Source: Naegleria gruberi
Lineage: Eukaryota
Length of the DNA stretch: 64,000 nucleotides
Reading direction: 5' to 3' (one strand)
Assembly (NCBI GenBank): GCA_000004985.1
Contig: GG738886.1
Positions 1-64,000 of this stretch are shown in pieces; position 1 is the first letter of the stretch, and each line of letters starts with the position of its first letter. Under the pieces are notes generated by a model. The model saw only the letters and a list, made by a program, of their open reading frames with translations. It was not told where the DNA came from and did not search any database. A program made the translations under genes and the position numbers.

Positions 1-299
1 TTTACATTAATGAGATAATTCATAACAAAACTTACAACTGAAAGTATAAAGATTCAAACAAATAATCATCTGGAAAACTAATAAATATTGGAGAGGTATT
101 TCTTTCAACGTATCTTTCATGTAAAATCAAATATGAAACCACATAAAGTCGTTTGAGATCTATTAAATCAAGGTCAGGTAGTAAGTGAGTTGCTAGTGGA
201 ATAGTATCAGGGCTCAACAAGGAAATTATTTGGTTGCAATTACAACCAATGACCAACTCTAATGCATAGTGATAACATGGTGCTATCGATTTGTCATTA

Positions 300-3200
300 T
301 CATCTAATAAAAATAGAACACTTACTGGAATAATATGCATGGGTTTTGATGATTGTTGAAATAAAATCCACGTCCCTGATTTCGTAACCACTCATCAACT
401 CAGAGTTTCTAGAAATCTTACATACTACTTCAATATTTCCAATTACGACTTCTCCAAATTTTAAATTGACTTCATCTTCATTTATATTTTCCAAAAAGTC
501 TTCACAAAATTCCCACACTATTTCGACATATTTCTCAATATCAGAAGCATGGGATAGTTCTTTACAACTAAAAACTGTTGCTACAATATTATTATTTCCT
601 TGAATCAATAAAAGTTCGTGGATGTTTTGAAGATTTCCTTTCACTAACAGGATCATCTTGACATTATGATTTGCTTCAATTTGTTTAGGAGAAAATGACA
701 CTATCTGAAACAATTTTGACTTCATTTCCTGAATAATAATATCCCAGTTATCTGGTCGGTGTTCTTCTTCTCTTGCAGTGCATCTATGACATAAGTTGCT
801 AAATTCTTGATCAATACCACAATATTCTAACAATTTTCCAAATGAATAAATATCGCACTTATAAGTATATAAACCTCCTTCTGCTACTTGTGGAGATCTG
901 AAAAAGGTTGTACCTCCAGATGAATTGTCTTCTCCAAGACATATTTTACCGAATCCAAAATCTACAAGTGTAACTACATTCGATGATATCATAATATTTT
1001 TTGCTGAGATGTCTCGATGAACAATATTAAAAGCGTGAACCTTTTTAAGAGCATCAGCTATTTGAATGAGTATTTTGATTTTCTGAAAACGGCTTGGGTT
1101 TGTTTGATTCCATTCTGCCAAGTTTTGGTCTAATTCGTCTTGAATGATATAGATTGTGTTGTTTTCGTCTCGTAATATTGTTTCCACTTGGGCAAGCTCT
1201 TTAAGTTTATACTTAATATTGAGAAATCTTTACATGTTGGTGATTACAAAAGAATTAAAATACTTACATTAGTATAAAAACTTCTCTGTAAAACGGATAA
1301 TCTTGCTTAGCCCTGGGTATTACCTTTACAACCTTATTTTGGTTGTTCCAAAATATTCTATAAACGGTGCCATAAGCTCCCGATCCAATCGGGTTTGTTA
1401 GCTCGGGTAATTTATCTTTGTAAAATACCTTATTAGCAAAGAAATAGGTTTCAACATAATTTTTCATCAATTCATCTAAGTCTGAAATGTTGAATGGTAT
1501 TTCATTATTGCCAATATCTGTGGCACCAGAGGCTTTCAGAATATTGAAAGCTACCATTCTCTCTTGATATTCTCGATCAATAATAGACTCTGCCAACGTT
1601 TTCATCTTGCTCAACATGATATCCGGAAATAATCTCACTACAGAGTCGATTTGATGATCAATATCATCTTTTCCTACTTTCTTTTTCCTCTCTCCATTCC
1701 CGAAATGAGGCTGTTTAAGCTGGAAAAGGAGGCTGAAAAATCCTCCAATATTTCTTATTTTAGAAGAAATAGTTGATTCCCAAAATCCAAAATTAGTCAA
1801 TTTGGATCTTTCGATAATATCATTCTTTTGATCTACTGGATTAGGGAGTTCATTTTTGGGATTTGCAAAATCATAATGCAAGAAATCTCCAAGCTTAGTA
1901 AGGAAAAGCAATTGAATAGATTGAATATTAACTAATCTCAGAAGTAAACAATTCACTACTCTTGAAACTACTCTTTCATTGTATTCTCCCACATCCAATA
2001 TATCTTCAAAGTAAAGTTTGTCTTTGATATCAGAAGAAATTATATGACTATTCGCAATCTTTTTCTTAAACTTTTCACTATTAACAACCATAAACTTTTC
2101 AATTTGTTGGAAAAGCTTATTCTTGGAAATATTGATATCCTCAATTGATTTCTCTTCTATGATTGTTGTTATAATATTGTTCAAGACCTCCAATATTCTA
2201 GTGGAGTAATATTGTGGGAAATCTTGTAATTTTTGAAGGACTAATAGAAGAAGGTGTTCTTGAAATTCGAAAAATTCGCAATCTGGTATTTGGTTCCTTT
2301 TCATTTTGGATTCTAGAGCATTCTTTGCTGATATTCTAAATGAAGGAATATCTCCAAAATACTCTATTACTTGTGTTTGATGGTATTTTTTATACCTTTC
2401 AACGTTACTTTTGTCTTGTTCTTTGTCTACCATATTGTAAAGAATAATGTTAGGTTCAATGTTTTTTTCTTTAAGAATGGACAATATATTCTAAGAAAAT
2501 TAATGAAATCTGTTGGAGAATACTTACTCGATCTGGATATTGAATGTTTGTAAAATCAACAACACAAATGACGACATCTGAGTTTTCAACAAATTCCAAA
2601 GTGTTTGAATCTATTGCCTCACAATTCTTTTGATTTATGCCAGCAGTATCACATAGATTAATATCAAGTTGTAATAATTCATATCCTGGAAGCTGAATGC
2701 TGAATATCTTTTGTTCAAATTCGTCATTCAAATCCTCACTGAAATCTGAATCGAAATTAGCATCACTAGAAAAGCTTTGTTCGTCTAGCTCAGTAACTCG
2801 TTCAAGTTGTTGGGATAGACGATAATACTCCACCTTGTTACCATTCTCACAAATAATAACTCCACTAGTTGATGGTAAAACATCAGAGTGTAGAACTAGT
2901 CCTCCAAGAATACTGTTGATAACAGTTGATTTACCTACTGATGAGCCTCCCACAAGTGTAATTTTGAAAGTGGAGTCCAACGGTTTTTTAAATGTCAATA
3001 AATGTTGAATGACATTATTAAAATTATACAACTGATTCGTAATTTCGATCAAGCTTTCTTTAGAGGTTCTCCACTGCGCCATCTCTCCTCTAATTAACTC
3101 ATAATGAACGCTCAATTTGTCCCAAAACTTAGTGACAATAATCTCTCTTAACTTGATATCGGATGCAATGTTCAAAGCCTCTTTGTGTCTTCCTTGCAAT

Positions 3201-3592
3201 GATAAACATACAGCATATAAAGGTTCTAAAATTGATTCATTCCCATTATTAGACATAGACTTAATAGTATTAAGCGCATCTATTCAAGTGTAAAATTAGT
3301 ATCTCAAAAACAACCTACTTTTGCTCCATTCAATTTCATCTGTTAGAAAACCAGGATCCAAGTCTATAAAAGATGCAAGATAACGCTTAATGTTACTGGT
3401 GTCAATTGTATTCACTTGTTCTGAGGGATTCAACTTCAAAAAGTCCAAACATCTAGAACAATAAAATCCAGAGCTTGAGCCAACAACGTGACTGCCCAGT
3501 AAATCACAACATTTACACCAACGGCAACAAGGCGTTAAACGTTCATGGCATAGGCTTACTGCAAAGTTAATAATGTCAAGTGTTGATACCAT
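300..3592 (-). CDS. Multi-exon gene: N-terminal Cys-rich segment, then a mitofusin/dynamin-like P-loop GTPase domain, a helical region and a C-terminal Ser/Thr protein kinase domain. Proposed exons on the minus strand are 3592..3319, 3279..2528, 2490..1268 and 1227..300, about 1059 aa.
   Basis: GTPase motifs: ITLVGGSSVGKSTVINSILGG...LPSTSG (P-loop, close to mitofusin GKSTVINAML..LPSG) and LCDTAGI (DxxG). Kinase motifs: GSGAYGTVY glycine loop, VVKV lysine, HRDISAKN catalytic loop, DFG, and CDIYSFG. Exons are joined in frame by three tiny GT..AG introns at plus-strand 3280..3318 (39 nt), 2491..2527 (37 nt) and 1228..1267 (40 nt). I checked the junctions by hand; the third uses a weak AAG acceptor. 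Confidence 0.6.
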
Positions 3593-4244
3593 TTTTTTGA
3601 TTTGTTTAATTGAGTGCTATTGGCAATTAGTGATAACCTTGCTTGTTATGAAAGCTTGAAATCACGTTTGGATATTTATGGCAAGCAGGGTAGAATTTAC
3701 AAAATAACCAAACGTGATCACTCTACAGTAATTTTGAAAATAAATTGTAGATGATCACTCTACGGTTGGTATTAAATATTAATATTGAATAATGCACTTT
3801 AAATTGAAAGTCGTAAAATGGAATCCTTTAGACAATTTAATTATCGGAATGCAATGGAATTTTAAAAATTCACAACATTTTTTAAAAAGCACTCGGCAAA
3901 ACAACGCGTCTGCATTTCCATTTATTTTTTTATCAAATTTCAACACCGCTTAATGTTTTGAAGCTTCATAACATTTTCACCACCTCACCTCAGGCTTTAC
4001 AAGACATTATTAAATATTAATAATTTGTACTGTTGGTTTTGATAAGCGATACAATTAATTGGCTAATATTTTTCTTTAAAGGCCACCATTCTAACATGTA
4101 ACATCCCTCCGGAGTCTTTTAGCTACTATATTTTATAAAGATTTGGATAGTGTTACCAGAAACGAACAGTATCTCTCATGGCAATGAATCCAAACTAATC
4201 TTGGACAGTGCCTTGAACAAAGCCCCAACAATTACCACAAAAAA

Positions 4245-5392
4245 ATGTTTCTATCATTCAACAAGCCCTCTGCACTTTCGTCTACTTTCGAATCAAACAA
4301 TGCCAGCTCTATTGTTTTCACAATGACTGACTTTGATGATTTAATTTACTCGGCAATTGATCAATCCTTCTCCTTCTTCTTTATGGCAACTTTTATTTTA
4401 CTAATTTTACTAATTGTTGGATTTTCCATAAAAAGCGATTGGAAAACATTAAAAAAAAGTCAAAAAAATATAATTTTAATGATTTTGACATTGTTGACAA
4501 CTCAAATGATTGGACTGTCAGGGAGAACAAGTTATAATTTTATTGACATTTCAATTTTGACAAGATATGAAAATTATTTAACTGAGAATGGATATACAGA
4601 GAATGATCAACTGTATATTGATGTAATTGTGAATGGAAATGACACTTATTTGACAACTGACATGGTGGGAATACCTTATGCAGATGTAGTTGGATTATTT
4701 CTCTCCAAGTCAATTGAGGCATTTTTCATTTTATTTGGATTAGTGATAATTAACATGGTTTTACATTACATTTCACATTTATTCTTTAATTTAATCAAAT
4801 ATTCACAAGGAGTTTTGAAATCGAATAGAACTAGAGTTATTCGAATGATTTTTGACACTGTCATGTTTATTACTTATTTCTTTTACTTTTTATTATTGAC
4901 TGCCATATTTATATTATTACTCATTGAGAATTTGAAGATAATTCATAACATCCAGTTAATTTTCTTTATCATTTCATTTGTTTTATTTGTTTTCCAATTG
5001 CTTTCTCAAACAATATTTTCATTGGTAAGTAATTTATTCCTACTTTCGTATAAAAATTATTGAAATAGATTGTAGCCATGATAGTTCTTTCAATTATTAA
5101 TCAATCAAGAAAGAAATTCAAAGATCAAACAAATTATTCATGGAAACAACCAATTGTGAAAATTGTAATTTTACAAGCAATTATGATATTTTCATGTTTT
5201 ATTCAAATTATTGCGATTGGATTTGGAGTTGTCATTTCTGCTTGGAATAATTCAGCATTGATTTATGACTTTTTAAATAATTTGGGAGTTTTGATATTTT
5301 CTATATTGGTATTGTGTTTGTATCATCCTTCGTTTGACTTTTTTAAGAATGAGAATGTTCGAATGAGGCTTAATTGTCAAAGTTTAGAATAA
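4245..5392 (+). CDS. Multi-pass transmembrane protein of about 368 aa in two exons, with the intron at 5025..5068. Function unknown.
   Basis: Two long hydrophobic ORFs (4245..5063 and 5078..5392) join in frame across a 44-nt GTAAGT...ATAG intron. The sequence is rich in I/L/F stretches typical of TM helices. Confidence 0.5.
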
Positions 5393-5406
5393 AATGAGAG
5401 ATTTCC

Positions 5407-7242
5407 TTAATGTAAATGGAATGTTCCACCTCCATATGCATAATTCATTCTCTCACGCAACAGAATATCAAATTCCTCTTGACTATTGATGTGTGAAAAG
5501 TCAGCAATCAATCCATGATATTTAAGAGCTGCCATTCGATACTCTTCATCATGATTCAAATCAATAGCCAAATAAAACGCAGGGGATAATTTCAATGCCT
5601 TCATAACAAACTCTCTATTTTCTATCAGATTCTTTGGAATTTGTTGATAGGAGAATTTGTATTGATTCACTTTCATGGACGAAAGCAAAATTTCTTCATT
5701 GTCTGTAAGAAAGTTTGGAACTTGAGTGAAAACTACCTTTCTTTGCAATATCAAGTCAGCGATCTTCTGTTTGAAATCCAAATCTGAAACAAGTGATTCT
5801 GCTAGACTAATATTTGTGAAATTACCGAGGTCTATAACTTTCAAAACGAAATCCTTATCATTCTTGAAGAATGGAAAATATTCAATGCAATTCTGATTTA
5901 CCATAACACATTCCATAGCAAACTGACTGTCTTTTAACAAATCTTCCTTTGCAAATCTCATTAAAGAAGCATCATTTCGAATAACTTCCAAAATTCCCTT
6001 TCTATCATTTTGTTTGAACAACAATTCGAAATCTTTTCGTTTGTTTGGTTTTTTCACTTCCTCTTCTTCAATAAACTCATCATTCTCTTCATAATTACCC
6101 ACCATAAACATGTCATTTGAATCGTCTTCCAATTGTAAACTTTCTGATTTTTCATTTTCTTTAAAATTCTCAAAACTTTCATCCTTAATTAGTTCAGCAG
6201 GAATGTAAGGAAGAATTTTACAATCATGATTGAGTGCTTTCAATATAAATTGCTTATTATTTCTCAATTCTGATTGTTCAAGTAAGCTTGGATCATGTTG
6301 CAAACAGTTCAATAAGATTTCTTCATCATTGTTTCTAATACTTTCAGATAGATATCTGAAAGCTAAATAATTAATTTTCACTAATTGAAGGCAAAAATCT
6401 CTATCTTGCAATAAATCTATACCTTTAACATGATCCAGGAGGGTTATGTTGACTGGAGCAATTGCCAAAATTATTTCTCTATCTTTCTTCAATTCGTCTT
6501 TCATATTTGAATTCGAATAGACATTCACATTTCTTTTAATTGCTTCTAAAACCACATGTTTATCCTTAAAAAGATAAGAAAGTGAAGTGTTGTAATGCTG
6601 AACTAGATATTCTACAGCTATTTCAGGATATCTTTCGAATACAGATTCTTCCAAAGTTATTGAATCTGATTTGACAGCTGCCATAATAATTTCAGGATCA
6701 TTTTTCAAATCCTCACTAGCATACAGATAAGCCCACCCATCATTCTTCACAGCAGATAAAACAATTCTCTTGTCTGATTGACATTCCTCTGACAGAAACG
6801 CCAAATGTCTTCCTTGAAATTGAACGAGCATGTGAGCAATGTCAAGATCTGATTTAGAAGTTTCTGAGGATTGAAGGAGAGGATCGCAGAACCATTCCTT
6901 GAATGCCAGTTCGAATAATGATTTTCTGTTCAAAATAAATGGTAAATCTCTGACAAGATTCGAATATTTTGGACGAATTGATTTCATTGCTTGAATCACC
7001 AAATAATCATCAAATAAGAATTCAATAGGAAGAAAGTTGACTTGCAACAGTGAATTTGAAACTCTTCTCTCACGTTGTTCTTTAATATATTTCACTTTAG
7101 CTTCAATCCATTTCGAATAACCTTTTCCCAGTTGCGTAAACTTTTCTTTCAACTTTATCCGAAAGGAATTTTGATTATTTGATAGATAAAACGGTTCTTC
7201 CACCAGAATGAGAATGCACTGCTGCTCATGATCTTGTGACAT
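5407..7242 (-). CDS. Repeat protein of 611 aa with DUF4116-like repeats of roughly 35 aa.
   Basis: Single ORF. Recurrent motif of the form [RK]xxxEI(V/I)LxAVKxxGxALxYASxxLxNDxEI. An acidic low-complexity linker lies mid-protein. The gene at 60212..62089 is a paralogous architecture. Confidence 0.55.
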   Translation of the reverse strand: MSQDHEQQCILILVEEPFYLSNNQNSFRIKLKEKFTQLGKGYSKWIEAKVKYIKEQRERRVSNSLLQVNFLPIEFLFDDYLVIQAMKSIRPKYSNLVRDLPFILNRKSLFELAFKEWFCDPLLQSSETSKSDLDIAHMLVQFQGRHLAFLSEECQSDKRIVLSAVKNDGWAYLYASEDLKNDPEIIMAAVKSDSITLEESVFERYPEIAVEYLVQHYNTSLSYLFKDKHVVLEAIKRNVNVYSNSNMKDELKKDREIILAIAPVNITLLDHVKGIDLLQDRDFCLQLVKINYLAFRYLSESIRNNDEEILLNCLQHDPSLLEQSELRNNKQFILKALNHDCKILPYIPAELIKDESFENFKENEKSESLQLEDDSNDMFMVGNYEENDEFIEEEEVKKPNKRKDFELLFKQNDRKGILEVIRNDASLMRFAKEDLLKDSQFAMECVMVNQNCIEYFPFFKNDKDFVLKVIDLGNFTNISLAESLVSDLDFKQKIADLILQRKVVFTQVPNFLTDNEEILLSSMKVNQYKFSYQQIPKNLIENREFVMKALKLSPAFYLAIDLNHDEEYRMAALKYHGLIADFSHINSQEEFDILLRERMNYAYGGGTFHLH

Positions 7243-7559
7243 TTTTTAAATATATTTAATAATAATATTGAAGGTTACATTAATAATATTATTCATAATT
7301 ATTGATCCAAATTATCCTAAAATCATAATCTTTGATTAGTGACGAGATTAGTTGTTCCAGTTCGAAAGTCTAGACCAATCAAATAAATTTCAATTTCTAG
7401 TGTTGAGAAATTTTCAATTCAAAACCTTATTCGAAACATTAAGGAATAAAATTCGAACCAAACTCTTAAACTCTTGAGAATCATCTAAATCATTTTACTT
7501 TCCATAAATGAAAATGGAGAAATTAAACTATTAATAAAAAACAAAAGTTTTGAAAAAAA

Positions 7560-7946
7560 ATGATTGACCACATTGACCATATCGTGCTCACCACCCACAA
7601 CCTCAACCAATGCATTGATTTCTATACTCGTGTCTTGGGAATGCAATTAGAATCCTTTGGAAATAACAATGAACGTAAAGCTCTCAAATTTGGAAATCAA
7701 AAAATTAATATACACGAATATGGAAAGGAATTTGAACCAAAAGCTCATTTACCAGTTCCTGGTTCGATAGATATTTGTTTTATTGCTTCAATTCCATTGG
7801 AAAAAGTTAGAGAAAAGATTGAAAGTGAAAATTGGGAAATAATTGAGGGTCCAATTTTGAGAACTGGAGCAATTGGTAAAATTACATCAATTTATATAAG
7901 AGATCCAGATTTGAATTTGGTGGAAATTGCTACGTATAATCAATGA
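7560..7946 (+). CDS. Glyoxalase / VOC (vicinal oxygen chelate) family protein, 128 aa.
   Basis: Single ORF. The N-terminal HIDHIVLTTHNLNQCIDFYTRVLGM matches the VOC/glyoxalase-I beta-alpha-beta-beta-beta module signature. Confidence 0.55.
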   Translation: MIDHIDHIVLTTHNLNQCIDFYTRVLGMQLESFGNNNERKALKFGNQKINIHEYGKEFEPKAHLPVPGSIDICFIASIPLEKVREKIESENWEIIEGPILRTGAIGKITSIYIRDPDLNLVEIATYNQ

Positions 7947-8502
7947 GTCAATATTGAGAAATTAGTTTTAAATTTCATTCAGTAAAAATGTCAAGTTGTC
8001 AATTTTTTTTGAAAGTATTTAAAAATATTGAATATTGACACATGTGAACGAAGGAAATATTACATAGTGGAACATTTTCATTACAATATTACCGTGAAAA
8101 TTAACTACTCAATAGTTTAATAAATTTAAATACCAGTTTACAAATTGGCAAGTGGAAACTATCAAAAGTCAAAATTAAACATGTCAAAGATTTGCAATAA
8201 AAGGAGAGGATACAAATTAATTGATTAGTGTCAGGCTTTGGAACCCTTTTTTTCGGATAAGCTTTTCAAATTTGGACGATTCTTGTCTTTGGTCAGAATT
8301 AAAAAACGAAACTTTCGAATAAATTGAAACAAAGAGTAGACAAGGATTTCATATCTTTGTTTTATTCACAGAGTTGCTAGCCATCATCATTAGTAAAATC
8401 ATCATTTTCATCATCATTAGCGAGTAATAATAAATTTAGATCTCGGGAGATAGCAGATTCGAAACCTTTCGAATAGAAAAGTCTATCACAATATTAGGAA
8501 AA

Positions 8503-11109
8503 ATGTTCTCTTCATCCTCTTCGTCATCCTCCAACAATAGGCGTTTACCTCTGGCCATCCTATTCCACACACCACCTAATCCTCTCATCCAACAACAACT
8601 TCCTCCAACACTTTCTCCCAATGTTTCGTCTAATTCTTCCATTCGAATAAACTCACCTCTAACATCCAGCAGTCTATCAAGTACCACTACCAATATCATG
8701 AGCAATATTAGTAGTAGTACCAACAGTTCCATTCATACTTCAACTCCTTCATTTTCTTCATCATCTTCTTTTACTCCAAGTTTAAATTCGCTTAGTTTCT
8801 CCTCATCTAATCCGAATCCGTTGAAACCAAGAAGTAGAAGTAATAGTAATTCAAGTTCTGTTAGTAATGGTGGTTTACATGAGTTTGTTTCGTCTCCGAC
8901 TGCAGAAGAAGTCGAAATTGAAAATGATGAAGAAAAACGAAAGAGGACGAAATCAATGGCAAGTTTGGCGAAACAATTAAAAAAGATTTCGAATCAGCCA
9001 GGTGAAACAATTAATCAACCAATTTCATCAGAAAGTTCTGTCATTGCAAATACGCCACAGAAAGTTGAGAAAGTAGAAGAAACTCCATCCGAAACTATTG
9101 TTGTTGGACTAAAGAGAAGAGTTAGTTCATTTCTATTTAGGAAATCTTTAAATCAAGAAACATTAAGTGCTAATGGAGGAAGTTTTCGTATTCCAGCTGC
9201 TTCATCACCTTCTAGAAAATCATTGAATGTAATTTCTAATACGAATCCAAACGAATCCAACACATATACATCATCTTCTCCTCAATTTGGCAAGGCCACA
9301 GTTTCTAACAACAATCAATCTAATCCTATTCAAAGAACTAATTCAAAAACTAGAAGTTTCTTCACATCTAAAAAGAAGAAACATCAATCAATGGAACATG
9401 AAGTTTCTTCTAATGTTTCTAATAAGAAAAATAGACATTCATCTTCCAGTAATGTAGCAGGAATGTGTGAATCACCAGATACTGGTTCATTATTTTCATT
9501 TGATATAGGAACAGTTGATGCCACAACAAATACTACTAGCAATGATAATGTCAGTAGTACTGATGCAGATTGCATTTCGAATTTTGGTGGAAATAATCAA
9601 AAAAGTTTAGTTTTGGAAGATTTGGAACATGCCACTCCAGAGGAAATGGGAAATATTGATAGTATGAGAGTGAAATTTTTACAATTCATTTCGAATGAAT
9701 TTGTGAGAAATCCAAATACGAAAGGTCTTCCAGAAAATGACTTTCTCGTCAAGTTGTATTTTATGGATTTTATGTATGATGGTATTAGTTTGAAAATTTC
9801 TAGAAAATTGACAAATCTTTTATCAATTTTACATCAAATTGATTCGCTTTGTAAATTTTTATTAACCAAATTTGACAAACATTCCCAATTATGGAGAGAA
9901 ATTATTGAAGATCAAGCAACAAGTTTAAAATATCCATATCTAGAATGTATTGTAACTGACACTATTGAAAATGATGTTCAAAGAATGAGCCAATCTTACT
10001 GGTTGACTCATCAAAGATTATGTAAATTTTTAAAAGAAACCTATGAAGTATATGTGAAGAATAATCATAAACCATTAGAACAACTAGACGAAAATCAATC
10101 TCATTCAACCAATTTGAAGAAACAAATTCAGTTATTGTGTGACATGTTCTTTATTGACTTGGAAGATCAATTTATGCTTTTCCAAGCAAAGAATTACAAG
10201 TACATTAAGAAATGGATTGGTGAGGGTGTGAAAAATAAGACAATTCCAAATCAAGTGATTGAAATTTATAAGAGAGATAGGGAGCATAATGAAAAGATGC
10301 AAAACGAATTCAAGATTCAAGCCGAAGACTTTACAACTAAGCATGTCATTGATAAGGATTGGAAATTTATGAAATATTTCTCTAATGAACTATCTCACCA
10401 TTGGTTCCTTACTTATAGTCAGCTCGGAAAATTGGCTAATTGGAATAGTTTTGCAGATTTTTCATCAGACAATTTGAATTTGAGAATTTCCAAAATGATT
10501 GGATATATTGACCAACCAATTGAGCAAGTTGCAAAATCTTTCAATTATGACAATCATTTACAATATCAATTTAAGAATATGAAATGGTCGTCGTACAATA
10601 CCATTGATGATTCTAATTCACTGCTCAAATATCCATCTGTTCTCATGTCAGGTGTCTATGAATCAGGTTCTATATTCTCATCTAGAAATATGCAATTAGT
10701 ATTCTCATCAAAATCATCGTTTGTAGGCGAAGAATTAACCGAAATGCAAACAATATTCAAATCATGTGAAACTGTAAAGGAGAAATCTAAAAAGGACATT
10801 ATCAAAATCAAAATGCCACTACTAGGAATCAGAATTTTACTGAAAATTGATGAAAATAGAACTAGAGTTACAGAGCTGAGATTTTCCAATTTGGGTGGTT
10901 TCTTAAATTCCAAAATTGTAATTTTTAACCCAATCAGTACAAAGAAATCTTGCTTGGAAACTTATAATTCGCTGCTGAGTGCCATTGCAGCTCATGAAGG
11001 AAAAGGCATGCCCTCCTCACAAGATAATAATCTAATGAGATTGTGGGTTGACTATTGTAATCATTACGCTGGTATTAATGTTGTTGAAAAGTATAAATCA
11101 ATTCGATAG
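8503..11109 (+). CDS. Hypothetical 868-aa protein. The N-terminal third is Ser/Asn/Thr-rich low complexity and the C-terminal two-thirds look globular. No domain recognised.
   Basis: Uninterrupted 2.6-kb ORF, unlikely by chance at this AT content. The stop lies 29 bp from the convergent G-alpha gene. Confidence 0.5.
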   Translation: MFSSSSSSSSNNRRLPLAILFHTPPNPLIQQQLPPTLSPNVSSNSSIRINSPLTSSSLSSTTTNIMSNISSSTNSSIHTSTPSFSSSSSFTPSLNSLSFSSSNPNPLKPRSRSNSNSSSVSNGGLHEFVSSPTAEEVEIENDEEKRKRTKSMASLAKQLKKISNQPGETINQPISSESSVIANTPQKVEKVEETPSETIVVGLKRRVSSFLFRKSLNQETLSANGGSFRIPAASSPSRKSLNVISNTNPNESNTYTSSSPQFGKATVSNNNQSNPIQRTNSKTRSFFTSKKKKHQSMEHEVSSNVSNKKNRHSSSSNVAGMCESPDTGSLFSFDIGTVDATTNTTSNDNVSSTDADCISNFGGNNQKSLVLEDLEHATPEEMGNIDSMRVKFLQFISNEFVRNPNTKGLPENDFLVKLYFMDFMYDGISLKISRKLTNLLSILHQIDSLCKFLLTKFDKHSQLWREIIEDQATSLKYPYLECIVTDTIENDVQRMSQSYWLTHQRLCKFLKETYEVYVKNNHKPLEQLDENQSHSTNLKKQIQLLCDMFFIDLEDQFMLFQAKNYKYIKKWIGEGVKNKTIPNQVIEIYKRDREHNEKMQNEFKIQAEDFTTKHVIDKDWKFMKYFSNELSHHWFLTYSQLGKLANWNSFADFSSDNLNLRISKMIGYIDQPIEQVAKSFNYDNHLQYQFKNMKWSSYNTIDDSNSLLKYPSVLMSGVYESGSIFSSRNMQLVFSSKSSFVGEELTEMQTIFKSCETVKEKSKKDIIKIKMPLLGIRILLKIDENRTRVTELRFSNLGGFLNSKIVIFNPISTKKSCLETYNSLLSAIAAHEGKGMPSSQDNNLMRLWVDYCNHYAGINVVEKYKSIR

Positions 11110-11138
11110 TTTTTTGTTGTAAATTGTAACTTATTCAC

Positions 11139-12277
11139 TTATGGTTTATTCTCTTCAAATATTTGATTTAACATTTGATAAACTTGTTCAGTGTTAAATG
11201 CTGAAATTACAAAATGCTTTACAACTCTGTTGTGCACATCCATTTCCATGTACTTTTTCACAATGAACTCAACAATACTGTCAACATTTGATTCGTCGCC
11301 TCCAAATTCTGGAACGTACTGTGAAAACGAAACTCCCCTCTTTATCCTATCTTCTAAAACATCTTTCTTATTGAAAATCAAATAGAGTGGATGTTCAGAC
11401 ACAAGTTTAGAGTCATACCATTTCTCAAATGAAGATAATCCCTCAACAAATCGATTTGTAATATTGTCTTCATAACACAATTCGTCAAATTCACTTAATG
11501 AAATAACGTAGCCAACTACAAGTTTTTGTTGAGAAAATTCAAAAACTTGTGGAATATGCAACCATTTCTTACGCTCAGTACGTTGTCCTCCTATTTTGTT
11601 TTGTTATTAATTGAGTAAATCAGCTATTAAATACGTACCAGTGTCCATGATTGCTTTTTTAGGATTTTTGATATACTTGAAAGATGGTTGACCAGTTGTT
11701 TTAATGGCAGCATAAAAGAAATCATCAAAATTCATTTCAACATTATCTTTTAACAACCTTTCCACATTCTCTTTCTTTGAATAATATTTGATACTTTCTA
11801 AAAATGGTAATGTTGCTCTATTTTCAAATAAAGCTCTTTGTAATCCTGGATCTTGATGCATTTTCAACACAACTCTTTTCACATCATTCCAAACTCTATC
11901 AGGTGCTAATAGATTCTTGTGAGATTGTCCAATAGTTTCTATCATTTCCAAATAGGCCTCTGAATTTTCCCTTCTTTCGAATTCATCTTTATATTTATCA
12001 ATTTCTTCAAAAACCAAATTTAATAATATTGAATAAACATTCAAAATTGACTTTTCATGAGTGTGAGGCAGTTGAATTCCACTTCTTTTCACTATTGAAG
12101 CTAATTATATTATGCAGACGAAACTAAATGGCAAATGTCAAAAGGAATTAACCTACTTTTTCCTGCACCACCTGTTCCTATCAATGCAAGAGCAGTATCT
12201 GTACCTTCCAATGGATCATATGGAGGTGGAACTGTATTCACTGTTCGAAAGTTAAATAATTTACCAAGTTTTTTCAT
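11139..12277 (-). CDS. Heterotrimeric G-protein alpha subunit, about 345 aa in three exons: 12277..12156, 12100..11639 and 11590..11139.
   Basis: Spliced product motifs: P-loop GTGGAGKTSIVK; helical-domain stretch LFENRATLPF...AAIKTTGQ; switch II DTGGQRTERKKWLHI, formed across the intron at 11591..11638; and NKxD as LIFNKKDVLEDRI. Introns are 55 and 48 nt with GTAGGT/GTACGT donors and TAG acceptors. Confidence 0.75.
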
Positions 12278-12456
12278 TTTTTTTTCTTTCTAAAATTGTT
12301 CATAAAAGTTCTAGAGCGATCTTTGAAGACACATGTCGAGTCAGTGATGAAATTATCCTAAACCACTTTGAATAGTCGCCAAGAGTTCAATATTTTGTAA
12401 AGTAAAAAGTTATAATTATTTGTAATAAATTTTATGAATTTGCACTTTAAAAAAAT

Positions 12457-13485
12457 ATGTCATCATCAGCTGCATCTTTTCAATCCCTATCTCCAGAACT
12501 AATCTATAGAGTGATTGGCTTTTTAGATTCCTTCTCCGTCTTTCGAATGGAAAGACTAAACTCTAAATTCCACAAGGCACTCACTCGGAATAAACAAGTT
12601 GATCGTTTAATTTATGGAAAATTAATATTGAACGAATTGAAAATATTACCGACATGGTGGAAGCTTCAGTCATCATGTGAAAAAATGATTGATGAATTAT
12701 ATGAAAAGAATCAAGATTGGAAAAATTGGTTGACTGAGGAAAGTTTATTAGATTTACTATTGAATGGGAAGAATGATAGGTTTAGGATAGTTTTGAGGGA
12801 TTTTTATGTGGTTCCATTTAGTCTAGTTCAGGAAAATGTGGAGGGGAGGTATAGTACCGATGTTAGTAGAGATTATTTTAGAGTTGGAGGTGTTGTGGAA
12901 TTTACAAAATGGAAACCATGTGGATTGATTGAGAAATTGTTACAAAATTTCAAGATAACTGAGTATTTTCAAACAAAAATTCATAGCATGCTAATGTTTT
13001 TCTCTATTTGTGATTGGTTTGCTGAGAGGAATGAAATCACTACCATTAGATTGGTTTTGAATGACAATTCCATTTTGAGGAAATTACCTGGAGAGTTTTT
13101 CTTGTGTTTTGTAAAGGATCAAAAAATGGAAAATGTTCAGAATATTAATACTTTCAAAAGTAGCTCACCAATAATTGATTTCAAATTGTTTAGAGAGCAT
13201 TGTACAAAGTATGAAACCTGTAGTATTGATACAATCTTTGAGAAAACTAAAAATCCTCCTTATGGTATGAAACCAAATGCAGCAACTGTAGTGGAATCAC
13301 TCAAATCAGAGCTATACGAATTTGACTCTTACTCTATTGATTGGAGTGCGACTATTGCTGTTAGTACTCAAGATTGGTGCAGTTACTGGTCTAGTGGACG
13401 TGAGTGGTGGGGATGTTATGCCATGACTTCATTCAATTCAAAAGAGTGTGCATTTATTGTTGCAACAGCATCTTGTTCTGATTAA
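12457..13485 (+). CDS. F-box-like domain protein, 342 aa.
   Basis: The N-terminal LSPELIYRVIGFLDSFSVFRMERLNSKF matches the F-box consensus (LPxEIxxxIxxxLD). The rest is unassigned. Confidence 0.45.
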   Translation: MSSSAASFQSLSPELIYRVIGFLDSFSVFRMERLNSKFHKALTRNKQVDRLIYGKLILNELKILPTWWKLQSSCEKMIDELYEKNQDWKNWLTEESLLDLLLNGKNDRFRIVLRDFYVVPFSLVQENVEGRYSTDVSRDYFRVGGVVEFTKWKPCGLIEKLLQNFKITEYFQTKIHSMLMFFSICDWFAERNEITTIRLVLNDNSILRKLPGEFFLCFVKDQKMENVQNINTFKSSSPIIDFKLFREHCTKYETCSIDTIFEKTKNPPYGMKPNAATVVESLKSELYEFDSYSIDWSATIAVSTQDWCSYWSSGREWWGCYAMTSFNSKECAFIVATASCSD

Positions 13486-13598
13486 TAACAATTATACAAT
13501 CAACTTCATTCTTAGGAGCTCATCGCTCAATTATTCTTTTAAAGACCTTGCCAACAATGATCTGTGGCTAAAATCACGTGACAAATTAGGTCTTTGGC

Positions 13599-14039
13599 TT
13601 AGTCGTTAGGGTACACCATAGTTGATCTGACAGGTTGTAATGGTAATTCAACTTCTCCACATTCACAAGTAGCATCAACCAAGTTATCTTGTTTCTCAGA
13701 GGTTTCAATCAATGTATTCAAAATACGTTTAGCCATTTCTGATGGAATATCTAGTGAAACTAGGTCAGAAATTTCAAGAGTTAGCATTATATAACCGTTT
13801 AGTCTATCCTTCTTGAGCTGTTTAATGTATTTCTTGTCGAAACCTTTGTATTTAAGCCACTTATAGAGTGATTTGTAATTCCACTTGTAGACAGGTTTCT
13901 GTTCAATTTTCTTTAATTTTCTTTCCTTTCTTCTTTCAAAGTAACCTTTCTTTTCTTCTACTTTCATCTTTTCCCGTGGAGAGTTAGTTTCTGTTGCTCT
14001 GGACAGAGGTTGTTTACCTCTAAACAAGATAGAAGACAA
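13599..14039 (-). CDS. Small basic protein with a SAM-like (sterile alpha motif) C-terminal domain. The 5' exon or exons may lie upstream.
   Basis: WNYKSLYKWLKYKGFDKKYIKQLKKDRLNGYIMLTLEISDLVSLDIPSEMAKRILNTL resembles a SAM fold pattern. The N-terminus is lysine-rich. The start is uncertain. Confidence 0.35.
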   Translation of the reverse strand: MSSILFRGKQPLSRATETNSPREKMKVEEKKGYFERRKERKLKKIEQKPVYKWNYKSLYKWLKYKGFDKKYIKQLKKDRLNGYIMLTLEISDLVSLDIPSEMAKRILNTLIETSEKQDNLVDATCECGEVELPLQPVRSTMVYPND

Positions 14040-15103
14040 TGAATGTCTCTTACTTATTACATTAGTTGTAGGTTGTGGTTCTAAAGGTTGTTGTTGTGCT
14101 GATCAATCTTTCGCAGAGTGTCTTGTTCAATACTCTGATTTGACCTACTCTTTTTAGAGAGTGTATGTACAAAGTCCATTTGATGATGTTCTTCTTGATG
14201 ATTAACACAGTCAGCCGAAGTCATCTTATTAATCTTCTTCTTATTACTAGTATTGTTAAGAATAATATTAAAACTTTTTTGTTTTTAAAATTAAATCTTC
14301 TTGTTCAGGTCTTCTACTACAACACAATAAGAAGGCTTGTTTGCCAATGATGATTTTCTTTTTAATGATGAATTAACCGATGATGAGAACGGAGGCTTTT
14401 TTGTTTTTCAATAATTCATATGGAATATCTGAACGCAAAGTTATCGAATCGTCCAGCTTTTCATCGCGCAATAAAAAACCGCTGCGCTATTATAGAGATT
14501 TTTTTGGATAAATACACCTCAATCAAACATGGCGCCAAAATAAAATGTACCATTTCTGTGGAGATGTCAAAGTCAGTATGATGTGTTCATTGAATTTGGT
14601 ATTGTGAAGGTAAAATGGTTGTTTAAGGAATATAAAGAGAAATGCATGAAATTATTTTAAATTTCAATAATGATAAAAACCTTACTTTATTTCTTTGTAT
14701 TGCTTGTCAAGTTTTGTTTTTTGAAATCTGACCTTCACACACAAAGACCTAATTCATTGGAGAATGAAATTGTAAAATGAGTTTTATCATTCAGTAATAA
14801 AATCCTCTAAAATTGTTAAATAGAAATCCAGAACATGAAAGCGGAGAAAGGTGAGTAAGCCAGTGTGAGAGAATTTAACCTGAACCAATTAATTCATGTC
14901 CTAAATGTATTATTATATTCCAGTGTATCTTCAAATCTCTGAATGTAACCTTACATTGGTAATTGCTATCTCTCTTGCCAATCAAAGAGTTGCCTTGATG
15001 GTCAATTTACTTTCATCCAATTTTCACAATTTCAAACATTTTGAAATGGAAAATATGAAATGGAATCAAAAGGAATTGCAATCAAAAAACCAAATTCAAA
15101 AAA

Positions 15104-16390
15104 ATGCTTTCAAACAATGAGTATTATTTTCTTTTACCCGATGAGATGATCACCAACATTATAGATTATTTGGATCCATTCACGATCGTTTCCTGTTCCA
15201 TGCTAATTTCCAAACAATTTTATCGAATTTCTCACCAAGAATTTCAATCCCTTGAAATTTCATCACACCACGACAGAGTAATCCACTATCAATTCATTCA
15301 TAAATGTTCAAGTTTTAGGACACTCACTAGTTTAGATTTGAGAAATTGTAGCATTGAAGTGGAAGATTTTACAAAATGGGTAAAGAGTGGAAATTTGAAG
15401 GGATTGAAATGCTTAGTAGCTCCAAACGATGGACAATTGGTTTTAGAAATTGGTAACATTTACAATGAGTGTATGGAAGAATTGAAGAAGGGATCAGAAG
15501 TGGATTATACCCTTCCCAACTTGAAGAGTATTCAGGTGGAAAATGTTTGTCGATTGGATTTGATTAGTCCTGTGGAATATTCTGAACAAATGACAAAGAC
15601 TCCTGTTGGGGAAATTAAAAGTAGCCGTGGTGAATTATTTGGAAAGAAAAAGGCTTTGAGCACATTAGTGGAGGGGGTTTGTTTGCCAATGGCATTTCCA
15701 CAATTATTCACAGGATCCAGACGTCCTCCAAGACAGTACCTGTTTTTTGGACCTATGAATAGTGGAAAAACGATGATATTAGATGCATTGCATGAATCAA
15801 TGCCTTCCAATTTAATTGAGCCATTCTCAATTAATTACTATGATAAGGAAAGAGCTATCCGAATACTGTTCTCAATTGCAAGGTTGTTTGGGAAATATGT
15901 ATTTTCCATATTGACCTACCATCAAAACCTGTTCCAGGAGGTGGAAACAGAAGGGGAGTTCAATAGGAGAGCTCTAACAGAACTGGTCATACAATTAGAT
16001 ACAAGACCTGAAGAAAATTTAATTATAATTATGTCCTCGAATAGACCAACAACTATTAATACCATCATTAGAAGAAGGCTCTATCCACGAATTTACATCA
16101 AACTCTTAACAGGAGATGATCTCAACATGTTTGTGAAATATCAACTTGAGGGTAGATTTGGAAGTAATAGTTTTACCACAAGTCAAATTGATCAAATTAC
16201 CAAACTTTGTGAAGGATATTCGCCCTTTGAGATTGAGCAAATGGTGAAATCGATCAGAAATGAAAATATCAAGGGGACAAAATTAATTGATTGTTTTAAA
16301 GAGATTATTGAGAAGGCACCACCCCTTAATACAGAGCAAGAAATAATGGAAATTGAAAGCTTTGCAGAAAATTTCGCCAGCGAATATTAG
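15104..16390 (+). CDS. Protein with an N-terminal F-box-like motif fused to an AAA-type ATPase module that has a degenerate Walker B.
   Basis: F-box-like LPDEMITNIIDYLDPFTIV. Walker A GPMNSGKT. Sensor-1-like IIIMSSNRPTTI. An arginine-finger region RRRLYPRIYIKLL, and LCEGYSPFEIEQM resembling the AAA lid. No clear hhhhDE Walker B. Confidence 0.55.
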   Translation: MLSNNEYYFLLPDEMITNIIDYLDPFTIVSCSMLISKQFYRISHQEFQSLEISSHHDRVIHYQFIHKCSSFRTLTSLDLRNCSIEVEDFTKWVKSGNLKGLKCLVAPNDGQLVLEIGNIYNECMEELKKGSEVDYTLPNLKSIQVENVCRLDLISPVEYSEQMTKTPVGEIKSSRGELFGKKKALSTLVEGVCLPMAFPQLFTGSRRPPRQYLFFGPMNSGKTMILDALHESMPSNLIEPFSINYYDKERAIRILFSIARLFGKYVFSILTYHQNLFQEVETEGEFNRRALTELVIQLDTRPEENLIIIMSSNRPTTINTIIRRRLYPRIYIKLLTGDDLNMFVKYQLEGRFGSNSFTTSQIDQITKLCEGYSPFEIEQMVKSIRNENIKGTKLIDCFKEIIEKAPPLNTEQEIMEIESFAENFASEY

Positions 16391-16726
16391 TAATCTTTGT
16401 TTGGAAGATGGTGATTCCACATACCTTATTGCACAAGAATTTGTGATCGGTTCATTATTTGCTCTGAAATGGATTTTTTAATGAGCTCTATCAATTTGTT
16501 ACTTCTCTGTTATTAGATGGCTTCCTCAATTAACACATATTTCAATAAAGTTGAAGTTATTTATTAGTTAGTCTGTAGTTGAAACTTTTACTGTCTTAAT
16601 TGGTGTTCTCTTTTCTGAATTCTTCCCATTCTCTCAAACTCTTATTCTACAATATTTCTTTTTCTCATCACTTTCATCATCAATTTCTTTATCATTGTCT
16701 TTTCTTTCTCAAGAAAGTTCCCTCTC

Positions 16727-17755
16727 TTAAAAGATCTTTATATTTGCAAAAGAAACAGATATCCAGTTATCCATATGATTTCTTTCTTTTTTTCTAGCAG
16801 CAAGCCCAATTCCGTCGAAGTCAATTGATGTATCAATTAGAATAGAGACTAGATTTTTGGTTTTGGTGGATTTTTCGGTAAGCAAAGTAAGTTGAGGCAT
16901 TAAGAAAAATGGAGATACAGAAGGTTCACAGAATTGGTTGTTCATACCTTTTGGAATTTTGTCATAATATATTTCTCCTAAAGGTCTTACAACACCTTTT
17001 GGTTTGACCACACCATAAATATAAATATTAACATCACAATCACTAGAATCTAAATCAACCAAACACTCAATATTTGAGAATGCAACTGGATGTTTGAAAT
17101 ATATAATAATAGGTTCTAAATTTTCTTCCTTGTAAGCAAAATGATCAGTACCACTGTTACGATAAAAATCTAGAGGTCCAAAACCAGTAATATTAACATT
17201 ATATTGGTTTTGATTATCCGCAAAAGGTCTCTTTTTTCGGTTGCTAACTATTAATTCACTTTGGATACTAACTATTTCATGTTCTTTGTTTTTGTTTCCA
17301 AACAACAGCAAACCTCTTGAAATGTTACTCTGAAACGAAGACCAGTTAGACACATAGCGTTCAGAAAATTTGTTCAAATTTTTGTCGGTATACCAAAGTT
17401 TTTCCTTCAACTCTTTAATTTCTTTCATCATCACATCGAACATGATGTTTAATTTCTCATCATTGTCTCTCTCTTGTTGCGATAGGTTAAACTCTACGTG
17501 TTGATCATCATCCGATGCATTGACTGCTAAATTGATACCTTCATTAGCAATTGAACATCTGATATTATTATTCATCATACATGTTTTATAATATTTGAAA
17601 TGAATAATGGTTGTATTTTCCTCTTTGAATAAATATTTATGATAATTAAATGTACATGAAATAGTTATTATTTGTTCAGAGTATGAAAGAATGAATTCTA
17701 TTGGTTTTCCGGTCCCATCATCACAAGTGAAATAGTAACTTGACTGATTCACCAT
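16727..17755 (-). CDS. Hypothetical protein, 342 aa.
   Basis: Single long ORF with coding-like composition. No motif recognised. Confidence 0.4.
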   Translation of the reverse strand: MVNQSSYYFTCDDGTGKPIEFILSYSEQIITISCTFNYHKYLFKEENTTIIHFKYYKTCMMNNNIRCSIANEGINLAVNASDDDQHVEFNLSQQERDNDEKLNIMFDVMMKEIKELKEKLWYTDKNLNKFSERYVSNWSSFQSNISRGLLLFGNKNKEHEIVSIQSELIVSNRKKRPFADNQNQYNVNITGFGPLDFYRNSGTDHFAYKEENLEPIIIYFKHPVAFSNIECLVDLDSSDCDVNIYIYGVVKPKGVVRPLGEIYYDKIPKGMNNQFCEPSVSPFFLMPQLTLLTEKSTKTKNLVSILIDTSIDFDGIGLAARKKERNHMDNWISVSFANIKIF

Positions 17756-17805
17756 TTTTTTTTAAAATAAGACGAAACAATATCAAAATTTTGAAATTCA
17801 AAATT

Positions 17806-17878
17806 TGCCGACACCAGGGATCGAACCAGGGACCTTAAGATCTTCAGTCTTACGCTCTCCCAACTGAGCTATGTCGGC
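17806..17878 (-). tRNA. tRNA-Phe (anticodon GAA).
   Basis: Reverse complement reads GCCGACATAGCTCAGTTGGGAGAGCGTAAGACTGAAGATCTTAAGGTCCCTGGTTCGATCCCTGGTGTCGGCA. It has a 7-bp acceptor stem, a D-arm AGCTCAGTTGGGAGAGC, an anticodon loop CTGAAGA, a TΨC arm GGTTCGATCC, and 73 nt without encoded CCA. Confidence 0.85.
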
Positions 17879-17938
17879 TTCTTATTTTATCATACAAATT
17901 TTCATACAAGTGAATTATTCCCGAAATTTATCAATTGT

Positions 17939-19042
17939 TTATTCTGAATATTTTTGCTTTGAAAAATCTTTAGAGTGGAACCAAGGAATCATTACGCTCA
18001 CCTGTTTCTGATATAGTGAAAAAAGTGGTTTGGTTTCAGACATTTTTCTCTCTACCCAGGGAACACTGATGAATTGAAATAAGCAAGTAACTAGAATTGG
18101 TCCCCAAATGAAATAAATAAATGACTGGTCAATTTGGGAATTTTGTAAAGAACAAGCAAAGAGGAAAATTGACCACCAAAATCCAACTTCTCCAAAATAA
18201 TTTCCATGTCTAGTGTAGGCCCAAACACCCTCTACAAGTACTTGTCTATTATTTGTTCTGGTTGCCAAGTGTCTATGGAGAGTAACGTCAGCAGCATGTG
18301 AAATCCAAACACAAAATAGTGAAAATAAAGCACTGGAAATGAATGACAATAATTGAACGAATGTCATTGAGTGCTCTGCAATTTGGTTTGAATTGAAAAA
18401 GGTAGCGAAGAGAGGAATCATTGCAAAGAAAACAATAAGTGTTGGGAATAAATGAATTCCAAGGAATGAAATAATCCAATAAGGAATATTCCATCTAGAA
18501 TTATTTTCAATCTTAATTCCAAACCATCCCAGATACGAAAGCGATTTAATTCTCAAAGCTCTATATCGCCAATCTTCTTGTCCCTTTGTTAATATATTTC
18601 CAGCACTATCATCATTATCTGGTCTTGTAAAAAAGTTCTTTGTCAATCTGTATGCCCAAACATTTAAACACATGAACATGATCAGAAATACCCAAGAAAA
18701 TGATCCATTACTAAGTTGACTTGTATCTTGTCCTAAATAATTCATGTAAATTCTACTGATAAATCTATCGGAACAAAAGTAATCAATAAATAAAAGTAAA
18801 ATTGCAAATGGTGGAAATATACTCCAATACGGATCATAAATACTACTATTATTGTAATAGATTGATCCTAAGAATGTTAATATTGTCAAAATGATATCAA
18901 TGTAAAATATCAGCCAAAGCATTGGCTCTGATAAAAGTGCATGATGAGTGGAAATGAAATGCTCAACAATGAGATGAACCATTTTTTTATGCTGCTCATC
19001 CAAATCATGGTTGTTGCATTTCCACGGCTTTCGTGTTGGCAT
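17939..19042 (-). CDS. Polytopic membrane protein of the DUF1295 / steroid-5-alpha-reductase-like family.
   Basis: Multiple hydrophobic helices. The C-terminal motif AYTRHGNYFGEVGFWWS resembles the [ST]RHPNYFGE signature of this family. Confidence 0.45.
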   Translation of the reverse strand: MPTRKPWKCNNHDLDEQHKKMVHLIVEHFISTHHALLSEPMLWLIFYIDIILTILTFLGSIYYNNSSIYDPYWSIFPPFAILLLFIDYFCSDRFISRIYMNYLGQDTSQLSNGSFSWVFLIMFMCLNVWAYRLTKNFFTRPDNDDSAGNILTKGQEDWRYRALRIKSLSYLGWFGIKIENNSRWNIPYWIISFLGIHLFPTLIVFFAMIPLFATFFNSNQIAEHSMTFVQLLSFISSALFSLFCVWISHAADVTLHRHLATRTNNRQVLVEGVWAYTRHGNYFGEVGFWWSIFLFACSLQNSQIDQSFIYFIWGPILVTCLFQFISVPWVERKMSETKPLFSLYQKQVSVMIPWFHSKDFSKQKYSE

Positions 19043-19124
19043 AATGATCGCACTTCCTCTTAGTGCGAAGGATTTGGTATTAAATGTTATTACAATTCAT
19101 ATGGAAGAAGGAAATAATGTATTA

Positions 19125-20081
19125 TTATTTGAATATCATGATTGCATGTTGGTCTGAGGAGACAACAAATAGCTCACCAGTGAGATGATTAAGGGCAATA
19201 CCTAAAATTTCTGTTGCACCATCCACCAATAAAGAATGTTTAAACAGCAACCCTTGTTTGTTAAATATTTGGACTGTTTGGTTTTGAGAACTAGACACTA
19301 TCAAGTTTTCAGTTTCTTCATCAATAATTATTGAGCAGGGTAATTTAAACTCACCAAAGCTTTCGTCCTGTATCTCTCTAATTTTAGTAAAATTTTCTGT
19401 ACTAACAACGGTAATAGAGTGTCGAGAATGGCTACCAAACATTAAATAATCCCTCCCAATACAAATTGACCATGGTAAATCAATAGCCAATGAAGGACTA
19501 GAATAAATATTTTTAACAAGTTCTCCATTAATTGAATTCAGTACTCGAATAACATTCTCATCAGTATCACAAACATATATCAAGTTATGAGGATGTTGAT
19601 ATCTTACATCAAGGCCATTTGGCCAATTACAATCTTGGTCATTTTCCCATAATTTTTCTGAGCTATCATTAGCAAGTATGTCCTTAATATCGAACTTGAA
19701 AATTGCAGAAGTAATACAAGCGACAATTAAAAAGTCTGTTTTTTCTGTTCGTTCCACAGTGCAACATCGAGGAAATGCGATTGAGAAATTTGAAAGGTGC
19801 ATCTTTGTTTTTAAATCAAATGTTGTAATTCTACTATTGTAATAATCAGTAACTAAAACACAATCATATAAATATGAAATCTTCACCTCGAAAGGATATC
19901 GAAAATCATGTTTTACAGTTTCAATCAGCCTAAAATTCGTACTAAATTCAACTAATTTTTTCCTCATCATTTTCTTCCGTAATTCGCCAAACAATACATG
20001 ATTTAATCTCTCCGAATTAAAATCCTCTACAATCACGACAACATTTTCTGAACGGTTAGTATCACCACCTTCTTGTATCAT
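19125..20081 (-). CDS. Hypothetical protein, 318 aa.
   Basis: Single ORF. It lies divergently, about 115 bp, from the first ATG of the RFWD3-like gene. Confidence 0.4.
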   Translation of the reverse strand: MIQEGGDTNRSENVVVIVEDFNSERLNHVLFGELRKKMMRKKLVEFSTNFRLIETVKHDFRYPFEVKISYLYDCVLVTDYYNSRITTFDLKTKMHLSNFSIAFPRCCTVERTEKTDFLIVACITSAIFKFDIKDILANDSSEKLWENDQDCNWPNGLDVRYQHPHNLIYVCDTDENVIRVLNSINGELVKNIYSSPSLAIDLPWSICIGRDYLMFGSHSRHSITVVSTENFTKIREIQDESFGEFKLPCSIIIDEETENLIVSSSQNQTVQIFNKQGLLFKHSLLVDGATEILGIALNHLTGELFVVSSDQHAIMIFK

Positions 20082-20196
20082 CAGAAGACAATTTTTTTAA
20101 TTAATTTAAATTTAAATTAATTTATTAATAATTTGTTTAATATTTTTGGCGCGAAAGAAGTGTTCGACCATCCACAAGAATTTAGAAAAAAAAGAC
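20082..20196. promoter_or_regulatory. Short AT-rich divergent intergenic region, a candidate bidirectional promoter, between the minus gene starting at 20081 and the RFWD3-like first ATG at 20197.
   Basis: 115 bp with about 90% A+T and quasi-palindromic AATTAATTTAAATTTAAATTAATTTATTAATAATT. Head-to-head gene starts. Confidence 0.3.
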
Positions 20197-22896
20197 ATGA
20201 TGAACCTACACTTTATTCGGAGGGGACTTTCTCCTCATCAGAACCAACAACATACTTCTGGTAGTGCGAGTAATAGCCAACAATCAAATAATAGCAAACA
20301 AACACCAAATAATAGCATGAGTAATACGAGTAATATGAATTATAGTACAAACCAACATTCTAATTCTTCTTCCTCATCTTGTAGGAAGAGAACTTTGGAG
20401 TATAGTATCGATCTGGATGATTTACCTTCTCCTCCATCCTTATTTTCCTCTGCTTCTTTAATAGCCACAATGAATGCAGTTACCATGATGAATACTAATG
20501 AAACTCTAAAACAATCATCACCCGAAGACGATCAAAAAGCTTCAATAGAGAATGTTATCATGTCCGATGATCCAAATGAAGAACAGCAACAAGAAGAAGA
20601 GGAAATAATCATTTCTCAAACTGATGATGAACCAATCCTTAAAACACAATTCCCACCCTTTTCAATAGTAACAAGTTTGAAAAAAAATGATTCATTAGGG
20701 GATAGTGAGAGTGAGGATGATGGAGAATATGAAGATTCTAATGATGAAGATGAATTGAGGGAGTTTTCAATTAAACAAGTCGAACAATCGACTAAGAAGA
20801 GAAAATTAAATATTGTAAATAAGGAGGATAATAGAAAATCGGAACAGTTAGAGGATAATTCAAAACCAATCATGCTCTTGACTCAATTACCTCCAATGTC
20901 AACATGTGAGGCAAAACAAGAAGACATTACTGTAGTGGTAGAACACCCTATTGATGAAGAAGAGTTTCTAAATAATGCAACAGTCCCTCAGGAGAATGAG
21001 ATGATCAAATCTTTGGAGGATAATATTATTGAGGAACTTGCATTTACTCCAGATCAAGAAAATAACATTGAGAATTTATCCCAAATTCCAAAATTGGAAA
21101 ATAATAGGCAATTAGAGGAAGATTTTGATATTCATGTTGACTTACACGAGTTGGATTATGAATTTTCGAATAATACAGAACCAGCCCAAAAACCAGAAGA
21201 ATCAATTCAAGCTAAGAAGGTTCTTGTTGACATTTCCGTTCAAACTGATAACAGTCTCCTTCCAAAACCTGTACAAATTGTAAATAGCGATCCAAATAAT
21301 ATCTGTTCCATTTGCTTAAGTGCATGGAGCAGTACTGGACTACATCAAGTGTGCTGCCTTTCGTGTGGCCATCTTTTTGGTAAGAATTGCATTGAGAAAT
21401 GGTTGAAAAAAAACTCTACATGTCCAAAATGTAAAAAATCTGCAGATAGAAGTCATATTAGATTACTCTATGTGGACAATATTCATGCCATAGATACACA
21501 AAAAGTTGAAGATTTAGAGAGTAGATTGGAAGCAGAAGTTAAAGCACGAAAAGAGCTGGAGGTAATCAAAAATGGTCTCGAATTGAGAATTAAAATGCTT
21601 TTAGAGCAGAAAGGAGGTGAGAATTTTGCAGAGAACCCTTCATCTTCCCCCCCTAACAACAAGGGTGTTCAACACCGTTCAAGCTCAGAATCAGACACCA
21701 ATAAGAGGAAATCATTGATTCAACGATCGTTAGAACTTGCAGAAAGAAAAAAGAAAGAGTTTGATTTAATGAATTCTGAAGAGGAGGAAGTTACAAGAAA
21801 CATTGTCTGTTACAATGGGAAATCAAAAAATCAACAATCCAGAAAAAAGAACACCTATCTATATGGATCGAATGGAGCTAATAAGCTTCTATTCAATACT
21901 CCACTTGAAAATTCTGGCTTGATAGAAATTAGCAACAATCAAGTATTTATATCTTTTGAAAGAAGGGATAAAATGTGTGGATTTTATGTTGCTGGATTGG
22001 AAAGATTAATGAGTAATCCATCCATAATTAATCAGGCAAGGAAAGTAATGCATAATTCACCAATATCAGATATCAAACCACTCTATCTTCTTTCACCCAA
22101 CAATTCTAAAGGTTACTCTATTGAATATATGCAATCTAACCTTATTTTAACTTCCTCACAAGATAAATCAATGAGAATTACTGATCTACGACAAGGAACA
22201 GCGGACTCTATATGTTTTTTCCCTTATCTATCAACCAATAGAGAAGGTTTATCAACATCTATTACTTGTTGTGAATGGAATAGAACCAATTCAAACTATT
22301 GTTTTGCAGGACTATCATCAGGTTCAATTCTATGTTACGATACTAGAAAACCAAGTGAACCTTTTTTAAATACTGGGGATCATTCATGTTCTCCACATAC
22401 AATGTTTCACATACCCAACAAGGGCCTAGTAGTAGGCTCAAATAATTCCATTACCTACTATGATGAAAATCAATATGGTTATACAAAGGGACATAATTTA
22501 TTTAATAAGGAAGTTTCTTCATTCTACTTTAATACTTCAAATGATACCCTTTTATTCACATGCAGGGAATCATCAAAATCATCTCAATTACATATATTCA
22601 CTCTTGAAAGCAATCAACATGTGAATTGTTTAGAGAGTATCAGTATCAATCACAAAGGACCAAAACTAGGAAGGCCATATGTCTCAGATAATGGTCAAAA
22701 CTTTCTTTCCACAATAGCAGTTCCAAAGCCAGATGATTTTTCTGTAGAAATTTGGAAATCTCAAACAGATCAGGACTATTCATTTAAGGGTGATATCAAA
22801 TTACAATCTAGCACTGAAATTATTCAAAGTTGTGCCCTGTCATTTAATAATCTGTTTGTTGTTACAAAAGACAATCTTAGTGCATACTTGGTTTAA
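20146..22896 (+). CDS. RING-finger, coiled-coil and WD40-like E3 ligase with RFWD3-like architecture. The first ATG is at 20197.
   Basis: RING-H2-like CSICLSAWSSTGLHQVCCLSCGHLFGKNCIEKWLKKNSTCPKCK. An acidic S/N-rich N-terminal half. A coiled-coil stretch EDLESRLEAEVKARKELEVIKNGLELRIKML. A C-terminal region with WD-like beta-propeller character. Confidence 0.55.
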   Translation: MARKKCSTIHKNLEKKDMMNLHFIRRGLSPHQNQQHTSGSASNSQQSNNSKQTPNNSMSNTSNMNYSTNQHSNSSSSSCRKRTLEYSIDLDDLPSPPSLFSSASLIATMNAVTMMNTNETLKQSSPEDDQKASIENVIMSDDPNEEQQQEEEEIIISQTDDEPILKTQFPPFSIVTSLKKNDSLGDSESEDDGEYEDSNDEDELREFSIKQVEQSTKKRKLNIVNKEDNRKSEQLEDNSKPIMLLTQLPPMSTCEAKQEDITVVVEHPIDEEEFLNNATVPQENEMIKSLEDNIIEELAFTPDQENNIENLSQIPKLENNRQLEEDFDIHVDLHELDYEFSNNTEPAQKPEESIQAKKVLVDISVQTDNSLLPKPVQIVNSDPNNICSICLSAWSSTGLHQVCCLSCGHLFGKNCIEKWLKKNSTCPKCKKSADRSHIRLLYVDNIHAIDTQKVEDLESRLEAEVKARKELEVIKNGLELRIKMLLEQKGGENFAENPSSSPPNNKGVQHRSSSESDTNKRKSLIQRSLELAERKKKEFDLMNSEEEEVTRNIVCYNGKSKNQQSRKKNTYLYGSNGANKLLFNTPLENSGLIEISNNQVFISFERRDKMCGFYVAGLERLMSNPSIINQARKVMHNSPISDIKPLYLLSPNNSKGYSIEYMQSNLILTSSQDKSMRITDLRQGTADSICFFPYLSTNREGLSTSITCCEWNRTNSNYCFAGLSSGSILCYDTRKPSEPFLNTGDHSCSPHTMFHIPNKGLVVGSNNSITYYDENQYGYTKGHNLFNKEVSSFYFNTSNDTLLFTCRESSKSSQLHIFTLESNQHVNCLESISINHKGPKLGRPYVSDNGQNFLSTIAVPKPDDFSVEIWKSQTDQDYSFKGDIKLQSSTEIIQSCALSFNNLFVVTKDNLSAYLV

Positions 22897-22941
22897 ATGC
22901 TTGCAATACCGTTTATTAGCATCTTGTCTGGGTTAATAAAA

Positions 22942-24906
22942 TTATTTAATATCCAGGTTTGGAGTTTCAACTCGTGCGTTTGCCAAATTCTCTATACATT
23001 CCAAATGGTAAGATACAAAATTGTAAACTGATGGATCAGTAACTTTCAAACTTTCAATACTTTCTTTAAACTCTTTAAATTCTCCAAGAAGTGGTGTTAA
23101 TTCATCCTTTGATTTTAAAAGTACGGCCTTACACAAAAGTTTTTGTAAAAAAACTCTTGGATCCTGTTTGTACTTTTCAATATAAATATCAATTTTTTCA
23201 AGACATTGATCAGCAAGTCCTAAATCAACCATACAATTAGTTGCACCGAAAAATGCTTCCACAACAATATTCTTGTTGTGAAGGTCAAAATCATATTGGT
23301 CTACTGTAGCATAGGCTTCAATAGCCGATTCATACATGCCACAAGAGTGATAACATACACCTTGATTCATATATAAAATAGGAATATTTGGATGTCTCGA
23401 ATATAGTTCTGTTTGGCTTGAGTAATACAGCCCATTGTTGCCATGCATTTGGCTAGCCTCTACTGAATCAGCAGTTTTTGAGGCCCTAGCATAAACATGG
23501 GCCAATAATAGAGAAATTGGTGTGAATTTGAGATCATTGATCCTCTCCACTTGTTGTTTTGACTCCACTTCTGAAAATTGATTTTTGGAAATATTTGGAT
23601 ATGGAAGCATTGGCATTGTTGAAAGTATCTGAAGTGCCTTCTCTAAATGTGAAATTGCTACCAAGTAATGTTCATTGGCTTGGCTTTCTTGTGTGTATTG
23701 TAAGGTTTGGGCTGTTGCAGTCACACTGTAGGCATACAAGTAGTGAAGATAGATATTTTCTGGTTCTGCATTCACACATTCTTCCAGGATATCCAAAATG
23801 GCTTCTCTGTTTACAGTGTCAAACTTGGCATTTAACTCGGTTGTAGCCTTAATGGCTCTGATAAAATTTCCAAGATGTATTGGCATATCTGTTTCAACAT
23901 CCTCAAACCAATCAAATTCCTCCTCTGAAAATGTTCTATCCAGGTAGGAAAATGCATTCTGATGAGCATTATTTTTCAAAGTATCCATATCAGTAATTTG
24001 CTTGGCATTAGTGTATGCATTCTTAGTAATCTCATAGGCAGAGCTTAACGATTCTGCATAGTTGCACAACTCGTTGAGATCACCTGGACCACCTCTAATT
24101 CTAAAAAAGACAAAAAAGCAGGCAGCAATTAATGATTCCTTTGTAGAAAGATTGATATTTTGAATTTGTGGCACAAAAGCAGAGTTGGACAATTGTGCTT
24201 CATAAATGGAAAATAATAAAAGAGTGTCATCTACTTTGGAACCAGTAGGATACAAGTATCTGAATGGTTCTACACTTGCCTCTGGATTGAATGCTCTTTG
24301 TAACTCTTCGAGAGAGAACCATTCTTGATTAACACCTTTCAAAAGCAATAGTTCAACCTTTTTCATGAGAATGTAACTCTTCATACCAATACTCGAATTG
24401 TAAAATTTAGTGTTGGTTGAATCAGCTCTTGGAACTGTTTGATGGCAATAGGATATTAACTTTAAAATTTCATCAAATAATCCAGAACCTTGAAAAGTTT
24501 GATCGGGATGATTAATTCTATTTTGCATAATAAAACTGGTAATTTGTTTAAATGTATTATCCAAAAATTGATAATTTTCCAATAATTCTGCTTCTTCTTG
24601 AATACTTAATGTGTTATTGTTATTAGAATCAGAAAGATTTTTGGATGAGAAGGAGAATGATCTTTTTGTTATATTGTCATTATGAAGATTAAAAATTGAT
24701 ACTTTTCCTTCCTGACAATGATGATTAATCCATGATGATGATGATAAATTTCTGCTACAATAATTAGAGAAAGATGATGATTGCGCTGGTATTATCTTTT
24801 TGAAAATATTTCTTCTTATCAGTGAAGCTGATGATGAACAAGTAGAAGTAGTAATATTCCGATGTTGATGTAATAATAAATTTCTAACGAGTTGTTGTTT
24901 CTTCAT
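22942..24906 (-). CDS. Hypothetical helical-repeat (TPR-like) protein of 654 aa, possibly organellar.
   Basis: Single ORF. The N-terminus is basic and Ser-rich, resembling a presequence. Helical-repeat character throughout. Confidence 0.4.
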   Translation of the reverse strand: MKKQQLVRNLLLHQHRNITTSTCSSSASLIRRNIFKKIIPAQSSSFSNYCSRNLSSSSWINHHCQEGKVSIFNLHNDNITKRSFSFSSKNLSDSNNNNTLSIQEEAELLENYQFLDNTFKQITSFIMQNRINHPDQTFQGSGLFDEILKLISYCHQTVPRADSTNTKFYNSSIGMKSYILMKKVELLLLKGVNQEWFSLEELQRAFNPEASVEPFRYLYPTGSKVDDTLLLFSIYEAQLSNSAFVPQIQNINLSTKESLIAACFFVFFRIRGGPGDLNELCNYAESLSSAYEITKNAYTNAKQITDMDTLKNNAHQNAFSYLDRTFSEEEFDWFEDVETDMPIHLGNFIRAIKATTELNAKFDTVNREAILDILEECVNAEPENIYLHYLYAYSVTATAQTLQYTQESQANEHYLVAISHLEKALQILSTMPMLPYPNISKNQFSEVESKQQVERINDLKFTPISLLLAHVYARASKTADSVEASQMHGNNGLYYSSQTELYSRHPNIPILYMNQGVCYHSCGMYESAIEAYATVDQYDFDLHNKNIVVEAFFGATNCMVDLGLADQCLEKIDIYIEKYKQDPRVFLQKLLCKAVLLKSKDELTPLLGEFKEFKESIESLKVTDPSVYNFVSYHLECIENLANARVETPNLDIK

Positions 24907-25267
24907 TTTTTTTTCTTTAAAGAAGCCTTTTTTGTAGTTTACATTATTTACTGTAATGATGTTAAATAGTTATTTTTCTTTACAATAAATATTTAACATT
25001 ACAGTAGCTTACTTTGTTAACAACAACGTTTGTGGTTCAACTATGTGTGAAAAACAGCATCTTTGATATTCACACACCGATTCTTTAACAAACCGATGAG
25101 GACGTACTTTCTGCATAGTTTCTACGTGCTCTTTCTTCCTCTTCGTCCTCAATATACAAATTAGTAAATATGGCGCCAAAATGAAAAACACATAAATGCA
25201 AGGTCATGACACCTGTGAACCACACAAGAAATACAAAACAACAATCAAAAAAATAACATTAAACAAA

Positions 25268-26292
25268 ATGGTCAAGGTCCTCGTTCTTTTCTACTCTACT
25301 TATGGTCACATCTGGCAAATGGCTGGTTCGTATCTAGATTCAATGAATATAATTTATTAATCAATATTTTTCAAATAATTGCTCAACTTTTTTGATGTTA
25401 AAATTATAATAATAATAATTATTAATACAAAAACAACTCAATTTGATATTTTTTAACATTGAAATAATTAGAGGCTATTGCTGAAGGTGCTAGACAAGTT
25501 GAAGGTGCTGAAGTTGTTGTCAAGAGAGTCCCAGAAACTCTCCCAACTGAAGTCTTGGAAAAGATGTACGCTGTTGATGCTCAAAAGGCCTTTGCTCACA
25601 TTCCAGTTGTATGTATTGATATAGTTATAATTACATATTTATTAACTTGAAATCATTCAATTTTTTTTGATTGACCATCTTGTTATTGAACTACTCATTA
25701 ACATTATCAAAATAATATGAAAAATAATAGGCTACTACTGAAGAGCTCCCATCCTATGACGCTATCATCCTCGGTTCACCAACTAGATTCGGTACTATGG
25801 CTGGTCAATTGAAATCCTTCTTGGATGCTACTGGTGGTCTCTGGGCTACTGGTGCTTTGGTTGGTAAGGTTGGTTCCTTCTTTACTTCTAGTGCTACACA
25901 ACACGGAGGAAATGAAACAACCATTATTTCATCTATCCCAGGTTCGTATTTTTATACTATATTTGGTAATAACCATTTTAACTTTATTTGAATTATTTCA
26001 TTTATCAACAGTCTTCCTTCACCACGGAATGGTCTATGCTGGTTTGCCTTACTCTTGTGCCACTCAAATGGGTTTGGACGAAATTAAGGGAGGTTCACCA
26101 TACGGTGCTACTACCATTGGTATGTTTTGAATTATGTTGAGTTTTATTAATATTTATTAATCAATTATTTTACTGAAATAATCTGAAACAGCTGGTGGAA
26201 AGGGTGAAAGATTACCATCTGACCAAGAAAAGGAAATGGCTAGATTCCAAGGAAAGCACGTTGCTACTCTTGCTAAGAAGTTGTCCCAATAA
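25268..26292 (+). CDS. WrbA-type NAD(P)H:quinone oxidoreductase (flavodoxin-like) in five exons: 25268..25325, 25472..25608, 25731..25941, 26012..26119 and 26191..26292.
   Basis: Spliced protein [44 protein letters not shown]...[31 protein letters not shown]...[11 protein letters not shown]...[13 protein letters not shown]...[13 protein letters not shown] is colinear with bacterial and fungal WrbA. All four introns are GT..AG (GTTCGT, GTATGT, GTTCGT, GTATGT). Codon usage looks like a highly expressed gene. Confidence 0.8.
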
Positions 26293-26802
26293 TTTATCAA
26301 TTTTAATTTATTAAAGATTTAATTTTTAATCTCAATATATGATGAATCAAAGATTTTTAATCTCAAAAAATTATTCAACTGAGCTTTAATTTGTTGGAAA
26401 TCAAAGTGCATTCGGCATCATTTCTCTCCGAAGATACACCTCTCTTCATTTCTTGCATGAATATTTTATTAAGAATCAATTGTAATGCCTAAATCCATTC
26501 ATTCAACAATGAATTCTTCATTCATTTATATAAATTATTATCATTTAACTTGTTCTGACTTAGATTACGTTCTAGATTTCCAACAAAGTAGCATCTGCAT
26601 TCTAGATGATAAGCATTACAATTATAGTACATCCACATTTCAAGTATCAGATTACAACTATTTGTTAAAGTAACTTACAAGGAGAAAATCATCTCAATAG
26701 CATTACATGACATTTGGTTGATTTTATATGAATGCATGAATAAACATTCCATTCTTGGACGAACCATTGATTGTGTGAATGTAGCAAAATCAATGATTTA
26801 TT

Positions 26803-28020
26803 TCACACTTGTATGATTGGTGCTGTATTGGTTGTTGTGATAATAGTTGTGGTCTTTAATTGCACAACCTTGGAATCTGATTTTAAATCTTCTTCACTTA
26901 CAAAATCCATATTTGCCTGTTGCAATAAATATTCCTCTCTTGCTCTAACTCTAATGCAGTACCATCTCAATAAAACCAGAACAATACAGCTAATGAATGA
27001 TACACTGAACAGGAAGAGCGTGAGGGTAATATAAATAATGAGCTCATCTGATAGGGCTGCACATGGCCATCCAATGGGTTGAACAGCAATCCTTGTTGCC
27101 CTACCACATGATGCAAAAGCTCTCCATTCTAAATTCAAATGATTTGACATGAGTTCAGTGAATACCTGTCCACCTCCATACCAACTCACAGTTGAGGTAG
27201 TTACCAAAATTTTGTAACTACAATTCGAACCCTTCACACAATAATAATCAACTGGAATGTTTTTAACTGTTTGATGTTCATAGAATGGTGAAAATACTAC
27301 ACTGCTCTGAATGGGTGAGTGACAAATAACTCTTTCTAATGGAAATGATTCCTCAATCTTGATATTAAACGTCACTACATTCATTGAAGATAAAACCAAT
27401 ACAATTTTTTTTCCTAATTTAGGAATGGCTTGTAAGGATATTTCAACCTTACTAGCGTCTTCATTCCCAACCGAGACGAATAATAATTGGGTATCCCTTG
27501 TATCATTGTTACTTTCTATATTCTCCTGGAAAGCCATTGATTCACTTGTTGTGCAGGCAAGACAAAATTGAGTATTCAATTCAGGAATTATGTAAGCAGA
27601 AGGTTGTTCCGAATATGAAGCAGTTGATGATAATTCCTTTCCTACTACCATGCCAATACCACTATTTAAAACCAGTATTATCATACATAAACATAATATA
27701 CAAATTATTTGATAGAGTTGATGAAGTGATATGGAAGATAATGTTTCTATTATTATCATTATTAGAGGATTATTTTTCCTCTCCACTTCCACTACTGTAT
27801 TTGCATTCTTTTGCTTATTAATTGTTTCATAACGATTCTTCTGGTTATAATTAGTATTAGTGGTGATGATGATTGTCTGATGATGATTATTCATTGACAA
27901 TTCCCGTTTTTTGGTAACGTTAGATTTCGAGACTGTTTTTTCTCCTGACATTGAATCATCATCATTGTTGAAACATTCCATCCAACAAGTGGTGTACCTA
28001 CTAGTAGTACAACGGAACAT
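26803..28020 (-). CDS. Hypothetical membrane protein of 405 aa, with one internal and one C-terminal hydrophobic segment.
   Basis: Single ORF. Hydrophobic stretches IICILCLCMIILVLNSGIGMVVG and LTLFLFSVSFISCIVLVLL. Confidence 0.35.
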   Translation of the reverse strand: MFRCTTSRYTTCWMECFNNDDDSMSGEKTVSKSNVTKKRELSMNNHHQTIIITTNTNYNQKNRYETINKQKNANTVVEVERKNNPLIMIIIETLSSISLHQLYQIICILCLCMIILVLNSGIGMVVGKELSSTASYSEQPSAYIIPELNTQFCLACTTSESMAFQENIESNNDTRDTQLLFVSVGNEDASKVEISLQAIPKLGKKIVLVLSSMNVVTFNIKIEESFPLERVICHSPIQSSVVFSPFYEHQTVKNIPVDYYCVKGSNCSYKILVTTSTVSWYGGGQVFTELMSNHLNLEWRAFASCGRATRIAVQPIGWPCAALSDELIIYITLTLFLFSVSFISCIVLVLLRWYCIRVRAREEYLLQQANMDFVSEEDLKSDSKVVQLKTTTIITTTNTAPIIQV

Positions 28021-29015
28021 GTTGCTGTTAATTCAGGTAATAAAAAGGAGTTTGGAGTTTGGATGAGTGAATATTCTACGTATACGTTGATAATGAAAAA
28101 AACCCGCCTTGATGATTTACAGTAGAGACTCCACAACTTTTGATCGAAGGCTTTGCGTTGTTGTGTGTCCTGTTGATTTGATGACTGTTTGATCAAAAAA
28201 TGTTGTGATGATGAATTGATGAATAGAAATTTCTTGTACTGGAGATGAAATATTGAAAATGGTGGTTCGGATTCTTTGTGGATCTAATAATAATAATATT
28301 ATCTGTTGTTGAATATGAGAAGAACTATTCGTTTGTTTTTTTCATTATTGAACCATCACGTCTCATCTGTGATTCTCCAGCAAACAATGGTACATGATGG
28401 AAACACTTGATATGTTGTGTGGTGATGCACTGTTACATATTGTTCATAATATTGCAAATTGGAAGGTTATGATAATTAGCAGAGAAATCAATCAAATTTC
28501 GTCTAATCACTTTGGAAATGGATGGATAAAGCGGCCAATAAAATAGTAGATCTTCTATTCATTGACAATGTTTACAGTTAAGGGAACTGTAGATTCATTT
28601 GTTGGAATTGTAATGTCTTGTAAAATTGAATAATTTGAGAATAGTTGGAAGTTTGAAATAACTATTGACAAGACACTTCTTAATTAGGTGAAGAACTTTT
28701 ATTTACCAAGCGAAACGTTGTATTTATTGTTGTTTGCGAGCATTTTCCTTAAATCCAAATTCTCTTTAGTATCCATTGAAAGCAACTCTTTATTCCAATC
28801 TTATTTCTTAGTTCAAAAATTTGAAAATGCACTGAATAGTCTACATCTTTTTACGGAATTAGGAAATAATAAGACATTATATTTTTAGAGGGATAATTTG
28901 TTGAAAAATATTAATTTTCCTATTTGAAAAATAACTATATCAAGTTGTTTACTTAAATGGCTAAAGTCAAGCCTCATTACTCTCTTTTAATAAACCTTAA
29001 CTTAAGATTGTGAAT

Positions 29016-29134
29016 GGCTACGGCCATATCACGATGAATGCACCTCATCCCGTCCGATTTGAGAAGTTAAGCATCGTCGAGCCACATCAGTACTGAGGTT
29101 GGAGACAACTTGGGAACCTGTGGTGCTGTAGTCT
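29016..29134 (+). rRNA. 5S ribosomal RNA gene, copy 1, 119 nt.
   Basis: GGCTACGGCCATATCACGATGAATGCACCTCATCCCGTCCGATTTGAGAAGTTAAGCATCGTCGAGCCACATCAGTACTGAGGTTGGAGACAACTTGGGAACCTGTGGTGCTGTAGTCT. It carries canonical 5S helices and a box C-like CCGTCCGAT. A T4 Pol III terminator follows immediately. Confidence 0.9.
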
Positions 29135-29138
29135 TTTA
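29135..29138 (+). terminator. Pol III oligo-T terminator of 5S copy 1.
   Basis: A TTTT run directly abuts the 5S 3' end. Confidence 0.4.
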
Positions 29139-29289
29139 ATCTTAGATAAATCAACAGGATTCAAATTGTGCGTATTGAGCTTGAGAGGTTATAAATAACA
29201 TTATGAACTATTGTAAATATTGTGTGAATGATTTAGGTTTTATTTACAATGATTTGCCTAGGTTTACAACATTTTGAGTTAAATGGAGA

Positions 29290-29505
29290 TTACCACTTTT
29301 TGAATTGTTTGTTTCTCATTTCTAAAGTATTATGTGATTGAGATTTGGAAGTTTTGCTTGTTTCACTTCCAATAGAATTCAATGTTTTGTAATCAATTAA
29401 ATTTCTTTTTCTTGTTCCACCCACAATATTATCCAGAGAAATTTCGGAAATAAATTGTGAAGTGTTATTGGAGGAATTATACATATTTCTTCTTGTTGAG
29501 ACCAT
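29290..29505 (-). CDS. Small basic ORF of 71 aa, with a paralogous motif shared by the divergent ORF at 29457..29864.
   Basis: LDNIVGGTRKRNLIDYKTLNSIG on the minus strand matches IISGTRHRNNIDYHHANLNGKQ on the plus strand. Support is weak beyond this pairing. Confidence 0.25.
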   Translation of the reverse strand: MVSTRRNMYNSSNNTSQFISEISLDNIVGGTRKRNLIDYKTLNSIGSETSKTSKSQSHNTLEMRNKQFKKW

Positions 29506-29864
29506 TTTCTTATTGTTATTTTGTTTTGTTGGGGAAATTTCATCATCCGATCAACAGTTATTTATTTCCAGCTAGAAATGCTTCATCAAATTCTTCAAAT
29601 TCTTCCGAAGATAGAATTCCAACTAAAACACAATGGACAAGATCTAAACCAATTGATTTATCTAAAAGATTACCATTATTTGATATTGATACTTCTAATA
29701 TTATAAGTGGAACTAGACATCGTAATAATATTGATTATCATCATGCAAATTTAAATGGTAAACAAATTTCAGTGAAAAGATCTTCGAAAAATTCAATTGA
29801 AAAGAGAGCTAAACAACAATCGAACACCACAACTAAGAAGATTACCAAATCGAAAAAGATGTAA
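29457..29864 (+). CDS. Small basic Ser/Lys-rich ORF of 135 aa, paralogous to 29290..29505.
   Basis: Shares a GTR[HK]RN[NL]IDY motif with the inverted neighbour. The two ORFs overlap at their 5' ends. Confidence 0.25.
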   Translation: MKCYWRNYTYFFLLRPFSYCYFVLLGKFHHPINSYLFPARNASSNSSNSSEDRIPTKTQWTRSKPIDLSKRLPLFDIDTSNIISGTRHRNNIDYHHANLNGKQISVKRSSKNSIEKRAKQQSNTTTKKITKSKKM

Positions 29865-30248
29865 ATTACAACTTGTAAATAATTCAGTAAATTGTAAATA
29901 AAATAATTTGTTTTGAAATAGATGAAGTTTCAATTTAGAATTGATCAGAATATGAGAAACCAAAATTTGGATCAAGCAATTCACATGTCTAATGTTCAAT
30001 AAATTTGAGGTTGATCAACCTTTTCAATTTCTTCAACAACCTGTTATTTGAACACAACAAGATTCGTCCAGAACTCTTGCCTTCACTGTTCATACAGTCA
30101 AAGACTGTAGCGGGATAGTCGCCATATTCCTGGCAGGCTTCCCGTCTAAATTAACAATTGAAAGACAAACAACAAAATCTTATTTACTTGAACTCTTTAA
30201 CTTATTCCTTCATTTTTTCAATTTATTTATTATTCATTGTATTAAGGC

Positions 30249-30320
30249 AATAAATGGCTACGGTATATCGATTCATAGAGTTAAACATTGATTTTGAGTG
30301 ATGAATAGCTGTACCCAAAC
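30249..30320 (+). pseudogene. Degenerate 5S rRNA-like fragment.
   Basis: It starts with AATGGCTACGG, the same upstream context as both intact copies, then diverges. Scattered matches remain: GATTTTGAG versus GATTTGAGAAG, and GTTAAAC versus GTTAAGC. Confidence 0.3.
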
Positions 30321-30616
30321 CATTTTACAAGTATTAAATTTTTCCAATAATCACCTTTTAAATTCAAAACCATTAAGAGTCAAATTGCATTCAATTCACG
30401 AACAACAAGTTAAAATTCATTATTGCATGTACAGCTTAAGCAATACTTACTAAACATGAACCAAATTTGTGTCCAGAAACAAAAATCGGTTCATTGAAAG
30501 AATTTCTTTGCAGAAGAACTACTTTCTAAAAATATATACATCTCAAAACAATATAAAAAGCAAGGAACTGTTTTGAATTCAAGAAAAACAATAAGAAAAA
30601 CAAGACAACAAACACA

Positions 30617-31075
30617 ATGCAATTATTTGTCAAGACACTCACTGGAAGAACTATCACTTTGGAGGTTGAATCTAATGATTCAATTGAAAACGTGAAAAGA
30701 AAAGTACAAGATAAGGAAGGAATTTCACCAGATCAACAAAGACTCATCTTTGCTGGGAAACAATTGGAAGATGGCAGAACTATTAATGATTACAACATTC
30801 AAAAAGATTCAACTCTTCATTTGGTGTTGAGATTAAGAGGAGGAATGCAACTTTTTGTAAAAACTTTAACTGGAAAGACAATCACTATTGAAATGGAATC
30901 GAATGATACTGTTGAGAATATGAAACAAAAGATATTTGATAAGGAAGGTATTCCTTCAGATCAACAACGATTGATTTATGCCGGTAAGCAATTGGAAGAT
31001 GGAAGAACTATTGGTGATTACAATCTTCAAAAGGATTCAACTGTGCATTTAGTATTGAGATTGAGAGGTGGTTAA
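30617..31075 (+). CDS. Di-ubiquitin: two head-to-tail ubiquitin-fold repeats ending in GG. Both repeats diverge from canonical ubiquitin.
   Basis: [76 protein letters not shown] plus a second repeat. About 11 and 17 substitutions against canonical ubiquitin. K48, K63 and the C-terminal GG are retained. Confidence 0.8.
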
Positions 31076-31300
31076 GTTTGCAAAATATCATAGATTCTTT
31101 CAATTATTGTCAATAAATTATTCATTGAATAGCGTATTCTTGTATGAGTATAATTTATAAATCAATTGATAATAAACAAAAACAAGTCGATTGTAACTTA
31201 TACGTACTCAATTTTACATTTATTTTTCAATGCAGTTCAGAAATTTCAGAGGGAAACAAGGGTTGAACCGATTCAAGTTTCACAATTTAAGATGATTAAT

Positions 31301-31419
31301 GGCTACGGCCATATCACGATGAATGCACCTCATCCCGTCCGATTTGAGAAGTTAAGCATCGTAGAGCCACATCAGTACTGAGGTTGGAGACAACTTGGGA
31401 ACCTGTGGTGCTGTAGTCT
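31301..31419 (+). rRNA. 5S ribosomal RNA gene, copy 2, 119 nt, with one substitution relative to copy 1.
   Basis: Identical to copy 1 except C>A at GTAGAGCC. About 15 nt upstream and about 30 nt downstream are also conserved between copies. T5 terminator. Confidence 0.9.
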
Positions 31420-31424
31420 TTTTA
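31420..31424 (+). terminator. Pol III oligo-T terminator of 5S copy 2.
   Basis: A TTTTT run abuts the 5S 3' end. Confidence 0.4.
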
Positions 31425-31490
31425 CCTTGGATAAATCAATAGGATCACTTAAATATCGTTAATGGATTAATTTATTAGAACATGGATACC

Positions 31491-33401
31491 TTAAAGCCCC
31501 TCTGACCAACCATTGAGCATGTTATCAACTGCACCAAGAATAAGTTGGGAAGTTGTTGGTTTCAATAACTGAGCGATGTAACCCGGATCACCAGTTGAGG
31601 TGGCTGCTTGATCATTTCCAAGAATATTGAAACATTGGCCGTACTCAAGTTGTGTTTCTTGAACGAGTGGAAGTGAAAAACCTCCCTTCTCTGGTCCCAC
31701 ATAGATTGTTTGATTCAGTGGGAAACAGAAATCACTTCTGAATTGTAAATCTTGAAAGTGAGGAAGCATGACTGCCTGTTTTGGTGTCTTTTTCATTACT
31801 AAGACATTGTATAGATTGAGAATAGAGTATTCATGAAGTCCCCCTCCTATTGTTCCTTGAGCAAGTAATGGTTTACCTCTTAATGTTACAATAATTGGTT
31901 GGAGTGGATTGAGAATTTGTTGACCTCCCTTCACAGATGCCAGTTGACCTAAATTGGAGGAGATTGCATCGGATAGAGGAATGCCACCAACAATCAAGCC
32001 AGTACCAAAAGGTTGAGAATTGATTGAGTGGACAAGTGCCACTACATTTCCATCAGAATCAGCGACTGTCAAGGAATCAGAATGTCCCTTAATAATTGAT
32101 TCGGATGGAGTCTTGTACATACACGGATTGTTGGGCATTGTTTCACATTTCTTGTAAAATTTGAGCCATCTGTTCAATAAATCCTCCTTATTGGAATTGA
32201 AAATCAAATCATAAGCTTGACGAGCAGTTGTCTTGGAAAGTCGTCCTTGGAAAGATAGGTCAATATTTGGGAACATTGAAGCAAGTAATTGTGGCTTGAA
32301 GTAATCAACTACCTGCACTAATCTTCCCCATCTAGCTATTTGAACCAATTGGTAAAGAGAGTTAGCGGATTCGTTGTATGGTTGAGTGTTGTTCAATAGT
32401 TCAATTAAATTCATAGCCTCAATAATTGACATTCCACCAATGCTTGGATAATCAAGTCCATGAATTGTTAACTCTTCCAATTTGAATGTTCCATTCAATG
32501 CCTCTCCCCAAATTGGCTGATACTGGATCATGTCTTGCATTGTAATTATTCCACCATATTGATTGACCTTAGTGACAAAATCTTTAGCCCACTCTCCTGT
32601 GTACATGTAATCAGATCCAAATTGAGAAACATTTTTAAGAGTATCTGCCAATTCCAATTGTCTAAACAATTCTCCTTTCTTGTATGGTTGATTCGTATTT
32701 GGATTTATGAATATTCTCTTTCCTTCCTCAAATTTAAAAATCTTGTAACCATCATATTTCAGTAAATATTCTATTTGTGAATCAGCAATGAATCCCTTCT
32801 CTGAAAAATAAATTGCAGGTTCCAAAACAGTTTCCCATTTCAATTTTCCAAATTTCTTATGAGCAGATTCCATAGCTCTGAAAAATCCAGGAACCAAAAC
32901 TCTATATCCCAAACAATTATCCAATTTTGAATTTACACACCTATTATCCGAATCATACTTGAGTGGTTTGTTAAAAACTCCATTCAATGAGTGAATTTTC
33001 CCACTCTTTGCATCATAGTACACCATCGCAGCCAACCCACCAAATGAAACATAACTCCCACCAGCAATAACAATCTGTGCCATTACTGCTCCTACAGTTG
33101 CATCCATGGCATTTCCTCCATTTTCCAATATAACAGTTGCCACATGAACAGCAAGTGCAGAAGAGGTTCCACTCACCAAACCCTTTCCATTCATTGAAAC
33201 TCCCTGTGGTTTATCATATCGATATCCAACCATGTTCAATAGCGAAGTGTAATGTTTAATGGTCTCCTCGGACCATGTAGATGGAGAAATATCTCCACAT
33301 ACCTGATGAACACAACAACAACAGCAAAATAAGATGATCATCAGATACACAAAGCATCTCACGGATGGGATAATAACTCGCCCAGGTTTGAGTTTGAACA
33401 T
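31491..33401 (-). CDS. Gamma-glutamyltranspeptidase (GGT) of 636 aa with an N-terminal signal/anchor.
   Basis: Hydrophobic N-terminus. GGSYVSFGGLAAMVYYD. A GGT signature region TVADSDGNVVALVHSINSQPFGTGLIVGGIPLSD that includes the nucleophile threonine context. Single ORF. Confidence 0.8.
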   Translation of the reverse strand: MFKLKPGRVIIPSVRCFVYLMIILFCCCCCVHQVCGDISPSTWSEETIKHYTSLLNMVGYRYDKPQGVSMNGKGLVSGTSSALAVHVATVILENGGNAMDATVGAVMAQIVIAGGSYVSFGGLAAMVYYDAKSGKIHSLNGVFNKPLKYDSDNRCVNSKLDNCLGYRVLVPGFFRAMESAHKKFGKLKWETVLEPAIYFSEKGFIADSQIEYLLKYDGYKIFKFEEGKRIFINPNTNQPYKKGELFRQLELADTLKNVSQFGSDYMYTGEWAKDFVTKVNQYGGIITMQDMIQYQPIWGEALNGTFKLEELTIHGLDYPSIGGMSIIEAMNLIELLNNTQPYNESANSLYQLVQIARWGRLVQVVDYFKPQLLASMFPNIDLSFQGRLSKTTARQAYDLIFNSNKEDLLNRWLKFYKKCETMPNNPCMYKTPSESIIKGHSDSLTVADSDGNVVALVHSINSQPFGTGLIVGGIPLSDAISSNLGQLASVKGGQQILNPLQPIIVTLRGKPLLAQGTIGGGLHEYSILNLYNVLVMKKTPKQAVMLPHFQDLQFRSDFCFPLNQTIYVGPEKGGFSLPLVQETQLEYGQCFNILGNDQAATSTGDPGYIAQLLKPTTSQLILGAVDNMLNGWSEGL

Positions 33402-33525
33402 TTTTTTGTAATGTATTTTGTTACAAGCTTCGAAATAATTGTTAACTCCTCATAACTATTATTTTCTAATTGAGGAATTGGGTGTTACATTTTAATTAAC
33501 CATCATTGATCGTAAAATGTAAAGA

Positions 33526-34095
33526 TTATTGTTGAAATTCATTTTCTAAAAAGTTTGAAAATTCTTGTTCCATTTTGAATTGTTTAAAAACAGTTCCCAA
33601 TCTAATAATTTCCTTTCGAATATCTTTTCTTGTTTCTGGATGAATATTATTCTTATTCTTTCTAAGAAATTCCATTTGTCTCTCTTGATTCAATAATTCT
33701 TGTGAGGAATTGTAGGCTCTATTTGCAGCAATCCAATCAACAACCATTTCAGTAACATAACATATTGGCATTCTCAGTGATTTGATGGCACCATTCGATC
33801 GATCACATGTAATCCAATATTCAAAGTGGTGAGGATTTCTATTTTGATGATGCAGAAAGCAATACTCCTTCAAATCTTCATTATTGCTTGTCGCCAAATT
33901 ATTAAATTGTAAATAGCCAAACCATTCGGAAGGTGAAAACTTGGACCAATCATGAATAATCAATTGGATAATACCCAATCCCATCATGTATCCATAGTAA
34001 AAAACAATTAATTTGTGATAAAGAATGGTACGAAGGAGTGAGAGATGTGTTTTCATTCGTTGTAATAACTTAAAGGGAGAAGAACAACAAGACAT
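33526..34095 (-). CDS. Hypothetical protein of 189 aa, His-rich, with a possible metal-binding HxxH cluster.
   Basis: Single ORF with CFLHHQNRNPHHFEYW. No family assigned. Confidence 0.35.
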   Translation of the reverse strand: MSCCSSPFKLLQRMKTHLSLLRTILYHKLIVFYYGYMMGLGIIQLIIHDWSKFSPSEWFGYLQFNNLATSNNEDLKEYCFLHHQNRNPHHFEYWITCDRSNGAIKSLRMPICYVTEMVVDWIAANRAYNSSQELLNQERQMEFLRKNKNNIHPETRKDIRKEIIRLGTVFKQFKMEQEFSNFLENEFQQ

Positions 34096-34118
34096 TTTTT
34101 CGAAATAATTTAAATAAT

Positions 34119-35498
34119 TTAATAGTTTCTAATGTTGATTGATTGTTTGATTGGGGAAGTTGAGGTGGATGGAGAATATGGATAACCTTGTTGATAATCA
34201 TTGTCCAAAACAGCAAGGAATTTCTTAAGGATGGCAGTTTGACCATCAATTCTCAAAGTGAAATCACGGTTGACATTTCTCCATGTGGAGCTATTACCCT
34301 TCTTTGGTGGGAAGACATAAGGTGGATTTGGATAATCAGAACCTCTCCAGTTACCAGTACTCATCATTAAAATGTTATCATCAATAACCCAATACTTTTC
34401 ATGTGAAAATTCCAAACATTGCTTGGCAGACAAGACAACATTAATATTGTTATCAACAAGCTTTCTATAACATTGATAAGCTTCAAGAGCTTCGGATTTA
34501 GCAAAGACATAGTGAGAAGCGAAAATCTTCAAATTGATACCCTTATTACCCAATTGGATAACATAATCACAGAGGTCAGGATGAGAAATTTCATAAATAC
34601 TAATCTTCAATGATTTTTTAACTTGATTCAAAGCAGACATCAAGAATCCATAAGCATAATCAGGACTAGCACTGATAGAAATATTGTAATTATCATTGAA
34701 TTCTTGAATATCACCAGAGGAAGCATCACAGTTTGCAAAGTGCATATTTTCTGGAATGGTGACAGTAGCAGTTGAGGTTTGAATCATATGAATATCACTT
34801 TTAGAATATTGACTATAATCAACATCCAATGGAACACCATGGAAGAAATCATATTCGAAAACTCCTTGAGAGAATTTAACAACACCAGCAGCATTATTGC
34901 ATTCATTAACCAAAATACCAGCTTCTCTGTTTCTTCTGAAACTAGTTTGAGAAAAGTTAATACTAGAAATGGCAGATTTACAACCATCAATAGTGATATA
35001 TTTGGCGTGTAAGAAAGTAGTGGTTGTGTAATATCTGACATCAGCACCTGCAATCTTTAAATATGTCAACAAGTCCATCTTTCCAGAACACATCTTGTCA
35101 TCATACTTGTTAGTTAAGAGACGAACTTTAACACCATGTTGAACAATTTGATTAATTAAAACTTGGAAAATTGGGAATTTTTCATTATTCAACAAGTCAG
35201 TAGCAGAACAACCCATACATCCATCTTTTGGATAGGTACATCCACTCCAACTGTCAAATCCTGGAATTGCAATATCAATAGTCTTCTTGGCACTCATCAC
35301 AAGTTCAGTCTCTTCCTTTGTAGAGTGATCCGGAGAGAAAAGAGGAGTTAAACCAATATTAGCACGAGGGATATTGAGAGGAAGGAAAGGACTATTGTAG
35401 GTGGTATTTTGTAAATCTGCCAACACGAGTTGTGTTGTTGTGAACAAAATTATTGCACACAACAAGGTGGCAAGAGAAATTTTGCTGATGGCTTTCAT
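34119..35498 (-). CDS. Secreted phospholipase-D superfamily protein with two HKD motifs.
   Basis: Signal peptide MKAISKISLATLLCAIILFTTTQLVLA. HKD motif 1 is FLHAKYITIDG and HKD motif 2 is SHEKYWVIDDN. Several N-glycosylation sequons. Confidence 0.7.
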   Translation of the reverse strand: MKAISKISLATLLCAIILFTTTQLVLADLQNTTYNSPFLPLNIPRANIGLTPLFSPDHSTKEETELVMSAKKTIDIAIPGFDSWSGCTYPKDGCMGCSATDLLNNEKFPIFQVLINQIVQHGVKVRLLTNKYDDKMCSGKMDLLTYLKIAGADVRYYTTTTFLHAKYITIDGCKSAISSINFSQTSFRRNREAGILVNECNNAAGVVKFSQGVFEYDFFHGVPLDVDYSQYSKSDIHMIQTSTATVTIPENMHFANCDASSGDIQEFNDNYNISISASPDYAYGFLMSALNQVKKSLKISIYEISHPDLCDYVIQLGNKGINLKIFASHYVFAKSEALEAYQCYRKLVDNNINVVLSAKQCLEFSHEKYWVIDDNILMMSTGNWRGSDYPNPPYVFPPKKGNSSTWRNVNRDFTLRIDGQTAILKKFLAVLDNDYQQGYPYSPSTSTSPIKQSINIRNY

Positions 35499-35754
35499 CT
35501 TGTTTGCAATTTTATATTTTTTTAAAATGATGTGATTTAACGTTTAATTGTGTGTTAGATTCTTGTGGTCTTTTTGGTTGACGGAGCTTGAGAACGGATG
35601 TGGGGACTTTGTATCTTGACAGGAAAATATTGTAATGGGTAGGTCCTTCTTGAATATTATGGTTGGAGTTCATGAATAACGAAACAATAGTAGTATTAGA
35701 CGAACTCATCGTCTATTTCTTCCTCCCAAGCAAACTGTTCATCATATTCATCGA

Positions 35755-36288
35755 CTAGATAAATATTATCGTAGGTGAGATGAGATAATTGACTTGAAGA
35801 GGTGTTATGTTTAGCAGTCGAGAAGGAATTGAGCAATTAGGAAGCGTGAGCTTTCTTAACCTTTTCAGTTTTGTTGGATTTGAGAGACAGAATTGGATGT
35901 TATCTTTGGTAATTTGGTTATTATCTGCAATACTTAATTCAATCAAGTTTTGAAGAGAGTTTGATTCATGCAAGGAAATAATACTTTTCCCAGTCAATCC
36001 AGTGTCGTCCAAGAGTAAAATTTCCAGATTTTTCATATTTTCTCCTGAAACAATACAATCAACACCTTTGTCTCCTTATAATTCAATCTCAAATATTTTA
36101 ACTTTGTAAGGTAGGTGCTTTGAGTTTGTACAGATATATCCTGGCATGGATTTAAGGGAGAGATCGGTAAGGTGTGTAATGCACTTCCCACTAACTAGTG
36201 GCATGATGTGTCTTTCTTCAATAGTTGTACAATCAGAGATGTGCAATTGGGTTAGATTTGAGAAAGTTGGATTATTTGCAAATGTCAC
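35755..36288 (-). CDS. Leucine-rich-repeat protein fragments, probably exons of one gene. Boundaries unresolved and it may be a pseudogene.
   Basis: LRR-like segments LKRLRKLTLPNCSI, LQNLIELSIADNNQI and NLTQLHISDCTTI lie in two adjacent ORFs separated by a short gap. Confidence 0.3.
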
Positions 36289-36637
36289 TCTGCTAAACTA
36301 TCAAGGTCTTCCAAGTTTCTAATCACTTTGCTAGGGACAAGAGCACTTGCACGAAACCACACGGAACAAACTGCATGCACCCAATGCTAGGTACTCTATC
36401 ATCACAGCCAAGACATCCTCATTCAAATGCTGTATGTTGGTCATTTATTTTACTATAATTATTGGAAATGGTAATGTTTACAATAAATCAAAAGAGATTC
36501 AAACTGATTCTGAATCAAACAGCCGTGGATGCAGTGGAGGAGATACAATTTAGTATCTTACCCACAACGATCAAAAGACAGCAGAAATGGAGGTGGTTAA
36601 AATTCGCCAGAACTGAGAGCCAAGCCTTTTTAAAAAA

Positions 36638-39600
36638 ATGCCACAAGATAAAAGTGAACTTGACTGTGGTAAAGTACTTACTAATCAGGATAGTGGTGTT
36701 GGGTTTAGCACTATCAATACTAGTCCCCCGCATCAACAGTCGAGCGATTGTATTTCTAACATGAAGGAAAACCTAATTCCGGAGGTGAAGAATAATGATG
36801 AATTATCTGCATCATCTATTACTCTTGCTGTTCCGAACATTGATTGTGGAAGTAATACGACAAAGATGCCAACAACAAGTACTCTCGTTGTGGATGATAT
36901 CATTAAAAATAGGAGGAATATTGATGATAAAAGGTCTCTTGAAAATCGAGGAACGAGAACAGCCAGCCTGTCAATGCCAACAACTAATTATTTATTTCCA
37001 TCATCAAAAAGTAACTTAATTCCAATATTACCAAAAACTAAGGATCAGGAAAAGGAGAAAATGCAGAAAAACAAACTAACTTTTCAAAATTCGAGAAATT
37101 CTCTTTTTCAAAACTCTAACAAAACAACTTACACAAAAGTTGAAATGAACAAACAATCTAACGATAAGAGAGGACAAACGAAAATAGATCACCAACCCAA
37201 AAATCTAGAATTGCCCTCATTAGCATCAATTGTTTTAACACCAAATACTCCTAACTCGGTATCTAATGTCAATATTGAAACAGACGAATCAGAAATTAAC
37301 CCAATACTGGAATCAGTACCATTCTTTATATTTTTAAAAATTGGAATACTCAAGGAAAACTCAGAACCTAAATATTTAGAGGCTTATAGGGCTCTTTCTC
37401 AACAAAATCTATTCTTTATGACCTCTTGGTTTAGGTATTTTGGGATATATTTTGTTTTAGTATTTTTAACAATGTACAAGCTTGTCGGGATGCGAACAAT
37501 CTCTAGCTCTGTACTTTGCAACTTTTGCAGTGGAGGTTTTTAGTAATCTTTATCTGAATTATTTAACATGCTGTAAATCTCCAACTAGGGCAAGGAAGAA
37601 TGTAATTCATTTATGCAGAACAGTTCTGTCAACCTCTTATGGATTCATAATGCAAATGTATTACACTAAGCTATCCATATATATATTGACAATACTCAAA
37701 TTAATAATTTCTTGTCATATTTTTGGAGACCATCTTATCACCTCCTTAATATCTACAGTAATTTTCGTATCTGGTTCGCTTATTCCAATGATGATTTTGG
37801 GGTATCCAATAGAATCTATAGTAAGCAACGGGATAGTAATGACTTCCATAGCCATTATGTGCTTGTTCTTTTCAAAAATATATGCAGAAGAAAAAAGATA
37901 TCATTATAAACAAAGGTTTGCTTACATGCAGGAAAAGTATTTGAGCAATGAGAAAACTCACATGATTGCAAATATTTCACATGAAGCAAGGTATGTATTA
38001 CCAGTATCAGTTCGAATTAATTCAAATTCACATTTTGGAATTGTTTTAATTATTCCTATGTAGAAATCCATTGCATGGTATTATTGGAGCTTCAACAATT
38101 TTGAGACATGATATGGAAAAGAACAGTCATTCAGATAAAAGAAAAAAAAGAGGAAGAAAGAACAGCATTTTACAATCACCTTCTCATTCACCAATGAATG
38201 CAAAGAAAGGATTCTTACATGTTTCAAATGATGATGGACACTATTCGAGTGATTGTGAATCTTCATGTGGAGATTCAACAGCTGAACAACCGTATCTTGA
38301 ATTGGTGAATGATATTTATAATAATGCCAATTTGTTACTTCACATTTTCAGTACTTCACTTCAAATGACAAGTCTCGAAATGGGAAATATCAAATTGAAG
38401 AATGAACCATTCAATTTATTGGACACAATTGAATCAGTAATTTCAGTATTTTATAATATTGCAGCAGACAAGAATGTTTCACTTCACAGTTTTATTAATT
38501 TAAATTCTCTTCCAAACCAAGTGATAGGTGACCACGTTAGAGTTTCTCAAATATTAATGAACTTTGTGTCAAACTCTATCAAATATTCATCTAATGAGCA
38601 AGGAGAGAGTTCAGTAATTCTCAAGTGTGATATTTGTTCAGATGAAGAGCTCAAAAAGTTGAATGTTGAAAAAGAAAAAATAATTGAAATGTTAGACGAT
38701 AAGGAGGACATTGTTTTCGTTAAAATTGATTGTATTGATAATGGAAAAGGAATTGAAAAGGATAATATCAACAAGTTATTTAAAGCATTCCAAACTTTTG
38801 ATTTGAAATCAGCAAGTAACATGGACACAGGTGGAACAGTATTTGATCAATACTATTTGAAATCAATTTCAGGTAATACAAAAGGATCGAATGGAACGAG
38901 TTTACTATTGAGTAACAGAACAGGAGTTGGATTGAATATTAGCAAGCAACTTATTGAGAAGATGAAAGGATCTATTATAGTTAGCAGCGAAATAGGTAAA
39001 GGCACGACAATGTCTGTAATATTTCCTTTAAAGATAGCACCAACTCAATCTGCACAAAATCAAAGACTTGAAGAACTTAGTATAGATTTAGAAGATTTCA
39101 ACGTATTAATTATTGACAATGATGCACTCTTTTTGGATATAATGAAGGACTATGTTGCTCATATTTGTGCTAAAACTACGGTTACCACTGTTATAGACCC
39201 GAAAAGTATTACGGATATTGATGAGTCAAAACCATTGGTAGTAATTTATTCTGAACATCTCCATGCAGAAGTGAAACAAATCCTAAAATTGGTTTCTGTA
39301 GAAAAGATATTGATACCCATTGGATTGAGAGGAAGGACTAGAAAATATGCAACTATGAAGTATATTATCAAACCTGTAAAGGTTGACGATATGATAAGCG
39401 TATTGAACGAAAAACTCGACAAGCAAAAGAAGAAGATTAATTGTCAAAATATTATTACTCCACCTCCAGAGATAAATATCACAACTGATAATGTTCCAAC
39501 TATAGAGGTAGTAATACCAGAACCTGTACCTTCTAAACGAATACTGATAACAGATGATAATTTAATTAACAGAAAAGTGATGGAAAAGATGGTTCGATTG

Positions 39601-39915
39601 TTGGGATTTACTGAAGTTGATTGTGCATCGAATGGATTGGAATGTTTTGAAATGTACAAACAAAAACAATATTCAATCATTTTATTGGACTTGTTGATGC
39701 CAGTCATGTGTGGCAAGCAGAGTGTGAAACATATTCGAGAATTTGAAGAGAGTGAAGGAAGAAAACGAACACCAGTAATTGCCATCACTGCCAACATTTG
39801 GGAATCAGTTGATACTCTCTCACAACTTGGATTTGACTCTGTCATTTACAAACCAATCCTTATTGAAAAATTGAGGGAGGAAGTTGAACGGTTAACGCAA
39901 GAAAGCAACTCATAG
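36638..39915 (+). CDS. Hybrid histidine kinase A. It has a low-complexity N-terminus, a TM region, HisKA, HATPase_c and a C-terminal receiver domain. Exons are 36638..37990 and 38064..39915, with an apparent frameshift near 37478.
   Basis: H-box IANISHEAR|NPLHGIIGAS is split by the intron at 37991..38063. N-box LMNFVSNSIKY. G1 DNGKGI. G2 GTGVGLNISKQL...GKGTT. REC domain ILITDDNLINRK...LLDLLMP...YKP. It is colinear with the downstream paralog except for a frame change between MYK in frame 2 and TSLSGCEQ in frame 0. Confidence 0.65.
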
Positions 39916-40026
39916 CCCAAATATCAACAACCTACATAACAGTACCACATTTTTGGATGGTTTTTTTGGTGGATATAATTGTTTTTATTAAGGCCAAATA
40001 ATTCGCAAAATTAATATTTAAAAAAA

Positions 40027-43000
40027 ATGAATACATTGAAACCCCACAACGTGACTGGAACGAATTGTACCACGAGTTCTATCGGATCTTCATCCACAGT
40101 TGGAGACTTGGGAAATAGCAGTCTACAACAAATAAATCAAAAGTTTATTAGGGAAGATACAAAACCTACTCCTTCATTATCGGAAATCACTAATAATAAC
40201 AGAAACACAAATAATTTATTATCACCTTCTTCAACAACAAGTCCAACAAGTAGCAGAAGCATTCCAAAAACTAAATCTCCAATATCAAGATGGGATTCAG
40301 TACCTATTATCTCTTCGACAACTAACGTTTCAATAACAAATACTGAAGATATCTCTCCAAAGAGAAGTGAAAAACTCTCCCCAATAATTGTCCCAGAAAC
40401 AGCTGGTGTGTTTGAGGTGAGTTCAACACCCAGAAAGTCGTCCAGAATTAATGAACCACCACCCTCAACAAGAAACTCAATCATCCTCACACCAACAAAC
40501 TCCAAATTCATTTCTCAAACAAGCATACCTTTGGATGTGGACGATTCGAATGATAATAGTAATGAACAGATTCTTTCCTCAATTTCACTTTTTCAATTTA
40601 TCCAACTAATCATGCAAAAAAATCCTAACCCTAAATTTAGAGAAGCCCATCGACAAATTTCACAGCAAAATATTTATTCAATTACCAAATGGTTTAGCGT
40701 TTTGACTTTATATTTTTGTTTACTATTTATTGGAATGTACATAACATCAGAAAGTTCAGCATCTCCTATTGTATTTTTTGGCCTTTTTCCATTTGAAGTA
40801 GCCAACAATATGATATGCAATTATATAACTTGCTGTAAAGCTAGATCGGTTTATGCGAAAGCATCCATTCATATCTATAGAGCTGTTATCATTGCAACAC
40901 TTGCATTTATTTGGCAATATTTTTACCACGATATGCCTTTCTACCTGCTTACAATGATAAAACAAATCATTGCTTGTCACGTTTATGGAGAGGAAATTCT
41001 AATATCTTCAACTGCGTCTATAATCATTAGTACAGGAGCAATCTATCCACTCTATGTTCTGAATCAAGGAACAAAGAAGGTTATTGAGGTTTTCTTTTTA
41101 ATGGTGTCTGCTTCTGTGATAAGTTTGTTCTTTGCCTATGTTTATGCAGAAGAGAAGAGAAATCATTACAAACAAAGGTTTGCTTACATGCAGGAAAAGT
41201 ATTTGAGTAATGAGAAAACTCACATGATTGCAAATATTTCACACGAAGCAAGGTATGTAGTACAAGCATCATTTTCAATTAACTCCCATTTTTATCATTC
41301 CTATGTAGAAATCCACTGCATGGTATTATTGGAGCTTCAACAATTTTGAGACATGATATGGAAAAAAACAGTCATCCAGATAAAAGAAAAAAAAGAGGAA
41401 GAAAGAACAGCATTTTACAATCACCTTCTCATTCACCAATGAATGCAAAGAATGGATTCTTACATGTTTCAAATGATGATGGACATTATTCGAGTGATTG
41501 TGAATCTTCATGTGGAGATTCAACAGCTGAACAACCATATCTTGAATTGGTGAATGATATTTATAACAATGCCAATTTGTTACTTCACATTTTCAGTACT
41601 TCACTTCAAATGACAAGTCTTGAAATGGGAAATATCAAATTGAAGAATGAACCATTCAATTTATTGGACACAATTGAATCAGTAATTTCAGTATTTTATA
41701 ATATTGCAGCAGACAAGAATGTTTCACTTCACAGTTTTATTAATTTAAATTCTCTTCCAAACCTAGTATTAGGTGATCATGTAAGGTAAGTGAAATATCA
41801 ATGAGCTTCTAATCACGTCAGTAGAGTTTCTCAAATACTTATGAACTTCATATCCAATTCTATCAAATATTCATCTTCTGAATCTGGAGAGAGCTCAGTA
41901 ATTCTCAAGTGTGATATTTGTTCAGATGAAGAGCTCACATCACTGAACGTAGAGAAGGATAAAATAATAGAAATGCTTGATGATAAGGAGGACATTGTTT
42001 TCGTTAAAATTGATTGTATTGATAATGGAAAAGGAATTGAAAAGGATAATATCGGTAGCTTATTCAAAGCATTCCAAATTTTTGATCTCAAGAATAGTGA
42101 AAATATAACGGATACAAGTGGAACTGTATTTGACCAATACTATTTGAAATCAATTTCAGGTAATACAAAAGGATCGAATGGAACAAGTTACCTATTGAGT
42201 AACAGAACAGGAGTTGGATTGAATATTAGCAAGCAACTTATTGAGAAGATGAAAGGGTGCATTATAGTTAGCAGTGAGGTCGGAAAAGGAACAACCATGT
42301 CAGTGATATTCCCATTCAAAAAGAAAATTGACAATCCAAGTGTTGAACTTGTTATGCAATGTAAAGCATCGCTCAACACTTTCAAAGAGTTTGGAATCTT
42401 TTCATGTCATTATTATTGATAGTGAGACCCACTTTTTGAATCTTTTGGAGGATTATTTACATTTATTGAATCCTAATATAACTATTTTCAAATATGTGAA
42501 CACAGCTAGTATTAAGGAAATTGATTGTTCAAAATCATTGATTGTAATTTACTCTGAAAATCTTCACTATGAAGTCAAACACTTATTCAAGCAGTCAGTG
42601 ATGGAAAAAATTCTAATTCCAATAGGACATCGAGGAAAGATGAGAAGATTCACAAACATGAAATATGTAATCAAACCTCTTAAGGTTGATGAGTTGGTAA
42701 ATGTGTTGAATGAAAAAATTGAGAAACACAAAAAGAGAGTAAGCCATCAAACTACAGATTTTCCACCAGAAATTAAGGTCACAACAGAGAATATTGATTC
42801 TGTGCAGTCTTCTTCAAATAATATGCCTCTAAATGTTGAACCTCCTAGGGTTGAACCAATCACAGATTCCAAAAGAGTTTTAATAACAGATGATAATTTA
42901 ATTAACAGAAAAGTGATGGAAAAGATGGTTCGATTGTTGGGATTTACTGAAGTTGATTGTGCATCGAATGGATTGGAATGTTTTGAAATGTACAAACAAA

Positions 43001-43248
43001 AACAATATTCAATCATTTTATTGGACTTGTTGATGCCAGTCATGTGTGGCAAACAAAGTGTGAAACATATTCGAGAATTTGAAGAGAGTGAAGGAAGAAA
43101 ACGAACACCAGTAATTGCCATCACTGCCAACATTTGGGAATCAGTTGATACTCTCTCACAACTTGGATTTGATTCGGTCATTTACAAACCCATCCTTATT
43201 GAAAAATTGAGGGAGGAAATTGACAGGCTCCCAACCAACACCTCATAG
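40027..43248 (+). CDS. Hybrid histidine kinase B, the tandem paralog of A. Exons are 40027..41252, 41309..41785, 41825..42350 and 42388..43248.
   Basis: Same domain order and motifs as A. Intron 1 (41253..41308, GTATGT..TAG) is shared with A. Intron 2 (41786..41824, 39 nt, GTAAGT..CTAAT..TAG) and intron 3 (42351..42387, 37 nt, GTTATG..CTCAAC..AAG) are absent from A, and both restore colinearity and frame exactly. Confidence 0.75.
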
Positions 43249-43362
43249 TAATAAATTATGAGAAATTCTTAACTCGCTCGCATGTACTATAAACTTTATG
43301 CGCCCTTCTCCACTTTAATAGCATTCTTCACATAACTCCACACTAAACAAATTACAAAAAAA

Positions 43363-43818
43363 ATGAGCGATTTAGTAAGAATCTTCAAGTCAGATATTGT
43401 CAATGCTCCAATCGACCAAGTGTGGCAGTTGGTGAGAAGTTTTAATGGTCTTCCACAATGGGCAGCTGGTATTTCAGCAAGTATTATCGAAAATGGTAGA
43501 GAAGATAATTCCATTGGTTGTGTCCGATCATTATCTTTGGCTGGTGGTGAAGAACCAATCCGAGAGGAATTATTATCCTTTGATGAGAAGAATCACACCT
43601 ATTCATACACTATCCTTGATGGACCACTCCCATTCAAGAATTACAAACACTATTATTCAACTATTACTTTGCGTGAAATTACAGAAAGCAACACAACATT
43701 CATTGAGTGGAAATCGGAATTTTTCTGTCCTTTGGGTGAACATGATAGTGCCAAACCAATTGTGGAAGGAGTTTATGTTGGAGGAATTAATGCATTGAAA
43801 AAGAAATTCTCTCAATAA
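43363..43818 (+). CDS. Bet v1-like / SRPBCC (polyketide-cyclase-type) ligand-binding domain protein of 151 aa.
   Basis: Single ORF. VNAPIDQVWQLVRSFNGLPQWAAGI...TFIEWKSEF is consistent with the SRPBCC helix-grip fold pattern. The assignment is by pattern only. Confidence 0.45.
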   Translation: MSDLVRIFKSDIVNAPIDQVWQLVRSFNGLPQWAAGISASIIENGREDNSIGCVRSLSLAGGEEPIREELLSFDEKNHTYSYTILDGPLPFKNYKHYYSTITLREITESNTTFIEWKSEFFCPLGEHDSAKPIVEGVYVGGINALKKKFSQ

Positions 43819-44201
43819 TTGTGCTGAGAATAATTGTTTGTGAAATTTTGAATTTATATTAAATTTGTTCCTTGATTAATTTAATTGGAAATTATTTTCA
43901 TGTGTGATGATGGAAAATTTAATGGATTCTCTCAATGAGTGGAAGAATTGAGTTTTTAGCATGATGGCAGTTAAGGAATTGAAATTGAACTGTCAATTTT
44001 ATTGTAAGCTACAACAGAATTATTCGAATATGGTCAATATTTTGTAAAGAACATATAATATCCACAGGGGTGCCTTTTCGATTGGATTAGTTCTTGTATG
44101 GAAGTTTGTGATAATCTTTCATCTGATTCCCGCCAAACAAATTTTCAACCGTTACACAAATCTGCCAAGCATCAAATTTTCAAAAACAAAAAAAATACAT
44201 C

Positions 44202-46709
44202 ATGATTCAAGAGCACTTAAACGGCGACTCCACCTCTGTGGAAAGAACCGTTTTCCAACAAGATTCCTCACCCATCCGTCTTCGTTCATTAAAACCAAGT
44301 CACCAACTTTCTCCTTCGTATAAATCACCAAAATCACAAACACCTTCAAAAACTAAACTTTCACAATCTCCTCCACCTTCATCGAACAGTAAGAGAATGA
44401 TGAGAGCAAATCATGCTCGCTGTCAAGCTTTTGAAAAATCTCCAGATTTGCGAATGCAAAAAGTTTCACATGATAAGGAAAATCAAGAAATGGACATTAG
44501 TCCACATAATAACGAAACTATTCTTTCACCACCCAAGTTGGTGTTGAGTAAATCGAATTCTGGATTGAGAAAGCCACTGAGTCCAATTTCTCCTCAAATG
44601 ATGGAAGATTCTCCATTGGAAAATATTAAACGAAAGACACCTAATCGTTATTCACCTTATTTATTGAAATCTGTATTGAAGAATGCAAATTCACCACGAA
44701 ATGTTTCACCACTCGTTCGTAACAGTGCTACCTTTAAGAGAAAATCACCACACAATCGATCTACTCCAAATAATTATTCGAAACATTCGAATGATCCTAA
44801 TAGAATGAGTGAATCACCAGATGCAGACTGTATCCAATTAGAAACTCCACCTCACATCCTCCAACAAGAAGACAATAAGAAATTCATTGGTGAACAAAGT
44901 ACCATCCGTGTGAAACCAATCCAATTCCAAGCTCCAACCTCAAGTGCCAACGAACCATTCTCACCAATTGCCCAAACTAATCACATTCCACAACAAGCAA
45001 CATCTTCCACATTCAGATCACCATTCAAAACTCCAAGTTACATTAAAAAGAGACAAGCTCTTGCTGAGGATTTGGGAATGGCCTTTGAGGATAGTTATTC
45101 CAGATCTGCAAAGAAGAATGCTACCACTCAAAATCCACTTAAAAATCCATTCACACCAAATAGTTTTAAACAAATTAAGGTAATTCCTGATAAGGCATTT
45201 AGAATGATGGTTGGAAATACAGCTCAACAACAAGTGGTTGAAGAACCTAAAAAGAAGAAATCAATCATTCGTTCAATGAGAGATTATAGAAAGAATAAGA
45301 AGGAATCACTGAAAAGTAAATTGAGAGGTGATAGTCCACCTAAGGATTATTCCTCATCTACTGATTCATTAAAGAAGAGTAGATCTCCTGCCAGAAAGAG
45401 AAAGTTTGATGAAACTGAAGAAGAAATTCAAGGAGGTGCCACAGTTTTAAGTAATTTGGGTGTTCTCATTGATCAGTCAACTGTAACCAGTTCAGCACCA
45501 GTAGCCAACACTAACCAAAATGATTTCATGATTGCAGCAGATATCGAAATTGAAAGTGATGGAGAAGATGTTGTCATTGAAGAATTGGAACATGCAGCAT
45601 GTGAATCACCAACTAAGAAAATCAAATCAGAACAAGGTAGACCACTTTGGAGTAGATTAAAGAAGGCTCTCACAAAGAAGAAATCAAATCCAGAAGAAGA
45701 CGATGAAGAATCCAAACAACCAAAGAATACACTCAGAAGAAAGCTCTCTAAAAAGGGTCTTCAAGCATTCAGATCTAATCAAGTTCAACAAGTGCAAAAT
45801 AACTTGTCAAATCCTAATTTACTATCAACTCAAGATTTCAATAATGAAGGTCCACTGAGAAAACAAAGAAGTTTTGGAGAAAATTATTTTTCCTCAATGG
45901 TTCATGGAAGAAAGCAACAACAACAACAAATGGAAGAACAATCAGCTGATTTACACAATATTTCATTTGACGAAACTGATTTAAACAAACACAAGAATCG
46001 TCAATTCCAACTTCAAGATGATTTACAAGAACAATTTTTGAATAATATGAAAATGGTCAAACATACTGATTCTAATTTAAAGTCCTCATTCACTAACAAT
46101 ACAACCATTGCTGCCACTACTAACGAATGTGTGAAAAATTTCAAAATTCCATCACTCAATTTGAAGAATGTACCAACTTTACAATTAGCTCCAAAAGAAG
46201 AAAAGCCAACTTTCACATATTCTTTCGTTGAGATTATTAACACTCCACATCATAGAGAATACTTTACAAAACATTGTATTAATGAGTACAATTCAGAAAA
46301 TATTGAATTTTGGTGTGCTGTCAGATTAGAATATTCCTATTTAAGAGATAGATCACAAAGATATCAAATGGCTATCAAACTTCTCAATGAATACGTTGAT
46401 TTATCAAGTGATAAGGCATTAAACATTGATAAGAAATCCATTCTTCAAGTCAAGACAAGAATCAATGACGAAACTGATGACCTCTCTGATTTATTCGATT
46501 CCATTACTAACCATGTAGAAACTGTAATGATGGACTCTTTCAAGAGATTCCAACTCCTTCCAATCTACCAGGAAATGATTGCTCACCACAAAACCATCAT
46601 CTCTGAGAATAACAAGACAGATTTGGATACTCCTAGAGGAACCAACTTTAAGAATAAGATGTTTAGTTTCCTTTCTCCAAAAGGTCTCATCAAACAACAA
46701 CATGATTAA
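44202..46709 (+). CDS. RGS (regulator of G-protein signalling) domain protein of 835 aa with a long Ser/Pro/Lys-rich N-terminus.
   Basis: C-terminal RGS box FSFVEIINTPHHREYFTKHCINEYNSENIEFWCAVRLEYS...LLNEYVDLSSDKALNID...MMDSFKRFQ, matching the SEENLEFW consensus. Confidence 0.7.
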   Translation: MIQEHLNGDSTSVERTVFQQDSSPIRLRSLKPSHQLSPSYKSPKSQTPSKTKLSQSPPPSSNSKRMMRANHARCQAFEKSPDLRMQKVSHDKENQEMDISPHNNETILSPPKLVLSKSNSGLRKPLSPISPQMMEDSPLENIKRKTPNRYSPYLLKSVLKNANSPRNVSPLVRNSATFKRKSPHNRSTPNNYSKHSNDPNRMSESPDADCIQLETPPHILQQEDNKKFIGEQSTIRVKPIQFQAPTSSANEPFSPIAQTNHIPQQATSSTFRSPFKTPSYIKKRQALAEDLGMAFEDSYSRSAKKNATTQNPLKNPFTPNSFKQIKVIPDKAFRMMVGNTAQQQVVEEPKKKKSIIRSMRDYRKNKKESLKSKLRGDSPPKDYSSSTDSLKKSRSPARKRKFDETEEEIQGGATVLSNLGVLIDQSTVTSSAPVANTNQNDFMIAADIEIESDGEDVVIEELEHAACESPTKKIKSEQGRPLWSRLKKALTKKKSNPEEDDEESKQPKNTLRRKLSKKGLQAFRSNQVQQVQNNLSNPNLLSTQDFNNEGPLRKQRSFGENYFSSMVHGRKQQQQQMEEQSADLHNISFDETDLNKHKNRQFQLQDDLQEQFLNNMKMVKHTDSNLKSSFTNNTTIAATTNECVKNFKIPSLNLKNVPTLQLAPKEEKPTFTYSFVEIINTPHHREYFTKHCINEYNSENIEFWCAVRLEYSYLRDRSQRYQMAIKLLNEYVDLSSDKALNIDKKSILQVKTRINDETDDLSDLFDSITNHVETVMMDSFKRFQLLPIYQEMIAHHKTIISENNKTDLDTPRGTNFKNKMFSFLSPKGLIKQQHD

Positions 46710-46849
46710 GAGTGAGCTACTTTAGTGTTAGTTCACTACCTTTCTCAAATATATTGTAAAGTATTTAACAATTTGTCACATTTCTTTTTGTATGTTTGAA
46801 TTTGGCGCCAAAATTGTTTACAAGTTTTTAAAAATAGTTGAAAAAAAAA

Positions 46850-48554
46850 TGCTCTCCACTGATCAGGCAAGACAATATCAAGCAGCACAGAAGAATACAA
46901 AGGCTGCCAATAGTAGTAAAGTCAATAACAATATTAGTACTACAACAACAAGCAGTACAAGGAGTAATTCATCAGCTTCACCTTTGGATGCTAGTAATTA
47001 TTTTAACAACACAACGGGAAGAGAAAAGTTGGATATCACAAAGGAGGAAATAGATAAGATTGAAAAATGTATGAAGGACCCTGAGTTTTTAAAGTTGTTT
47101 GAGGAATATGTGAATGAAATTTCCGATCCTAATGCATTGAGGGAAACTGACATGTATATTAAACAATTGGAGAAGGAGGGAACAAGTTTACCCAAGTCAA
47201 TAGTCATTCCGAAGGCTGTAAGTATGAACGTGATGATAGAATTATGTTAATAGATGTAGTGTTTTTGTATTCAATGTGGAACTGAAGATAAGAAGGGGAA
47301 GAACTATATTGTAAATGTTTGTTCGAGTGATAGTGTTGAAATTCACAAGGAAGAGAAATCTAAAAAAGGCGAAAAATGTAAGTTGTGACAATTCAATTAA
47401 GGTCTTATCCAAAACTTTCAGCTGGTACCCAATTTAGTGTTCCATTGGTCGTCGGAAATCCAAAAGTTGAGGAAAAACAAGTCGTTCTCGATGTCATTTT
47501 TAACACAAAAACTTGTGAAAAGGCTGATAAGGATGTTTTGTTTAAGGATTTTATCTGTGGAATGGCTTTGGACTATGTGGAGAAGAAATGTAATGTTAAA
47601 TTGAAAAAGCAATATTATACAATGATGCTTGGAGTTAAAAGTGTTGGAGAGCCATCAGCTCTGACAGTTCAAGCCCCTGGTCAAAAAACTGATAAGAACG
47701 ATCCATTAGCTCCTCAAAGCGTGCTTAAGGATATTCAGGAAAGTAGAGAAAAGGCCAATCAAATCTACTCTACAGAACAAAAGGAACTGAAATTGACCAA
47801 AGAAGACCCAACTCCTAAGAAATCAAACCTCATTCAAGAAGTTAATGATCCAATAACTCCAAAGTATGAAATTGTATACAGGAATAGTTTTGATATGTCA
47901 GAATATACATATTCAACTCCAACAGCTACAAATAGAGCAAAACCAGCTGAGATTGGAATTAGAATATTCCTTCCAATGTTGGATAGTATATCAGGAGTGG
48001 ACCTGGATGTGTCTGAAAACTTTTTGAAATTGGATTGTACACATCCTCAAAAGTATCATTTGGATCTTCATTTGCCGTACAGTGTGTTGAGTGACAAGGT
48101 TTCCGCCAAATTTGAAAAGAAAACCAGAACTTTGAAAGTCAACTTAATTGTCACACCTGACCCAGTGCAGAAAGTTGTCTTTGATGAGATTCCAAAAGAA
48201 CAGGAAGAGGAAGAGAAAGTTACAGTTGTGGAAGAATTAAACAAGGTTGAAGAAGTTGCAGAAACTGTCACAGAAATCCCTCAAACAGAATTTAAACTTT
48301 CTAAAGCGCCATCTCCAAATCAATTCTCTTCGTTCGTTCAAAAGATTCCTCAAGAAATTGATATTGCTGCAACTGAATTGAAACCTGTAAATATCCATGC
48401 CGAACCACCAAAAACCCAAATTGTAAATAGAGTTGAAAGGAATGATACCACAACAAAGAAGAGTGTATCATTTGCTCCACCAGTCAGCGAAGAAGTGAAA
48501 CCAGTCCAACAAGCAAGCGAGTTCAAAAATAAGTATTTATTTGAACTGGACTAG
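46850..48554 (+). CDS. Kintoun/DNAAF2-like PIH1-family protein with a C-terminal CS domain. Three exons at approximately 46850..47218, 47252..47376 and 47422..48554.
   Basis: KDPEFLKLFEEYVNEISDPNALRETDMYIKQLEKEG closely parallels the Kintoun N-terminus DPEFRRMFSQYAEELTDPENRRRYEAEI..LERERG. KGKNYIVNVCSS matches the PIH1 core, and LKLDCTHPQKYHLDLHLPYSVLSDKVSAKFEKKTRTLKVNL resembles a CS domain. Introns have GTAAGT donors. Exact junctions are approximate. Confidence 0.6.
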
Positions 48555-48748
48555 TTGACTAAATATTGCCAATAAAATATTTAAATAATTTTTTTGTGGA
48601 TTTATTTAAGTCGCCAAATACACAAAATTATTGGAGACTTGTGCTACAGAAATGGGTGAAGCAAATGAATCCACAACTCTTGAGTATTTACAATCTTCTT
48701 TTTCCATTCTGACTGTTCTGGAAACACATTTAAAATACATTGCATCAC

Positions 48749-50770
48749 TTATTTGATAATCTTTTCAGCAGCTTCCTTAATCTTACCCAAACGGCTTTGA
48801 ATATAAGCCATTCTGAGAGTCTTATCTCTAGCTAAGAAAGGTCTAGCACTGACAGCAAATTGGAAACGAGGATTAAGTTGTCTAGCAATACCTTCGACAA
48901 CGACAGTACTGATGACAAGTGTAGAGAAAGTAGATTCAATAGGAACACGATATTGTCTACCAAGAGTCAACACAGTTTCCATAACCTTACCAACTTGAAT
49001 TTCTTCAATTGGCTTATCCAAAACGAATGTAATAAGTTCAGCCATTTCCTTCTTGAATTTTTCAGCATTTTCTGGTGTCAAAGAATAACCAGTATTTTCA
49101 CGAAGCTTTCTAGAACGTTCAATCATCAATTGAGCAGCATAATAACCTTCACCTCTGATAATAGCAGAGAAGAGATCAATAAAGTTTTGACGATCTTCTG
49201 ATGACAATTGAGTAACCATACCAGCATCCAAAACAACCAACATTGGCTCATTGGTTTCCTTGTTAATTCTAACCATCAAATTACCAGGGTGCAAATCAGC
49301 ATGGAGCAAGTTGTCATGCAACATCATCTTTAAGAAAAGGTCGGTACCAAGTTCGGCAACACGATGTCTTTGGTTGGTTTGTTGAAGTCTTTGTTGTTCC
49401 TTTTCATCAATTTCTCCTTCAACTTCTCTACTAACAGGTTTGTTGCCCTTTTCATGAACAAGTTCATCTAAAATTTGTTCTGGTTTTGGAACAGGATTTG
49501 GGATTGAAATTTCACGATCAATACGAGCTTGATCCAAATAATGTTGAATAGAAATACCAGGTTCAAAACTTTCAATAAGAATGCTTGGAGTATAGAAATA
49601 TGGAGTTGGGAAAATGATAGTAGACTTAAAGTCTTGGAAGTTCTTTTGGAAGGCCTTAAGATTTTCACCTTCAAATCGGAAGTTGGTTTGAAGTTTCATA
49701 CACTTTGTAAATTCTTTAACATTTTCTTGAAGTTGCAACCAACCCAATGATGGAAGGAATCTACTAGTCAAAACACAGAACAATTCCAAAATCTTTAAAT
49801 CTTGAAGAATTTGTGTTTCAACATAAGGATGTCTAACCTTGATGGCAACATCCTTGATTTCTTCCTTCTTTGTGTGATCATTAAATCTCTTCATTTTGCC
49901 TCTGTAAACTTGACCAATAGCACCACTTGCCAAAGGATGGTTACTATCAATCCAAGTAATGATATCTTCATCTTTTCCTTCTCTCTTACGATATTGATCA
50001 TTAACAAGTTGTTTAACGTTTTTAACATGATGTTTTGGAGCATTAGAGTGGAGAGCAGCAAAGTGTTTACAAATGTGAGGATCGAGTAAATCAGCTCTTG
50101 TTGAAAGCCATTGTGAGAATTTGATGAAACAAGTACCTCCGTCCTTCAAACTTTGAACAACACGCATAAAGAATGCTTCATCAAGATCCTTTTCAGCCTT
50201 GTCCAACATTTCTGCTCCATTTTCAAATTTAATCCTAGTGTATAAAAATCTATAGAAAGGCTTTAGGATGAGATAATGCCACATTGAATAGAAAACGAGT
50301 GGTGAAAAGATGGTAATAATTTCATTCAAACGTTGTCCAATATGAATTAAATAGTAAATACGATGGAAAAGAGAGTGAGTAAATCTATCATATAATAATT
50401 GACCATATTTGTCGCTGTTGATGAGTGTTGGTGTATCAAAGGCATGTTCAGGAACTGCAGGAGGTTGTGCTTCTTCTGATTTTGGTCCAAATAACAAATT
50501 CAACCATCTACTCTTTCTACGGATGACTCCAAGTTCTTCTTCGGTTTCCTTTTCGTAAGCCTTAGCAACAGCTCCAACTGTAAGAGCTGAACCAACTACC
50601 ACTGAACCAATTAGAAATTTTCTACCATATCCACTACTTTTGGCAGCTTCAGCAGTTGTCTTTAATGGTTGTTGCACACCACGACGAAGGAGGTGCTTCC
50701 ACATTTTTTTTATCGGCTTTTTTGTTTGCACATTTGCGTTGAAGAGATTCAAAAGCCCTGTTTCACTCAA
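48749..50770 (-). CDS. ABC1/ADCK (UbiB-family) atypical kinase of 673 aa, likely mitochondrial.
   Basis: ASGAIGQVYRGK...VAIKVRHP at the lysine site, and HADLHPGNLMV as the catalytic loop typical of ABC1. Single ORF. Confidence 0.75.
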   Translation of the reverse strand: MSETGLLNLFNANVQTKKPIKKMWKHLLRRGVQQPLKTTAEAAKSSGYGRKFLIGSVVVGSALTVGAVAKAYEKETEEELGVIRRKSRWLNLLFGPKSEEAQPPAVPEHAFDTPTLINSDKYGQLLYDRFTHSLFHRIYYLIHIGQRLNEIITIFSPLVFYSMWHYLILKPFYRFLYTRIKFENGAEMLDKAEKDLDEAFFMRVVQSLKDGGTCFIKFSQWLSTRADLLDPHICKHFAALHSNAPKHHVKNVKQLVNDQYRKREGKDEDIITWIDSNHPLASGAIGQVYRGKMKRFNDHTKKEEIKDVAIKVRHPYVETQILQDLKILELFCVLTSRFLPSLGWLQLQENVKEFTKCMKLQTNFRFEGENLKAFQKNFQDFKSTIIFPTPYFYTPSILIESFEPGISIQHYLDQARIDREISIPNPVPKPEQILDELVHEKGNKPVSREVEGEIDEKEQQRLQQTNQRHRVAELGTDLFLKMMLHDNLLHADLHPGNLMVRINKETNEPMLVVLDAGMVTQLSSEDRQNFIDLFSAIIRGEGYYAAQLMIERSRKLRENTGYSLTPENAEKFKKEMAELITFVLDKPIEEIQVGKVMETVLTLGRQYRVPIESTFSTLVISTVVVEGIARQLNPRFQFAVSARPFLARDKTLRMAYIQSRLGKIKEAAEKIIK

Positions 50771-51613
50771 TCTTTGTTAATTGTGCGTTAAATTGGAATA
50801 TTAGATAATCATCATGATTGAATTTTATTAATACTATCATATTCTACTATCAAAATTGATGAGGAGAGTTTTTGATTTATTTGAAGCATAGATGACGTAT
50901 TCAAGTATTAAAAATACACAACTAAGAGATTGAATGTTCTTGCTCAATGCACATTTTCCTCTTCTTGATGTTACCGATTGCATTCCCCTCAAGACAACAA
51001 AATTGATTGACTATTAGACAACAACGAGATAAATGATTCTTTTGTTGTTGTAAAATAACAAGGAGTCAGACGAGCTGCTAAATTGTCTACAGGTATAATT
51101 CTGTTACTACAATAACGGAAAAGAAAGCATTCATCATTAACGCAATCATTCAATTATTCTCTCTATTTTGATTGACTTTATCATCTTTGAATGAAATTGT
51201 GGTTTTTCATTTTTAATAAAAATAATTTCAAAAAATTATTTTACACCTTAACCTTTTTCGTTTTCATTTGAAGCCTTCCAAAAGAACAATTCACAATTTG
51301 AATGGCTTCATTGTCATAGTACTTACTAATGAACCTTAAAATTTTCAAGTTTGTTTGTTTGGAATATTACAATACGATTAAATTAACAATAAAAAATTAA
51401 CTATCAGTCATCCATCATTTCAAACTATTTAACCGGTTCAATATTGAATCGTCCCAAATTGTTATTTTACAATAAATTCATCTCTCTATTACATCAACAC
51501 AATAAACTTGTCCCAAATTCAAATCATAACTCAATCCATGTAAGCAGCCAGCGATAAACTATATTCATAACCCAGGGCTTTGTATTTTTCAAATGTCACC
51601 AGCACTATAAAAA

Positions 51614-54600
51614 ATGTCAATCAGACAAAAACTCTTCCCTCAGCGAAAGCGAATGTCTGGTATTTTTGAATCAGAGCACTCGCCAACTGACGTGGACAGC
51701 CTAAAGAAAAATAGACGAGTTTCGAACGCTTCAGATATGATGTTGAGTCATCCTCCAATCGATCAGCACACCTCCAACCTTCTCAACACTAGTCTCTGTA
51801 ATAATCCCTCCATGTCAGAAGATTCACTCTCTCGAAAAGTTACCATTGGATCATCGACTTGTATTGATAGTAGTACTGGTAGCAGCGAGGTTGATTCATC
51901 ACCAAATAATAATGGTAATACACTCGATATCAAGAGCAGTAGAGGGAAACAAGAGCAATCATCCACAGTGATGATCGCTACTGCTCCTCCTGCTGGTTCT
52001 GATGCGGTAAATGATGATGTTGCTTCTTCTGGCTCATCCAAAAACAGCCTAAAAAACGAAGAGAAAAATGCTTCATTGTTGCCACAACAAGACTCATCAT
52101 CAACAAGTATAAAATCGGACTCATCTTCTCTCAATAACAACAACAATAATAATAATATTAGCAATAATAGTTCAGTATCATCATCATCATCCGCCTCAGT
52201 AGTAGATAATATTGAAGACGATATGACAAAAAACAGATCACTCACATATGCTGTTGGTGATTCCAAATTTAAGGGAATTGGCCCTAATGATGTTAAATCA
52301 CCACAATCACAGAATGCTACTACAGTTTCAACCTTTCTTACCGATGAACAACCATCTACTATTTCTCCAACAACTGCTATGAATAATAGATTCCAAGGAA
52401 TCAGTTCAAAAGACGCCAAACCTACAACCACAACAAGTACTACATCCCAACCAAAGCATGCTAATCCTCCACCAATACAAACAACATCATCCGTATCAAA
52501 TAATGGTAAATCATCAACTCCTACAAATAACAAGCCAGCATCATCAAAACCAGTAGAAAAACCAAGAGTTTCTCAAGACCTTTCAAGAGAAGCAGCTTTA
52601 AAGAAGAAAGCAACAGGAAAAAGCTTAACAATGCCATCTTCATCACAAAACAAAATTGTAGTGATTGGTTGTAGAGGTATTGGTAAATCCGAAATGGTGT
52701 ACAAGTTTTTACACAATGAAATTCGTTTTTATCATCAATTAAAGAAAGATAAGGCTCATCTACTTGAAGAACTTAAAGGTACTTTGGCTTCCGAACAAAA
52801 GACTATTAACGAGAAAAAAACACAATCAGCGTCCAACCAACAGAATGCTACTACCACACCAACAAATAATTTACCATCATCATCGACATCATGCACAATA
52901 ACACCTAAAACTGAACCTTCTCCAACAAAAGTTCAAGACAATTTACCAATAGATCCAGGTGCAATAGTGGAAAATGAAATTGAGTGTGCTCTCAAACCAT
53001 CAGACTCTTTAGAAGTTAGAAAACTGAAATTACTTTTAATGAAGAAAGACCAAGAAATTAAAAAACAAAAAGAAGAAATGGAAAATACCATTCAAGAACT
53101 TTCAAGTATGTGGAAAAAGGAGAGAACAGAAAAGGTCGAACTTGAAGAAGAGTATGTCGAAAAGGAAAATGAGTTGAATCATTATATTTCAGTTGTTGAA
53201 CAGATTCATCACTTGATTAATTTGGATCCAAAGTCAGATGAAATTCCAGAAGCAATTTCTTTCAAACTTCCTGAAAATCCTAATAATGGAATTTTGAGTC
53301 CAAACAGAAAGAGAAAGACCAGTGCCCATGCTGGAGTTATTGCTGCAACACCAAAACAAAATTTATCAACACTTCCACCATCTACTCCAAATGTTGTAAC
53401 ACCAATGAATAATAGAAATAGTCACAATAATAACCACAACGACGACTTCTTTGATCTCCAAAACTTCAACCCTAAAGACCCTGTACCAGTAACACCAATG
53501 TCTTCCCAAAGAAAGGCAAGACATGTCAGAACGGAAAGTACTTTCCAAAAGCTAAGAACAAACCAATATCAAGTTGTTGCTCAAGATTTAAGAAAATCAA
53601 TTGAAGAAGATATTGACGCAGATGTTTCTGATCCAGAAACAAACAGCATTGCTTTAGCTGCAAACGAAACTGATGAGACCACGGACGAAATTAACATGTT
53701 CTTGGCAGATTTTAATAGAACCGAGGAATCCAATTTTGTATTGACAAACAATCCATCCATGAATAGAATTCAAGCTCCACAAGTGAAGAATTCCCTTTCC
53801 AATTCGGAAGATAGTGCTGGAGATGAAGATACCGAGAATGATTATTCAGAAAGTAGTGATATTACTTCTGTTTCATCAACTGCTAGTTCTAACCATTCCC
53901 TTGTTAAAGCTCAATCAACAATGGATGTAAGAGGTGATAGAGGACAACCAGTAGTAGCTAACAGTTTAATTTTACCAAATGTTGGAAAGTCAAAATCTCC
54001 AACAATTGTACAATCTACAGATTACAAGTATGACGAGAACTTGTTTGTAAAATTATTAACCCCAAGTTTCCACCTTACTGAGGGTTTGAGAAAGTTTAAT
54101 ACCGGTAAACCAAAAGATGCTCTCAAGTATCTGATAGAAAATGCAATTTTGCCTGATCCAGAAGCTGGGTTAACTGAAACTAAGGAAAAACCAGAGGCAG
54201 TAATTTCTAGATTTATGGCCATTGCTGATTCTTTGAATAAGGAAAAACTCGGAGAATTTTTGGGAGATGAAAGGAATAATGTCTATCTGGAAGAATTTGT
54301 CAGATTCCATGTTCAAGAGCTGTACAATGAAGAAAAGAAACAAGGTGATGACACTTATTTGAGCAAGTTTGATCGTGCTCTTCGTTCATTTTTCATTCAA
54401 TTCAAATTACCAAAAGAAGGACAACAAGTTACCAGAATTGCAGAGGTCTTTGCCAATGTGTATAGTGAAAATAACAAGAATGATGGAGAACTCAATGGTA
54501 ATGGTGATGCTTGCTATTTACTTGTATGTTCAATGCTCATGGTGAATACACAATTACACAATCCAATTGCGAATATCAAGTTATCGAGAGAGCAATTTGT

Positions 54601-55588
54601 AGAATTATTCTCACAATTCAAAGATATTAACATGAACTTTATTGGATCATGTTACGATACCATCGCAAGAAATGCTATGGTTCTCTATGATGAAGAAGTT
54701 GATTCTGAGGATAGAACAAATTTCGAGTCAGACGATCAGATCGATTTATTCTTCAAATGCTACAAACCAAGAGCAGCATTGCCAGCTTCAGCTAGTGATT
54801 CTCAAATAACAGTTCACAGAGCTATCAAATCTCTGAGTTTGGATGGAGACAAAGTTAAGGAATTGATGGAAAGTGCTATTACATTCTTCTTCAAAGCCAA
54901 AGTTATACATGATGGAGTCATTAATAGAATTCAAATCAAGGACTCTGATCCAAATCTCGAGTTAACAACCACAGAAACTATTACTGAGTCTGGTTTGACA
55001 ATAACAAAAGTCAAGCTCAGGGATCCAACAGAAATTAATAATGAGGCAAAGACTGGTAATTACTTTATCTGTGCTTATAGTGTTGCTGATCGCACAAGCT
55101 TTTTGATTGTTGAGCATATCATCAAAGCAATTAGAAAGGCCAAGAGAAGAGAAAGAAAGGCAGAAAAGAAGAAGAATAAGTCTTCCAAGACAAAGCCTCA
55201 ATATAGCACCTTAACTGGTTCAGTTACCGAGGAATTACTACAAATGCTCAATGGAGATGATAGTGACTACAATAATGACAAGTTTATGGTTCTTGTGGGC
55301 TGTAAAGCTGATGTTCCAGATGACCAAAGACAAGTTTCAAAGAAAGAAGGTGGTGAACTAGCTCTCAAGTACAGTATTCCATTCTTTGAAGTTTCTAATG
55401 GAGATATGTTTGGAATACGGAAAGTTTTCTTGAATGCTATCGATTCCATCAAGAGACAAAATGCTTCATACGTGGATGCAGTCAAACAAATGAATGACTT
55501 CCACAAGAGAATGAATATTGCAAAGCAAAACAAGAAAGGCCAAATAGATGTTAACTCTCTTGCTATACTGCCAAAGTGTTACATTTAA
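51614..55588 (+). CDS. Protein of 1324 aa. It has a Ser/Asn-rich N-terminus, a Ras-like G1 P-loop segment, a coiled coil, a Sec7 (ArfGEF) domain and a C-terminal Ras-like G-domain remainder.
   Basis: G1 KIVVIGCRGIGKSEMVYKF. Sec7 core FKLPKEGQQVTRIAEVFANVY and YLLVCSMLMVNTQLHNP. The C-terminus YFICAYSVADRTSFLIVEHIIKAIRKAK...KFMVLVGCKADVPDD...LALKYSIPFFEVSNGDMFGIRKVFLNAIDSIKRQ is colinear with Ras beta4 through alpha5, that is G4 NKxD and G5 ETSAK. Confidence 0.7.
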   Translation: MSIRQKLFPQRKRMSGIFESEHSPTDVDSLKKNRRVSNASDMMLSHPPIDQHTSNLLNTSLCNNPSMSEDSLSRKVTIGSSTCIDSSTGSSEVDSSPNNNGNTLDIKSSRGKQEQSSTVMIATAPPAGSDAVNDDVASSGSSKNSLKNEEKNASLLPQQDSSSTSIKSDSSSLNNNNNNNNISNNSSVSSSSSASVVDNIEDDMTKNRSLTYAVGDSKFKGIGPNDVKSPQSQNATTVSTFLTDEQPSTISPTTAMNNRFQGISSKDAKPTTTTSTTSQPKHANPPPIQTTSSVSNNGKSSTPTNNKPASSKPVEKPRVSQDLSREAALKKKATGKSLTMPSSSQNKIVVIGCRGIGKSEMVYKFLHNEIRFYHQLKKDKAHLLEELKGTLASEQKTINEKKTQSASNQQNATTTPTNNLPSSSTSCTITPKTEPSPTKVQDNLPIDPGAIVENEIECALKPSDSLEVRKLKLLLMKKDQEIKKQKEEMENTIQELSSMWKKERTEKVELEEEYVEKENELNHYISVVEQIHHLINLDPKSDEIPEAISFKLPENPNNGILSPNRKRKTSAHAGVIAATPKQNLSTLPPSTPNVVTPMNNRNSHNNNHNDDFFDLQNFNPKDPVPVTPMSSQRKARHVRTESTFQKLRTNQYQVVAQDLRKSIEEDIDADVSDPETNSIALAANETDETTDEINMFLADFNRTEESNFVLTNNPSMNRIQAPQVKNSLSNSEDSAGDEDTENDYSESSDITSVSSTASSNHSLVKAQSTMDVRGDRGQPVVANSLILPNVGKSKSPTIVQSTDYKYDENLFVKLLTPSFHLTEGLRKFNTGKPKDALKYLIENAILPDPEAGLTETKEKPEAVISRFMAIADSLNKEKLGEFLGDERNNVYLEEFVRFHVQELYNEEKKQGDDTYLSKFDRALRSFFIQFKLPKEGQQVTRIAEVFANVYSENNKNDGELNGNGDACYLLVCSMLMVNTQLHNPIANIKLSREQFVELFSQFKDINMNFIGSCYDTIARNAMVLYDEEVDSEDRTNFESDDQIDLFFKCYKPRAALPASASDSQITVHRAIKSLSLDGDKVKELMESAITFFFKAKVIHDGVINRIQIKDSDPNLELTTTETITESGLTITKVKLRDPTEINNEAKTGNYFICAYSVADRTSFLIVEHIIKAIRKAKRRERKAEKKKNKSSKTKPQYSTLTGSVTEELLQMLNGDDSDYNNDKFMVLVGCKADVPDDQRQVSKKEGGELALKYSIPFFEVSNGDMFGIRKVFLNAIDSIKRQNASYVDAVKQMNDFHKRMNIAKQNKKGQIDVNSLAILPKCYI

Positions 55589-55797
55589 TAAATGTTGAAT
55601 CCTTTTTCTTTGCACTTCCTTTTTAACAAAAATTACAGGATTTTCTCTAAGATCAAGATATTATCTGTTCTTTTCAGTTCGAAAAAAAAGAAATAAAAGC
55701 AAATCATGAGTTTGTTTCCTGCTAGCCAGCAAACAAAAAGACAAAATGGAACGAAGAAGTTTCAGATTCAGCCTCTCTTCAATTCTCAGCAGCCATC

Positions 55798-56994
55798 ATG
55801 AATAATCCGGATATTATTCATCAAGTATTAAACTTTTTAAACGATGGTTCCGAGGAGATGATCAAAGATTACATGTTGGTTTCTTCCGAGTGGATGAAGG
55901 CTGTTCGTAATTTAGATTTATTTATTGCAGTTTATCGGAAGAATATAAAGAAGGAACAAGTAGAATTAATGATGAAAAGTACTTGTTTGAAGAATTTGAC
56001 CAAGTTGACTATTAAATTTACTGATTTGGATGGGGTAAAGGCATTTTGTGATAATTTTGCCTTCGATAGATTGACTAGCTTGGCTGTGAACGATAGTAAA
56101 CTTGGAGTTGAAGGCGCCAAGTTGATTGCACAATGTCAAAAATTGAGTAATTTGAAAGAGTTGAATGTTAGTGTGTGTGATTTGCATTGTGAAGGTGCTC
56201 AAGTGATTGTTTCAAGTCCAGTGTTTAGCAAATTGACTAGTTTGGATCTGGGTTGGAATCAGATTAAAGATGAAGGCATAAAATCATTGGCAATGAGTGA
56301 ACACATGTCTAACTTGACTCAATTAGACCTCTATCTCAATCTATTTGGAGGAGATGGCTTATCAGCAATGGCTACTAGTCCATACCTGACTAATCTTACG
56401 GATCTGAAAATGGCAGAGCTATTTCTTGGTGAAGGAATTGATTCAATTTGTGATGGTAAATCCCTTTCTAATCTAACGAGATTGGATTTGACAGAAAATG
56501 ATTTATATGAAGGTGCCATTACTGCTTTGAATAAGAGCTTGACAAAGATTACTGATCTCAATTTAACTAAGAATAATATTGGAGATGAGGGAATTGAAAT
56601 ATTGGCCAACAGCAAGTTTGCATCCACTTTGAAAGTGCTCAATATTACTGACAATGTCCTCAACCCAGCATCTTTTAAAGCAATTTCAAATTCTCAATTC
56701 CTTTCCAATTTGGAAGTATTGAATGCCTCCTCGAATTTCAGAGTAAAGGATGAAGGAGCCAAACTCATTGCCAACAGTCCAACACTTTCAAATTTGACTG
56801 AACTCATTTTGGAGGATGACAGTATTGGAACTGAGGGAGCTTGCGCAATTGCCAATAGTCAGTATTTGACTAAACTGAAGAAATTGAATCTTTCATTTAA
56901 TAAGATTGATGAGGAAGGTGTGAAGGCAATTCAAAACATGAATATCCAAGCCAAAGTCGGTAACGACAAAGCTAAGGGTTGTCCACAGCAATAA
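55798..56994 (+). CDS. F-box-like protein with RNI-type leucine-rich repeats, 398 aa.
   Basis: N-terminus IIHQVLNFLNDGSEEMIKDYMLVSSEWMKAV. About 12 repeats of the form LxxLxLxxNxIGDEGxxxLAxS, as in ribonuclease-inhibitor-type LRRs. Confidence 0.6.
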   Translation: MNNPDIIHQVLNFLNDGSEEMIKDYMLVSSEWMKAVRNLDLFIAVYRKNIKKEQVELMMKSTCLKNLTKLTIKFTDLDGVKAFCDNFAFDRLTSLAVNDSKLGVEGAKLIAQCQKLSNLKELNVSVCDLHCEGAQVIVSSPVFSKLTSLDLGWNQIKDEGIKSLAMSEHMSNLTQLDLYLNLFGGDGLSAMATSPYLTNLTDLKMAELFLGEGIDSICDGKSLSNLTRLDLTENDLYEGAITALNKSLTKITDLNLTKNNIGDEGIEILANSKFASTLKVLNITDNVLNPASFKAISNSQFLSNLEVLNASSNFRVKDEGAKLIANSPTLSNLTELILEDDSIGTEGACAIANSQYLTKLKKLNLSFNKIDEEGVKAIQNMNIQAKVGNDKAKGCPQQ

Positions 56995-57390
56995 ATCGAT
57001 TTGTTGCTGAATCTACATTTTCATTCATCCGATTTTGCTCATGGTTGTGTGTTTACAGATCTGTTTTCCTTCCAATACCACAACTGGAAACAATCACCCT
57101 TCGTGGAAGGACCTTTTGTTGATTGAATTGATTTAGAAATTGTAAATTACTCACCAGATATGTTAATGAAATATCAGCATTGTATAACCATTGAAACAAC
57201 AAATGTTGCTTTCGAATAATTGTTTCCTTGATGATTGTATGTTGCATTCCTGACATTTTAAAGACGCATCTAAATTGTCAACCTCAAAACAACAACCGTT
57301 ACCTTTCGCAAGTGCAAAATCAGCTCCTTTCATGAGTTCTTTTAGAACTTTATTTTCACGAAATGACAGCTGTCTTTTATCAACAAAAAA

Positions 57391-59844
57391 ATGCACAAAC
57401 AGATATCTTTATTCTTGTTAGTTTTATTCTTGCTGGTTTCTTCAGCATCATTCAAACATACCCATTTCACAAAGGACATGATTGACTCTCTCAATCAAGA
57501 TCCATCTGTCAAATGGGAAGCTGCAAATTATGACCAATTTGCAGGTAAATCATTTGCTGAATTGAGAAAATTATTAGGTGGTAAGAGAGGTGAAGAAAGC
57601 TCGAGTGAAGAAGCAAGATATAATACCAGAGATGTTAAATCGACTGTTGCCATTCCTGATACTTTTGATTCTAGAACTAAATGGCCACAATGTATTCATG
57701 GTATTAGAAATCAAGGTGTAAGTAATATTCATCCATAGCATGTTGTTTAATATTGTAAAAAAAGCAATGTGGATCATGCTGGGCTTTCGCAAGTAAGTAT
57801 TAAGTTTTCCTCTGTTGTTGCTCATCTTTGACAACAATTATTACAACAAAATATGATGTGAATATTGACATGAATAACATGAAAATAATAGCTACTGGTG
57901 TTTTCTCTGATCGTTTGTGTATTACTACTAACAACGTTTCAAATGTTGTTATCAGTCCTGAAGTAAGTTAATGTAAGCTAACAATAACATAACATTCGTC
58001 CAGTTTCTTATTGAATGCGACAAGACCAGTTTTGCATGTCAAGGCGGTTATGGTTATTATTCATGGAAATTCTTCATGAATACTGGTATCCCATTAGAAT
58101 CCTGTGTTCCATACACTAAAGATTCCCTTGTTTATGGTAACACCACCAACGCTCAATGTAGATCAACTTGTACTGATGGTAGTCCACTTAAATTATACAA
58201 GGCTGCTAGTGCTTATTATATTTACTCTCCAATTACCAATTATCAAACTGAAATTATGACTAATGGACCAGTTGAAGCTGATTTTGATGTGTAAGTTTTC
58301 TAATTTTAGTAATGTGAAATTTTAATTTTTTTTAGATATTCTGATTTTTATTCATATAAATCTGGTATTTATCAAAAGACAGCAGGAAGTACCTATGTTG
58401 GTGGACATGCTGTTAAGGTTCTTGGATGGGCTTCTGATTCTAATGGAACTCCTTATTGGATTGCTCAAAATCAGGTAAGTTTCGAATAGAAATTAACAAT
58501 TAATAGAAATAATTTAAAACACAATAATAGTGGGGAACATCATGGGGTATGGGAGGCTATGTATGTTTTTAATTTGATTTGAAAAATTAATTAACTTTTT
58601 CTAGTTGTAAGTAATTTGTAATTTACTTTTTTGTAAATTTATTATCAACCTTAACAGTTATATTTATAGAGGAAATTCTACTTTGAATTGTAAATTTGAT
58701 AATTACATGATTGCTGGAACTGTCTCACCACCAACATGTTATGGTAAAGCTCAAAGTGATTCTTCAGTTTGTAATGGACATGGTCAATGTGTTGGACCAG
58801 ATACTTGTTCATGCTCAAGTGGATGGGGTGGCACTTATTGTAATATTACCAGTTGTAATGGAATTGTTTTGACTGATTCATCAGTTTGTAGTGGTCATGG
58901 CCAATGTGTTTCTGCTGAAAATTGTGTTTGTAATAGGTAGGTTTTTTCACTTGTTGTGTGATTTTTTTAACACAATTGGTTGAAGTGGTTGGAGTGGAAC
59001 TTATTGTGCTGAAACTACCTGTAATGGTATTTCATCTGCCAATTCATCTGTCTGTAGTGGACATGGTACATGTACTACCAAGGATACTTGTACATGTAAG
59101 ACTGGTTATGGAGATCAATATTGTCAATCATTCATTTGTTATGGATTGACTGGTTCCAATGCTGCCGTTTGTTCTGGACATGGTACATGTTCTGCTTATA
59201 ATACTTGTAAATGTAATACTGGATACTCTGGTTCTCAATGTCAAAACTATACCTGTAATGCCATTGCCCAAAATAATGCCAATGTCTGTTCAGGACATGG
59301 TTCTTGTGTTGATTACAATACTTGTAAATGTTCAGGTGGATACACAGGTACTTATTGCTCACAAGTTGCTTGTAATGGAATTCTTCCAACAGATTCATCT
59401 GTTTGTAGTGGCCGTGGTAAATGTGTTGGTCCAAACAATTGCACATGTACCAACTCAACTCAGTATGGAGGTGAATTCTGTCAAGTTCCAAAATGTGGTG
59501 GAATTTTGGCAACAGATTCTTCAGTTTGTGGTGGAAAGACCAATTATGTTTGCTCTGGTGTAAATACTTGTACATGTAAGACTGGATATACTGGAGCTAA
59601 TTGTAACTCATTCTCATGTTTTGGAATTGATTCCAACTCAACAAGTGTCTGTGCAGGAAGCGGAAAGTGTGTTGCATTGGATACTTGTCAATGCACTGAT
59701 GGAACTTCAGGCAATTGTACTTCCTCAACTAGTACAGATTCCAGCACAAGACAATCACATGCCTCTAATCAATATGGCCAAACCATGTGGATCCAAATTG
59801 TATTGTGTACTGTCTTGTTATGGATTGGAGCTATTGTTTTTTAA
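57391..59844 (+). CDS. Cathepsin-B-like papain-family (C1) cysteine protease. It has a signal peptide, at least six short exons for the protease, about eight tenascin-type EGF-like Cys repeats, a Ser/Thr stalk and a C-terminal hydrophobic GPI-signal/TM tail. One junction, 58561..58657, is unresolved.
   Basis: Signal MHKQISLFLLVLFLLVSSASF. Protease exons: 57391..57717; 57765..57792 encoding QCGSCWAFA; 57892..57962; 58004..58290 encoding GGYGYYSWKFF; 58336..58474 encoding GGHAVKVLGW...YWIAQNQ; 58531..58560 encoding WGTSWGMGGY. Then YIYRGNSTLNCKFDNYMIAG from 58658 onward, repeats of CxGHGxC(x5)CxCxxGYxGxxC, an intron at 58939..58988, and an end at MWIQIVLCTVLLWIGAIVF*. Confidence 0.55.
58690..59720 (+). 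repeat. Coding tandem array of about eight copies of a unit of roughly 96 bp (about 32 aa) of EGF-like modules.
   Basis: Recurrent module T-C-N-G-I-x-x-T-D-S-S-V-C-S-G-H-G-x-C-V-x(5)-C-x-C-x-x-G-[YW]-x-G-x-x-C. Nucleotide-level periodicity is visible, for example repeated gtttgtagtggncatggtnaatgtgtt. Confidence 0.6.
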
Positions 59845-60211
59845 ATATTCAAAGATTGAGAATAAATTAGTTGTGTGAAATAAGCTTCCAGAACTTAATT
59901 ATGGTTCGATGGCAAGTAGTTTATAGAGTTCAACCTGTAATCCCAACCTTAAAAGCTCTAAGGAAATGTTGAATTTCCTTCATTGATAATTTTCTTTGCA
60001 TATTCCTCTCTCCTGTGTTCATTATCATGCATTTCGAAAGGGAGAGAGGATTAGCAAGTGCAAACTTTGGTCTATTCGATTTTACACAACAAGAAATATC
60101 CTATAGTTGTTCAACATGATTCCTCTGATTTATCCACCGATTGCACCATGATCTCAAAGAATAATTCATTCGCCCAATGAAGATGTTCCAAAGTCTTAAA
60201 TTATCATAATA

Positions 60212-62089
60212 TTAAAAATCATTACACAATTTCAATATTTCCTTATCATTTCTCAAATCAATGGATGCATATTTCAGTGCACTCTTATTTTGTTTGACTG
60301 CAAATGAAACTATTCCTCTATCACTTCTGAGTTTTAAACACATTTCACGTAACAGATTGCCATCTCTTTTCACAACTCGAATCACAAATACTCTATCTGA
60401 GACCTTTAATTTACCAGCACTGTAGAATGCATTAATAGCATCAGTTTTTAACGCTTCCATCAAAATCTCTCTATCTATTTGATGTTTTCTTGGAAAATTT
60501 GGCAAATAATTCCCAGATTGTTTGACTAGTTTCTGAAAGCAAAATAGTCTGTCATTAATCAATCTTTTAGATATCTGACTAAAATTCAACATGACGTTTC
60601 AGCAGCTTTGAGAACAATTTGTTCATCATCCCAAAACTCTGCTGTGCAAGAATTGATTGCATCTCCATCTTGTGTGACTGCAGCCAAAACTATTTCTCTA
60701 TCTGTTTGAAATTGTTCACCAACATAATACAATATCTCACCACATCTTGTTACAGCTTGTAATACAAATTCTCTGTCTTGTTTAAATTCATTTGGGATTG
60801 CATTCATTGCTTCGTACAGATTAAAACATCCTGAGGATATTTTAATTGATTCCAATAATACCTCTCTGTCGTGTGTGAATTGATCTGGAATATTCTCCAA
60901 AGCAAAACCAGTCTTTGCAAATGATTGGATGAATTCAATGTCATTTCTCAATCTATCAGAAATATATGTAATGGCCAAACCAGAAGATTTGAGTGCCAAC
61001 TCAGCAATTTCCTTGTCATCTCTCAATTCAGTTGATGCAAATTGGAAACAGGACCAATTTTTCATAACAAGCATTTTCACAAATTCCTTATCATTTTTCA
61101 ATTCATCAGATGCGTGTTGAAAAGCTTGTGGATTTTGTTGAATAGCTTCCATAACAATCTCTCTATCATTTCTCAATTCCTTACACGCATATTCTAGTGC
61201 TTTCACACCGTCCAAATTTGATATTGTGAGCAGAAACTCTCTATCATTCGTAAATGCCCTACTTGCACTGTTAATTCTGGCAAGAGATTTTGAAAATGCT
61301 TTAAAAATCACATCTCTATCATTTCTCAATAATTGGGATGATTGAAAATATGCATTTGGCTTTGATTCTAGAGCTAGTAAGACAATTTCCTTATTATTTT
61401 GCAATTCTTTGGACGCAAACTCTAGGGCATCACCATTTTCTTGTACAGCAGTTCTAACTATTTCAATATCATTTCTAAATGTTTCAGATACAAATTTAAG
61501 AATTGGTCCCCAAGTACTAACAGCTGTCATTACAATTTCCCTGTTTCTTTTCAATTCTTCAGATGCGTACGAAAGAAAATGACCCTTATGTTGCACAGAA
61601 GTTTTTACAATTTCAAAATCATTTCTCAATTCTTCTGAGGCACATCTGATGCTTCCATTTTCCTTGACAGCTGCCATGACAATTTCTCTATCATTTCTGA
61701 AAACATCATCCACATAATTGAGTGTCTCAAGACCACTATACTCTGTTGTAGTCAAAACAAACGATCTATCCTTCCACAATCCAAATTTTCTAGCCAAAAT
61801 ATCAAATTTATCACAAGGCAAATCGAATATTTTGTCATGAATAAAAGTTCGATCTCTAATCAATCAATATTGGAAAATTAATTGGTTGATTTTCATTGTT
61901 AAATTCTTCTCCATGATCAAAAAACTCCCAAACAGAATCATCACTTCTCCCGAAACAATATTCAAGTATTGGTTTTAAAATGGTGTCGTGTTTGTCATTG
62001 GGTGGAATGTCTGCAATTTTTGTGGAGAGTAATTGGGAAGAGAGGGACAAATCTAAAAAACACTGATGGTTATTCTTCATCATTGGCAT
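60212..62089 (-). CDS. DUF4116-like repeat protein with an N-terminal F-box-like exon. Exon 1 is about 62089..61930, followed by an intron of about 69 nt, then exon 2 from about 61859 down to 60586. A further frame break at 60586..60592 continues into a 126-aa repeat-containing ORF.
   Basis: About nine repeats of [FL]xNDxEIVxxAVxxNGxALxYAS. The proposed intron GTTTTTTGATC...GATTGATTAG joins ...SDDSVWE to DRTFIHDKIF in frame. The ORF at 60212..60592 carries the same repeat but sits in a different frame, overlapping by 7 nt. Confidence 0.45.
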
Positions 62090-62581
62090 TAAAACCCTCG
62101 ACTACGTTTTTTTTAATACCATTACAAAATGTGAAAAAATCAAAAGCCACCCCAAGGTTTGTCCATCCTCAATATGTAATGTGTGAAGAAATTGAGCACA
62201 ATGAGGTCAATTCAGCTCTCAAAAGTCCACTTAACTCGTTTATAAATCATTCAAGTTTTTTCATTCGAATTTTCATGTGAAATTTTCACACTTTACATTG
62301 TAATCATTATTCCTCTTCTCATTTGATAACCAAAAGATTTGGTCAATTTTCACAAACACTATCCACGTACCCACCTCAACGCGCAAAATTGTCCAAATTT
62401 GTAGAAAAACGAGTACAGTGCGCAATAAACCAAGAATAAAAAAATATCTCAAAGCCTTTCGAGTTTTGCATTTGGTAGGTTTTTATGATGGAATGAAGGC
62501 TTTGATAACACTTTATTGTGCTGAAAATGATGGAAATATTACATTGATGACTGATACAATATGTGATGATTGATAATTGTG

Positions 62582-63787
62582 ATGATGACAATAGAAATGA
62601 CCGATAATATTGAAATTGGAAAAGTTGTTGAATTGGATTATAATGATCTTGTTAATGAAGTTGATTTGAGTGAAAAGATTGAAGAAGCCTATGGTCCTGA
62701 AGGTTTGGGTTTGTTGGTCGTTTCCAATGTTCCAAAAGTTTTGGAATTGAGAGAAACATTGTTGCCACTTGCTCACAAGTTTGCAATGCTTCCAGATGAA
62801 TCTAAAGAAAAGTACGAACACAAGGGATCTAATTATTCATTTGGTTGGTCATATGGCAAGGAATCTTTCAATGGAAAGGTGAGTAATTTTAAATTATCGG
62901 ATCATGAATTTTGTGTTTTTTAAAATTGTTTCGGAATTAATTTTCACATCAGACTGATGTCTTCAAGGGAAGCTACTATGCCAATCCTGAAGTTGATGTA
63001 CCAACTGAAGATAAGGAAATTCAACAAAAGTATCCATTCTACTGCACACCAAATATTTGGCCAAAGGAAGATTTGCCAGAATTGGAATTTGCCTTCAAGA
63101 ATATGGGTCAACTTATTGTTTCCGTTGGTCACCTTATTGCCAAGCAATGTGATAGTTACATTCAAAAGAAATGTCCAACCTGTCAACCAAACAAGCTCTA
63201 TAATATTATCAGCCAAAGCAAGAATACTAAATCAAGACTCCTCTATTATTTCCCAAGATCTCAAGAAGATGTCAATGCTGATGAAAATGTTGAAAGTGAT
63301 GATGGTTGGTGTGGACTTCACTTGGATCACGGTTCTTTGACCGTAAGTAGTAGCATTAGTATTTCAGTATAATGATTCTAATATTCATAATAATAATAAT
63401 CATCATCAATAGGGTTTAACTTCTGCCATGTACTTTAGAGATGGACAAGTTGTTCAAAATGACGATCCAAAGGCTGGACTTTACATTAAGGGAAGAAAAG
63501 GAAATTACATTAAGGCCACCTATAGACCAGACCAATTGGCTTACCAAATTGGTGAAAGTGCCCAAATTCACAGTGGTGGTTTATTGCAAGCCACTCCTCA
63601 TTTGGTTCGTGGTCCAAGATCTGTTGGTATTGCCAGAGCTACTCTTGCCAACTTTATGCAACCTGCTTACAATGACATGATGGACGTTCCAGCTGGAAAG
63701 ACTGTTGCTGATTGTAAGATTAAGCATATTGAAGAAGGAATGACATTCCACGATTTCTCTGAAAAGAAGTTCAAGGAATATTATTAA
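62582..63787 (+). CDS. 2-oxoglutarate/Fe(II)-dependent oxygenase (IPNS-like family) in three exons: 62582..62880, about 62950..63345 and about 63412..63787.
   Basis: WCGLHLDHGSLT|GLTSAMYFRD followed by LQATPHLVRG gives the HxD...H facial triad pattern (compare GAHTDYGSLTILFQD). Introns are GTGAGT..ATCAG and GTAAGT..ATCAATAG. Confidence 0.6.
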
Positions 63788-63804
63788 ATTTTTTCACATT
63801 CTAT

Positions 63805-64000
63805 TTATTTCTTCTTGGTAACTGTTGACTTTTTTGTGGCAGTAGTGGACTTTTTCTTGACAACAATATCGTCTGGTTTAACATCCATGGCAACAACTTT
63901 AGTTTTTGTGGTAGTTGGTGTTGTTGTTGTAGTTTTTGTTGTTGAAGGAGTTGTTGTTGTGGTGACGGTAGCTGGAGTGGTAGTAGTTGGTGTGGTTGTT
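63805..64000 (-). CDS. 3' end of a Thr/Pro-rich (mucin-like) protein gene that extends beyond the window. Partial.
   Basis: The minus-strand frame reads ...TTTPTTTTPATVTTTTTPSTTKTTTTTPTTTKTKVVAMDVKPDDIVVKKKSTTATKKSTVTKKK* with its stop at 63805..63807. That is 17 bp from the convergent oxygenase stop. Confidence 0.35.
   Translation of the reverse strand, partial: TTTPTTTTPATVTTTTTPSTTKTTTTTPTTTKTKVVAMDVKPDDIVVKKKSTTATKKSTVTKKK

Follow-up and report, generated by a model that had tools for sequence, protein, structure and literature searches.

A Naegleria gruberi ArfGEF whose Sec7 domain is predicted to lie inside a Ras-like G domain split into two distant segments

A single reading frame in the genome of Naegleria gruberi raises the question of whether a Ras-like G domain can be split in two with a Sec7 ArfGEF domain housed in the gap, as the original prediction had proposed. 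The window, that is, the whole stretch of DNA analysed, comprises 64,000 nt of contig GG738886.1. The single ORF of 3975 nt described there was present as an uninterrupted frame, and the peptides quoted from it were all found where they had been placed in its 1324-residue product.

51614..55588, + strand: complete single-exon ORF, 1324 aa plus stop, corresponding to N. gruberi NAEGRDRAFT_80719
51614..52648, + strand: N-terminal low-complexity region, aa 1-345, 7% invariant among orthologs

In the homolog search, NAEGRDRAFT_80719 was 100% identical to the window ORF across 100% of its length, and no domain was detected by profile search within aa 1-345. An ORF of this kind could be an artefact, either because separate genes were fused in the assembly or in the gene model or because an intron was retained in frame, and the truncated database model of N. 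fowleri (only 609 aa) would fit such an origin. However, the frame is unbroken not only over 3975 nt in N. gruberi but also over 4284 nt in the Willaertia magna ortholog, a single ORF, and a Percolomonas transcript holds a complete ORF with all four elements (the N-terminal P-loop island, the coiled coil, Sec7 and the C-terminal half of the G domain), which together argues against hidden introns and a fusion artefact. Colinear orthologs from N. lovaniensis and an ENA assembly, as well as the identical order of elements on independent environmental contigs, point the same way, and an artefact is very improbable and close to refuted.

The central part of the protein contains a conserved helical region followed by the Sec7 domain.

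52994..53233, + strand: conserved long helix or coiled-coil region, aa 461-540, containing the W-x-x-ER-x-EK motif of the family
54071..54676, + strand: Sec7 (ArfGEF catalytic) domain, aa 820-1021, Pfam match
54416..54418, + strand: codon of Glu935, equivalent of the catalytic Glu finger by alignment with ARNO

The Sec7 domain named in the original prediction was recovered with Pfam PF01369 at an E of 9.4e-36 (123.6 bits; the cutoff is 22); the match spanned positions 4-182 of the 183 in the profile, and FKLPKEGQQVTRIAEVFANVY and YLLVCSMLMVNTQLHNP were located at aa 930-950 and aa 968-984, respectively. Among the solved structures, cytohesins were the closest to this domain by sequence (ARNO, E 7e-16). 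FKLPKE935GQ was aligned with ARNO FRLPGEAQ, in which E156 is the catalytic glutamate finger, and motif 2, LMVNTQLHNP, was aligned with ARNO IMLNTDLHNP. The equivalent of Glu935 was invariant in every family sequence covering the motif. Judged by these alignments, the Sec7 domain carries its catalytic equipment, and exchange activity on Arf-family GTPases is predicted. No PH domain was matched in the whole protein by Pfam, even at E values up to 10. For the region upstream of Sec7, the structural model of the window protein contained a helix at aa 466-535 whose pLDDT reached about 80.

Upstream of the coiled coil, a Ras-like G1 and alpha1 segment had been proposed near aa 340, and a short conserved island was indeed placed at aa 346-376.

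52649..52741, + strand: Ras-type beta1/P-loop/alpha1 island, aa 346-376, NKIVVIGCRGIGKSEMVYKFLHNEIRFYHQL, 77% invariant
52667..52690, + strand: G1 / Walker A motif GCRGIGKS, aa 352-359

The peptide KIVVIGCRGIGKSEMVYKF was located at aa 347-365 of the ORF, and GCRGIGKS is the only Walker A motif of the 1324-aa protein. By chance, 0.027 such motifs would be expected per protein of this composition, and about 2e-4 when a hydrophobic strand directly upstream is included in the composition-based estimate. When the island alone was searched, it matched positions 1-24 of the Pfam Ras profile with an E of 0.004, and hhalign gave a probability of 96.5% against a small Ras-family profile. Among four heterolobosean orthologs, 77% of the island was invariant, against 8% of the preceding 50 aa and 13% of the following 84 aa, and the G1 pattern GxxxxGK[S/T] was kept in all nine family sequences that cover the N-terminal region. 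On these sequence statistics, the island is more than a chance resemblance.

The rest of the Ras fold had been proposed to lie downstream of Sec7, and a match to the Pfam Ras profile was obtained there with the C-terminal piece alone (E 2.8e-11). When the full protein was searched, Pfam Ras (PF00071) was matched in three stretches with an E of 4.4e-13 (49.6 bits; the cutoff is 21.6). A P-loop is missing from the C-terminal half itself.

54878..55462, + strand: Ras-like G domain, C-terminal segment from beta2 to alpha5, aa ~1089-1283
54929..54943, + strand: end of beta3, IQIKD, aa 1106-1110, after which SDPN replaces TAGQ
55016..55033, + strand: LRDPTE, aa 1135-1140, in an expanded beta3-beta4 region found only in the Naegleria clade
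55148..55279, + strand: aa 1179-1222, ~44-aa insertion that separates alpha3 from beta5 and has no equivalent in Ras
55301..55312, + strand: G4 motif CKAD, aa 1230-1233, replacing NKxD, with Lys and Asp retained and Asn changed to Cys
55394..55402, + strand: G5 position SNG, aa 1261-1263, replacing SAK, with Ser retained
55463..55585, + strand: conserved tail at the C-terminus, aa 1284-1324, with LPKCYI as its last residues

The NKxD-like VLVGCKADV and the SAK-like EVSNGD were found as proposed, at aa 1226-1234 and aa 1259-1264. Switch II, on the other hand, had been read as LRDPTE, and this assignment was not confirmed: family conservation and the model of the 691-aa family member P0086 indicate that the position is probably occupied by IQIKD-SDPN (aa 1106-1114). 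The LRDPTE region is specific to the Naegleria clade and unconserved in the wider family; both LRDPTE and the segment LELTTTE aligned there by HMMER were rejected as switch II, given family-wide conservation and where beta3 lies in the P0086 model. With switch II at IQIKD-SDPN, the Walker-B Asp is retained and the losses are limited to Gly60 and Gln61. D1110, the equivalent of Ras D57 (the Walker B / G3 Asp), was invariant across the family, and it is the only retained residue of G3 DxxGQ, in which Gly is changed to Pro and Gln to Asn, both being lost family-wide; the catalytic Gln is thus missing as had been claimed. The insert sits in the switch I loop; ahead of beta2, a conserved Thr was not found across the family. 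Among the relatives, G4 is a canonical NKTD in P0086, and G4 and G5 are degenerate in the Percolomonas clade. Neither a CaaX box nor a CC/CxC prenylation signal was present at the C-terminus; the protein ends in LPKCYI, and its Cys is third from the end, which does not make a CaaX box.

Do the island and the C-terminal half belong to one fold? A contiguous G domain of ~165 aa was not found; the two pieces, aa 346-376 and aa 1089-1283, lie ~710 aa apart. Five lines of evidence support the central claim of the original prediction, namely that Sec7 lies between the halves of one Ras-like G domain: the colinearity of the spliced pieces with Ras, the lack of a P-loop in the C-terminal half together with the failure of its upstream segment to improve the alignment, the conservation of the arrangement among relatives, the unbroken ORFs of Willaertia and Percolomonas, and the model of a family member. 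When the insert was removed and the island spliced to the C-terminal piece, the Pfam Ras match improved from an E of 2.8e-11 to 1.1e-17 (64.6 bits), the spliced query matched Rit1 from beta1 to alpha5 with an E of 4.4e-15, and the hhalign score rose from 99 for the C-terminal piece alone to 136, covering Ras 1-166. The two pieces are therefore colinear with Ras 1-166 in the HMM comparison once the insert is removed, and the similarity is to Ras, Rit and Di-Ras, not to Arf. In the AlphaFold2 model of P0086, the island joined the C-terminal sheet to give a complete Ras fold. AlphaFold2 was also run on aa 340-1324 of the window protein together with five orthologs, which gave a mean pLDDT of 43 with the G region below 50; this model was too poor to judge and was used neither for nor against co-folding, and the structural support thus comes from P0086.

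The island could instead be separate from the C-terminal domain, either as a decayed vestige of a G domain or as an independent motif for binding nucleotide or phosphate or for interaction. In that case the C-terminal region, as an incomplete pseudo-GTPase, would either fold by itself or employ the upstream segment SLSLDGDKVKELMESAITFFF as beta1 and alpha1. This would be consistent with the poor model of the window protein, in which the island is unfolded and alpha1 runs on as a long free helix, and with aa 1072-1098, which are well conserved in the Naegleria clade and have a beta-loop-alpha-beta look. However, forcing the upstream segment onto beta1/alpha1 gave a global hhalign score of 88, against a local score of 99, whereas adding the island raised it to about 136. 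The upstream segment is also unconserved beyond the Naegleria/env155 clade, while the island was present in every sequence covering the N-terminal region, and SLSLDGDKVKELMESAITFFF was rejected as the domain's own beta1/alpha1 on both grounds. Moreover, a half that lacks beta1, the strand at the centre of the Ras sheet, should not fold alone, and the P0086 model puts the island in the sheet. A separate island is accordingly quite improbable in our judgement.

The split layout was found in Naegleria, Willaertia and Percolomonas and in divergent environmental relatives. In the ortholog search, all nine sequences covering the N-terminal region, very divergent ones included, had the split arrangement. 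The split-G ArfGEF family is defined here by the order island, helical region, Sec7 with LPxEGQQV, and a C-terminal half G domain that has no P-loop and whose beta3 ends in [K/R]-D, a pattern that the window protein fits. The divergent members were recovered solely by exhaustive phmmer search; word-indexed homolog searches returned close orthologs only or were swamped by vertebrate PSD1 proteins. P0009, P0010, P0056 and P0086 come from Logan and JGI metagenome contigs. One candidate for an unsplit relative, the 270-aa P0007, whose C-half match starts at its residue 47, was rejected as a fragment of P0155, which has Sec7 upstream. According to these comparisons, the protein belongs to a lineage-specific ArfGEF family of Heterolobosea, a group whose members include the pathogen Naegleria fowleri. 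The architecture was not found described under the locus tag, in literature on Naegleria or Heterolobosea Sec7, or in literature on Sec7 combined with a Ras-like domain, pseudoGTPase or domain insertion, and no mention of a split-G ArfGEF family was found in the main text of an ArfGEF survey (PMC6727740).

The likely reading, in our view, is a lineage-specific multidomain ArfGEF with a nucleotide-binding, hydrolysis-impaired Ras-like module that is formed from two distant segments and looped around Sec7. The G domain would be built within the same chain from beta1/P-loop/alpha1 (aa 346-376) and beta2-alpha5 (aa ~1089-1283); the distance between these segments would leave ~710 residues topologically inserted in the alpha1-beta2 (switch I) loop, and the insert would comprise an extended helix, disordered linkers, the coiled coil and the catalytically equipped Sec7 domain. 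Guanine nucleotide is probably still bound, since G1 is intact, the Walker-B Asp is invariant, G4 keeps its Lys and Asp, and G5 keeps its Ser. Hydrolysis is probably impaired and a canonical switch absent, because Gly60 and Gln61 are lost and no switch I Thr is recognisable. The assembled G domain may then act as a nucleotide-stabilised clasp or docking module that ties both ends of the protein and controls the localisation or autoinhibition of Sec7; Sec7 would activate Arf-family GTPases, with the G domain in a regulatory role over it. The protein may, as originally suggested, be a self-regulated GEF. Action of Sec7 on its own G domain was considered unlikely, as Sec7 domains act on Arf-family proteins and the G domain here is Ras/Rit/Di-Ras-like, not Arf-like.

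The same pieces could also meet in trans, with a coiled-coil dimer in which each C-terminal half is completed by the island of the partner chain. The product would be a domain-swapped dimer, and the G domain a dimerisation lock instead of an intramolecular clasp. The conserved long helix or coiled coil between the island and Sec7 would suit such a dimer, the linkers are long and disordered, so that cis and trans assembly are both sterically possible, and all the complementation evidence fits trans as well as cis. The monomer model of P0086, however, built the domain in cis, and both P0010 and P0086 are without the W-x-x-ER-x-EK motif, although long helices were still predicted there in P0086. 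We regard assembly in trans as unlikely. A more speculative proposal, to which we also give little weight, is nucleotide-dependent assembly: GTP would bridge the P-loop of the N-terminal fragment and G4/G5 of the C-terminal fragment, making a natural fragment-complementation switch, in cis or in trans across a coiled-coil dimer, in which the ~710-residue loop gates Sec7 activity by closing or opening.

Among known systems, cytohesin/ARNO-type ArfGEFs (coiled coil - Sec7 - PH) likewise have an N-terminal coiled coil, then Sec7, then a regulatory domain, and share the Glu finger and motif 2. The window protein differs in that PH is replaced by a partial Ras-like domain, the remainder of which precedes the coiled coil, and its Sec7 is divergent (LPKEGQQV versus LPGEAQKI). 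Cytohesin-derived ArfGEFs are described by Pipaliya et al. (2019, PMC6727740) as evolutionarily plastic, with accessory domains gained and lost. A Ras-family domain and Sec7 also occur in one chain in amoebozoan proteins of the type DEP/PH - Ras - PH - Sec7 - PH (Filamoeba P0017/P0157 and Soliformovum P0115), but their Ras domain is complete and in one piece (Pfam profile 2-161), upstream of a canonical cytohesin-like Sec7-PH. With Sec7 scores of 220-236 bits and the motif PGEAQKI, these look like an independent combination in a separate family. AGAP / centaurin-gamma proteins (GTPase-like - PH - ArfGAP - ANK) act as GAPs instead of GEFs and carry a contiguous G domain at the N-terminus.

For the insertion itself, a parallel in topology is heterotrimeric G-alpha, in which a helical domain is inserted between alpha1 and beta2 of the Ras-like fold, at the same site toward switch I. 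Circularly permuted GTPases (YjeQ/RsgA, YlqF) also have a non-canonical motif arrangement, with the order G4-G5-G1-G2-G3 in a compact domain, whereas the window protein keeps the canonical order with a very large interruption. Loss of the Gln and of the DxxG Gly with retention of the fold is shared with pseudoGTPases and atypical small GTPases (Rnd, RhoH, p190RhoGAP pG, CENP-M), and in p190RhoGAP the pseudoGTPase domains are embedded in a larger regulatory protein (PMC5593906). Unlike these, the split-G family keeps the P-loop and the Walker-B Asp strictly, which suggests retained nucleotide binding. We know of no split G domain among pseudoGTPases.

Small GTPase domains are compact, contiguous modules, and ArfGEFs are usually controlled by separate upstream GTPases that act on accessory domains, such as Arf6 and Arl4 on the cytohesin PH domain. 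In the window protein, the accessory domain appears to be itself Ras-like, with the whole catalytic GEF module carried in its switch I loop. Provided that the predicted fold forms, this would be an extreme natural domain insertion into a G domain, at the site of the G-alpha helical domain, and it would provide the family with a candidate built-in link from Ras-like nucleotide state to Arf activation; nucleotide-dependent assembly, if true, would make that coupling a new one.

The predicted ORF at window 51614..55588 (+) proved to be a single uninterrupted reading frame of 1324 codons (G+C content of the window, ∼33%), and its product matched Naegleria gruberi NAEGRDRAFT_80719, annotated in the database only as 'SEC7 domain-containing protein', with 100% identity over the full length. 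Every peptide quoted in the original prediction was recovered where it had been placed. Pfam analysis of the protein confirmed the Sec7 domain (aa 820-1021, E 9.4e-36) and gave a Ras-family match broken into three stretches (E 4.4e-13); no PH domain and, beyond Sec7 and Ras, nothing of note was detected by Pfam. The closest solved structure to the Sec7 domain was cytohesin-2/ARNO (E 7e-16). The catalytic Glu finger is present, given that FKLPKE935GQ aligned with FRLPGE156AQ of ARNO, and LMVNTQLHNP aligned with IMLNTDLHNP. None of the six neighbouring ORFs (window 44202-61863) had an obvious functional connection with the Sec7 gene, and the antisense ORF, which lies wholly inside the low-complexity N-terminal coding region of that gene, most likely reflects biased composition and is not a gene.

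ORFs around the Sec7 gene
44202-46709, +, RGS-domain protein, 835 aa
47385-48554, +, PIH1-domain protein
48749-50770, -, ABC1 atypical kinase
51763-52533, -, antisense ORF, 256 aa
55798-56994, +, LRR_6 leucine-rich-repeat protein
59146-59844, +, EGF-repeat protein
60586-61863, -, protein with ten DUF4116 repeats

The Ras-like sequence comprises a beta1/P-loop/alpha1 piece (the island, aa 346-376) and a C-terminal half running from beta2 to alpha5 (aa ∼1089-1283), separated by ∼710 aa that hold a coiled coil and the Sec7 domain. When compared with Pfam Ras, the island alone matched profile positions 1-24 (E 0.004) and the C-terminal piece alone gave E 2.8e-11, whereas an artificial splice of the two gave a better value (E 1.1e-17) and was colinear from beta1 to alpha5 with Rit1 (E 4.4e-15) and K-Ras. 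Profile–profile comparison (hhalign) of ortholog alignments was performed with a small, manually entered Ras-family profile. The island alone covered Ras 1-32 with 96.5% probability; the C-terminal region alone scored 99 locally and 88 globally, the global score being lower because the alignment had to place the region's own upstream segment (SLSLDG...) on beta1/alpha1; and the spliced sequence covered Ras 1-166 with a score of ∼136 (E ∼1e-21 to 1e-24). According to these scores, the island provides exactly the elements missing from the C-terminal part, and the two Ras-like pieces proposed originally are complementary. A chance origin of the island is unlikely, because a protein of this composition would be expected to contain only 0.027 Walker A motifs, and ∼2e-4 with a preceding hydrophobic strand.

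Orthologs were found in N. lovaniensis, N. fowleri, Willaertia magna and an ENA assembly; in Willaertia, too, one ORF (4284 nt) makes up the gene. In a four-way ortholog alignment, 77% of the island was invariant, compared with 8% of the 50 residues before it, 13% of the 84 residues after it, 69% of Sec7 and 79% of beta5-alpha5. This pattern has the look of a selected structural element set within disordered sequence. The N. fowleri database model P0005 (FDP41_003600, 609 aa) begins just upstream of Sec7 and, unlike all other orthologs, has neither island nor coiled coil; the gene model is probably truncated, so that the split G domain is missed in the annotation of this pathogen. The linker preceding Sec7 is divergent except for two conserved motifs, of which one is basic, QRKARHVRTESTFQKLRTNQYQVVAQDLRKSI (window 53504-53599, aa 631-662), and the other acidic and rich in Ser, EDTENDYSESSDITSVSSTASS (window 53825-53890, aa 738-759); these could be phosphorylation or autoinhibitory elements. 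Percolomonas and the environmental protein P0009 carry a comparable acidic Ser-rich stretch immediately before Sec7.

When 1.84 billion representative proteins were searched exhaustively with phmmer, far more divergent relatives (22-34% identical) with an unchanged order of parts were recovered. In pairwise comparisons, the N. gruberi protein was colinear with these relatives over the island, the coiled coil, Sec7 and the C-terminal half.

Divergent family members
P0009, 885 aa, environmental assembly
P0010, 1100 aa, environmental assembly
P0086, 691 aa, environmental assembly
P0011/P0156, 1145 aa, complete ORF, Percolomonas cosmopolitus MMETSP transcript
P0155/P0007, fragment, Sec7 and C-terminal half
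P0056, fragment, Sec7 and C-terminal half
P0136, fragment, island and coiled coil

Exactly one GxxxxGK[S/T] was found in every family sequence covering the N-terminal region, preceded by a hydrophobic strand and followed, 230-620 residues downstream, by the Sec7 Glu motif. No family sequence had a P-loop in its C-terminal half, and Pfam Ras matches there started at profile positions 59-103, never earlier. The Percolomonas transcript is mRNA-level evidence that both halves belong to one protein in a distant heterolobosean. Ras and Sec7 were also seen in one protein in the amoebozoans Filamoeba sp. ATCC 50430 (P0017/P0157) and Soliformovum irregulare (P0115), with the layouts DEP-Ras-PH-Sec7-PH and PH-Ras-PH-Sec7-PH; no description of these proteins was found in the literature. 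Unlike in the split protein, their Ras domain is intact, contiguous and upstream of a canonical cytohesin-like Sec7-PH, and they look like an independent combination.

AlphaFold2 prediction of aa 340-1324 with a 5-sequence alignment was uninformative (mean pLDDT 43, G region <50, island unfolded). Prediction was also performed on P0086, the most compact member, with 12 aligned family sequences from which canonical Ras was excluded. Sec7 and the C-terminal half were modeled at pLDDT 74-89, and in the island residues 9-14 were predicted as a strand and residues 20-38 as a helix (pLDDT 62-72). A DSSP strand call requires a hydrogen-bonded partner strand; the only other strands in the model were 520-523, 530-535, 552-558, 613-619 and 641-646. 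The predicted element order, beta1-alpha1-[insert]-beta2-beta3-alpha2-beta4-alpha3-(extra helix)-beta5-alpha4-beta6-alpha5, is the Ras topology.

Structural matches of the P0086 model (score; deviation; aligned length)
Di-Ras1, 17.2; 2.4 A; 159 / 173
RASL12, 16.8; 2.1 A; 150 / 164
Rab28, 16.4; 3.0 A; 161 / 177
M-Ras, 16.0; 2.7 A; 155 / 167

The structured C-terminal half of P0086 has only 147 residues, 28 of them an insert without Ras counterpart; given the aligned lengths, the island must fill the beta1/P-loop/alpha1 position in the model. Co-folding of the two pieces is thus predicted for a relative ∼25% identical to the N. gruberi protein, with moderate island confidence; the pTM was 0.35, and no confident Sec7-G interface was obtained.

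G motifs of the N. gruberi protein
G1, GCRGIGKS, aa 352-359, intact
G2, no conserved Thr before beta2; switch I is the insert site
G3, IQIKD-SDPN, aa 1106-1114; Asp kept, Gly to Pro, Gln to Asn
G4, CKAD; Lys and Asp kept
G5, SNG (SNH in orthologs)

Three candidate alignments were available for G3: LRDPTE, taken originally as switch II, LELTTTE from HMMER, and IQIKD-SDPN from the family alignment, in which hydrophobic-x-[I/F]-[K/R]-D is invariant.

G3 motif across the family (env, environmental homologs)
IQIKD, N. gruberi, aa 1106-1110
VQIKD, Willaertia
FIIKD, env155
FQIRD, Percolomonas and env009
LHFRD, env010
INIRD, env056
VVIKD, P0086, at the end of beta3 in the model

Because of this invariant motif and the beta3 placement in P0086, D1110 is equivalent to Ras D57, and SDPN stands in place of TAGQ. 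LELTTTE was set aside for the invariant motif. LRDPTE (aa 1135-1140) was rejected as switch II; it falls in an unconserved, ∼20-residue beta3-beta4 expansion specific to the Naegleria clade (LQLEAN in env155). The Walker-B Asp is retained, whereas neither Gly60 nor Gln61 survives anywhere in the family. G4 varies: P0086 has canonical NKTD and P0056 has TKGD, and the motif has degenerated in P0010 and the Percolomonas clade. A conserved insert of ∼44 residues between alpha3 and beta5 (window 55148-55279, aa 1179-1222) consists of a basic stretch and then YSTLTGSVTEELLQMLNGDDSDYNNDK; at this site the P0086 model has a helix (residues 596-610) and P0010 a very long low-complexity insert. The conserved C-terminal tail (window 55463-55585, aa 1284-1324) finishes with LPKCYI in both Naegleria and Willaertia, and env155 has LPICYID; as the Cys is the third-last residue, this is not a CaaX box. 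The C termini of the other family members are hydrophobic (FYVQ, FYVK, RFLF, NILI).

One polypeptide carries a catalytically equipped Sec7 flanked by complementary, jointly conserved parts of a Ras fold. The assembled G domain probably binds Mg-guanine nucleotide, given the P-loop Lys/Ser, Walker-B Asp and G4 Lys and Asp and the chemistry of the Ras superfamily, and is probably a poor hydrolyser without the canonical switch II spring, because Gly60 and Gln61 are absent. In such binding without proper hydrolysis it would resemble nucleotide-bound pseudoGTPases. The G-alpha helical domain sits in the alpha1-beta2 loop, the identical insertion site, which here holds the coiled coil and Sec7 and would thus be closed once the G domain assembles. 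Alternatively, the two pieces may assemble in trans, between the chains of a coiled-coil dimer. The G domain would most likely be a clasp or docking module controlling GEF localisation or autoinhibition, a logic comparable to that of the cytohesin PH domain and the GTPase-like domain of AGAP ArfGAPs.

No publication on this protein or on a G domain split by Sec7 was found in the literature search, and neither Naegleria nor any Ras domain is named in the main text of PMC6727740, a pan-eukaryotic survey of ArfGEFs. The original reading of Sec7 within a split G domain holds overall, with switch II reassigned and co-folding seen only in the model of a relative. Multidomain ArfGEFs and G domains within larger regulators are already known, as is the insertion of domains into the G fold; since its components and principle are known, the split-G ArfGEF is not new in category, but it is a striking variant, kept across Heterolobosea and tractable by experiment.

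Follow-up and report, generated by a model that had tools for sequence, protein, structure and literature searches.

The gene NAEGRDRAFT_70754 of Naegleria gruberi, located at positions 57391-59844 (+) of the 64,000-nucleotide stretch of contig GG738886.1 analyzed here (the window), is probably best explained, taken as a whole, as a single nine-exon gene for an anchored, stalk-mounted cathepsin-B-like zymogen. The spliced model runs from the ATG at 57391 to the stop codon TAA at 59842-59844 and encodes a 673-aa protein, identical at every residue to XP_002674054.1 (UniProt D2VP73) in an exact look-up; the gene is already public, deposited in GenBank as an uncharacterized “predicted protein” and also present in UniProt. 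Genes next to it encode products that match N. gruberi proteins with 100% identity. One of the nine exons would be a 2-nt micro-exon, and the product would be a secretory-pathway zymogen comprising, in this order, a signal peptide, a short cathepsin-B-type propeptide, a papain-fold domain, a disulfide-bonded rod of eight EGF modules, a Ser/Thr-rich spacer that is probably O-glycosylated and a C-terminal hydrophobic signal. The features of the gene are the following:

57391..57717 (+): exon 1; start codon, signal peptide aa 1-20 (MHKQISLFLLVLFLLVSSAS), propeptide (approximately aa 21-87) and start of the mature enzyme with the oxyanion-hole Gln108
57765..57792 (+): exon 2, 28 nt; QCGSCWAF with the catalytic Cys114 (57777-57779) in an invariant alignment column
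57892..57962 (+): exon 3, 71 nt; both junctions are crossed gaplessly in the cathepsin B alignment
58004..58290 (+): exon 4, 287 nt; spans the region of the cathepsin B occluding loop, here about 10 residues shorter and without the His-His pair
58336..58474 (+): exon 5, 139 nt; catalytic His262 (58406-58408) and Asn283 (58469-58471), both in invariant columns
58531..58560 (+): exon 6, 30 nt; WGTSWGMGGY, phase 0 end followed by the donor gtatgt
58561-58604 (+): proposed intron 6a, 44 nt, gtatgt..ttctag
58605..58606 (+): proposed 2-nt micro-exon TT, completing TTT = Phe295 together with T58658
58607-58657 (+): proposed intron 6b, 51 nt, gtaagt..aacag
58658..58936 (+): exon 7, 279 nt; a single continuous frame for the final 21 peptidase-domain residues (YIYRGNSTLNCKFDNYMIAGT), the whole of EGF module 1 and the greater part of module 2
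58986..59844 (+): exon 8, 859 nt; remainder of EGF module 2, modules 3-8, linker, hydrophobic tail, TAA
59718 (+): end of EGF module 8, within exon 8
59719-59784 (+): Ser/Thr-rich linker, within exon 8
59785-59841 (+): predicted C-terminal hydrophobic anchor signal, within exon 8, directly before TAA

An earlier note, made from the letters alone, had described a signal-peptide-bearing C1 peptidase encoded by at least six short exons, and this description holds: the protease is encoded by six exons of 327, 28, 71, 287, 139 and 30 nt, separated by introns of 41-99 nt that are all of the GT..AG type. The Pfam profile Peptidase_C1 (PF00112) matches aa 88-314 with E = 2.8e-53 over profile positions 1-218 of 220, an extent that is reached only with exon 7 joined, and a six-sequence alignment (A1) shows no variation in the columns of the four active-site residues, Q108, C114, H262 and N283. 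Comparison with solved structures places the enzyme nearest to cathepsin B, ahead of the L, H, K, S, X and C types: the 25 best matches (E = 3e-52 to 1e-41) all belong to the cathepsin B family, being cathepsin B, its proenzyme or cathepsin-B-like peptidases, and DPP1 (1.7e-36) and cathepsin H (5e-29) match more weakly. The alignments with cathepsin B structures cross the exon 6/7 junction without gaps and reach aa 316-317. The earlier note had also taken the peptide that follows the last unambiguous protease exon for the C-terminal strands of papain-family enzymes, and this peptide (YIYRGNSTLNCKFDNYMIAG) indeed aligns with the corresponding strands of solved cathepsin B structures, the sole insertion being a Thr-Leu pair before the conserved Cys. 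At the other end of the domain, procathepsin B structures align from aa 22-30 of the 673-aa protein, and Propeptide_C1 (PF08127) scores 19 bits at aa 28-66, under its gathering score of 32.7.

Cathepsin B is typically a dipeptidyl-carboxypeptidase, an activity conferred by the His110-His111 pair of the occluding loop. In the structure and A1 alignments, this pair was not found in the loop region of the Naegleria protein, which is about 10 residues shorter; the enzyme is therefore classed as cathepsin-B-like rather than as a typical cathepsin B and, with the loop and both histidines missing, is predicted to act as an endopeptidase rather than as a dipeptidyl-carboxypeptidase. The position aligned with Glu245 of cathepsin B is occupied by Tyr, so hydrophobic P2 residues would presumably be preferred.

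Downstream of the protease, eight six-cysteine EGF modules with a period of about 39 aa occupy aa 322-632 (Pfam EGF_2, 5e-26; EGF_Teneurin, 5e-18), in agreement with the array of about eight tenascin-type modules noticed previously, and together contain 48 disulfide cysteines. A sequence check for a recent DNA tandem repeat among the modules found none. The segment that precedes the tail (aa 621-654) consists of 47% Ser/Thr, and the protein closes with 19 hydrophobic residues, as had also been described. Hydropathy analysis reveals only two hydrophobic segments, the N-terminal signal peptide (aa 1-20) and the last 19 residues (aa 655-673, MWIQIVLCTVLLWIGAIVF); hence, no separate signal peptide precedes the EGF part, as the earlier note had observed.

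Both this observation and the gene structure bear on the question of whether the locus encodes one protein or two. Exon 7 carries, in one continuous frame, the final part of the peptidase fold as well as EGF modules 1-2; two C1 peptidase-EGF fusions are encoded by uninterrupted open reading frames (ORFs) in two other organisms (P0058, 455 aa, from an ENA metagenome, and P0024, 846 aa, from Logan DRR658064), the search for such fusions having been suggested by the earlier note; the spliced protein is identical to XP_002674054.1/D2VP73; and the C-terminal tail fits simple rules for GPI signals. For these reasons, the sequence supports one gene that encodes a cathepsin-B-like protease with a signal peptide, an EGF stalk and a GPI-type C-terminal signal, as the earlier note had argued. 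The alternative of two products, a secreted protease that ends by read-through at 58561-58572 (..WGMGGYVCF*) and a separate EGF-repeat protein initiated at an internal Met (MIAGTV..), draws on the existence of the read-through ORF and on the failure of the frames to meet through a simple intron, but appears very improbable. The truncated protease would lack the last β-strands of the papain fold, its Pfam match ending near profile position 197 of 220, whereas these very strands are encoded immediately upstream of, and continuously with, EGF module 1; the EGF product, for all its disulfide cysteines and its C-terminal anchor signal, would start without a signal peptide. Furthermore, an exact look-up in a collection of 15 billion proteins retrieved the fusion but neither the protease-only nor the EGF-only product, and P0058 and P0024 carry the fusion as single ORFs.

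For the single gene, the junction between exons 6 and 7 is the one point at which the earlier note requires revision: the protease and the EGF array are joined in one protein, as it had proposed, but not via an ordinary intron. The last codon of exon 6 is complete (phase 0, ..GGC TAT/gtatgt), and reading on from it yields ..GGYVCF*, whereas exon 7 (aacag/T TAT ATT) requires two bases before it, so that the two exons are not in frame across one simple intron. The sole canonical GT/GC..AG solution that produces a gapless GGYFYIYRG is a TT exon at 58605-58606, with the predicted spliced junction ..GGAGGCTAT-TT-TTATATTTATAGAGG... The resulting Phe295 belongs to an invariant column of the six-sequence alignment and is also present in XP_002674054.1. 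Two other kinds of solution were tried and rejected: further single- or double-intron GT/GC..AG solutions lose or gain residues in the conserved GYFxIxRG strand, and AT..AG or GT..AC introns, which would encode Val or Ser, are non-canonical and fit the invariant Phe less well.

The fusion could also be real without a micro-exon. In that case, a single 97-nt intron (58561-58657) would be removed, and exon 7 would begin two T's short in the reference (TTTTATATT appearing as TTATATT), because of a fault in the assembly or because this allele is a pseudogene with a true frameshift, ctag/TT/gtaagt being a coincidence. Restoring TT at 58658, that is, undoing a loss from TTTT to TT, gives GGY-F-YIYRG and the same protein; the intron would resemble intron 2 (99 nt), and exons of 1-2 nt are very rare, the few validated ones being found in plants (PMC4674806, PMC8831610). 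Nevertheless, this explanation seems improbable. Dinucleotide shuffles of the junction intron place an AGnnGTAAGT correctly in only 0.04% of cases, and every other plus-strand GTAAGT inside the gene is a donor used in the model. Both sub-introns, at 44 and 51 nt, lie within the modal range of 41-56 nt, and each contains its own yTnAy motif. The 2 kb of coding sequence contain no disabling change other than the exon 6/7 frame, and purifying selection acts on the protease exons in the frames given to them here. The latter was shown by comparison with an independent metagenome contig from another strain, which stops at 58659: all six exonic differences are synonymous (P about 1e-4), and all four indel events fall in introns. 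The sequence ctag/TT/gtaagt is the same in this contig, which ends too early to show how many T's exon 7 opens with. Sub-introns 6a and 6b showed no recognizable likeness when compared as possible duplicates of one another.

We infer that the TT exon is spliced as a micro-exon, for which precedents exist in plants, where constitutive 1-nt exons of APC11 and VPS55 have been validated by RT-PCR and RNA-seq (PMC4674806, PMC8831610). Like the Naegleria candidate, these internal exons are extremely short and lie between two canonical introns with strong GTRAGT donors; the frame depends on them, and annotation habitually overlooks them or gets them wrong (PMC4674806, PMC8831610). The Naegleria candidate differs in being 2 nt long, in belonging to a heterolobosean, in having introns of 44 and 51 nt and in being deduced from sequence alone. 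A literature search found no description of micro-exons in Naegleria.

The C-terminal tail is compatible with GPI anchoring, the type of signal that the earlier note had read in it. Its 19 residues have a mean Kyte-Doolittle hydropathy of 2.35 and are followed by no further residues, that is, there is no cytoplasmic tail. Under a simple rule of our own (small residues at ω and ω+2, then a polar spacer of 5-10 residues), the candidate ω site is Ser645-His-Ala with the spacer SNQYGQT or, alternatively, Ala647-Ser-Asn. Literature searches on the GPI machinery of Naegleria yielded only a passing remark. The same segment might instead be a tail-less type I transmembrane anchor of a fusion protein that is not a GPI-anchored surface enzyme but a membrane-bound digestive hydrolase of acidic phagosomes or lysosomes. 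A 19-residue segment of this hydropathy can span a bilayer and could just as well be a transmembrane anchor; several Naegleria EGF proteins (P0116, P0011, P0088) possess a transmembrane helix with a short tail, and P0024 likewise has a helix and a tail; and maturation at acidic pH is typical of the cathepsin B family. However, no residue comes after the hydrophobic stretch; the small residues S-H-A precede it by 7 residues, a distance expected of an ω site; and the tail-less terminal hydrophobic stretch is shared by the EGF proteins P0039 of N. gruberi and P0096 of N. lovaniensis and by P0058. We consider this alternative as a whole, a transmembrane-anchored enzyme of acidic compartments, unlikely, albeit a good deal less so than the loss of two T's at the junction.

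For the anchored zymogen, the following course can be envisaged. The protein would enter the ER, where the 19-residue terminal segment would be swapped for a GPI anchor, with Ser645 as the candidate site, or else retained as a tail-less membrane anchor. Once its propeptide had been removed, the protease would be active, and the EGF stalk would keep it tens of nanometres away from the membrane, which would be the plasma membrane or a phagosomal or food-cup membrane derived from it. The likely role would be contact-dependent digestion of prey or of substrate surfaces, the enzyme not being lost to the surrounding water. The protease may thus be located at the cell surface; cathepsin B zymogens normally mature, and the family enzymes normally work, at acidic pH, and an endolysosomal site of action is therefore possible instead. 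A role in adhesion or invasion is speculation.

The known systems closest to this protein each share part of its design. Cathepsin B itself (MEROPS C01.060; procathepsin B 5FPW, Schistosoma mansoni SmCB1 4I04, human 1PBH) has the same papain fold, the Gln/Cys/His/Asn set and a short propeptide, with which that of the Naegleria protein aligns. The Naegleria protein differs in the shortened loop, in Tyr for Glu245 and in a 357-residue C-terminal extension made of the EGF stalk, linker and anchor, whereas cathepsin B stops a few residues past the domain. The closest catalytic domains (51-54% identity) belong to unfused cathepsin-B-like proteins of protists, known from metatranscriptomes (P0026, P0028, P0001-P0006 and others), of which the two that were checked, P0001 and P0026, likewise lack the occluding loop. 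These proteins end 2-7 residues past the domain, their additional parts (ML, saposin, a second protease copy) are mostly N-terminal or in tandem, and none has an EGF stalk or anchor. Conversely, EGF arrays of the same type (35-48% identity), followed by a terminal hydrophobic stretch or transmembrane helix, are found in EGF-stalk surface proteins of Naegleria and Acrasis (N. gruberi P0039 and P0116, N. fowleri P0011, N. lovaniensis P0096), the heads of which are lectin-like, NHL, jacalin, NPCBM, arylesterase or kinase domains and not proteases. Among amoebal papain-family (C1A) enzymes, the EhCP-B pre-pro-enzymes of Entamoeba histolytica also have hydrophobic stretches at the C-terminus, for which a role as GPI signal or transmembrane anchor is predicted (PMC1913524); they differ in being cathepsin-L-like, in lacking an EGF stalk and in coming from an unrelated lineage.

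The whole combination of signal peptide, C1 peptidase, tenascin/teneurin-type EGF modules and C-terminal membrane anchor recurs in P0058 and P0024. The junction of P0058 (..YMVCPNVPPSCFGK..) is similar to that of the Naegleria protein (..YMIAGTVSPPTCYGK..), and P0024 differs from the latter in its transmembrane helix and long basic cytoplasmic tail. The catalytic domains of the two are 34-37% identical to the Naegleria one and 27% identical to each other; since the catalytic domains of the fusions are less alike mutually than each is to unfused enzymes, the C1-EGF fusions probably arose independently. The literature search found no description of such a fusion. Taken jointly, the claims that the gene contains a constitutive 2-nt exon, one of the shortest known and apparently the first reported outside plants and animals, that its product is a GPI-anchored, stalk-mounted endopeptidase for contact digestion at the surface or in food cups, and that the C1-EGF-anchor design was apparently invented independently in at least three protist lineages, are tentative, with a chance of all being right that we put somewhat below even.

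Counts of C1-EGF fusions and the apparent lack of orthologues in other Naegleria are to be read as lower bounds only, owing to an artefact of cluster representatives: a homology search found no N. gruberi protein with more than 50% identity, the NAEGRDRAFT_70754 model being hidden in a 90% cluster represented by the 72-aa fragment P0434. The idea that the locus is unannotated was ruled out by the exact look-up of the public 673-aa model. This public model may stem from a homology-guided predictor rather than from cDNA. A junction-centred homology search retrieved plain cathepsin B proteins only, and an exhaustive search of representatives with P0058, swamped by giant EGF proteins, yielded no new fusion; among its matches that start in or near the protease part, P0317 proved to be a repeated C1 peptidase without EGF modules, and the rest were EGF proteins without a protease. 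The pattern of the N-terminal peptide of exon 7 had no match in a metagenome scan, and a scan for related loci found nothing. In N. fowleri, no counterpart was seen beside the syntenic ABC1 gene, synteny breaking directly next to it.

Secreted cathepsin B enzymes are studied as virulence factors in N. fowleri, whereas N. gruberi is non-pathogenic. A cathepsin fixed to a stalk, if true, would represent a different delivery of proteolysis, local, contact-dependent and undiluted by the surrounding water, and the independent recurrence of the design in other protists suggests that it is useful. The gene also offers a candidate 2-nt exon from an amoeba whose introns are very short, a case that would bear on the minimum exon size that the spliceosome can handle under intron definition and on how such exons derail annotation.

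The window is AT-rich (~33% GC) and gene-dense, with mostly long ORFs. The stretch 57391-59844 (+) is a single gene (NAEGRDRAFT_70754) interrupted by short GT..AG introns, with the following elements:

57391-57717, +, exon 1
57765-57792, +, exon 2
57892-57962, +, exon 3
58004-58290, +, exon 4
58336-58474, +, exon 5
58531-58560, +, exon 6
58605-58606, +, proposed 2-nt exon TT
58658-58936, +, exon 7
58986-59844, +, exon 8
59842-59844, +, stop codon TAA

The six ordinary introns are 47, 99, 41, 45, 56 and 49 nt long; five of them, and both sub-introns proposed between exons 6 and 7, fall in a 41-56 nt class. The donor sites are GTAAGT (five), GTATGT (one) and GTAGGT (one), and the joined exons encode a product of 673 aa.

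The single-gene reading proposed in the earlier note is supported by several observations. Exon 7 encodes, in one frame, the final 21 residues of the papain fold together with EGF modules 1-2; the peptide following the last clear protease exon is thereby part of the protease domain, as the earlier note proposed. A search for C1 peptidase-EGF fusions elsewhere recovered two database proteins that have the same architecture in an uninterrupted ORF: P0058 (ENA contig, 455 aa), which ends in a terminal hydrophobic stretch and resembles the N. gruberi protein at the junction (..YMVCPNVPPSCFGK.. versus ..YMIAGTVSPPTCYGK.. in N. gruberi), and P0024 (Logan contig, 846 aa), whose C-terminal part is a transmembrane helix plus cytoplasmic tail. 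The P0024 ORF extends to an in-frame ATG upstream of the called start; the gene call begins 24 codons late, and the added stretch (L002:168-240) encodes the signal peptide MSKFVLVLLFVFLSFQ... Decisively, an exact-sequence look-up identified the 673-aa model, including Phe295, as EFC41310.1 / XP_002674054.1 / UniProt D2VP73, and the same look-up returned no record of protease-only or EGF-only products. The protein sequence has been public since the annotation of the N. gruberi genome under the label "predicted protein [Naegleria gruberi]", and a literature search found no paper describing it. The homology search returned nothing above ~50% identity and missed the complete N. gruberi protein, since the representative of the 90% cluster to which it belongs is P0434, a 72-aa ORF fragment on a metagenome contig; this effect weakens statements on the rarity of C1-EGF fusions and calls for caution with homology-search negatives for intron-rich eukaryotic genes. 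Among the adjoining genes, an ABC1 kinase ORF matches an N. gruberi protein at 100% identity (81% for the N. fowleri and 59% for the Willaertia protein), and the RGS and Sec7 genes match N. gruberi entries exactly.

Other features of the window include:

29016-29134 and 31301-31419, +, two 5S rRNA genes (Rfam, 105-106 bits)
17806-17878, -, single tRNA-Phe (GAA) gene
5407-7242 and 60586-61863, -, two DUF4116-repeat proteins (5 and 9 matched copies, E = 2e-53 and 4e-111)
51614-55588, +, NAEGRDRAFT_80719 (1324 aa), Sec7 (Arf-GEF) domain and C-terminal partial Ras-family GTPase domain
38071-39915, +, hybrid histidine-kinase-like ORF with HATPase_c and response-regulator receiver domains, in a eukaryote

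The 5S genes are scattered among protein-coding genes rather than placed in an rDNA array, and each lies inside a copy of a 162-nt direct repeat (94% identical, 2285 nt spacing); between them, 30616-31071 holds a 228-nt unit twice in tandem (77% identical). Both DUF4116 proteins consist almost wholly of repeats, and one is directly downstream of the cathepsin-EGF gene.

The description of the protein in the earlier note, a C1 peptidase followed by about eight EGF modules, a Ser/Thr-rich segment and a terminal hydrophobic stretch, proved accurate, since all these elements are present. Pfam detects one Peptidase_C1 domain (aa 88-314, E = 2.8e-53, profile positions 1-218 of 220) and several matches to EGF_2 and EGF_Teneurin. 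By pattern scan, aa 322-632 contain eight six-cysteine modules that recur about every 39 aa; they do not form a recent tandem repeat at the DNA level. Just ahead of the tail, Ser and Thr make up 47% of aa 621-654. Hydrophobic segments are confined to aa 1-20 and the final 19 residues, so the EGF array indeed lacks a separate signal peptide.

The fusion of protease and repeats stands, but their joining through a single intron does not, because the phases of exons 6 and 7 mismatch: exon 6 ends in phase 0 (GGC TAT/gtatgt; read-through gives ..GGYVCF*), and exon 7 starts with a third codon base (aacag/T TAT ATT). When all GT/GC..AG single- and double-intron combinations were enumerated, a unique residue-conserving solution emerged, with introns 6a (58561-58604, 44 nt) and 6b (58607-58657, 51 nt) flanking an exon TT; the remaining solutions were rejected, as they delete residues from, or insert them into, a conserved strand. 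TT and T58658 form TTT, coding for Phe295 in the product GGY-F-YIYRG; this column is invariant among human cathepsin B, two unfused protist enzymes, P0058 and P0024, and the junction aligns without gaps to solved cathepsin B structures, the alignments reaching aa 316-317. Both sub-introns have the modal intron size of the gene and their own yTnAy motif. When the 97-nt interval between exons 6 and 7 is shuffled with dinucleotides preserved, AG-nn-GTAAGT arises in only 0.04% of cases, and all six GTAAGT on the + strand of the gene (24 in the whole window, both strands) are donor positions of the splice model. A second string of this kind, tttcag-TT-gtaagt, is found at the window edge (30-40, -) and is possibly just the end of an ordinary exon. 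The apparent 2-nt exon is the most unusual element of the gene. Validated 1-nt exons of plant APC11 and VPS55 demonstrate that such exons can be spliced and are usually overlooked by annotation (PMC4674806, PMC8831610), whereas the N. gruberi candidate is read from sequence.

An independent strain is represented by L005, an ENA metagenome contig (1019 nt) reached via P0434, which matches window 57600-58659. All six exonic differences are synonymous third-position changes (22% of possible substitutions expected to be synonymous; P ~1e-4), which shows purifying selection on the protease exons in the assigned frames and argues against a decaying pseudogene. The introns differ by seven substitutions and four indel events (8, 51, 1 and 3 nt). 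Owing to the 51-nt indel, intron 2 (57793-57891) measures 99 nt here but ~50 nt less in the metagenome strain, a large length polymorphism between near-identical strains. Intron 6a carries a 3-nt insertion in L005; ctag-TT-gtaagt and the entire intron 6b are identical. If exon 7 had lost two T's from its first bases (TTTT to TT) and there were no micro-exon, the same protein would be predicted, and L005 stops at 58659 and so does not distinguish TT from TTTT there; we consider such a loss improbable and retain the 2-nt exon as a proposal.

The best solved-structure matches belong to the cathepsin B family throughout (E = 3e-52 to 1e-41), with DPP1 and cathepsin H behind; Q108, C114, H262 and N283 are conserved, and the propeptide aligns with procathepsin B, its Pfam model scoring under threshold. 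Unlike in cathepsin B, the occluding loop is ~10 residues shorter and lacks the His-His pair in structure-match and multiple alignments, so the protein is missing a defining feature of typical cathepsin B; it is predicted to have endopeptidase activity only. The closest catalytic domains are those of unfused protist metatranscriptome enzymes (51-54% identity), and the two checked, P0001 and P0026, likewise lack the loop. Glu245 of cathepsin B is relevant to P2 preference; a Tyr in its place suggests a hydrophobic P2 preference. Protist metatranscriptomes also contain many multi-domain cathepsin-B-like proteins (P0001-P0006, P0025, P0029, P0041, P0054 and others), including tandem double proteases of ~600 aa and fusions to ML (PF02221) or saposin (PF03489/PF05184) domains, mostly N-terminal to the protease.

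The catalytic domain shares only 34-37% identity with its counterparts in P0058 and P0024, which share 27% with each other. Since the catalytic domain of each fusion has its nearer relatives among unfused enzymes, the C1-EGF-anchor design probably has more than one origin. The arrays most similar to this EGF array are those of Naegleria and Acrasis surface proteins, which carry NHL, jacalin, NPCBM, arylesterase or kinase domains and end either in a terminal hydrophobic stretch (P0039 of N. gruberi, P0096 of N. lovaniensis) or in a transmembrane helix with a tail; the array behaves as a general stalk-and-anchor cassette.

The C-terminal tail is consistent with simple GPI rules: a candidate omega to omega+2 site (Ser645-His-Ala) is followed by a 7-residue spacer (SNQYGQT) and the 19 hydrophobic residues that end the protein. 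The 19 residues could instead stay in place as a transmembrane anchor with no tail, and the enzyme could act in endolysosomes, a live though less likely variant. Papain-family enzymes of the Entamoeba EhCP-B group have predicted GPI or transmembrane C-termini (PMC1913524). The N. gruberi protein would enter the ER via its signal peptide, disulfides would form in the EGF modules, the C-terminal signal would be swapped for GPI or kept in the membrane, and propeptide removal would follow. We regard the finding as real and the interpretation of the earlier note, a surface-tethered cathepsin, as supported: the product may be an endopeptidase that a rigid stalk displays over the plasma membrane or a phagosomal membrane, where it would digest on contact. 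The protein is a new domain combination of known kinds, namely cathepsin-B-like peptidases, membrane-anchored amoebal cysteine peptidases and Naegleria EGF-stalk proteins.

Follow-up and report, generated by a model that had tools for sequence, protein, structure and literature searches.

Recursive splice sites, or ratchet points, are AG/GTAAGT sequences that define an exon of zero length and by which very long introns are removed stepwise. In the spliceosomal twin introns (stwintrons) of fungi, one intron sits inside another and splits the latter's splice-site or branch consensus, so that the two are not separated by any exon bases (PMC6616335). Exons of only a few bases have also been described, with sizes of 2-5 bp reported in Arabidopsis, Drosophila and human (per PMC12940212). 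The APC11 gene of Arabidopsis thaliana contains a constitutive exon of a single nucleotide, as shown by GFP fusions and RT-PCR, and the authors proposed intron definition followed by a stepwise, recursive-like removal, since the exon cannot have a working spliceosome on either side at the same time (Guo and Liu, 2015, PMC4674806). A further 1-nt exon, the G of AGGGT, was described in Fusarium CYP621A P450 genes on the basis of 20-24 orthologues and SRA reads (Nelson and Syed, 2026, PMC12940212). Two-base exons lie close to the minimum size for an exon, and few are on record.

Here, we analysed a stretch of Naegleria gruberi DNA of 64,000 nucleotides (the window, meaning this whole stretch) and found that two T at positions 58605-58606 very probably form a genuine 2-nt internal exon of the protease gene NAEGRDRAFT_70754, which would be constitutive and flanked by intron-defined introns that are most likely removed sequentially. 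Like the APC11 exon, TT is an ultra-short exon with a canonical short intron on either side, and it keeps the frame for a conserved protein. In contrast to APC11, where a 1-nt exon of a plant is known from experiment, the exon described here measures 2 nt, belongs to a heterolobosean amoeba and is known from genomic sequence. The locus shares with Fusarium CYP621A the incompatible phases of the exons, the bases missing from a conserved motif and a conserved candidate of the AG-N-GT type. The Fusarium exon is missed by, or awkward for, automatic annotation; it differs from TT in that TT shares nothing with the splice-site consensus and has its support from one related sequence. As at a ratchet point, a 3' site stands beside a strong 5' site within one potential intron, which would imply an ordered two-step removal, but AG is separated from GTAAGT by two nucleotides that are retained, and the introns are tiny. 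Like stwintrons, the locus has two spliceosomal introns in contact that would need consecutive splicing reactions, whereas each of the two has a complete donor and acceptor and no order of excision recreates a split site. Judged by its sequence-level features, TT can be assigned to the class of ultra-short (<=3 nt) micro-exons: its retention is needed for the frame and restores a conserved residue together with its spacing, both flanking introns have canonical ends and lengths that are ordinary for the gene, and the arrangement is kept in a related genome (one relative, whose sequence ends 2 nt into exon 8).

Gene structure and the predicted protease

When its nine exons are joined (Table 1), NAEGRDRAFT_70754 has an uninterrupted open reading frame of 673 codons. 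The product starts with an N-terminal hydrophobic signal-like segment, continues with a cathepsin B-like Peptidase_C1 domain and approximately nine EGF-like repeats, and ends in a hydrophobic tail. Pfam searches detected Peptidase_C1 (PF00112) with a value of 2.8e-53 over profile positions 1-218 of 220, as well as several EGF families, and the best PDB matches were cathepsins B (~1e-45). The papain fold of Peptidase_C1 uses catalytic Cys, His and Asn residues and an oxyanion-hole Gln. These features are present in the predicted protein, and the invariant columns of the homologue alignment include Q108, C114 (in QCGSCWAF), H262 (in GGHAV), N283 and W285. In the occluding-loop region of the alignment with 5fpw, the query is ~12 residues shorter and the His-His pair is absent. 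The features of the sequence suggest that the product is a cathepsin B-like protease that bears EGF repeats and is tethered to the membrane. A search of cluster representatives with the EGF tail returned large EGF-repeat proteins alone (at most 48% identity), and a scan of the protein against metagenomes gave a single distant match (L004, 38%).

Table 1. Positions of the coding span, exons and introns of NAEGRDRAFT_70754 in the window
Feature	Positions	Strand	Sequence or evidence
Coding span, ATG to TAA	57391-59844	+	ORF reconstruction, Pfam, PDB, public-protein identity
Exons 1-5	57391-57717, 57765-57792, 57892-57962, 58004-58290, 58336-58474	+	
Exons 6-9	58531-58560, 58605-58606, 58658-58936, 58986-59844	+	
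Exon 6, 30 nt	58531-58560	+	TGGGGAACATCATGGGGTATGGGAGGCTAT = WGTSWGMGGY; ends in phase 0
Intron A, 44 nt	58561-58604	+	GTATGT...TTAAC (58591-58595)TTTTTCTAG; 16% GC
Putative micro-exon TT	58605-58606	+	Bases 1-2 of TTT (Phe295); T58658 completes the codon
Intron B, 51 nt	58607-58657	+	GTAAGT...CTTAACAG; 20% GC
Exon 8	58658-58936	+	Third base of the Phe codon, then YIYRGNSTLNCKFDNYMIAG (protease domain end), followed by the first EGF repeats

All eight introns of the model are of the GT..AG type and measure 41-99 nt, most of them clustering at 41-56 nt. The six that do not flank TT cover the same 41-99 nt and have GTAAGT or GTAGGT donors, and candidate introns found heuristically elsewhere in the window range from 36 to 204 nt. 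The GC content is 37% in the exons and 16-32% in the eight introns, compared with ~33% in the window. Intron A contains one AG, the terminal one, and stop codons occur in all three frames of both intron A and intron B, therefore both must be removed. A branch-like motif that matches YTRAY, TTAAC, is found 10 nt before the 3' end of intron A, whereas intron B offers two candidates, TTTAT (58638-58642) and TCAAC (58645-58649), 16 and 9 nt before its end; these assignments are putative.

The sequence from 58658 reads T, then TAT ATT TAT AGA GGA. With TT retained, the predicted mRNA would read CATGGGGTATGGGAGGCTAT-TT-TTATATTTATAGAGGAAATTC, i.e., GGCTATTTTTATATT, with five T; the same junction can be written as ...GGAGGCTAT-TT-TTATATTTATAGAGG, with five T after TA. 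Removal of TT would leave GGCTATTTATATT with three T (GGCTAT-TTATATT). A previous sequence-only reading of this DNA had given the coordinates and sequences around the junction and a read-through from exon 6 that ends as GGYVCF followed by a stop codon, all of which proved correct when the sequence was re-read.

The conserved phenylalanine and a related genome

We aligned the predicted protein with 15 homologues, in which exactly one residue separates GG[FY] from x-I-x-[RK]-G and no gaps occur at the other exon junctions. The distance from WGxxG to [RK]G was then measured in the 110 recognisable protease domains within the 120 best homologues. The spacing of the isoform with the micro-exon was present in 106 of the 110 domains, and the one-residue-shorter spacing that results from loss of Phe in none (0/110). 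The column that corresponds to the micro-exon is Phe in all regularly spaced domains (106/106), and the remaining four of the 110, which the pattern split oddly, also carry Phe in the form of GFF or GYF. This position corresponds to the invariant Phe in the strand G-[FY]-F-x-I-x-[RK]-G, with which the papain fold ends, and among the 16 possible NN dinucleotides TT alone yields a Phe codon together with T58658. The product with Phe also gave the best Pfam Peptidase_C1 score (186.1 bits). Only the micro-exon model results in the intact 673-codon reading frame from strong canonical sites, which supports the TT exon.

A second view of the junction comes from a metagenome contig of 1019 nt (L007; ENA ERZ929261, k127 assembly), which aligns to 57600-58659 and originates from a close relative, a different strain or species. 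Its exons differ from those of the window at 6 positions in 677 nt, all of them synonymous and with no gaps, whereas the introns show 14 substitutions over 331 aligned nt and a further 63 gap columns. This pattern is that of a functional gene with precisely these exons and introns, the exons of 28 and 30 nt among them. The junction in L007, GGCTAT/GTATGT...CTAG/TT/GTAAGT...AACAG/TT, has the same layout, with TT at positions 965-966 of the contig. The sole difference in exon 6 is a synonymous T to C change at 58548. Intron A is 47 nt long in L007 owing to an insertion of 3 nt, and both of its splice sites are unchanged. Intron B (967-1017 of L007, 51 nt) is 100% identical, therefore its splice sites are not demonstrably more conserved than their surroundings.

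The L007 contig bears directly on the possibility that the true nucleotide count differs through an assembly or base-calling indel, so that one ordinary intron would suffice. T/A runs are abundant in the region, excision of the full 97 nt leaves a frameshift and loss of T58658 would restore the frame. However, L007 agrees with the window in its exon ends, in TT and in the TT that follows, and the interval differs by the 3-nt insertion in intron A alone. The nucleotide count is thus reproduced in a second, independent assembly, which argues strongly against the indel or miscall that the sequence-only reading had kept as an option. A one-base correction would, moreover, eliminate a Phe found in every one of the 110 domains, with a Pfam score of 180.2 bits, i.e., 6 bits below that of the micro-exon product. 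The perfect internal AG-TT-GTAAGT would then have to be a coincidence of the order of 1e-4, and we consider an error of this kind almost certainly absent.

The latter estimate was obtained by shuffling the 97-nt interval 200,000 times while preserving its dinucleotides, and both halves were required to measure at least 35 nt. YAG-NN-GTAWGT occurred in 1.2e-4 of the shuffles, and in 7.5e-5 with NN = TT. GTAWGT is rare, with 48 copies in the 64-kb window when both strands are counted, seven of them inside this gene, and the locus is the sole AT-rich tandem pair of short introns <=11 nt apart in the window. The AG-TT-GT arrangement far exceeds chance.

The 673-residue protein obtained with the micro-exon is identical over all 673 residues to a public entry (EFC41310.1 / XP_002674054.1 / UniRef100_D2VP73), where XP_002674054.1 is NAEGRDRAFT_70754, annotated as 'predicted protein' and located on the same 358,576-nt scaffold as an ABC1 kinase. 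This protein requires that two T from within 58561-58657 are kept, therefore the reference gene model must, judging from the protein, include the same 2-nt exon. XP_002674054.1 is itself a computational prediction and hence no independent proof of the mRNA. An exact look-up in the sequence collection found neither the isoform with the 10-residue deletion nor two truncated isoforms nor an EGF-only product. The representative of the 90% cluster of XP_002674054.1 is a 72-residue ENA fragment (P0367) encoded on L007, and because this fragment represents the cluster, the full-length protein is hidden from clustered homology searches; those with the protease part and with the N-terminal 142 residues returned no N. 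gruberi entry. Together with the search that used the EGF tail, they also yielded no transcript-derived sequence of the gene. Literature searches with Naegleria and microexon, the locus tag, the accessions and the ENA project found nothing relevant. The reference gene model thus already accounts for the junction, which has apparently never been remarked on.

The GGY-F-YIYRG product of a 2-nt TT exon, which the sequence-only reading had put forward, is borne out by the invariant Phe, the exact spacing, the best Pfam score, the layout in L007 and the identity to XP_002674054.1. To call the junction unresolvable was an overstatement, as all evidence favours the micro-exon.

Alternative excisions at the junction

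One alternative is that TT is mainly skipped, with a single 97-nt intron from the 58561 donor to the 58657 acceptor. The resulting GGYLYL followed by a stop codon would be a truncated protein (Pfam 176.2 bits), probably non-functional or targeted by NMD, and the gene would then be decaying or down-regulated. The two outer sites are canonical, a length of 97 nt is within the range of the gene (intron 2 has 99 nt), and an artificial 1-nt exon in potato invertase was partly skipped in transcripts (PMC4674806). Set against this, the 378 codons 3' of the micro-exon, which span one more intron, are open in its frame and complete the protease domain, since the profile reaches 218/220 only when exon 8 is joined in that frame. 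The synonymous nature of all six exonic differences in L007 likewise speaks against this alternative, and 58604 is the first AG past the 58561 donor and TTAAC, so that the nearer 3' site should win. Skipping as the main outcome is very unlikely, while some skipping of TT may occur as a by-product.

The frame and length of the protein can also be kept by one non-canonical intron, either AT-AG from 58563 to 58657 (GGY-V-YIYRG) or GT-AC from 58561 to 58655 (GGY-S-YIYRG), and with 184.6 and 182.9 bits, respectively, the Pfam scores of these products are just 1.5-3 bits lower. In both cases, however, the invariant Phe is replaced by Val or Ser, which weighs against the non-canonical site entertained in the sequence-only reading. 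Every other splice junction of the gene is GT-AG, the internal AG-TT-GTAAGT and its conservation would be left unexplained, and both products differ from XP_002674054.1. The AT-AG intron would start with ATGTTT, which is not the U12-type donor ATATCC and counts further against it. We regard a non-canonical intron as highly improbable.

We further enumerated all single excisions with a first base in 58546-58611 and a last base in 58600-58689. Three GT-AG pairs preserve the frame, namely 58547-58671, which deletes GMGGYFYIYR, and 58565-58611 and 58547-58611, which insert intron-derived peptide; all three have to pass over stronger sites and agree least with the homologues, and a product with a 17-residue insertion scored 177.1 bits. 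The earlier claim that no single canonical intron keeps the frame holds for the 58561 donor or the 58657 acceptor and fails for these three pairs elsewhere. The 125-nt intron 58547-58671 (GTATGG...AGAG) is GT-AG, in frame and stop-free, and would join TCATGGG-GAAATTCT (TCATGGG/GAAATTC) to give WGTSW-GNSTL. Ten residues would be lost in this way, the invariant G293 and F295 among them, and the Pfam score is the lowest of all (169.0 bits). The intron would also have to bypass four stronger sites and end at the second AG of TAGAG, the synonymous change at 58548 turns its donor from GT into GC in L007, and its product was absent from the sequence collection. This intron can be set aside with near certainty.

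Proposed splicing order and possible intron turnover

The TT exon can be accommodated by a simple scheme. Two complete U2-type introns of 44 and 51 nt, both with a strong 5' site and one usable AG, would each be recognised alone by intron definition. Every 5' site would use the branch site closest to it and the AG that comes first downstream, so that TT would be included by default. As 2 nt separate the 3' splice site at the end of intron A from the donor of intron B, simultaneous occupancy by two spliceosomes appears sterically implausible, and the introns are therefore most likely excised one by one, in a recursive-like manner that may follow either order and that agrees with the model put forward for APC11. 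We infer the mRNA junction, the sequential splicing and the choice of branch points from the genomic sequence.

Three other ideas were tried and rejected. A tandem duplication as the origin of introns A and B is not supported by their global alignment, which was no better than shuffles (z = 1.5), and the predicted fold of 58541-58680, which might present the micro-exon in an RNA structure, was no stabler than shuffles (z = +0.70). For a programmed frameshift after excision of 97 nt, no slippery match was found, and the invariant Phe would still be lost.

It is tempting to speculate that the tandem introns are a snapshot of the turnover, or 'sliding', of intron positions in Naegleria cathepsin B genes. 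A second intron might have arisen at a distance of 2 nt from an older intron, or an indel at the boundary might have been followed by recruitment of a cryptic AG-TT-GT within an intron, and the exon would then be a transient, selectively maintained intermediate. This reading is hinted at by nearby but shifted introns in the N. fowleri paralogue FDP41_007875, in which a phase-0 intron lies 6 nt upstream (WGMN/GFFW) and another intron is shifted by 1 nt inside the same Val codon, and we hold it to be doubtful. If it were true, Discoba would share with plants and fungi the ability to splice abutting introns stepwise, and this ability would then seem to be ancient.

A conserved 2-nt exon in a heterolobosean amoeba would lend further support to the successive removal of abutting introns by spliceosomes that act through intron definition, maybe as a widespread capacity. 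No concept changes, as the junction is already in the reference model and exons of 1-5 nt are documented elsewhere; the TT exon is very probably real, is rare and belongs to a known class. For annotation and homology pipelines the locus is a warning, since two missing bases truncate a membrane-tethered protease of 673 residues.

The window as a whole is gene-dense, with many long uninterrupted open reading frames. One of these encodes an ABC1/UbiB kinase on the minus strand (48749-50770), whose match to an N. gruberi protein marks the window as nuclear DNA of this species. Synteny with N. fowleri around this kinase extends to one side only, and the N. fowleri locus around it has no cathepsin gene. 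The kinase itself matches a 'predicted protein [Naegleria gruberi]' with 100% identity, and its counterparts in N. fowleri and in a metagenome relative with 80-81%.

Introns and short exons of the protease gene

The protease gene NAEGRDRAFT_70754 carries eight introns within 2.45 kb, which is unusually many, and it lies in the window among long ORFs that mostly run without interruption. Seven of the window's 48 GTAWGT hexamers fall within the gene. Besides its 2-nt TT micro-exon, two further exons, exon 2 (28 nt) and exon 6 (30 nt), are short enough to count as micro-exons under the usual 51-nt limit. We compared the locus with a metagenome contig from a close Naegleria relative (L007), the exons of which differ by synonymous changes only over the aligned interval. 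Intron 2 measures 48 nt in this contig versus 99 nt in N. gruberi, i.e., it is 51 nt shorter, and the contig's copy of intron 1 is 8 nt longer.

Three of the five introns in the N. fowleri paralogue FDP41_007875 lie near, yet off, the intron positions of the N. gruberi gene. One of these, in phase 0 (between WGMN and GFFW), is located 6 nt upstream of the position of intron A (58561-58604), the intron directly before the TT micro-exon; another interrupts the same Val codon as its N. gruberi counterpart with a displacement of 1 nt, and the third is found approximately 10 nt upstream of the intron 1 position. Sliding of introns, or their independent gain, may explain the offset positions.

Encoded protein and upstream ORF

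The product has an unusual architecture: a cathepsin B-like protease is fused to approximately nine EGF-like repeats, to a region rich in Ser/Thr, and to a hydrophobic segment at the C-terminus, a putative transmembrane or GPI signal. Compared with a solved cathepsin B, the occluding-loop region is shorter by about 12 residues, and no His-His pair was seen in this region.

A 40-codon ORF (MTAVFYQQKNAQ...; 57363-57485) overlaps the main ATG, with its own out-of-frame ATG located 28 nt upstream of the protease start codon. Provided that the transcript includes it, this is possibly a uORF.

In the protein collection, a 72-aa fragment encoded on L007 represents the full-length 673-aa N. gruberi protein (cluster P0366/P0367). 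Because this fragment is the cluster representative, protease-domain homology searches missed the 673-aa entry; the locus seemed unannotated in these searches, and an exact-sequence look-up then revealed the entry.

Other genes in the window

The two 5S rRNA genes are dispersed, with approximately 2.2 kb between them.

Features of the window and of the compared sequences
Feature	Position	Strand	Remarks
tRNA-Phe(GAA) gene	17806-17878	-	single
5S rRNA gene	29016-29134	+	Rfam, 105-106 bits (range for both copies)
5S rRNA gene	31301-31419	+	Rfam, 105-106 bits (range for both copies)
Putative hybrid histidine kinase with receiver domain	38071-39915	+	judged by eye
Putative RGS-domain protein	44202-46709	+	judged by eye; syntenic with N. 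fowleri
Putative leucine-rich-repeat protein	55798-56994	+	judged by eye; adjoins protease gene upstream
Protease gene	57391-59844	+
L007, metagenome contig (ENA ERZ929261)	1-1019		aligned to window 57600-58659
FDP41_007875, N. fowleri cathepsin B	L005 (N. fowleri sequence) 1501-3216

The gene order shared with N. fowleri breaks off between the ABC1 kinase ORF and the protease gene.
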